Assembly (NCBI RefSeq): GCF_000007145.1
Contig: NC_003902.1
Location: 1,717,436-1,749,435, forward strand
Reading direction: 5' to 3'
DNA length: 32,000 nucleotides
Origin: Xanthomonas campestris pv. campestris str. ATCC 33913
GTDB taxonomy: Bacteria; Pseudomonadota; Gammaproteobacteria; Xanthomonadales; Xanthomonadaceae
A program made the position numbers and the translations under genes. Below, in pieces: positions 1 to 32,000 of the stretch (position 1 is the first letter of the stretch; the number at the start of each line of letters is the position of its first letter). Under the pieces are notes generated by a model that saw only the letters and a list, made by a program, of their open reading frames with translations, ran no database searches and had not been told where the DNA came from.

Positions 1-1423
1 GGCCGACGATGTCGGCCACCGCGCCGCCGATACCGGAATCCACTTCGTCGAACACCATGGTCGGCACGCTGTCCAGGCCAAGCGCTGCCACTTCGATCGC
101 CAGCGAGATACGCGACAGTTCGCCGCCGGAGGCCACCTTGCGCAGGGCGCGCGGCGGCTGCCCGGCGTTGGCGGCGACCAGGAATTCCACCCGCTCGGCG
201 CCATTGGGATCCGGGCGCAGGGTCTCTTGCGGCTGCAACTGGATCAGGAATTGCCCGCCGCCCATGCCCAGTTCGCCGATCAGCGTGGTGGTGGCAGCGG
301 ACAGCGCCTGCGCGGCGCTCTGGCGGCTGGCGCTGAGGACGCTGGCGGCGCCTTGCCAGACGCCGATGGCCGCCTCGATGTGCTTGTCCAGCTGCTGCAG
401 GCGCTCGTCGGCGCCGCGCAGGCTCTCAACCTCGGCGGTCAGGTGGTCGCGATGCGCGGCCAGCTCGTCAGGCGAAACGCGGTGCTTGCGGGCCAGGTCA
501 TGCAGGCGGCCGAGACGGCGCTCCATGGCCTCGAATTGGGTGGGGTCGGCATCCAGGTCGTCGCGCACGCGGTCGAGCAGGGCAAGCGCTTCTTCGATCT
601 GGATCGCGGCGCTGTCCAGCAGCGCATCCACTTCGCCCAGCCGCGGCTCGTGCTCGGCCACCCGGGCCAGGTCGTGCCGGCTGTCCTGCAGCAGGCCCAG
701 CGCCGAAGGGCCCTCGTCGCCATTGAGCTGCTGGACCACGCTCTCGCAGGCGCCGATCAAGGCAGTGGCGTGTGCCTGGCGGCGATGGTTGGTGTCCAGC
801 GCGGCGATGGCCGCCGGGTCCAGGTCCTCGCGCTCCAGTTCGGCCAGTTGGTGCTCCAGAAAGCCGATGCGGTCGGAGACATCGCCTTGCGCAGACAGGG
901 CATCGCGCTCGTCCAGCAGCGCCTGCCAGCGCTGGCTGGCCTGGCGCACCTGCTCACGCTGGGCGCTGTTGCGGGCGTAGGCATCGAGCAGGGCCAGCTG
1001 GCTGTTGCGGGCCATCAGCGCCTGGTGCTCGTGCTGGCCGTGGATTTCCACCAGCCGCGCGGCCAGGTCGGACAGCTGCGAGGAGGTCACCGGGCGGCCG
1101 TTGATCCAGGCGCGCGAGCCGCCGTCGGCGCGAATGATCCGGCGCAGCTGGCATTGGGCATCGTCATCGAGCTCGTTGTCGGCCAGCCAGGTCAGGCCGG
1201 GATGCTCGGCCGGCAGCTGGAATTCGGCCGACAGCTCGGCGCGGTCGGCGCCGTGGCGGACCACGCCGCTGTCGGCGCGCAGGCCGGACAAAAAGCCCAG
1301 CGCATCCACCATCAGCGACTTGCCGGCGCCGGTTTCGCCCGAGACCACGGTCATGCCCGGCCCGAATTCGAGTTCGGTGGCGCGGACAACGGCGAAATCC
1401 TTGATTGAGAGGTGTCTGAGCAT
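1..1423 (-). CDS. recN: DNA repair protein RecN (N-terminal about 474 codons; the C-terminal end lies outside the window)
   Basis: The minus-strand frame is open to the window edge, so it is absent from the ORF track. Reverse translation from the ATG at 1423-1421 reads MLRHLSIKDFAVVRATELEFGPGMTVVSGETGAGKS. That is the RecN/SMC N-terminal Walker A, and it is followed by long coiled-coil sequence. The + ORFs at 9-980 and 227-1408 are antisense shadows. Confidence 0.9.
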   Translation of the reverse strand, partial: MLRHLSIKDFAVVRATELEFGPGMTVVSGETGAGKSLMVDALGFLSGLRADSGVVRHGADRAELSAEFQLPAEHPGLTWLADNELDDDAQCQLRRIIRADGGSRAWINGRPVTSSQLSDLAARLVEIHGQHEHQALMARNSQLALLDAYARNSAQREQVRQASQRWQALLDERDALSAQGDVSDRIGFLEHQLAELEREDLDPAAIAALDTNHRRQAHATALIGACESVVQQLNGDEGPSALGLLQDSRHDLARVAEHEPRLGEVDALLDSAAIQIEEALALLDRVRDDLDADPTQFEAMERRLGRLHDLARKHRVSPDELAAHRDHLTAEVESLRGADERLQQLDKHIEAAIGVWQGAASVLSASRQSAAQALSAATTTLIGELGMGGGQFLIQLQPQETLRPDPNGAERVEFLVAANAGQPPRALRKVASGGELSRISLAIEVAALGLDSVPTMVFDEVDSGIGGAVADIVG

Positions 1424-1487
1424 GGGATCGAGTGTGAACGCTTTGGGGAAGCTTAGGGCCGATGGGGACGCTGGGGGAATGGGATGC

Positions 1488-1516
1488 TTGCCAACCCCGG
1501 GGCCAGACATTATCTA
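1488..1516 (+). promoter_or_regulatory. Candidate sigma70-type promoter for hrcA (TTGCCA-N17-TATCTA)
   Basis: TTGCCA at 1488-1493 and TATCTA at 1511-1516 are separated by a 17-nt spacer. The site lies about 25 nt upstream of the hrcA ATG. This is a motif match only. Confidence 0.3.
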
Positions 1517-1540
1517 TGCCCAGTCTCACCGGATGATCCC

Positions 1541-2593
1541 ATGCGCGCGTCCCAGTCCCCAATGCTCGACCCCCGCGCACGCCACCTGCTGCGCACGCTG
1601 ATCGCGCGTTACATCCGCGATGGCGAACCGGTGGGCTCCAAGACGCTGGCCCAGCATGCCGGCCTGGATGTCAGCCCGGCGACGATCCGTAATATTTTGG
1701 CCGACCTGGAAGACATCGGGCTGCTCAGTTCTCCGCACACCTCGGCCGGGCGGGTGCCCACCGCGCACGGCTACCGGGTGTTCGTCGACAGCCTGGTGCA
1801 GATGCAGCCGCCCGGCGAAGAGGAGGTGCGCCGGCTGCGCGCCGAGTTGGCCAGCAGCAACGGGACGCAGTCGCTGCTGGGTAGCGCTTCGCAGATGCTG
1901 TCGGCGATGAGCCACTTCGTGGGCGTGGTCAGCGCGCCGCGGCGCGAGCAGTTTGCGTTCCGGCATATCGATTTCGTGCCGCTGGACGCGCGCCGGGTGC
2001 TGGCGATCCTGGTATTTGCCGACAACGAGGTGCAGAACCGGGTGATCGAGCCGCGCCGCGCCTACGAGCCGGCCGAGCTGGAACGGGTGGCCAACTACCT
2101 CAACGCGCAGTTCGCCGGGCGCGCGCTGTCGGACATCCGCGCCTCGCTGCTGCGCGAACTGCGGCTGGCCAAGAACGAGATGGAGCAGTTGCTGGCGCAT
2201 AGCGTGGACCTGGCCAGCGAGGCGCTGGTGCCGGCCGACGACGACGGCATGGTGATGGCCGGGCAGACCCGCTTGATGGGTGTGCAGGACCTGTCGGACC
2301 TGGACCGGCTGCGCGAGCTGTTCGAGGCCTTCGCCAGCAAGCGCGAGATCCTGCAGCTGCTCGAACGCACCATCCAGGCGCCGGGTGTGCGCATCTTCAT
2401 CGGCGAGGAAACCGGTATGGTGTCGCTGGACGACGTCTCGCTGGTCACCGCGCCGTATACCGCCGGCGGCCAGGTGCTGGGCGTGCTGGGGGTGATCGGG
2501 CCCAAACGCATGGCCTACGACCGGGTGATTCCGCTGGTGCAGACCGCCGCGCAGATGCTGGGCGCGGCCATGGAGCCGCCCGGCACGCGATAA
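1541..2593 (+). CDS. hrcA: Heat-inducible transcription repressor HrcA
   Basis: ORF 1484-2593. I prefer the internal ATG at 1541, which gives [37 protein letters not shown]. This is a typical HrcA winged-helix N-terminus. The gene sits directly upstream of grpE-dnaK-dnaJ. Confidence 0.9.
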
Positions 2594-2621
2594 CCGCGCT
2601 CGATCGGAGCGATGGCATTTG

Positions 2622-2649
2622 CTTGAAACGCGCGCGAGCGCCCACATAC
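2622..2649 (+). promoter_or_regulatory. Sigma32 (RpoH)-like heat-shock promoter upstream of grpE
   Basis: CTTGAA at 2622-2627, a 13-nt spacer, then CCCACATAC at 2641-2649. This resembles the proteobacterial sigma32 consensus CTTGAA-N13-17-CCCCATNT. It shares the CCCACAT core with the dnaK site. Confidence 0.55.
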
Positions 2650-2693
2650 GGGGTGACGTTGGGGCGGGCGTTCCGCTTGCCCGGGAACTGCAC

Positions 2694-3212
2694 ATGAACC
2701 AAGACCACCCCGAATTCGACTCCGAAGACCTGTCCCAGAACCCGCCCGAGACCGATCCGCTCAAGGCCGAGATCGAGTCCTTGCGCAGCGAGATCGCCCT
2801 GGTCAAGGCCGACGCCCTGCGCGAGCGCGCCGACCTGGAGAACCAGCGCAAGCGCATCGCCCGCGATGTGGAGAACGCGCGCAAGTTCGCCAACGAGAAG
2901 CTGCTCGGCGAACTGCTGCCGGTGTTCGACAGCCTGGACGCGGGCCTCACCGCCGCCGGCACCGAACCCAGCCCGCTGCGCGATGGCCTGGATCTGACCT
3001 ACAAGCAGCTGCTCAAGGTCGCTGCCGACAACGGCCTGACCCTGCTCGACCCGGTCGGCCAGCCGTTCAATCCCGACCAGCACCAGGCGATCAGCCAGGG
3101 CGAGGCCGAGGGCATCGCGCCGGGCCATGTCGTGCAGGTGTTCCAGAAGGGTTACCTGCTCAACGAGCGCCTGCTGCGCCCGGCCCTGGTGGTCGTGGCC
3201 AAGCACGACTGA
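2694..3212 (+). CDS. grpE: Nucleotide exchange factor GrpE
   Basis: ORF 2619-3212. The start is moved to the ATG at 2694 ([13 protein letters not shown]...), downstream of the sigma32-like promoter. The coiled-coil N-terminus and the C-terminal motif [23 protein letters not shown] are typical of GrpE. Confidence 0.9.
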
Positions 3213-3270
3213 GCACTGCTGCCGGCTGAACCGGCCGGCGCAGACGCGGAACGCAGATTCGTACAGGTGG

Positions 3271-3300
3271 CTTGAACACCTGCGCACCACCCCCACATCT
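3271..3300 (+). promoter_or_regulatory. Sigma32 (RpoH)-like heat-shock promoter upstream of dnaK
   Basis: CTTGAA at 3271-3276, a 14-nt spacer, then CCCCACATCT at 3291-3300. The site lies about 55 nt upstream of the dnaK ATG. Confidence 0.65.
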
Positions 3301-3353
3301 CAGCCAGACCCGGCGTCGCCGGACACAGCTAAAGACTCATCAGGAGCGTATCC

Positions 3354-5282
3354 ATGGGCAAGATCATTGGTATTGACCTCGGCACCACGAACTCGTGCGT
3401 GGCGATCATGGACGGCGGCAAGGCCCGCGTCATCGAAAATTCCGAGGGCGATCGCACCACGCCCTCGATCGTCGCCTACACCAAGGACGGCGAAGTGCTG
3501 GTCGGTGCCTCGGCCAAGCGCCAGGCGGTGACCAACCCGAAGAACACCTTCTACGCGGTGAAGCGCCTGATCGGCCGCAAGTTCACTGACGGCGAAGTGC
3601 AGAAGGACATCTCCCACGTGCCGTACGGCATTCTGGCGCACGACAACGGCGATGCCTGGGTGCAGACCAGCGATTCCAAGCGCATGGCGCCGCAGGAAAT
3701 TTCCGCACGCGTGCTGGAAAAGATGAAGAAGACCGCCGAGGACTTCCTGGGCGAAAAGGTCACCGAAGCGGTGATCACGGTGCCGGCGTACTTCAACGAC
3801 AGCCAGCGCCAGGCCACCAAGGACGCTGGCCGCATCGCCGGTCTGGACGTCAAGCGCATCATCAACGAGCCGACGGCTGCTGCCCTGGCCTATGGCCTGG
3901 ACAAGAACGGCGGTGACCGCAAGATTGCCGTGTACGACCTGGGCGGCGGCACCTTCGACGTGTCGATCATCGAAATTGCCGAGGTCGATGGCGAGAAGCA
4001 GTTCGAAGTGCTGGCCACCAATGGCGACACCTTCCTGGGCGGCGAAGACTTCGACAACCGCGTCATCGAGTATCTGGTCGACGAATTCAACAAGGATCAG
4101 GGCATCGATCTGCGCAAGGATCCGTTGGCGCTGCAGCGCCTCAAGGACGCCGCAGAGCGCGCCAAGATCGAGCTGTCGACCTCGCAGCAGACCGAAGTGA
4201 ACCTGCCGTACGTCACCGCCGATGCCTCGGGCCCGAAGCACCTCAACATCAAGTTGACCCGTGCCAAGCTCGAAGCGCTGGTGGAAGACCTGGTCAAGAA
4301 GTCGATCGAGCCGTGCCGCACCGCGTTGAACGACGCCGGCCTGCGCGCCAGCGACATCAACGAAGTGATCCTGGTCGGCGGTCAGACCCGTATGCCGAAG
4401 GTGCAGCAGGCCGTTGCCGATTTCTTCGGCAAGGAACCGCGCAAGGACGTCAACCCGGACGAAGCCGTGGCCGTGGGCGCCGCGATCCAGGGCGGCGTGC
4501 TGGCTGGCGACGTCAAGGACGTGCTGCTGCTGGACGTGACCCCGCTGTCGCTGGGTATCGAAACCATGGGCGGCGTGTTCACCAAGATCATCGAAAAGAA
4601 CACCACCATCCCGACCAAGGCCTCGCAGACCTTCTCCACTGCCGAAGACAACCAGTCGGCCGTGACCGTGCACGTGCTGCAGGGTGAGCGCGAGCAGGCC
4701 CGCTTCAACAAGTCGCTGGCCAAGTTCGACCTCTCCGGCATCGAGCCGGCGCCGCGTGGCATGCCGCAGGTGGAAGTGTCCTTCGACATCGACGCCAACG
4801 GCATCCTGCACGTGTCGGCCAAGGACAAGAAGACCAACAAGGAACAGAAGGTCGAGATCAAGGCCGGTTCGGGCCTGTCGGATGAAGAGATCCAGCGCAT
4901 GGTCGCCGACGCGGAAGCCAACCGCGAAGAAGACAAGAAGTTCCAGGAGCTGGTGCAGACCCGCAACCAGGCCGATGGCTTGATCCACGCCACCCGCACC
5001 GCGATCACCGAGCATGGCAGCAAGGTGGGTGGCGATGTGATCGGCAAGGTGGAAGCGGCCCTGGCCGACCTGGAAACCGCCATGAAGGGCGACGACAAGG
5101 CGCAGATCGAAGCGCGCAGCAAGACCCTGGAAGAAGCCGGCCAGTCGCTGTACGCCGCGGCCGCCGCGGCAGAGCAGGGCGGCAACGCCGATGCGGCCAG
5201 CGGCAATGCGCAGGCCTCCAAGGCCGCCGATGACGTGGTGGACGCCGAGTTCACCGAGGTCAAGGACGATAAGAAGGCGTGA
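3354..5282 (+). CDS. dnaK: Molecular chaperone DnaK (Hsp70)
   Basis: The 642-aa ORF starts [17 protein letters not shown]. It contains [10 protein letters not shown] and [11 protein letters not shown], which are Hsp70 signatures, and it has full-length collinearity with DnaK. Confidence 0.98.
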
Positions 5283-5284
5283 GT

Positions 5285-5418
5285 CGGGAATAGGGAATAG
5301 AGAATCGGAGGAGCGGTGCTACGGCATCGCTCCTTCGCTGTTCTGACCCTTCCGGATGCCTGCTGATGTGAGGATGTACGCTTTGAACGATTCCCTTCTC
5401 CCGATTCCCGATTCCCTG
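5285..5418. repeat. GGGAATN-heptamer inverted-repeat intergenic element, copy A (dnaK-dnaJ spacer)
   Basis: The left arm is CGGGAATAGGGAATAGAGAATCGG (5285-5308). The right arm is CGATTCCCTTCTCCCGATTCCCGATTCCCTG (5388-5418). The arms are imperfect reverse complements made of 7-nt GGGAATN / NATTCCC units. The architecture matches the elements at 18224-18370 and 19821-19951. Confidence 0.6.
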
Positions 5419-5420
5419 TC

Positions 5421-6551
5421 ATGAGCAAACGCGATTACTACGAAGTTCTGGGCGTGGCCCGTGGCGCCAGCGACGAGGAGCTGAAGAAGGCTTATCGGCG
5501 TTGTGCCATGAAGTACCACCCGGACCGCAATCCTGGCGACGCTGCTGCAGAGGCAACGTTCAAGGAATGCAAGGAAGCCTATGAAGTGCTGTCGGACGGC
5601 AACAAGCGCCGTGCCTACGACGCGCACGGCCATGCGGCGTTCGAGCACGGCATGGGCGGCGGCGGTGGCGGGCCTGGTGGTCCGGACATGGGAGATATCT
5701 TTGGCGATATCTTCGGCAATATTTTTGGCGGTGGCGCCGCCGGTCCGCGCGCTGCGCGACGTGGTGCCGACGTCGGCTACGTGTTGGAACTGGATCTGGA
5801 AGAAGCCGTCGCCGGCATCGAGCGGCGCATCGAGATCCCCACGCTGATCGAGTGCGAACCCTGCCACGGCAGCGGCTCGGAAGACGGCAAGGTGGAAGTC
5901 TGCGCAACCTGCCATGGGCGCGGCCAGGTCCGCATCCAGCGCGGCATCTTCGCCATGCAGCAGAGCTGCCCGCATTGCGACGGCCGCGGCACGCTGATCC
6001 AGAACCCGTGCAAGACCTGCCATGGCGCAGGTCGCGTGGAAGAGGACAAGGTACTGTCGATCAAGGTGCCGGCAGGCGTGGACACCGGCGACCGCATCCG
6101 TTTGGCAGGCGAGGGCGAAGCTGGCCCGGCCGGTACGCCGCCGGGCGATCTGTATGTGGAAGTGCGCGTGCGCGAGCATGCGATCTTCCAGCGCGATGGC
6201 GACGACCTGCATTGCGAGGTGCCGATCCGCATTTCGCAGGCCGCGCTCGGCGACACCGTGCGGGTGGCCACGCTGGGCGGCGAAGCGGAAATCCGCATCC
6301 CGGCCGAAACGCAGACCGGCAAGCTGTTCCGGCTGCGTGGCAAGGGCGTGCGCTCGGTGCGCAGCCGCAGCGAGGGCGATCTGTACTGCCGCGTGGTGGT
6401 GGAAACGCCGGTCAACCTCACTACCGATCAGCGCGAATTGCTCAAGCAGTTTGAGGCCACGTTCACCGGTGAGGACGCGCGCAAGCATTCGCCCAAGTCG
6501 GCGACCTTCATCGATGGAGTGAAGGGTTTCTGGGATCGGATGACCTCCTGA
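5421..6551 (+). CDS. dnaJ: Co-chaperone DnaJ (Hsp40)
   Basis: The 376-aa ORF has a J-domain with HPDRN. It also has a Gly/Phe-rich region and four CxxCxGxG zinc-finger repeats ([32 protein letters not shown]). Confidence 0.97.
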
Positions 6552-6590
6552 TCCAGGGGCGCAGATCCAGCTGATGTGATCCAGCAACGT

Positions 6591-6622
6591 CCGGCGTGCA
6601 GCGATGCACGCCGGATTTTTTT
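6591..6622 (+). terminator. Rho-independent terminator after dnaJ
   Basis: The stem is CCGGCGTGCA / TGCACGCCGG (6591-6600 / 6605-6614) with loop GCGA. An 8-nt T run follows at 6615-6622. Confidence 0.8.
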
Positions 6623-6664
6623 ATGGAATCGCCTGCACGGATTGCCCTGCCCAACTCGGCATAA

Positions 6665-6812
6665 CTAAGAGCGGCTAACAAAACGTAGCGAGCAGCCGTC
6701 AGGTGGGTGCGGACGGCGCGGAGGAACCGGAGTGTACGTGGGCACATGAGGATTCCGAGCACCGGCCGCGCCCGCCTGGCGGCAGCGCAGTAGTTTTGAT
6801 AGCTGCTCTAAG
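6665..6812. repeat. 148-nt element bounded by a 20-bp imperfect inverted repeat (candidate structured sRNA or MITE-like element)
   Basis: Arm 1 is CTAAGAGCGGCTAACAAAAC (6665-6684). Arm 2 is GTTTTGATAGCTGCTCTAAG (6793-6812). Seventeen positions are Watson-Crick pairs, one is a G-T pair (6673/6804), and two are mismatches. The arms are AT-rich and the roughly 105-nt core is GC-rich with further local stems. No ORF is present. Confidence 0.4.
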
Positions 6813-6925
6813 CAGTCACCAGGCGCAGCGTTGTGGATGCACGGGCGTGCCATTCCTGCTGTTTCGACAGCACGCTTGCTGGCTTGCGCGGATAATGGGA
6901 CATCTCTTTCGAAGATGGTGCCTGC

Positions 6926-7834
6926 ATGAGCGACGCAACCGACAGCCACCTCGTCCACGGCCGCCGTCAGCGCCCGGATGGTCCTGCACCGGTCGATGTG
7001 ATCTCGGTGCAATCGCAATTGGTCTACGGGCATGCCGGCAACAGCGCGGCGGTGCCGCCGTTGCGCGCGCTGGGCTTACGCGTGGCGGAAGTACCCACTA
7101 CCTTGCTGAGCAATGCGCCGTTCTACGCCACCTTGCGCGGACGCATCCTGCCGGCCGACTGGCTGGCGGATCTATTGCTGGGCGCGACCGAGCGCGGCCT
7201 GCCGCAGCGTGCACGCTTGCTTGTTTCCGGTTACTTCGGCAGCCTGGCCAATGGCGAGGCTTTTGCGGACTGGCTGGAGCAGACCCTGCCGCAGGCGCCA
7301 CAGTTGCGCTATTGCCTGGACCCGGTGATTGGCGACACCCACACCGGCCCTTACGTGGAGCCCGGGTTGGAGCGCGTGTTTGCCGAGCGGCTGTTGCCGC
7401 ATGCCTGGTTGGTGACGCCCAATGCCTTCGAGCTTGGTCGCCTGACCGGGCTGCCGAGTCTGGAACAGGACGATGCCATCGTCGCTGCACGCGCCTTGCT
7501 TGCGCGTGGCCCGCAATGGGTGCTTGCACATAGCGTGGCCGGCGGCACCGGCGAGCTGGTGACCCTGGCCGTGAGCGCTGAGGCAGTCTATCGCTGGGCC
7601 AGCCCGCACCTGCCGGTGGACGTGGCCGGCACCGGTGATGTGCTGATGGCGTTGCTGATCGGCCTGTTGCTGCGCGATGTGCCATTCGAGCAGGCGGTGG
7701 GGCATGCACTGACCGGCGTGCATGCGGCGCTGGAGGCCACCCTGGCTGCTGGCTTCGAGGAATTCGATGTGCTGGCTGCCGCGCCGGCCGCGCTTGGCAC
7801 CGCGCCGCGCTTTGCGGTTGAGCGACTGGCGTGA
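6926..7834 (+). CDS. pdxY: Pyridoxal/pyridoxamine kinase (PdxY family, ribokinase-like fold)
   Basis: The 302-aa ORF contains ISVQSQLVYGHAGNSAAVPPLRALG, which matches the PdxY N-terminal motif IQSHVVYGHAGNSAA. It also has a C-terminal GTGD anion-hole motif (VDVAGTGDVL). The start could instead be the in-frame GTG at 6998. Confidence 0.8.
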   Translation: MSDATDSHLVHGRRQRPDGPAPVDVISVQSQLVYGHAGNSAAVPPLRALGLRVAEVPTTLLSNAPFYATLRGRILPADWLADLLLGATERGLPQRARLLVSGYFGSLANGEAFADWLEQTLPQAPQLRYCLDPVIGDTHTGPYVEPGLERVFAERLLPHAWLVTPNAFELGRLTGLPSLEQDDAIVAARALLARGPQWVLAHSVAGGTGELVTLAVSAEAVYRWASPHLPVDVAGTGDVLMALLIGLLLRDVPFEQAVGHALTGVHAALEATLAAGFEEFDVLAAAPAALGTAPRFAVERLA

Positions 7835-8958
7835 TCGCGCATCCGGTCGTTGGCATCGTCGGGATCGCCGGCGCCTACGGACGCTGGCTCGCCCAATTCC
7901 TGCGCACGCGCATGGGGCTGGAGGTGATCGGCGTGGATCCGGCATTACCGGACGGGCTGGACGACGCCACGCTGGTGGCGCGCGCCGATGTGCTGATTTT
8001 TTCGGCACCAATCCGCCACACCGCTGCGCTGATCGAACGCTATGCCGCTCTTGCCGGCGCGCGTGCGGCGGAGCAACTGTGGCTGGATGTCACCTCGATC
8101 AAACAGGCGCCAGTCGCGGCGATGCTGGCGTCGCAGGCCGAGGTGGTGGGCCTGCACCCGATGACCGCACCGCCCAAGTCGCCCACCTTGAAGGGGCGGG
8201 TGATGGTGGTCTGCCGCGCACGTGTGCAGCGCTGGTCCGGCTGGGTGGATGCGCTGTGCAGCGCGTTGCAGGCCGAGTGCGTCTACGCCACGCCCGAACA
8301 CCACGACCGCGTGATGGCGCTCGTGCAGGCCATGGTGCATGCCACCCATCTGGCGCAGGCTGGCACCTTGCGCGACTACGCCCCCTTGCTCGGCGAGTTG
8401 CGCACCTTGATGCCATACCGCTCGGCCTCGTTCGAACTGGATACCGCGGTGATCGCGCGCATTCTCTCGCTCAACCCGTCGATCTACGAAGACATCCAGT
8501 TCGGCAATCCTTACGTTGCCGAAATGCTCGACCGCTTGCTCGCGCAGCTGCAAGAACTGCGCGGCTTGGTGGTGCAGGGCGATGATGCGGCACGCTTGCG
8601 ATTTCGGCAGGCCTTTCTCGATGCCAACGCGCAGGCCCTGCAAGGCGACTCACTGGCGGCCGGCAACTACACCTATGAACGGGTGGGCTACCTGCTGGCC
8701 GACCTCACCGAGCCGCTGACCTTGAGCGTGTATCTGCCCGAAGACCAGCCGGGCTCGTTACGCGTGTTGCTGCATGTATTCGAGCAGCACGGCGTCAACC
8801 TGTCCTCGATCCACTCCTCGCGCACGCCCGGCGGCGAGCTGCACTTCCGGATGGGGTTCGAGCCGGAGAGCGATCGCGCTGCACTGGGCCGCGCCGCAGC
8901 GCAAATCGATGCCGACCGGATCGGGCGGGTGTTGGAGCGCGTTGATCGGGAACGTTGA
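7831..8958 (+). CDS. tyrA: Prephenate/arogenate dehydrogenase family protein with a C-terminal ACT-like domain
   Basis: The 375-aa ORF starts at a GTG that overlaps the pdxY stop (GTGA at 7831-7834). It has an N-terminal Rossmann motif VGIVGIAGAYGRW. It also has TyrA-type motifs VVGLHPM, TPEHHDRVMALVQAMVH and NPSIYEDIQ. The C-terminal segment SLRVLLHVFEQHGVNLSSIHS is ACT-like. Confidence 0.8.
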   Translation: MIAHPVVGIVGIAGAYGRWLAQFLRTRMGLEVIGVDPALPDGLDDATLVARADVLIFSAPIRHTAALIERYAALAGARAAEQLWLDVTSIKQAPVAAMLASQAEVVGLHPMTAPPKSPTLKGRVMVVCRARVQRWSGWVDALCSALQAECVYATPEHHDRVMALVQAMVHATHLAQAGTLRDYAPLLGELRTLMPYRSASFELDTAVIARILSLNPSIYEDIQFGNPYVAEMLDRLLAQLQELRGLVVQGDDAARLRFRQAFLDANAQALQGDSLAAGNYTYERVGYLLADLTEPLTLSVYLPEDQPGSLRVLLHVFEQHGVNLSSIHSSRTPGGELHFRMGFEPESDRAALGRAAAQIDADRIGRVLERVDRER

Positions 8959-9223
8959 GTCTTTCGAGTCATCGTCATGCACCGGAGTATGCAAGACCTG
9001 ACTCATCAGCGGCAGCGATGTAGTCATAGGCCTCGCGTCTGCCCACGCCTGTTCCGCATCACGGGTAGGCAGGCTTCAAGGTGCTTTGCTTCTGTCAATC
9101 GAGTGGCCTCGGGACGCACCACATCTGCGGGAGCAACGCAGTGGCAAGTGGAAACGCACTCGCCTGCTAAGTAATTCGAACGACTGTGAAAGCGACCCCG
9201 AGCACTGGCGCTGACGCATGGCA

Positions 9224-9272
9224 GATTCATCCACACAGGGTGTGGATGAATCCTGGACAAGCATGTGGATAA
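9224..9272. promoter_or_regulatory. Cluster of three DnaA-box-like 9-mers, including a 13-bp perfect palindrome
   Basis: GATTCATCCACAC (9224-9236) and GTGTGGATGAATC (9240-9252) are perfect reverse complements with a 3-nt spacer. Each arm contains TCATCCACA, which matches the DnaA box TTATCCACA at 8 of 9 positions. TGTGGATAA at 9264-9272 is a perfect box on the opposite strand. Confidence 0.4.
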
Positions 9273-9335
9273 CTCGCATCAGCCCTTGCCGCGCAACGGC
9301 CGGGTTTGCCATGGTCAAAAAATGACCAGCTGGCG

Positions 9336-9533
9336 TTATGCCGCTTGCAGGCTCAGTTCGCCGCCGCTGGTGACGAAGCGTTGGCCCTGCCGCAGCAGAT
9401 GGCGACCGTCGGGGAGCTCATAGCGTGGTGTCGCGTGTGTCTGCGCGCGCCCCTGCGGTTGGTCGTCGCGGAACTCGATGATCACGTAGGGCTCGCCGTC
9501 TGCACCGACGGCTGGAAATTGCCGAAAAGACAT
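9336..9533 (-). CDS. Hypothetical small protein (65 aa)
   Basis: ORF 9336-9554, with the start moved to the ATG at 9533. That ATG is preceded by GAGGAGG with a 6-nt spacer (GAGGAGGTGCGAGATG on the minus strand). By my count about 72% of third codon positions are G or C. I recognise no homolog. The product is MSFRQFPAVGADGEPYVIIEFRDDQPQGRAQTHATPRYELPDGRHLLRQGQRFVTSGGELSLQAA. Confidence 0.45.
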   Translation of the reverse strand: MSFRQFPAVGADGEPYVIIEFRDDQPQGRAQTHATPRYELPDGRHLLRQGQRFVTSGGELSLQAA

Positions 9534-9803
9534 CTCGCACCTCCTCAGTTTCAAGGTTGCAATGCGACCGTCAACGATCGCGCGACCGGCGCTGTTGCCG
9601 GTGTCGCGAGCATGCGCAGCGCCGTGTTACCGATGCGTCGTCAAGCGATGAAGCACACAATGACGGCGCCGGTTGTGGCTGCTTTTTAGCTTCTCGCGCT
9701 ACGCGCGCGACACTTCGAGGGCATGGCAGTGGTGCGTTGCACGCTGCCCAGCGGCGGGCCTGTTGGGCTGGATGCACGGACATCCGGCCAGCGCCAGCGT
9801 GCG

Positions 9804-11207
9804 CTACTGGCGCAGCATCAAAGCGTCACGGTCCGCGGTGGCGGCGGCCAGTTCGGCACGTGCGGAGGCGATCCGCGCCTGTGCATCGATCAGCCGTACG
9901 CGGGCATCGTTGGCAGTTTCTTCGCGTTGATTGACGAGAAAAAAGTCGCCCGAGCCCAGTTCAAAACGGCGCCGCTCCGCCGCAGCGAGCCGGTCTGCCA
10001 GGCTGCGCTCCTCATCGGCGATGCCGGCCAGTCGCTGGGCGGCATTGAGCGAGATGACGATGGATTCCACTTCCACCGAAATCTGGTCGCGCAGGAAGCG
10101 ACTGCGTTGATCCAGCGCCTCGATCTCCGCGCGTGCCTCGGCCACGCGGCCTTTGGCGGAACGATTTTCCAGCGGCACGCTGAAACGGAAGCCGATGATC
10201 GCATCGGTCGGCGAACGGTTTGGGCCACCCACGCCGGGCGCGCCCAGATCCTTGCTGACCTCGAAACTCACGTCCAGGCGTGGCTTCAGATCGTTCTGCG
10301 CCAGCATCAGGCGGGCGGTGGCCTGATCGATGCGGGTCAGCACGGCGCGGTAATCGGGGCGTTCCACCGGCGCGGTGATCTTGCTGGCGCCGGCCAGACC
10401 TTCGAGCGCGGAGGCGTCGGCGGGCAGCCGCTCGGCGGACACGATCAGCGGCATGCCGGCGTCGTCGCGCAGATACAAGGACAACGCATTGGCCGCATTG
10501 GCGAAGTCCTGCTCCGAGCGCACCACAAGCGCGCGGCGGCGCACCAGGTTCTGGTCGTTTTCGGTCAACAGAATGGTTGGCCGTGCGCCGAGCGTCACCT
10601 GCCGGGAAATGGCGTTGCGGCGGCGTTCGGCCAGCTCCAGCAGGTCCTTGTAGGCCCGCAGCTTCAGCCCGGCCGCGACCCAGCTCTGGTAGGCATCCAC
10701 CGCGCGGCGCTGCACGCCAATCGCCACCATCTCCGCTTCGTACTGCGCCACGTCGATGTCGCCGCTGGCCACGCTGCGACGGGTGCGGCGCTCATCCACC
10801 ACGCGGTCGCGCAGCAGCGCATACAGCGCACCGACTTTCACTTCGCCGCCGCGGTCGGTGTAGGACTTGTCTTCGTAGACCGGAAACGACCCGCGCGAGG
10901 ACCGGTACCCGCCGTAGTAGTAGCCGCCGTTTTCCTCGAAGGGCCGCTTGACCGTGCTCTCGATCGAACTGCCGTCGTAATAGCCGGCCTCGCGCGAGCG
11001 GCCATCTATATCGAACACCGTATCGAACGCGCCATTGGCCGATAGCCCCTTGCCTTCGGCCTGGCGCACCTTGGCCAGCGATTCGACGATTTGCGGCGCC
11101 GAGCGGGCAGAGGACTGCAACACCTCGTCCAGGGTCAGGGCAGCGGTCTGGGCGAATGCCGCTCCGGGGCAGAGTGCGATCAACAGGGCAACAAAACGGT
11201 GCATCAT
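9804..11207 (-). CDS. TolC-family outer membrane efflux/secretion protein (OMF)
   Basis: The 467-aa ORF has the signal peptide MMHRFVALLIALCPGAAFA-Q. It contains two tandem coiled-coil/beta-barrel repeats typical of the TolC/OEP family. Its ATG overlaps the stop of the upstream MFP gene (ATGA at 11207-11204). Confidence 0.85.
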   Translation of the reverse strand: MMHRFVALLIALCPGAAFAQTAALTLDEVLQSSARSAPQIVESLAKVRQAEGKGLSANGAFDTVFDIDGRSREAGYYDGSSIESTVKRPFEENGGYYYGGYRSSRGSFPVYEDKSYTDRGGEVKVGALYALLRDRVVDERRTRRSVASGDIDVAQYEAEMVAIGVQRRAVDAYQSWVAAGLKLRAYKDLLELAERRRNAISRQVTLGARPTILLTENDQNLVRRRALVVRSEQDFANAANALSLYLRDDAGMPLIVSAERLPADASALEGLAGASKITAPVERPDYRAVLTRIDQATARLMLAQNDLKPRLDVSFEVSKDLGAPGVGGPNRSPTDAIIGFRFSVPLENRSAKGRVAEARAEIEALDQRSRFLRDQISVEVESIVISLNAAQRLAGIADEERSLADRLAAAERRRFELGSGDFFLVNQREETANDARVRLIDAQARIASARAELAAATADRDALMLRQ

Positions 11208-12289
11208 TTCTTGCCCGTCGCGTCGTCTTCGGCCTTGTACGCCGCCGGCTTGGCCTTGCCGTCATCCTGCTGCGTGGCCGTCGGGCGGCGGTCGAATTCC
11301 AGCGGGAAGTTGTTGAGTTGGCGCCACAGTTCGTAGCCGACCCGCACGGTTTCGCCCTGCACCCAGCCGCGCACCTTGCCGCCCTGGCGCGCGAATTCCT
11401 GCGCCGGCCACGCCGGCTTGCCCGGCATGGGTTCGACCAGGATGCGGAACAGTCCGTCGGGCGCTGCGTTGGGGTCGATCGCACGCACGCGGCCATCGAA
11501 CATGCCGTGCGCCACTGACGGCCAGCCGCTGAACTGGATTGCCGGCCAGCCTTCGAACTCCAGCCGCACCGGCCGTCCGGGGCGGATCAATGGCACGTCG
11601 CGGCCGTCGATATACAGCTCGACCGCACGCTCCACGCGCTCGGGCGCGATCACCGCGAGCACCGTGCCCGGCGACACCATCGCGCTGCCGCTGGCGGCGT
11701 TGAGCTGTTGCACGCGGCCGTCGCGCGGCGCACGCACCAACTGCGCAGACTGGCGATTCAACTGGATGTCGATCCGGGTCAACTTGGCGCGCGACTCGGC
11801 CAGCTTGGCATCGGCTTCGGCCACCTTGATCTGGGTCAGCTCGTAGTCACGGCGCCCGGCCAGGCCTTCGGCCAGCAATTGCCGGCTGCGCTCCACATCG
11901 ATGCCGGCCACCGCGCGTGATTGCTGGATGGCGGCGATCTCGGCCTGCACCTGCGCCCGTTCGCTGGCCAGGCGGGTCAGCAGGTCCGGGTCCAGATCGC
12001 CGACGCGCGCGATCGGGTCGCCACGCGAGACATGCTGGCCGTCGTGCACGTACCACGTCTCGACACGGCCGGGAACGAAGGCGGTGACCTGCTGCTGGCG
12101 ATCGCCCGGGTCCAGCGAGACCACCTGTCCCTTGCCGCTGGCGGTCTGCACCCACGGTGCCAGCGCCAGGATCGCCGCGGCAATGGCCACGCCGATCAGC
12201 AGCATCCAGGCCAGTGCCTTGGCGATGCTGGGCGGCCGCATCGCCGCCAGGGTTGGGAAGTGCGCGTTGCGATCAGCGGCCTGGCGCAT
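11204..12289 (-). CDS. HlyD-family membrane fusion protein (periplasmic adaptor)
   Basis: The 361-aa ORF has an N-terminal TM helix (ALAWMLLIGVAIAAAILALAPWV). It has a biotinyl/lipoyl-like hairpin (PGRVETWYVHDGQHVSRGDPIARV), a short coiled coil, and a beta-barrel domain (GMFDGRVRAIDPNA). A strong SD (AGGAGG) sits 6 nt before the ATG at 12289. The gene overlaps the ABC gene by 17 nt. Confidence 0.85.
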   Translation of the reverse strand: MRQAADRNAHFPTLAAMRPPSIAKALAWMLLIGVAIAAAILALAPWVQTASGKGQVVSLDPGDRQQQVTAFVPGRVETWYVHDGQHVSRGDPIARVGDLDPDLLTRLASERAQVQAEIAAIQQSRAVAGIDVERSRQLLAEGLAGRRDYELTQIKVAEADAKLAESRAKLTRIDIQLNRQSAQLVRAPRDGRVQQLNAASGSAMVSPGTVLAVIAPERVERAVELYIDGRDVPLIRPGRPVRLEFEGWPAIQFSGWPSVAHGMFDGRVRAIDPNAAPDGLFRILVEPMPGKPAWPAQEFARQGGKVRGWVQGETVRVGYELWRQLNNFPLEFDRRPTATQQDDGKAKPAAYKAEDDATGKK

Positions 12290-13964
12290 CGTCTGCCTCC
12301 TGCATGGATGCGATCAGGGCATCGCGCGTGGCGTAGCGCTGCTGCTGTCCGGGTTGCAGGCGGAACCAGCCGTCCAGGGTGATGTCCTCCGGCCGGCCGG
12401 TGCACAACAAGGCGGTGGTGCCGGTGGCTTTCAAACGACGCAGGATCTTGGTCAGGCGTTCGGCCGGAATCAGGTCGTACAGCTGCGACAGCATCAGCAC
12501 ACGCGGTTGCACCAGCAGCGCGTTGGCCAGCTTCAGCGCCATCACCTCGCCGATCCACAACGGGTAGCCGGAGGCGGCCAGACGCGTGTCCAGCCCCTTG
12601 GGAAGCGAGGCAATGCGGCTGCGCAAGCCCACCGCGTCGATGGCTTCCAGCATCGCTTCGGAGCTCACATCACTGGAGGCCAGCGCCAGGTATTCGCGAA
12701 TGGTGACCTCCACGATAGTGGGGCGGTCGAGCACGGTGACTTCCGAACGCAGCAGATACATGTCGAAGGTGGCCATGTCGGCGCCGCCCACCATCGCCAG
12801 CCCGCGGTCGGGCACCACGTGCCGTTTCAACACCATGGCCAGCAGCCGCTCGGCACCGCCATCGGCCAGCGTCACCAGCTGTTCGCCGGCGGCCAGCGAA
12901 AAGTCGAACCGCGCGCCATCGATCACCACCCCATCCAAGCGGACCGCGCTGTTGCCCGGGGTCTTGCCCGGCGCCACCACGGCGCGTTCCTGCGGAATCG
13001 CGAACAGCAACGAAAGTTCCTCGGAGCTGGCGACCAGGTCGTAGAGCGCATCCAGGTAGGTGCCTAGCTGGGAGATACCGTAGAACACCGCGCTCAGGAT
13101 CAGCTCGGCCGCCACCAGCTGGCCGATCGACAACTCACCGCGCAGGATCAGGTTGCCGCCCAGTGCCAGCAACGCGGCGCTGGCCACCGCGTAGACCAGC
13201 AGGAAGGAGGCGGTCTGGGTGAAGCTGTAGCTGAAGTGGCGCCGATGCCGATCGATGTAGGCGGCCGTGACCGCCTCGGAGCGATCCATTGCGAAATCGA
13301 GATGGCGGCTGGACTTGTAGAACCCGTTGGAGCCGCCGACGCTTTCCAGCCAGCGTGCTGCCTCGTGCTTGGCGTGGCTCAGATCCACCGCGGTGCGGAT
13401 CGACCCGCGCGACCAGATCATCCAGATGCTGAAGATCACCAGCAGCAGCAAGGCGTTGAAGCCCAGGAAAAACGGGTGGTAGAAGCTGGTGACGATCAGC
13501 CCCACCGCCGACTGCAGCACGATGGTGAACGCACCGATGGCCAGACTCGGCACGGCCTTCTGCACCACCACCAGATCGAAGTAGCGGTTGAACATGTCGC
13601 CGCGGTTCTGGTCGGCGAAGAACGGGTTTTGCGCATGCACGGCGCGCACCGTGATCTCGGCCACCACGCGTGCGAACAAGCGGCGTTCGAACAGCGCCAT
13701 GACCCACACCCGCATCGCGCTCAGGCCGGCGACCAGCAGCAACAGGCCGAGCAACAATACCGACAAGGTCCATAGCGGCGTGGGCAGCGCGGTGTTGGCC
13801 ACGCTGTTGATCAGCAACTGCACCGAGATTGGCGTGGCCAGCGACAACAGACTGATCGCCACGCCGTAGACGATGGCCAGACGCACATAGGGCATGTCCG
13901 GCCCGACGATCTCCGCCAGCCAGCTTGCCGCTTCCCGCCATCCGATCTGTTTGCCCGCCGCCAT
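12273..13964 (-). CDS. ABC exporter-like protein (TMD-NBD half transporter) with a degenerate, probably non-catalytic nucleotide-binding domain
   Basis: The 563-aa ORF has an N-terminal six-helix type-I exporter TMD. The C-terminal domain is collinear with HlyB/MsbA NBDs. Walker A reads LADGGAERLL, the signature reads PLWIGE, Walker B reads VLMLSQ, and the H-loop reads LLCTGR. It is the first gene of the ABC-MFP-OMF operon. Confidence 0.85.
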   Translation of the reverse strand: MAAGKQIGWREAASWLAEIVGPDMPYVRLAIVYGVAISLLSLATPISVQLLINSVANTALPTPLWTLSVLLLGLLLLVAGLSAMRVWVMALFERRLFARVVAEITVRAVHAQNPFFADQNRGDMFNRYFDLVVVQKAVPSLAIGAFTIVLQSAVGLIVTSFYHPFFLGFNALLLLVIFSIWMIWSRGSIRTAVDLSHAKHEAARWLESVGGSNGFYKSSRHLDFAMDRSEAVTAAYIDRHRRHFSYSFTQTASFLLVYAVASAALLALGGNLILRGELSIGQLVAAELILSAVFYGISQLGTYLDALYDLVASSEELSLLFAIPQERAVVAPGKTPGNSAVRLDGVVIDGARFDFSLAAGEQLVTLADGGAERLLAMVLKRHVVPDRGLAMVGGADMATFDMYLLRSEVTVLDRPTIVEVTIREYLALASSDVSSEAMLEAIDAVGLRSRIASLPKGLDTRLAASGYPLWIGEVMALKLANALLVQPRVLMLSQLYDLIPAERLTKILRRLKATGTTALLCTGRPEDITLDGWFRLQPGQQQRYATRDALIASMQEADDAPGR

Positions 13965-14036
13965 TGCACTTCCGCTGATGAGTTCAGTGCAGCATTGACG
14001 AGTTCGTGCTTACGAACAAGGCCGGCGAGCTTATTT

Positions 14037-14061
14037 GCCGCATAGGATTTTCCTATGCGGC
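14037..14061. promoter_or_regulatory. 10-bp perfect inverted repeat containing an ATAG-N7-CTAT (T-N11-A) LysR-type box; alternatively a hairpin terminator for the LysR gene
   Basis: The sequence is GCCGCATAGG-ATTTT-CCTATGCGGC. It overlaps the LysR stop codon (TAG, 14055-14053). It lies about 75 bp upstream of the ABC start at 13964. Confidence 0.35.
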
Positions 14062-14952
14062 GGCGGCACGCAGCAATTCGGCGATAAGCCCGAACGCCGG
14101 CGCACGGCCGGCACCTTGTCGCCAGAGCAGGCCGATGTCGCGGTAATAGCGCCCACCCTTGACCGGCCGTACCACCACATCGTCGCCCTCGCGGATCTCC
14201 TGGCGCACGTACAGATCCGGCAGCAGCGCCAGGCCCATGCCCATGCCGGCCATCTGCCGGATCGCATCCAGACTGGTCCCTTCGTAATCGCGCAGCACGT
14301 TGGCGCCGACTTCCGCCGCAATCGCGGCCACCTGCTCGGCCAGGCGATATTCCGGCATCAGCGTCAGCAAGCTGGTGCCGCGCAAATCGGCGGGGGTGAT
14401 GCAGGCCTTGGTCCGCAGCGGATGGTCGGCGGCCATGGTCACGTGCAACGGTTCGCGGAACAGGCGTTCGCTGTGCAGGCCGCGCCCGGCCACCGGCAAC
14501 TGCGCCAGGATCACGTCGTGCACGCCAGTGGCCAGGTCGCTGGCCAGCACTGTTGGCAATCCTTCGCGCACATGCACGCGCAGCGCCGGATGCTCCCGGT
14601 GCAGCCGCGCCACCAGGCTGGGCATCAGGTACGCGCCCAGCGTGGGCGACACGCCGAGCCGGATGGTGCCGATCAGCGAATCTGCCGAGGTGGCGCGCAC
14701 GTCTTCCAGGTCGGCCAGATCGAGCAGGATGCTGCGTGCACGCGCCAGCAGTTCGCGCCCCAATGGGGTAAGGATCGCCGGCCCGCCGCGTTCGAACAAC
14801 GGCGCGCCGATGATGGTTTCCAGTCCCCGGATCTGCTGCGACAGCGAGGGTTGCGAAACGCCCATCTGCTCGGCGGCACGGGTGAAGCTGCCGGTGTCTG
14901 CCAGCGCGACGAAATAACTGAGTTGGCGGATGGTGGTTCTGGGGCGGGGCAT
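14053..14952 (-). CDS. LysR-family transcriptional regulator
   Basis: The 299-aa ORF has an N-terminal HTH (IRQLSYFVALADTGSFTRAAEQMGVSQPSLSQQIRGLE). The C-terminal region is a LysR substrate-binding domain. Confidence 0.9.
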   Translation of the reverse strand: MPRPRTTIRQLSYFVALADTGSFTRAAEQMGVSQPSLSQQIRGLETIIGAPLFERGGPAILTPLGRELLARARSILLDLADLEDVRATSADSLIGTIRLGVSPTLGAYLMPSLVARLHREHPALRVHVREGLPTVLASDLATGVHDVILAQLPVAGRGLHSERLFREPLHVTMAADHPLRTKACITPADLRGTSLLTLMPEYRLAEQVAAIAAEVGANVLRDYEGTSLDAIRQMAGMGMGLALLPDLYVRQEIREGDDVVVRPVKGGRYYRDIGLLWRQGAGRAPAFGLIAELLRAAAA

Positions 14953-15026
14953 GGGTCAGCTCCTGGCCTCAGCGCGTGCGGGCGTGCATGCCGAGGTGGC
15001 CGTACGCGCGTGCCGCGTGATTGCAG

Positions 15027-15057
15027 CGATCAGTGAGCGTGTGGCGGTCACTGATCG
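15027..15057 (-). terminator. Hairpin at the 3' end of the ABCB-type exporter gene (possible terminator, no clear U-tract)
   Basis: The stem is CGATCAGTGA (15027-15036) / TCACTGATCG (15048-15057), 10 bp, with an 11-nt loop. It includes the stop codon at 15050-15048. Confidence 0.3.
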
Positions 15058-16814
15058 ATGAACTGCAGCTTCGCCAACTCCGCGTACAGCCCGCCTTCGG
15101 CCACCAGTTGTGCATGCGTGCCCTGCGCCACGATGCGGCCGGCGTCCATCACCACAATGCGATCTGCCTTGAGCACCGTTGCCAGGCGATGCGCGATGAC
15201 CAGCGTGGTGCGGCCCTGCATCAAGCGGTCCAGCGCCTGCTGCACCGCGCGCTCGCTTTGTGCATCCAGCGCACTGGTGGCCTCGTCCAGCAACAGGATC
15301 GGAGCATCCTTGAGCAGCGCCCGTGCGATTGCCACGCGCTGCTGCTGGCCGCCGGACAGGCGCGTGCCGCGCTCGCCCAGTTCGCTGGCATAGCCCTGCG
15401 GCAATGCGCGCAAGAAGATGTCGGCCTCGGCAGCCGTGGCGGCGGCTTCCACCTGCGCGTCGCTGGCGTCCAGGCGGCCATACCGGATGTTGTCGGCGGC
15501 ACTGGCGGCGAACAAGGTCGGCTGCTGCGGGACTAGTGCGATCTGCTCGCGCAGCAGCACTGGATCGGTCTGGCGCAGATCTACGTCATCGATCCGCACG
15601 CTGCCGCTCAGCGGGTCGTGGAAGCGCAACAGCATCGCCAGCACCGTGCTCTTGCCGGCGCCGGAGGGGCCGACCAGCGCCACGGTTTCGCCCGGCTGCA
15701 CATGCAGGTCGAAGCCATCCAGCGCCGGCATGTCCGGGCGCTGCGGGTAGTGGAAGACCACCTGGTCGAAATGGATCGCGCCACGCACCGGCACCGGCAA
15801 CGGCTGCGGGGTCGCGGGCGCGACAATTGCCGACTGCTCGTCGAGCAACTCGCCGATCCGCCCCATGCCACCGGCAGCGCGTTGCAGCTCGTTCCATACT
15901 TCGGCCAGCGCACCCACCGAACCACCGCCAATCAGTGCATACAGCACGAACTGGCCCAGCGTGCCCGGCGTCATCTGCCCGGCGATGACATCGTGCGCGC
16001 CCAACCACAGCACCGCGACGATGGCCCCGAAGATCAGCATGATCGCCACTGCGGTGACGGTGGCCTGGGTGCGGATGCGTACGCGCGCGGTCCCGATGGC
16101 TGCCTGCAAGGCCTGGCTGAAGCGGTTGCTCTCGTAGCCCTCGCGCGCATGTGCCTGCACCGTGCGCACCGCCCCTAGTGTTTCGGCGGCAAGCGTGTTG
16201 GCATCGGCCACGCGGTCCTGGCTGGCCCGCGAGATCTTCTGCAGGCGTCGCGCGCCGAGCACGATCGGCAGCACCGCCAGCGGAATGCCGATCAAGGTGA
16301 AGCCGGCCAGCCGCGGGCTGGTGACGAACAGCATCACCAGGCTGCCGATCACCGTGACCGAACTGCGCAAGGCCACCGACATGGTGGTGCCGACCACGCC
16401 GCGCAGCAGTTCGCTGTCGGCCGATAGGCGCGACACCAGCTCGCCACTGCGGCTGCGATCGTGGAAGCCGGCATCCAGGCCAATCAGATGGGCATACAGG
16501 CGGCCGCGCAGATCGGCGACCACTTTTTCGCCCAGCAGCGCCACGAAATAAAAGCGCGCCGCCGTGGCCAGCGCCAGCACCACCGCCACTGCAAACAGCA
16601 GCGCGAAGGCCTGGTTGATCTGCGTTCCGCCGGAGAAGCCGTGGTCGATCATGCGCTTGACCGCAGCCGGCAGGCTCAGCGTGGCCGCCGAGGAGACCGC
16701 CAATGCGACCAGCCAGGCCGCGAACAGGCCGCGCTGGCGCTGCACGAAGGGCCACAGGGTGCGCAGGTTGCCAAGCTTGCGGAGTGGGGCAGGCTTGGCG
16801 GGGGGCTGGCTCAT
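15048..16814 (-). CDS. ABC transporter permease/ATP-binding protein (ABCB/MsbA-like exporter)
   Basis: ORF 15048-17261. The start is moved to the ATG at 16814 (MSQPPAKPAPLRKLGNLRTLWPF...), which overlaps the yigZ-like stop (ATGA). All NBD motifs are intact: GPSGAGKST, LSGGQQQRVAIARALL, ILLLDEATSALD and VIAHRL. Confidence 0.9.
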   Translation of the reverse strand: MSQPPAKPAPLRKLGNLRTLWPFVQRQRGLFAAWLVALAVSSAATLSLPAAVKRMIDHGFSGGTQINQAFALLFAVAVVLALATAARFYFVALLGEKVVADLRGRLYAHLIGLDAGFHDRSRSGELVSRLSADSELLRGVVGTTMSVALRSSVTVIGSLVMLFVTSPRLAGFTLIGIPLAVLPIVLGARRLQKISRASQDRVADANTLAAETLGAVRTVQAHAREGYESNRFSQALQAAIGTARVRIRTQATVTAVAIMLIFGAIVAVLWLGAHDVIAGQMTPGTLGQFVLYALIGGGSVGALAEVWNELQRAAGGMGRIGELLDEQSAIVAPATPQPLPVPVRGAIHFDQVVFHYPQRPDMPALDGFDLHVQPGETVALVGPSGAGKSTVLAMLLRFHDPLSGSVRIDDVDLRQTDPVLLREQIALVPQQPTLFAASAADNIRYGRLDASDAQVEAAATAAEADIFLRALPQGYASELGERGTRLSGGQQQRVAIARALLKDAPILLLDEATSALDAQSERAVQQALDRLMQGRTTLVIAHRLATVLKADRIVVMDAGRIVAQGTHAQLVAEGGLYAELAKLQFIDQ

Positions 16815-17413
16815 GCGGCTTCCGGTGTTGAGAGATGGACCCTGTTGCGAGTGGCGTCGCACAGGCGGGTTTTCAAGCCGGCGAGCTGATCCGCGGCCAC
16901 TTGCACGCGCAATGCGGCGCCCTCGGTGTCGAATTGCTCGTCCAGCTTGTCGGCGTGGAAGGTCGATAGCGCGGCATGGACCACGCCCAGGTCGTCGAAC
17001 GGGCAGCGCAGGGCCAGCAGCGACATCGTCACCAGTGGCCGGCGCATGGCCAGCCGCAGGCATTCGGCGGCCGTACCGCCGTACGCGCGCACCAGGCCGC
17101 CGGCGCCGAGCTTGATGCCGCCATACCAGCGCGTCACCACCACCACGACGCGGTCGTAGCCCTGGCCATCGATCGCAGCTAGGATCGGCCGGCCAGCGGT
17201 GCCGCTGGGTTCGCCGTCGTCGCTGGAGCGGTATTCCTGCCCGTAGCGGTAGGCCCAGCAATTGTGCGTGGCATCCACGGCCGCAAAGCGCCGCACCTGC
17301 TCCAGTGCCTGCTCGGGCGATGCCAGCGCGCAGGCCTGTGCGACAAAGCGACTGTGCTTGATCTCCAGGCTGTGGTGCGCGTCGGCGGCAAGGGTGTCTG
17401 GCATCGCGTGCAT
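16811..17413 (-). CDS. IMPACT/YigZ-family protein (UPF0029)
   Basis: The 200-aa ORF contains LEIKHSRFVAQA, NCWAYRYG, SDDGEPSGTAGRPIL and VVVTRWYGGIKLGAGGLVRAYG. These match the YigZ/IMPACT N-terminal domain. An alternative start is the ATG at 17404. Confidence 0.8.
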   Translation of the reverse strand: MHAMPDTLAADAHHSLEIKHSRFVAQACALASPEQALEQVRRFAAVDATHNCWAYRYGQEYRSSDDGEPSGTAGRPILAAIDGQGYDRVVVVVTRWYGGIKLGAGGLVRAYGGTAAECLRLAMRRPLVTMSLLALRCPFDDLGVVHAALSTFHADKLDEQFDTEGAALRVQVAADQLAGLKTRLCDATRNRVHLSTPEAA

Positions 17414-17624
17414 TCTATGCGAGCTGGTCGCGCGCGGCCGGGCGTGCGTCTCTGTGCGAGCAGGTGGGGGCGTGGACAGGTTGCGGCGCGGATGTGCAGC
17501 GCGCTATCCGCATGGTCACTGACGAGCGTGTGGTGCTAGATCAGTACAGCATCTGCGTGGGGTTAGCGCCGTAATACAAGCGCGCTGCGCTGGTCCGCAG
17601 CGACTGTTGTTGCCGCCGTGACGA

Positions 17625-18218
17625 TCACACCAGGGTGGAGCGGCGCTTCTCGTCGATCCACTTCGATGCCTGTGCCGGCGTGTAGTGCTGCATCCACTCC
17701 AGCATCTGCTCGATGTCGGCGCCGTACCACAGGTCGCTGCGCTGATCCGGATGCAGGAAGCGTTCCTCGACCATGCGATCGATCATGCCGATCAGCGGCG
17801 CGTAGAAGCCTTCGATGTCCAGGAACGCGCACGGCTTGTTGCCGATGCCCAGCTGCCGCCAGGTCAGCATCTCGAAGATCTCCTCCATGGTGCCAAAGCC
17901 ACCGGGCAGGGCGACGAACGCATCCGACAGCTCGAACATGCGCATCTTGCGCTCATGCATGGAGCCAACGATTTCCAGCGTGGTCAGCCCGCGATGCGCC
18001 ACTTCCCAATCGGCCAGCTGCTGCGGAATCACGCCGGTCACTTCGCCACCTGCGGCCAGCACCGCGTTGGCCACCGTGCCCATCAGGCCGACATTGCCAC
18101 CGCCATACACCAGGCGCAGCCCCTGTTTGGCGATGCGGTCACCCAGGGCGATAGCGCGCTCGGCATAGGCAGGCTTGTTGCCGGCATTGGAACCACAGTA
18201 GACGCAGATGCTTTTCAT
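17625..18218 (-). CDS. LOG-family protein (TIGR00730; cytokinin riboside 5'-monophosphate phosphoribohydrolase-like / lysine-decarboxylase-like)
   Basis: ORF 17625-18311. The start is moved to the ATG at 18218 (MKSICVYCGSNAGN...). The motifs LVYGGGNVGLMG and PGGFGTMEE are LOG signatures. The upstream extension would only translate the repeat element. Confidence 0.85.
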   Translation of the reverse strand: MKSICVYCGSNAGNKPAYAERAIALGDRIAKQGLRLVYGGGNVGLMGTVANAVLAAGGEVTGVIPQQLADWEVAHRGLTTLEIVGSMHERKMRMFELSDAFVALPGGFGTMEEIFEMLTWRQLGIGNKPCAFLDIEGFYAPLIGMIDRMVEERFLHPDQRSDLWYGADIEQMLEWMQHYTPAQASKWIDEKRRSTLV

Positions 18219-18223
18219 GGGAT

Positions 18224-18370
18224 GAGAATCGGGAGTAGGGAATTGGGAATGGGTAAAAGCAGAAACAAAAGCCGGAACGCATGACGCCGGACCTAGGTCC
18301 GGCGTCAGCATGAAGAGCGAAGTGATGGGAACGCTCTTGCGATTCCCAATTCCCCACTCCCGATTCCCGG
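18224..18370. repeat. GGGAATN-heptamer inverted-repeat intergenic element, copy B (between lpdA and the LOG gene)
   Basis: The left arm is GAGAATCGGGAGTAGGGAATTGGGAATGGG (18224-18253). The right arm is GCGATTCCCAATTCCCCACTCCCGATTCCCGG (18339-18370). The arms are near-perfect reverse complements over about 30 bp. They enclose a 26-bp perfect palindrome. Confidence 0.65.
18282..18307 (-). terminator. 26-bp perfect palindrome; likely terminator hairpin downstream of lpdA
   Basis: The sequence TGACGCCGGACCTAGGTCCGGCGTCA is its own reverse complement. On the minus strand it is followed by TGCGTTCCGGCTTTTGTTTCTGCTTTT, which is T-rich after a short gap. It lies 65 nt downstream of the lpdA stop. 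Confidence 0.55.
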
Positions 18371-18371
18371 C

Positions 18372-19817
<1,446 letters not shown>

Positions 19818-19820
19818 TCA

Positions 19821-19951
19821 CGGGAATGGGGAGTAGGGAATGGGGAATCGCAACAGCGCACGCGCCTGTCGCGTCCCATCCAGGTCCAGGCGGGAATGGA
19901 GCGGTCGATGGGCGCTTGTCCCATTCCCGAATCTCCATTCCCGATTCCCGG
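19821..19951. repeat. GGGAATN-heptamer inverted-repeat intergenic element, copy C (between sucB and lpdA)
   Basis: The left arm is CGGGAATGGGGAGTAGGGAATGGGGAATCGC (19821-19851). The right arm is GTCCCATTCCCGAATCTCCATTCCCGATTCCCGG (19918-19951). It shares GGGAGTAGGGAAT and TCCCGATTCCCGG blocks with copy B. Confidence 0.6.
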
Positions 19952-19954
19952 CTC

Positions 19955-21169
19955 TTAGAGGCCAAACAGCATCCGGCCCGGGTTTTCCAGCTGATTCTTG
20001 ATGTCGACCAGGAACTGCACCGAATCCTTGCCGTCGATGATGCGGTGGTCGTAGGACAGCGCCAGGTACATCATCGGCGCGATCACGACCTGGCCGTTCT
20101 CGGCGATCGGACGTTCCTTGATCGCGTGCATGCCCAGGATGGCGCTCTGCGGCGGGTTGATGATCGGGGTCGACAACAGCGAGCCGAAGGTGCCGCCATT
20201 GGTGATGGTGAAGGTGCCACCCTGCAGGTCGTCCAGGCCCAGCTTGCCGGCGCGCGCCTTGGCGGCGTAGTCGGCGATGCCCTGTTCGACTTCGGCAAAT
20301 GACTGGCGCTCGACGTTACGCAGCACCGGCGTCACCAGGCCCTTCTCGGTGGAGACGGCGATCGAGATGTCGCTGTAGCCGTGATAGATGATGTCGTCGC
20401 CGTCGATCGAGGCGTTGACCAGTGGGAAGCGCTGCAGTGCGTTGGCCGCGGCCTTGACGAAGAAGCTCATGAAACCGAGCTTGATGCCGTGCGCCTTCTG
20501 GAATTCGTCCTGCAGTTCCTTGCGCGCGGCCGACACCTTGGCGAGGTTGACCTCGTTGAAGGTGGTCAGCATCGCGGTGGAGTTCTTGGACTCCATCAGG
20601 CGCTTGGCGATCGTCTTGCGCACGCGGGTCATCGCCACGCGCTCTTCAGGACGGGCGCCAGACGCCTTGCCCACGCCGCCGGCCTTGGCGAAGTTGACGA
20701 TATCTTCCTTGGTCACCGCGCCACGACGGCCGGTGCCGTCGACCTGCGACGGATCCACGCCCTGGGTGATGGCGGAAAAACGCGCACCCGGCGGCAGGCT
20801 GTCAGCAGACGACTTCGATGCAACCGGCGCGGCAGCGGCAGCGGCAGCCGGTGCCGGCGCAGCAGCAGGCGCAGCGGCGGCCGCCGTGGCATCGGCCTTC
20901 TTCTCTTCGGCCGGTGCAGCTGCGGCCACGGCGCCTTCTTCGATGATCGCCAGGATCTGGTTGCTGGTGACCGTGCTGCCGGCTTCGAACTTGATTTCCT
21001 TCAGTACGCCGTCGACCGGCGAAGGAACTTCCAACACGACCTTGTCGGTTTCCAGATCGACCAGATTCTCGTCGCGCTTGACCGCTTCACCGGCCTTCTT
21101 GTGCCAGCTGGCGATGGTGGCGTCGGAAACGGATTCGGGCAGTACCGGAACTTTGACTTCGGTGGCCAT
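19955..21169 (-). CDS. sucB: Dihydrolipoyllysine-residue succinyltransferase (E2 of 2-oxoglutarate dehydrogenase)
   Basis: The 404-aa ORF has an N-terminal lipoyl domain ([14 protein letters not shown]). An Ala/Pro linker and a peripheral subunit-binding domain follow. The catalytic domain ends with the SYDHRIIDG motif. Confidence 0.97.
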
Positions 21170-21211
21170 TCGGGGAGCGTCCTAGGGTTTTCGTTCTTTG
21201 GGGAAGAGGAG

Positions 21212-24040
21212 TTATTCAGCGACTTGGTCGTTGAACGGATTGAGCAGCGCATCGGCGACCAGCTTCTGCTGTTCGGCGATGTGGTCGGCCATGTGGCCGG
21301 CAGCAGGCGAGGGCGAACGGGCACGGCCGGCGTAATGCAGGCTCTGACCGCTGGCCAGGCAGAAATTCAGGTGATGGCGAATCTGATACCACGCACCCTG
21401 GTTCTGCGGCTCTTCCTGACACCACACCACGTCGGCGGCATTGCCGAAGCGCTTGAGTTCTGCGGCCAGCTGCGCACGCGGGAACGGGTACAGCTGCTCC
21501 ACACGCAGGATGGCAACGTCGTCCTGGCCACGCTTGGTCTGGTCTTCGAGCAGGTCGTAATAGACCTTGCCCGAGCACAGCACCACGCGCTTAACCTTGC
21601 TCGCGTCGGCCTTGGCGTCGGGGATCAGATGCTGGAACTGCCCATCGGCCAGTTCTTCCAGCGTCGACACCGCCAGCTTGTGGCGCAGCAACGACTTCGG
21701 GGTCATCACCACCAGCGGCTTGCGGGTGGTCATGCGCATCTGGCGACGGATCATGTGGAAGCACTGCGCCGGGGTCGTCGGCACGCAGACCAGCATGTTC
21801 TCCAGCGCGCACAGCTGCAGGAAACGCTCAAGACGTGCGGAGCTGTGCTCCGGGCCCTGGCCTTCGTAGCCATGCGGCAGGAACAGCGACAGGCCCGCGA
21901 TGCGGCCCCACTTGGCCTCGCCGGCAGCGATGAACTGGTCGATCACCACCTGCGCGCCATTGGCGAAGTCGCCGAACTGCGCTTCCCAGACGCACAGCGC
22001 GTTCGGGTCGGTGGTGGAGTAGCCGTACTCGAAACCCATCACTGCTTCTTCGCTCAGCAGCGAATCGATGATGGTGGCGTCTTCCGGGTTTTCCACCAGC
22101 TGGCGCAGCGGCAGGTAATAGCTGTCGGTCTTCTGGTCATGCAGGATCGCGTGACGGTGGAAGAACGTACCGCGGCCCGCATCCTGGCCGACCAGGCGCA
22201 GCTTGTGGCCTTCGGCCAGCAAGGTGGCGTAGGCCAGATTCTCGGCAAAGCCCCAGTCACCGTCCTGATTGCCGGCGGCCATCTTGACGCGGTCTTCGTA
22301 GATCTTCGCCACGCGGGCGTGCAGTTCCACACCGGCCGGGATGGTGGTGATCAGCTTGGCCAGACGGTCCAGCTCATTCCGCTTGACGCGCGTATCGACC
22401 GGATCGGCCGCAGTGCCGACCAGATACTTGGACCAGTCGATGGCGAATTCGTCCGGCTTGCGCTTGGCCAATTCGGTGGTGTATTCGCCCGAATCCAGCT
22501 TGTTGCGGTAGCCATCCACCAGCGCCTTGGCCTCGTCGGCGCTCAGCACGCCATCGCTTTCCAGCTTGGTGGCGTAGAGCTCGCGGGTGGTCTTGTGCTT
22601 GCGGATGGTCTGGTACATCACCGGCTGGGTGGCGGCCGGCTCGTCGGCCTCGTTATGGCCCCAACGGCGGTAGCAGACCAGGTCGATGACCACGTCCTTC
22701 TTGAACTGCTGGCGGAACTCATAGGCCAGCTTGGACACGAACATCACCGCGTCCGGGTCGTCGCCGTTCACGTGGAAGACCGGCGCGCCGATCATCTTGG
22801 CCACGTCGGTGCAGTACAGGGTGGAGCGGGCATCGTCGCGTGCGCTGGTGGTGAAGCCGATCTGGTTGTTCACCACGATATGCACGGTGCCGCCGACCGC
22901 GAAACCGCGCGCCTGCGACATCTGGAACAGCTCCATCACCACGCCCTGGCCGGCGAATGCGGCGTCGCCATGGATCAGGATCGGCAGCACGGTCTTGCGA
23001 TCCGCATCACCGAAACGCTCCTGCCGCGACCGCACGCTGCCGACCACGACCGGGTCGACGATTTCCAGGTGCGAGGGGTTGAACGCCAGCGCCAGGTGGA
23101 CCTGCTTGTCGTCGCCGACCGCGATGTCCGCCGAGAAGCCCATGTGGTACTTGACGTCGCCGGTGTGCGCGCGGTCGTCGTGGGCGTGCTCGAACTTGCC
23201 CTCGAACTCGTCGAACAGCTTGCGCGGGTTCTTGCCCAGCGTATTGACCAGCACGTTGAGACGGCCGCGGTGGGCCATGCCGATCACGATGTCCTTGACC
23301 TGGTCATTGCCGGACTGGCGAATGATGGTGTCCATCATCGGGATCAGTGCGTCGCCGCCTTCCAGCGAGAAGCGCTTCTGGCCGACGTACTTGGTGTGCA
23401 GGTAGCGCTCCAGGCCTTCGGCGGCGGTGAGCCGCTCCAGCGTGCGCTTGCGGCTGGCCGCATCGGCAGCGATCTTGCCGCCGGCATCTTCCAGGCGCTT
23501 GTAGATCCACTGGCGCTGGTCGAATTCGGGAATATGCATGAATTCGGCGCCGATCGTGCTGGCGTAGGTCGCCTTCAGGCGCGCCAGCAGATCCTTCAGC
23601 TTCATCCGCGGCTGCCCGCCGACACCGCCGGTGCTGAACTCGCTGTCCAGATCAGCCTGCGAAAGGCTGTGGAACGGCAGGTCCAGGTCGGGCGGGTTGA
23701 CCGGCGGGGTCAGGCCCAGCGGATCGAGCTGCGCGCCGAGATGACCACGCGAACGGTAGGCGGTGATCAGACGACCGACATTGCGCTCGCGCTCGTCGCT
23801 GGCGCCCACGCCGGTACCGGCATTGGCAGCCTGTTTGGAGGCGCTGAGAATGTGGGCAATTGCCGCCGAGTGCGGCACATCACCGGCATCGCGACCGTTG
23901 AAGCCGTCGAAATACGCCTTCCACTTCGGATCGACACTGTCGGGGGCGACGAGGTACTGCTCGTACAGATCCTCGATATAGGCGGCATTGCCGCCGGCGA
24001 GCTGCGATGACTGCGCGAACTGCTTTAGGAGATTATCCAC
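21212..24040 (-). CDS. sucA: 2-oxoglutarate dehydrogenase E1 component
   Basis: ORF 21212-24184. The conserved SucA N-terminus (DNLLKQFAQSSQLAGGNAAYIEDLYEQYL) begins at the GTG at 24040. The rest of the upstream extension is non-conserved-looking and contains a terminator-like hairpin. Thiamine-diphosphate-dependent E1 motifs run throughout. Confidence 0.9.
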   Translation of the reverse strand: MDNLLKQFAQSSQLAGGNAAYIEDLYEQYLVAPDSVDPKWKAYFDGFNGRDAGDVPHSAAIAHILSASKQAANAGTGVGASDERERNVGRLITAYRSRGHLGAQLDPLGLTPPVNPPDLDLPFHSLSQADLDSEFSTGGVGGQPRMKLKDLLARLKATYASTIGAEFMHIPEFDQRQWIYKRLEDAGGKIAADAASRKRTLERLTAAEGLERYLHTKYVGQKRFSLEGGDALIPMMDTIIRQSGNDQVKDIVIGMAHRGRLNVLVNTLGKNPRKLFDEFEGKFEHAHDDRAHTGDVKYHMGFSADIAVGDDKQVHLALAFNPSHLEIVDPVVVGSVRSRQERFGDADRKTVLPILIHGDAAFAGQGVVMELFQMSQARGFAVGGTVHIVVNNQIGFTTSARDDARSTLYCTDVAKMIGAPVFHVNGDDPDAVMFVSKLAYEFRQQFKKDVVIDLVCYRRWGHNEADEPAATQPVMYQTIRKHKTTRELYATKLESDGVLSADEAKALVDGYRNKLDSGEYTTELAKRKPDEFAIDWSKYLVGTAADPVDTRVKRNELDRLAKLITTIPAGVELHARVAKIYEDRVKMAAGNQDGDWGFAENLAYATLLAEGHKLRLVGQDAGRGTFFHRHAILHDQKTDSYYLPLRQLVENPEDATIIDSLLSEEAVMGFEYGYSTTDPNALCVWEAQFGDFANGAQVVIDQFIAAGEAKWGRIAGLSLFLPHGYEGQGPEHSSARLERFLQLCALENMLVCVPTTPAQCFHMIRRQMRMTTRKPLVVMTPKSLLRHKLAVSTLEELADGQFQHLIPDAKADASKVKRVVLCSGKVYYDLLEDQTKRGQDDVAILRVEQLYPFPRAQLAAELKRFGNAADVVWCQEEPQNQGAWYQIRHHLNFCLASGQSLHYAGRARSPSPAAGHMADHIAEQQKLVADALLNPFNDQVAE

Positions 24041-24120
24041 GATGGTAAGTCGGGTCTGCTGTGGGGATGATTGTGCGGAAGCGGCAGGGCGAGTTGCCCT
24101 ATCGGTCGATCTCAAATCTC

Positions 24121-24153
24121 GAAAAATTATACCCCCTTGCGCTTGTGAGGGGG
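24121..24153 (-). terminator. Rho-independent terminator-like hairpin after the RoxA-like/GNAT operon
   Basis: The minus strand reads CCCCCT-CACAAGCGCA-AGGGGG followed by TATAATTTTTC. It lies about 70 nt downstream of the GNAT stop at 24221. The TATAAT could alternatively be a -10 box for sucA. Confidence 0.5.
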
Positions 24154-24220
24154 CGTCTGCGAGCTGACCGGCGGGGTAGACCAATTGGCCAGACGCCTAC
24201 GCGCAAGGGGCGCTGCGGCG

Positions 24221-25132
24221 TCAGATGCCAAGCGCGCGCGGCTCGTTCCAAAGTGCGCTGCGCTCCCATATCTGCGCGAATTCGCGCTCCAGCTGCCGGC
24301 TGCGTGCCGCGCCGGTCAGCCAGGTTTCGCCGTCGTCGAAGCGGTGCCCTGTTGGACGAAAGTAGTAGGCGTCGTCGCCGATCACGTAGGCCGATGCATA
24401 GCTGGTATCGACCGGATCGCTGATCGCACGGAACCGGAACACGCTGGGCAGGCGTTGCGCCAGCCGCAGCAGTGCGCTGCTGCTGGCGCCGGCCGCGGCG
24501 GGCTCCTGCACCAGCACGTGCACGCGCTTGTCGTGGCGAGCGGTGGCAAAGCGACGCAGCGCCTCGAGCACGGCCGGGGCATCGAACAACGCCACGTCCA
24601 GGGCGCGCGTGTAGATCAACACCTGCCGGCGCGCGGTGCCGAGCAGGGCGGTGGTGGCGGTGTGTGCCGCAGCCAGGGTTTCGACCGCCATGGGGCCGTC
24701 CAGGCGGCGATACAGCGCCTGGCCTGCTGGCACCTCCTCTGCGGTTGTCGAGAGCGCAGCGGGAGGCACAGGCAGGAAACCGAGCCGGCCGAACAGGGCG
24801 GCGGCGTCTGCGCTGACATGCGTGCTCACGGTGGGCCAGCCGCGCTGGCGGGCGCTGTCCACGGCGGCGGCAAGCAGGCGAGCGGCCAGACCGCGCCGGC
24901 GCCAGGCCGGCAGGACGCCCAGGCGGTCGATGCGCCGATCCGGGGTGAGCCGGACGGCGGCGACCAGCTCGCCATCCGCATCGCGTGCGGCCAGGTGCAG
25001 ACTGAGCGGGTCGAGGGCATTCCAGGAGTCCTCGGTAGCGCTGGCCGCCCAGCCCGCACGCAGCGCACGCAAGGTCCCGGCCTGCGTGGCCGGGTCCAGG
25101 GTGACGATCTGCGCCGGGCCGGCGGGAGTCAT
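24221..25132 (-). CDS. GNAT-family N-acetyltransferase domain protein with an uncharacterised C-terminal domain of about 165 aa
   Basis: The 303-aa ORF has the acetyl-CoA-binding motif A (RLGVLPAWRRRGLAARLL) in the N-terminal roughly 135 aa. I do not recognise a family for the C-terminal half. Its ATG overlaps the upstream stop (ATGA at 25132-25129). Confidence 0.75.
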   Translation of the reverse strand: MTPAGPAQIVTLDPATQAGTLRALRAGWAASATEDSWNALDPLSLHLAARDADGELVAAVRLTPDRRIDRLGVLPAWRRRGLAARLLAAAVDSARQRGWPTVSTHVSADAAALFGRLGFLPVPPAALSTTAEEVPAGQALYRRLDGPMAVETLAAAHTATTALLGTARRQVLIYTRALDVALFDAPAVLEALRRFATARHDKRVHVLVQEPAAAGASSSALLRLAQRLPSVFRFRAISDPVDTSYASAYVIGDDAYYFRPTGHRFDDGETWLTGAARSRQLEREFAQIWERSALWNEPRALGI

Positions 25133-26676
25133 GCGCGCTGCGGATCCTCGTCGTCGTGCAACGCGTCGTCGTCGGCCGGGTTGGCGGCGTCGTCTTCCTG
25201 CGTGGCAGAGGCGTCGCTTGCCATGCCGGTGTCGGCGGCCGCCTCGGCGTTGTCGTCCTCGTCTTCCGCTTCCTCGAGCGCATCCGGCTGGTCAGCCTCG
25301 TCTGCGACTGCTTCCACATCGGCGTCCGCATCGATCTGCGTGGCGTCGGTGTCGGCATCCAGATCAGCGTCTTCGTCGTTGTCGAGGTGGTCGGCCGACA
25401 GGCTCAGGGTATGCGCATCGTCGTCGTCGAGGTCTTCGTACTGATCCTCATGCGCGCGCTGGTAATGGCCCTGCGCCAGCAGTTCCAGCACCACCTCGCG
25501 GCCACGCACGGACAACTGCCCGTACAGCGCGCCGTCGATCTCCTCGGCGGCGGCCAGGCGGCTGGCGTCCTTGACCGACAGCGCAAATTCCAGGCCGCTG
25601 CAGAACAGGGTGGCGCCGCGCTTGGCACGCCGCCAGGCCAGCCGCGACCACGGGTGGCGATGCAGCAGCACTCCTTCGTCAAGGGCCTGCTCCACGGCCT
25701 CGCGCGGGATCGGTTCCGGTGCCGGCACCACGTCGCCGGAGGCGCGGTAGGTGGTCATGAAGCGGCCAAACCAGTCGCCCAGGCGGTCCGGGTCGTTCAT
25801 GCGCAGGGCGTTGAGTGCGGCGACCACGCGGTTCATCGCGGTGACATCGATCTCGTATGGATCAGCCGGCACCTTGAGGTCTTCGTCGTGATAGCGCACG
25901 GCCTCGTCGGCATCGGCGATCAAGGTGTCCAGGTAGTCACCGATCAGCTCGGCCGAGGAGGGCGCGCGGGTGCCGATGGAGAAGGTCAGGCAAGCGTCCT
26001 GGGCCACGCCGTGGTGCGGCACCAGCGGCGGCAGGTACAGCATGTCGCCCGGGCCCAGCACCCAGTCGTGGGTGGGCTTGAATTCGCGCAGCAGCTTGAT
26101 GTCCACATCGTCGCGGAACGCCATCGGCGTGGGCTTGCGGCCCTGCGAGCTGCGTGCGTCGACCTGCCAGCGGCGATGGCCCAGGCCCTGCAGCAGGAAC
26201 ACGTCGTAATGGTCGACATGCGCGCCCACCGAGCCGCCGGTGGCGGCGAAGCTGATCATGATGTCGTCGATGCGCCAGCGCGGCAGGAAGCGGAACTGCT
26301 CCAGCAGCGCACGCACGTCGGCGTCCCACTTGTCCACGTCCTGCACCAGCAGGGTCCAGTCGTGGTCGGGCAGGCCGGGGAAGTCGGTTTCCTGGAAAGG
26401 TCCGCTGCGCACGGTCCAGTCGTCGGCGGCGCGGTCGTGGCTGATCAGCCGCGCCAGCACGCCGTCTTCGCAGGCCAGTCCGGCCAGGTCTTCGGGCTGC
26501 AGCGGCGACTGGAAATCCGGGAACGCGTTGCGGATCAGCAGCGGATGCTTGTGCCAGTAGGTGCGTAGAAAGCGCTCGACCGGCATGCCCAACGGCTGAT
26601 CGCGGGTGGCATGGATCTCGAAGGGCAGCGGGGCGCCCTTTCTGGCAACGGTCTTTTTTGCGGCGGTCTTTTTCAT
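25129..26676 (-). CDS. Cupin-4/JmjC-type 2-oxoglutarate/Fe(II) oxygenase, RoxA (YcfD)-like ribosomal protein hydroxylase homolog, with a long acidic C-terminal tail
   Basis: The 515-aa ORF has a facial-triad-like HVDHYD ... PHHG. It has overall YcfD-like order (FLRTYWHKHPLLIRNAF, WTLLVQDVDKW, GGSVGAHVDHYDVFLLQGLGHRRW). The last roughly 107 aa are about 42% Asp/Glu. Confidence 0.8.
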   Translation of the reverse strand: MKKTAAKKTVARKGAPLPFEIHATRDQPLGMPVERFLRTYWHKHPLLIRNAFPDFQSPLQPEDLAGLACEDGVLARLISHDRAADDWTVRSGPFQETDFPGLPDHDWTLLVQDVDKWDADVRALLEQFRFLPRWRIDDIMISFAATGGSVGAHVDHYDVFLLQGLGHRRWQVDARSSQGRKPTPMAFRDDVDIKLLREFKPTHDWVLGPGDMLYLPPLVPHHGVAQDACLTFSIGTRAPSSAELIGDYLDTLIADADEAVRYHDEDLKVPADPYEIDVTAMNRVVAALNALRMNDPDRLGDWFGRFMTTYRASGDVVPAPEPIPREAVEQALDEGVLLHRHPWSRLAWRRAKRGATLFCSGLEFALSVKDASRLAAAEEIDGALYGQLSVRGREVVLELLAQGHYQRAHEDQYEDLDDDDAHTLSLSADHLDNDEDADLDADTDATQIDADADVEAVADEADQPDALEEAEDEDDNAEAAADTGMASDASATQEDDAANPADDDALHDDEDPQRA

Positions 26677-26846
26677 GGTGTGACGGGTCCGACTGGGAAA
26701 AGCCGGCGCTGCGCGGCCGGCGAAGTGGCCTATTGTCGCCCAGCCCGCTGCGCGATGCCTTGCCGGCCTGTGTTGCAGTCAGGTTTCAGTGCAAGGCATG
26801 CCCACGGAGGCGCTGGTCGCGCCGGATGCTGGCCGGCGCCGGCGGG

Positions 26847-27470
26847 TCAGCGGGTCGTGATCTGGTTGTCGCTGCCGTAGTCATCGACCCTCACAGTCCC
26901 GGACTGCTGGCTGATGCGGTTGCCGCGACCGTGCAGCGTGGCCTCACCGATCGTCTGCACCTGCACGTGATTGTCGTCGCCGGGCACCAGCAGGGTGTCG
27001 ACGCGACCGGCCTTGAGCGTGGACTTGCGGCCGAACAGTTCGACGCTTTTGGCATCGCCGGCCAGGGTGACCTGAGCAGCGTCGCCAACGATACGGACCG
27101 ATTCGGCGCGCTCGATCTGCACGATTGCCTGCTCGCCCAGCACGGAGATGGCGCCGCAATCGCCCTTGAAAAGCAGATTGGCGTGGTCGCCGGTCAGATC
27201 GACGTTATGCCCGTCGCAACTGACCGTGCCGCTGGTCGAGGTGACCAGCAACGTCGGCCGCTCGCCAGTGTCGGCCTTCGGTGCGGCGTCGGTGCTTGCT
27301 GGCGACAGGGCCGGCTGCGCCGGCTGGGGAGCGGATTGAGCTGGCGCCACCGATGCTGCGGATGCGCTTGGAGGCGTCGGGGAGATGGCAGCAGCAGGAT
27401 CAGCAGCGGGCTGCTCGCCGCAGGCCGCCAATGCGAGCAGTGAGAGGGGCAGCAGTGAGCGCAATGCCAT
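26847..27470 (-). CDS. Putative lipoprotein with DUF3060-like repeat domain (paralog 1)
   Basis: ORF 26847-27500. The start is moved to the ATG at 27470, which is preceded by GGAG. It has the lipobox LLALAAC-G. A Pro/Ala/Ser-rich linker follows, then C-x19-C and repeated G-x-x-N-x-V-type beta-strand units. The family name is from memory and is not verified. Confidence 0.75.
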   Translation of the reverse strand: MALRSLLPLSLLALAACGEQPAADPAAAISPTPPSASAASVAPAQSAPQPAQPALSPASTDAAPKADTGERPTLLVTSTSGTVSCDGHNVDLTGDHANLLFKGDCGAISVLGEQAIVQIERAESVRIVGDAAQVTLAGDAKSVELFGRKSTLKAGRVDTLLVPGDDNHVQVQTIGEATLHGRGNRISQQSGTVRVDDYGSDNQITTR

Positions 27471-27609
27471 GTCAATCTCCTGAAAACGGGAACAACACAA
27501 CGCAGCGATGGGCTTGGTCCCCGCGCCGCTGGCGCACGAGGTGGTCGAGTCTGTGAGTCACGGATCCACCAGCGGCACGGCAGACAGGCCGATGGCGATC
27601 GCGCCGCCG

Positions 27610-28110
27610 TTACATCAGCTTGTTGCCGCTGCCACGGTCGTCCAGCGTGGGTTTGCTGTAGGGATTGACGGTGTTGTCGTTACCGGAAAAACGCACCTGT
27701 TTCACCTCGCGGACCAGGACCAGATTCTGGTTGCCCTGGATGTCTGCGCTGCCGAGGTTGGTCAGGTTGAGCGTGTTGTTGTTGCCGATGATGCTCAACT
27801 CGCCGACCTGTCGGTTGAGGACAGTGAAACTGCTGCCCTCCACGCGGATGGCACGTGCCTTTTCGACGTTCAGCGCGCCATGCGAGGCGGTGATCGTTAC
27901 TGCGCCGCATTCGCCATTGACGATCGTGTCGGCGTTGTCCTTGGTAATGCGCAGATCCCTGCCGCCGCAGTCGGCACCGCTGGCTGGGTCGGTCAAGGTG
28001 GACGACACCGCCGACAGCGCCTGCGCGGCGGGGCCATCGGCGCCGCATCCGCTCAGCGCCAGCACGCTGGCGAGGGTCAACAGGGACACTGCTGTCTGAG
28101 TCACACGCAT
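27610..28110 (-). CDS. Putative lipoprotein with DUF3060-like repeat domain (paralog 2)
   Basis: ORF 27610-28215. The start is moved to the ATG at 28110, which is preceded by AGGAG. It has the lipobox VLALSGC-G. It shares the C-x19-C spacing and is collinear with the neighbouring paralog. Confidence 0.75.
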   Translation of the reverse strand: MRVTQTAVSLLTLASVLALSGCGADGPAAQALSAVSSTLTDPASGADCGGRDLRITKDNADTIVNGECGAVTITASHGALNVEKARAIRVEGSSFTVLNRQVGELSIIGNNNTLNLTNLGSADIQGNQNLVLVREVKQVRFSGNDNTVNPYSKPTLDDRGSGNKLM

Positions 28111-28362
28111 TGACGATCTCCTGAAGGGCGAGGCCGGCACGATAGCAGTCCGGCTCGGTGGTCCATGTGCAGGACCATGGGCCCTGTCCGGGCCCGGGAA
28201 ACAGTTGGCGTGCATGACGCGAGGCGGATCGAGGCACAGCCTTTAACGAGTGCAGACGGCACGCCATTGGCAGGAAGCGCGACCGATGGACGCTGCCTGA
28301 GGTCTGGGCAGGCTGAGCAGATACGGCCCGTACGGCGGGCCGGTACTGGCCTTGCCGGCAGA

Positions 28363-29760
<1,398 letters not shown>

Positions 29761-29765
29761 CTATT

Positions 29766-31088
29766 CTACGCCGCCCCGGCGCCGGCTTCGCCGACCGGGC
29801 GCACCGTCACCGCCTGGATGCGGTGGCCGACCATCCGCCGGACCGTGAGCAGGTGCCCGTCCAGTTCCAGGGTCTCGCCTTCTTCCGGCAGCCGCTGCAG
29901 CTGGTGCACGATCAGGCCGCCAACCGAATTGACCTGGTCGGGCGCGCTGAGATCCCGGCCCAGCAGGCGTTCCAGGCGAAAGATCGAGGTGCTGCCGGCC
30001 ACCAGCAGCGAGCCGTCCGGGCCGCGCACCGGTGCGTCGCGCACCACGTGGCGGTGCTCGTCCTCGATCTCGCCCACCACCACCTCCAGCAGGTCCTCCA
30101 GGGTGAAGAAGCCCAGGATGCGGCCGTGCTCGTCCACGCACAGCGCAAGATGGGTGGCGCCGCTGCGGAACTGCTCCAGCGCCCGCGGGATCGGGCTTTC
30201 CAGCGCCAGCACGGTGGCCGGGCGCAGCAGGGTGCGCAACGCATCCAGGGTCTGGCCGCGCGCCATCGCCACCAGGATGTCCTTGGTGTGCAGGATGCCG
30301 AGTACCTGCTCGCCATCGGCGTCGAACCAGGGATAACGGCTGTAACGCGAGGTGCTGAATTCCGCCAGCACCGTCTGCAGCGTCATGCCTTCCCGCAGGC
30401 TGCGCAGGTGTTCGCGCGGGCGCATCAGGTCGCCAGCCACCAGGTCGGGTAGCTCCAGCACATGGCTCATCAGTGCCATGCCGTGGTCGGGCGCAGCCGC
30501 GTTGGGGTCCTGGCGGCCCACGATCAGCTTGAGTTCTTCGCGCGAATAGCGGTGCGATTGATGCTCCACCTCGCCCCAGCCCAGCACGCGTAGCAGCCGG
30601 TTGGCGCTGTTGTTGAGCACCCAGATCGCCGGATACATGACCCAGTAGAACGCGTACAGCGGTGCGGCCGTCCACAGCGACATGCGTTCCGGGCGGCGAA
30701 TGGCCATCGATTTGGGCGCCAGTTCGCCGAGCACGATGTGCAGAAACGAGATCAGGCTGAAGGCGATCGCCAGCGCGGTGAACTGCGCGGCTTCCGGCGA
30801 TAGACCCAGCGTGTCGAACACCGGCTGCAGCAGGTGCGCGAAGGCCGGCTCGCCGACCCAGCCCAGGCCAAGCGAGGCCAGCGTAATCCCGAGCTGGCAG
30901 GCCGATAGATACGCGTCCAGGTGTGCATGCACGCCCAGCAGCAGGCGCCCGCGCCAGCCGTGGTGTTCGGCCAGGCCCACCGCCTGGGTATGCCGCAATT
31001 TAAACAGTGCAAATTCGGCGGCGACAAAAAACCCGTTCAACAGCACCAGCAACAGCGCGACCAGCAACAGCCCGACGTTAGCCCACAT
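29766..31088 (-). CDS. CNNM/DUF21-CBS-CorC_HlyC family membrane protein (hemolysin C/CorC-like)
   Basis: ORF 29766-31130. The start is moved to the ATG at 31088 (MWANVGLLLVALLLVLLNGFFVAAEFAL). It has a DUF21 transmembrane domain, a CBS pair and a C-terminal CorC/HlyC transporter-associated domain. Confidence 0.85.
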   Translation of the reverse strand: MWANVGLLLVALLLVLLNGFFVAAEFALFKLRHTQAVGLAEHHGWRGRLLLGVHAHLDAYLSACQLGITLASLGLGWVGEPAFAHLLQPVFDTLGLSPEAAQFTALAIAFSLISFLHIVLGELAPKSMAIRRPERMSLWTAAPLYAFYWVMYPAIWVLNNSANRLLRVLGWGEVEHQSHRYSREELKLIVGRQDPNAAAPDHGMALMSHVLELPDLVAGDLMRPREHLRSLREGMTLQTVLAEFSTSRYSRYPWFDADGEQVLGILHTKDILVAMARGQTLDALRTLLRPATVLALESPIPRALEQFRSGATHLALCVDEHGRILGFFTLEDLLEVVVGEIEDEHRHVVRDAPVRGPDGSLLVAGSTSIFRLERLLGRDLSAPDQVNSVGGLIVHQLQRLPEEGETLELDGHLLTVRRMVGHRIQAVTVRPVGEAGAGAA

Positions 31089-31374
31089 GGCGTGCTCCAC
31101 GCCGTGCGTTGACTGGAACGCGCTGCGCAACGTGTGCGGGGCTGGGGCGGCGGTGTGGCGTGGCGTGGCACGCGATCAAAAGATTGGTCCTACAGTCAGG
31201 CGCGTGGCCCATGGCAGCGAAAGATCTCCAGCAAACACAGGCAGCAGTCTAGCCGCAGTGCTGCGATGACATCGCGGCAACGGCGTGGGCGCGTATCGTA
31301 TGGCGTCGCCAGCCCGGGTGCGCCCCGCTGCCAGCCTTCCTTCACCACCAATCAACGATGTGCGGAGAGTGCAG

Positions 31375-32000
31375 ATGAGCGAGAGTTTCAGGATCGAACA
31401 CGACAGCATGGGCGAGTTGCAGGTGCCTGCCGATGCGTTGTGGGGTGCGCAGACCCAGCGCGCTGTGCAGAACTTCCCGATTTCCGGCCAGCCGATGCCG
31501 CGCGGTTTCATTCGCGCGCTGGGGTTGATCAAGGCCGCGGCCGCAGGCGTCAACGCCGATCTCGGGCTGCTGTCCAAATCGGTGGCCAAGGTGGTGCAGG
31601 AAGCCGCCTTGCAGGTGGCGCAGGGCGCGCACGATGCACATTTCCCGATCGATGTGTATCAGACCGGCTCTGGTACGTCGTCGAACATGAATGCCAACGA
31701 GGTGATTGCCACGCTGGCCACCCGCGCCGGCAAGGACGCGGTGCACCCCAATGACCACGTCAATCTCGGGCAGAGTTCCAACGACGTGGTGCCCACCGCC
31801 ATTCGCGTCTCGGCATTGCTGGCGGTGCAGGAGCAGCTGCAGCCGGCGCTCAAGCACCTGCGCAAGACCATCGACAAGCGCGCCAAGGGTCTGGACAAGA
31901 TCGTCAAGACCGGCCGCACGCATCTGATGGATGCGATGCCCCTGACCTTTGGTCAGGAGTTCGGCGCGTGGTCTGCGCAGCTCAGTTCAGCGCAGGAGCG
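31375..32000 (+). CDS. fumC: Class II fumarate hydratase (N-terminal part; continues beyond the window)
   Basis: The ATG at 31375 is preceded by GGAGAG. Translation gives [38 protein letters not shown] ... [15 protein letters not shown] ... [11 protein letters not shown]. These are fumarase/aspartase family motifs. There is no stop before the window end, so the ORF is not in the track. Confidence 0.93.

Follow-up and report, generated by a model that had tools for sequence, protein, structure and literature searches.

The window, a 32,000-nucleotide stretch of Xanthomonas campestris pv. campestris DNA, contains three consecutive minus-strand genes for a tripartite envelope-spanning system. 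The first (12273..13964) encodes a 563-residue ABC-exporter homologue with a pseudo-NBD, the inner-membrane component. The second (11204..12289) encodes a short membrane-fusion/periplasmic adaptor (MFP) of 361 residues, with an N-terminal TM helix, a lipoyl domain, a short hairpin and a beta-barrel. The third (9804..11207) encodes a TolC-family outer-membrane factor (OMF) of 467 residues with a signal peptide and two OEP repeats. The ABC-like and MFP genes overlap by 17 nt, the MFP and OMF genes overlap by ATGA, and the 3' end of the ABC-like gene contains an AGGAGG Shine-Dalgarno sequence (12296..12301, minus strand), placed 6 nt ahead of the ATG of the MFP gene; all of these junctions had been described in an earlier note on this DNA and all were found. 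The start-stop overlaps and the internal Shine-Dalgarno sequence indicate that translation of the three genes would be coupled.

Products of the operon and its probable regulator

In the ABC-like protein, model secondary structure and conservation place a transmembrane domain (TMD) with the six long helices of a type IV exporter at about residues 1-325 (12990..13964, minus strand). An NBD-like domain, in which each nucleotide-contacting motif is replaced, follows at about residues 336-545 (12330..12959, minus strand). The HMMER comparison with PF00664 and PF00005 that the earlier note had proposed returned ABC_membrane (PF00664) as the sole Pfam match, at a marginal 29.5 bits (cut-off 28), and no ABC_tran (PF00005) match even at E<1; Pfam likewise agrees with the claim that a C39 peptidase domain is absent. 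The best NCBIfam profiles were TIGR01846 (93 bits), TIGR03375 (80) and TIGR01842 (72), none of which reached its family cut-off (725, 693 and 510 bits, respectively). Residues 14-511 align with positions 128-636 of the NCBIfam HlyB model (93 bits, cut-off 725).

The AF2 monomer model (pLDDT 92, pTM 0.85) has six TMD helices of 40-55 residues each, and at residues ~340-545 its strands and helices come in the same order as in an NBD, with pLDDT mostly >90. Foldseek aligned the full-length model to TmrB (6rai_B) and HlyB (8dck_A) with a TM-score of 0.86 at identity no higher than 20%, and the top structural matches include TM287/288 and TmrAB. The monomer model is nearest to closed, occluded exporters (TM 0.86 versus 0.72-0.79 for inward-facing ones). 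As modelled, the protein keeps the complete type IV ABC-exporter fold, coupling-helix motifs and NBD-shaped domain included. The exporter layout collinear with HlyB/MsbA-type proteins that had been claimed is thus borne out by the HlyB alignment, by phmmer and BLASTP, and by the AF2 model.

The adaptor matches HlyD_3, Biotin_lipoyl_2 and HlyD_D23 in Pfam. RND_mfp (79.7 bits) fits it as well as the HlyD-type model type_I_hlyD (TIGR01843; 76.5 bits, cut-off 208.65), both scores being below cut-off. The OMF matches Pfam OEP in two stretches (105.8 bits). In the loci compared the MFP gene always follows the ABC-like gene directly, and in 78 of 80 genome loci it is itself followed by the OMF gene.

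An OxyR-subfamily LysR-type regulator (14053..14952, minus strand; Pfam HTH_1 and LysR_substrate) lies upstream. Its best NCBIfam model is OxyR (158.6 bits, under the cut-off of 329) and among PDB chains P. aeruginosa OxyR (4x6g) is closest; the redox cysteines are missing, with Tyr and Ala in place of Cys199 and Cys208. LysR is the sole recurrent neighbour of the cassette (41 of 84 loci) and is probably a dedicated regulator of the operon. A candidate LysR/OxyR-type operator (14029..14056, minus strand) comprises a palindrome and a half-site, some 80-90 nt upstream of the ABC-like start codon. The palindrome, ATAGG-AAAAT-CCTAT at 14042-14056, overlaps the LysR stop codon and can be read both as T-N11-A and as ATAG-N7-CTAT; the half-site ATAAGC (14029-14034) is 7 nt downstream of it. 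ATAGG-N5-CCTAT is found at the same place in 22 of the 24 loci with an upstream same-strand LysR gene, and is conserved from Xanthomonas to Sphingomonas, Novosphingobium and Rhizorhabdus. We take it to be the operator from its likeness to the known LTTR/OxyR box consensus. A promoter and terminator consensus scan of 9200-15100 gave nothing useful.

Replacement of the ATPase motifs

Motif positions were registered by phmmer against ABCB1 and other PDB chains, and by BLASTP against the exporter encoded at 15048-16814. Aligned with this neighbour and the PDB chains, the Walker A position reads LADGGAER for GPSGAGKS, with a one-residue deletion. The Q-loop VPQQP has become VLDRP, with the Gln gone; the ABC signature LSGGQ is PLWIGE; Walker B ILLLDE is VLMLSQ, without the Asp-Glu pair; the D-loop SALD is DLIP; and the H-loop His is Gly. 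The A-loop is likewise lost. What the domain retains is its scaffold, the LPxGLDTxL stretch (kept, as had been noticed before), G-PL(S/W)xxE, LFD and an Arg at the H-loop region. The claim that every catalytic motif is substituted therefore holds under the phmmer and BLASTP registration, and the exporter at 15048-16814, put forward as an intact control, does have an ABC_tran domain (116 bits) with canonical motifs in the BLASTP alignment.

The suggested check of orthologs showed that motif loss is general among the 143 members of the clade. Walker A GK[ST] is absent from 140, and the three members that have it resemble the sister clade described below; the Walker B Asp is present in six and the H-loop His in nine. 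The signature consensus across the clade is PLSxxE, variable and without Gly-Gly, and the P-loop segment also varies. In an hhalign comparison with the Walker-A-positive sister clade, GPxGSGKS faces a non-conserved stretch of the dead-NBD clade. Mis-registration of the motifs is ruled out by the agreement of these three independent alignments (phmmer, BLASTP and hhalign). With the motifs of the P-loop, A-loop, Q-loop, signature, Walker B and H-loop all missing, canonical ATP binding or hydrolysis is, as judged from sequence, impossible for this protein.

Conservation, spread and ancestry of the family

Relatives of the ABC-like protein occur in at least 589 species genomes, mostly of Sphingomonadales and Caulobacterales, plus Xanthomonas. 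The gene order (ABC-like, MFP, OMF) is collinear in 78 of 80 loci. Intact reading frames for proteins of 540-597 residues were found at 83 of 86 loci, the other three being flagged solely because the tblastn match overran the stop codon. Identity of the ABC-like protein is ~46-90% across loci of several Pseudomonadota orders and ~27-45% in metagenomic clade members, and the three-gene unit recurs at 34-44% identity in unrelated contexts. A single clade of an NJ tree (built without support values) holds 53 of the 59 short Walker-A-negative representatives, and the dead-NBD family appears essentially monophyletic. Plasmid-borne copies are present in Sphingomonadales; the module is mobile and has been transferred into plant-pathogenic Xanthomonas.

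The comparison of selection on the two domains that had been proposed gave dN/dS of 0.07-0.09 for the TMD and 0.11-0.19 for the NBD-like domain. Purifying selection acts on both. Conservation is concentrated in the TMD, the ICL1/ICL2 motifs and the signature and D-loop regions. Family hallmarks in the TMD are P45-ISVQ, FFxxxNRxxLxNRYFD in ICL1 (conserved at least as FFxxxxRxxxxNRYFD), Y162-H163-P164, S196/K199, Q250, G281-QLVAAE287 in TM6 and Y308. Glu287 is the single invariant membrane-embedded carboxylate of the family; its position is Ala in the MsbA-related neighbour (15048-16814) and Phe in ABCB1.

The sister clade, from Planctomycetes and Myxococcales, has the three-domain HlyB/PCAT architecture, with an N-terminal alpha/beta domain that has no conserved Cys. 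Its proteins score 50-86 bits on PF00005 and keep Walker A; the catalytic Glu, Q-loop Gln and H-loop His are mostly lost. Both clades belong to an HlyB/PCAT-related superfamily of 1116 clusters (50% identity, E<=1e-30). Adaptors are 337-363 residues long in dead-clade loci and 447-458 in two sister-clade loci, a difference of about 100. Because the sister clade shares Glu287, with little or no variation, the residue is not an innovation of the dead clade and was in place before ATP binding was lost. The description of the operon as type I secretion-like stands as a statement of ancestry, given the architecture of the sister clade, whereas nothing points to a protein substrate.

The surrounding genes were searched for a partner and a substrate, the flanks covering ~6 kb in most loci and 8-10 kb in a few. 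The exporter at 15048-16814 is MsbA-related (TIGR02204, 869 bits) and lies on the same strand, set apart from the operon by the LysR gene. It adjoins the operon only in Xanthomonas; the flanks inspected in Sphingomonas, Novosphingobium, Caulobacter and the other genera do not contain it. It is the only transporter-type ABC ATPase in any inspected flank; no partner transporter ATPase is conserved in cis within these distances. One additional ABC-like match, UvrA, lies in the flanks of Blastomonas and Hydrogenophaga. When the flanking ORFs of 84 loci were clustered all against all in search of a conserved substrate or accessory gene, only LysR and its shadow ORFs emerged. Apart from a single chance match in a shadow frame, the window is free of RTX repeats, in line with the earlier observation that no RTX or double-glycine substrate is nearby. 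The small ORF at 9336-9533 (minus strand), downstream of the OMF gene, was rejected as a substrate, being confined to Xanthomonas, without a Pfam match and outside the cassette.

Mode of action and relation to known systems

Loss of all catalytic motifs could mean that the gene is a decaying pseudogene, or a mis-annotated remnant of type I secretion. The X. axonopodis DSM 3585 draft assembly, with a 1-nt deletion in a CTG run of the ABC-like gene and a split LysR match, fits such decay. The low dN/dS of both domains, the intact frames at 83 loci, the retention of the operon despite the sequence divergence noted above, the overlaps indicative of translational coupling and the confident AF2 model refute this explanation, to which we attach almost no probability; the earlier judgement of a maintained operon is upheld by the selection, reading-frame and gene-order data. 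The protein might otherwise be the non-catalytic half of a heterodimeric exporter, with ATP hydrolysed by a canonical half-transporter from another locus; in Xanthomonas this could be the product of the MsbA-related gene two genes upstream. Many heterodimeric exporters have one degenerate site, and TM287/288 and TmrAB, which are of this kind, rank at the top of the structural matches; the coupling-helix motifs are also kept, and an intact exporter is encoded on the same strand. Known degenerate subunits, however, keep Walker A and an intact LSGGQ that completes the consensus site of the partner; neither is retained here, the signature being PLWIGE in the window and variable around PLSxxE in the clade. 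The nearby half-transporter, which the earlier note had offered as a possible partner, fails as a conserved one because its adjacency, beyond the LysR gene, is specific to Xanthomonas, and the inspected flanks of other genera hold no conserved transporter ATPase. A family-specific partner is further disfavoured because the closest Walker-A-positive relatives, where named, come from other phyla (Planctomycetes and Myxococcales) and not from the taxa of the dead clade. We regard a heterodimer as unlikely.

Two further explanations dispense with a partner. The complex may not pump at all, the ABC-like protein serving as a static scaffold or gated channel that anchors the MFP-OMF duct, as a passive release valve, envelope tether or sensor. 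No energy-transducing motif remains, and the proximity of the monomer model to closed, occluded states leans slightly the same way. Against this, conservation of the TMD is very strong from end to end and extends to the ICL coupling motifs; selection on both domains suggests a working conformational machine; and a dedicated LysR with an operator is typical of inducible efflux systems. Such a static role seems improbable, and among the options without a partner that had been raised we favour alternative energisation over a non-catalytic scaffold. The NBD-like domain could instead have been repurposed for another ligand (a nucleotide, second messenger or metabolite) that gates or powers transport. 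Purifying selection (dN/dS 0.11-0.19), the conserved G-PLS-xxE loop, LFD and the Arg near the former H-loop would suit such a domain, and the selected retention of ~230 cytoplasmic residues could equally reflect binding of a regulatory ligand. Conservation within the domain is, however, lowest in the former nucleotide pocket (P-loop and A-loop), there is no sign of a new conserved motif resembling a pocket, and the elements that are conserved map to the region that forms the dimer interface in canonical NBDs. We consider repurposing quite unlikely.

Because every ATP motif has been lost while the ABC-like protein, adaptor and channel are strongly conserved in hundreds of species, the 'ABC' pump encoded here most likely runs without ATP. 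We give an even chance to the proposal that the module in the window is an inducible, self-contained tripartite exporter whose homodimeric, non-ATP component of ABC fold is probably driven by an ion gradient, with the pseudo-NBD in a structural or dimerisation role. The four-gene module would comprise the OxyR-like LysR, the dead-NBD ABC homologue, the short periplasmic adaptor and the TolC-like channel. The signature-loop and D-loop regions build the NBD-NBD dimer interface in canonical ABC proteins, and because these are the best-conserved NBD elements here, the pseudo-NBD of the presumed homodimer may serve, free of nucleotide, for dimerisation and conformational coupling. Ion-motive force or the substrate gradient would drive alternating access of the TMD, and the substrate would be a small molecule that is sensed by LysR and leaves through the MFP-OMF duct. 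Glu287 in TM6 is a candidate coupling or substrate site, and may contact substrate or MFP rather than couple protons.

More tentatively, we suggest that these proteins are a widespread, naturally occurring family of full-length ABC exporters turned ATP-independent and driven by an ion gradient (or otherwise without nucleotide), which keep the NBD as a nucleotide-free mechanical dimerisation module and power the MFP-OMF duct, and that the family marks the end point of a graded NBD degeneration in the HlyB/PCAT-related superfamily. What defines ABC exporters is NBD dimerisation driven by ATP. A family that is large and under purifying selection, with the whole ABC architecture, no nucleotide chemistry and no linked partner ATPase is thus a natural test case for ion-gradient drive of the type IV ABC fold (reportedly debated since the work on LmrA-MD and on proton coupling in MsbA), for NBD roles beyond ATP hydrolysis and for the coupling of duct to engine. 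The thousands of database entries that name these proteins 'ABC transporter ATP-binding protein' are very probably wrong. Its mobility and its control by a regulator suggest that the module has an adaptive role, in export or resistance, in plant-associated bacteria.

A full-text literature search found no published description of a dead-NBD tripartite family. One system known from genome annotation only, 'HlyBD2-OMP2' of Blastomonas fulva T2 (genes of 1659, 1053 and 1503 bp), is listed in its paper among tripartite pumps of the ABC type; the authors take its HlyB to be driven by ATP, say nothing of missing motifs and describe no experiments with the system (PMC9505733). Its gene sizes and the Novosphingobium-like best hit given there fit the present family, of which we also recovered a Blastomonas member. 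The pumps described in Zymomonas, which include a FUSC-HlyD-TolC operon, are FUSC-type and RbbA-type (PMC11989028) and do not belong to it.

Type I secretion systems of the HlyB/PrtD/LssB type (with HlyD and TolC) resemble the module in their best-matching profiles (TIGR01846, TIGR03375, TIGR01842), in the HlyB fold (TM 0.86) and in linked ABC-MFP-OMF genes, in that order, with a TolC-family OMF (OEP 105.8 bits). The present family differs in having neither ATPase motifs nor an N-terminal C39 or C39-like domain, in scores far under the cut-offs (93 versus 725 bits for the ABC protein, 76.5 versus 208 for the MFP), in its shorter adaptor, and in the absence of RTX repeats from the window and of a recurrent substrate gene from the flanks of the 84 loci. 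TM287/288, TmrAB and BmrCD are its top structural neighbours and a precedent for NBD degeneration in a functional protein. In these heterodimeric exporters each subunit keeps Walker A, one of the two sites is fully canonical and the partner genes lie side by side, whereas here a homodimer would have both sites dead and no partner is linked.

PMF-driven systems such as EmrAB-TolC, AaeAB and FusC-type pumps (FuaABC with the LysR-type FuaR) also combine an inner transporter, MFP and OMF, often with a dedicated regulator, LysR-type in some; the inner protein is MFS or FUSC there and of ABC type IV fold here. The mechanistic model we favour by analogy is that of SbmA/BacA (SLiPT) and LmrA-MD, in which an ABC-type TMD works without ATP and depends on a membrane carboxylate (PMC8442886, PMC2704374). 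NBD-less LmrA-MD is a secondary-active proton symporter relying on the TM6 carboxylate E314 (PMC2704374); it is an engineered truncation, whereas the present family is natural and keeps the NBD-shaped domain. SbmA/BacA are proton-driven, with conserved glutamates, and are importers that act alone, without NBD or coupling helices (PMC8442886), whereas the present family retains both an NBD-like domain and the ICL motifs within a tripartite export operon.

Motif loss within an intact operon

The ORF of the 563-residue ABC-like protein (12273–13964, minus strand) overlaps by 17 nt that of a 361-residue HlyD-type adaptor (MFP; 11204–12289, minus strand; Pfam HlyD_3, Biotin_lipoyl_2 and HlyD_D23). 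This in turn overlaps, through ATGA, the ORF of a 467-residue protein assigned by Pfam to the OEP/TolC family (OMF; 9804–11207, minus strand), and AGGAGG stands 6 nt 5′ of the ATG of the MFP gene. ORF, junctions and AGGAGG are all present in the sequence as the earlier note had described them. The ABC-like protein matches Pfam ABC_membrane (PF00664) only, at 29.5 bits against a cut-off of 28; profile search found no ABC_tran (PF00005) match in it even at E<1, unlike the intact MsbA-related exporter two genes away (15048–16814, minus strand), which scores 116 bits. The HlyB model TIGR01846 places residues 14–511 on model positions 128–636 with 93 bits, the cut-off being 725.

Motif registration was taken from phmmer alignments with ABCB1 and other solved exporters and from BLASTP against the MsbA-related neighbour, and reproduces exactly that proposed earlier. 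Opposite Walker A (GPSGAGKS) the protein has LADGGAER, opposite the Q-loop (VPQQP) VLDRP, opposite the signature (LSGGQ) PLWIGE, opposite Walker B (ILLLDE) VLMLSQ and opposite the D-loop (SALD) DLIP; the H-loop histidine is replaced by glycine. From end to end, an AlphaFold2 model built from 52 family members (pLDDT 92, pTM 0.85) can be superposed on TmrB (6rai_B) and HlyB (8dck_A) with a TM of 0.86 at no more than 20% identity; no family member was found in the PDB, whose closest entry shares 20% identity or less with the protein. Full-length superposition combined with replaced motifs indicates, at the level of the model, an NBD fold that has been kept and an ATP chemistry that has gone.

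A mechanical ORF call for the MsbA-related exporter (15048–17261, minus strand) begins with a TTG at 17261, 149 codons ahead of the probable start at 16814, and overlaps the gene for YigZ/UPF0029 (16811–17413). This long form is an ORF-calling artefact, since the 588-residue version matches TIGR02204 end to end. Elsewhere in the window a 571-residue ORF (3300–5015, minus strand) matches Pfam NAD-GH (PF10712, E 8e-229) and lies antisense to dnaK (3354–5282, plus strand; HSP70, 874 bits) in the hrcA-grpE-dnaK-dnaJ cluster. We take it to be the known shadow ORF opposite hsp70 genes, unlikely to be a genuine gene.

Family, sister clade and selective constraint

Searched exhaustively with HMMER, 1.84 billion representatives yielded 1116 clusters (50% identity) at E≤1e-30. 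Motif columns were read from an alignment of the 129 near-full-length sequences (≥530 aa) among the best 150 matches, and split it into two groups. The short group (~545–590 aa, 59 representatives) resembles the window protein, lacks GK[ST], the Q-loop Gln and the H-loop His, and has PLSxxE as its signature and hhhh[T/S/G/N]x as Walker B. The long group (~700–790 aa) has PF00005 matches and the signature PLSxGQ. It keeps the Walker A Lys (51/51) and the Walker B Asp (48/51), with the catalytic Glu in only 16/51, the H-loop His in 11/51 and the Q-loop Gln in 3/51, so the NBDs of this large superfamily have degenerated to different degrees.

Homology between the groups extends over their whole length (hhalign probability 100, E 1e-131), and the GPxGSGKS conserved in the long group faces a non-conserved stretch of the short one. 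Of the 59 short sequences, which are Walker-A-negative, 53 fall into one clade in a neighbour-joining tree, without support values, that was rooted on the MsbA-related neighbour. Long-group members with names, from Planctomycetes and Myxococcales, carry annotations as peptidase-domain ABC transporters; the long-group model has an N-terminal α/β domain, in which no conserved Cys was found, and over its full length it best matches the structures of HlyB and PCAT1. The motif patterns, the end-to-end homology and the likeness to HlyB and PCAT1 place the window protein at the fully degenerate end of an HlyB/PCAT-derived superfamily with variably degenerate NBDs. About a quarter of long-group sequences (the group being P0174–P0269 of alignment A2; loci L005 and L006) carry a His-rich linker (e.g. 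DHHHDHDDHHHHG) directly before the TMD, a hint of metal binding.

The gene had been described as maintained and not as a decaying pseudogene, and this is borne out by low dN/dS and by 86 loci at which its ORF is intact (540–597 aa; three were flagged, solely because the tblastn match overran the stop codon). Calculated by the Nei-Gojobori method for TMD and NBD-like domain apart, dN/dS is 0.087 and 0.111 among seven Xanthomonas species, 0.084 and 0.186 in Sphingomonas group A, and 0.073 and 0.178 in Sphingomonas group B. Purifying selection acts on both domains; relative to the TMD the pseudo-NBD is relaxed roughly twofold, yet clearly constrained.

Across 143 sequences, position-weighted conservation peaks in the TMD, at P45-ISVQ (TM1), F...NR..L.NRYFD (ICL1), Y162-H163-P164 (TM3/4 turn), S196, K199, Q250, Y308 and G281-QLVAAE287 (TM6). 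In the NBD-like domain it falls on G388, the LR..V and TI.EYL scaffolds, LPxGLDT, G-PL(S)xxE...LKLA, LFD (Asp497 in 129/143) and Arg524, and the P-loop region is variable. Canonical NBDs dimerise through their signature and D-loop regions. Canonical ATP chemistry is gone from the protein, but its exporter fold and coupling-loop motifs remain, as does an NBD-shaped domain under constraint.

At one locus, in X. axonopodis DSM 3585 (L017, 1251–2926), the ABC-like gene is frameshifted near residue 70 by the loss of one base from a CTG run, and the LysR match is split as well; this is either a strain-specific loss of the module or a draft-assembly error.

Cassette linkage, regulator and mobility

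With one genome scanned for each species, at least 589 genomes were found to encode a relative, the best 80 coming from Sphingomonadales, Caulobacterales, Methylobacterium, Hydrogenophaga, Woeseiaceae and several Xanthomonas species. The gene order ABC-like protein, MFP, OMF is identical in 78 of these 80 loci, two Methylobacterium loci lack an adjoining OMF gene, and identities of ABC-like protein, MFP and OMF drop in parallel from ~90/93/92% to ~46/48/42%. Distant metagenomic members (34–44% identity) keep the three genes together in unrelated surroundings. ABC-like protein, adaptor and outer-membrane channel are inherited as a unit.

The earlier note had suggested the MsbA-related neighbour (TIGR02204, 869 bits, above cut-off) as a possible partner; among the loci compared, its gene adjoins the cassette only in Xanthomonas, which argues against this. 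UvrA was the only other ABC-like match, and no ATPase partner is linked to the cassette in the flanks inspected (mostly ~6 kb, 8–10 kb in a few).

A dedicated regulator and a candidate operator are frequent beside the cassette. When all flanking ORFs were clustered, the only neighbour to recur was a LysR-type regulator (14053–14952, minus strand), found at 41 of 84 loci and mostly directly upstream of the ABC-like gene, on the same strand or divergent. By profile it is OxyR-like (PDB 4x6g, 142 bits), with Tyr and Ala where OxyR has its redox cysteines. The perfect palindrome ATAGG-N5-CCTAT (14042–14056, minus strand) overlaps the LysR stop codon and, with a second half-site, ATA(A/T)G, 6–8 nt downstream, makes up the candidate operator (14029–14056, minus strand). 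The palindrome stands at the same position in 22 of the 24 loci with an upstream same-strand regulator, from Xanthomonas to Novosphingobium (among them L001, L007–L013, L016, L018, L030, L037, L039, L045, L047, L048, L050, L055, L061 and L076). It fits the T-N11-A and ATAG-N7-CTAT boxes of LTTRs and OxyR, and it is likely to be the operator of the exporter operon.

A 65-residue ORF (9336–9533, minus strand) follows the OMF gene on its strand, with a GGAGG ribosome-binding site and no Pfam match. It is 66–80% identical in six Xanthomonas loci, absent from Sphingomonas loci and no part of the cassette.

The four module proteins of Xanthomonas (Gammaproteobacteria; 9804–14952) and their counterparts in leaf-associated Sphingomonas (Alphaproteobacteria) are 74–85% identical (L001, L013, L016, L076), against only 51–69% for other Sphingomonas species. 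By this identity ranking alone, without a tree, the Xanthomonas genes appear to lie inside Sphingomonadaceae diversity, which suggests that an ancestor of these Xanthomonas species acquired the entire cassette horizontally. It is also carried by 15 Sphingomonadales plasmids of 57 kb to 1.8 Mb (including L087 and L088), among them a 90-kb plasmid of S. hankookensis and, as SARO_RS19820–19810, pNL2 of N. aromaticivorans DSM 12444.

Mechanism and relation to known systems

We consider it very probable that the ABC-like protein is functional and serves a tripartite exporter as a component that is not an ATPase. More tentatively, at even chances or somewhat less, it would act as a homodimer driven by an ion gradient. 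Such an ATP-independent homodimer would deliver into the MFP–OMF duct, with ion-motive force or a substrate gradient driving alternating access; the pseudo-NBDs would serve as a nucleotide-free dimerisation and coupling module, and the substrate may be a small molecule that the LysR regulator senses. Without its NBD, LmrA works as a secondary-active proton symporter and needs the TM6 carboxylate E314 (PMC2704374), and SbmA/BacA, with ABC-like TMDs, is proton-driven via conserved glutamates (PMC8442886). The one invariant membrane carboxylate of the present family is Glu287 in TM6, a position occupied by Ala in the MsbA-related neighbour and by Phe in ABCB1. Since Glu287 is common to the Walker-A-positive long group too, it may be a substrate or MFP-contact site instead of a proton site.

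ATP hydrolysis could instead be supplied by an active partner encoded in trans, but this is unlikely: none is linked in the flanks inspected, the protein has neither a Walker A nor a usable signature motif, and the long group, its sister clade, occurs in disjoint taxa. A static scaffold or channel is an equally improbable role. Repurposing of the NBD-like domain for ligand binding is less probable still, the old nucleotide pocket being the least conserved part of the domain, and a pseudogene, set against intact ORFs and low dN/dS, has next to no probability.

The system derives from type I secretion ABC proteins of the HlyB/PCAT type. The ABC-like protein falls outside the ABC ATPases, and the system scores far below the cut-offs of curated T1SS models; no C39-like domain was found in the protein, nor a substrate gene linked to the cassette. 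Searches of the full-text literature yielded no published description of a dead-NBD tripartite family, its only mention being the "HlyBD2-OMP2" of Blastomonas, which was taken from genome annotation and assumed to be ATP-driven (PMC9505733) and is a probable member. Names given in databases, "ABC transporter ATP-binding protein" for example, are very likely misleading for these relatives. PMF-driven tripartite pumps follow the same logic as the present exporter, and SbmA and LmrA-MD share with it the idea of an ATP-independent ABC fold; unlike all of these, the protein described here has kept its pseudo-NBD.
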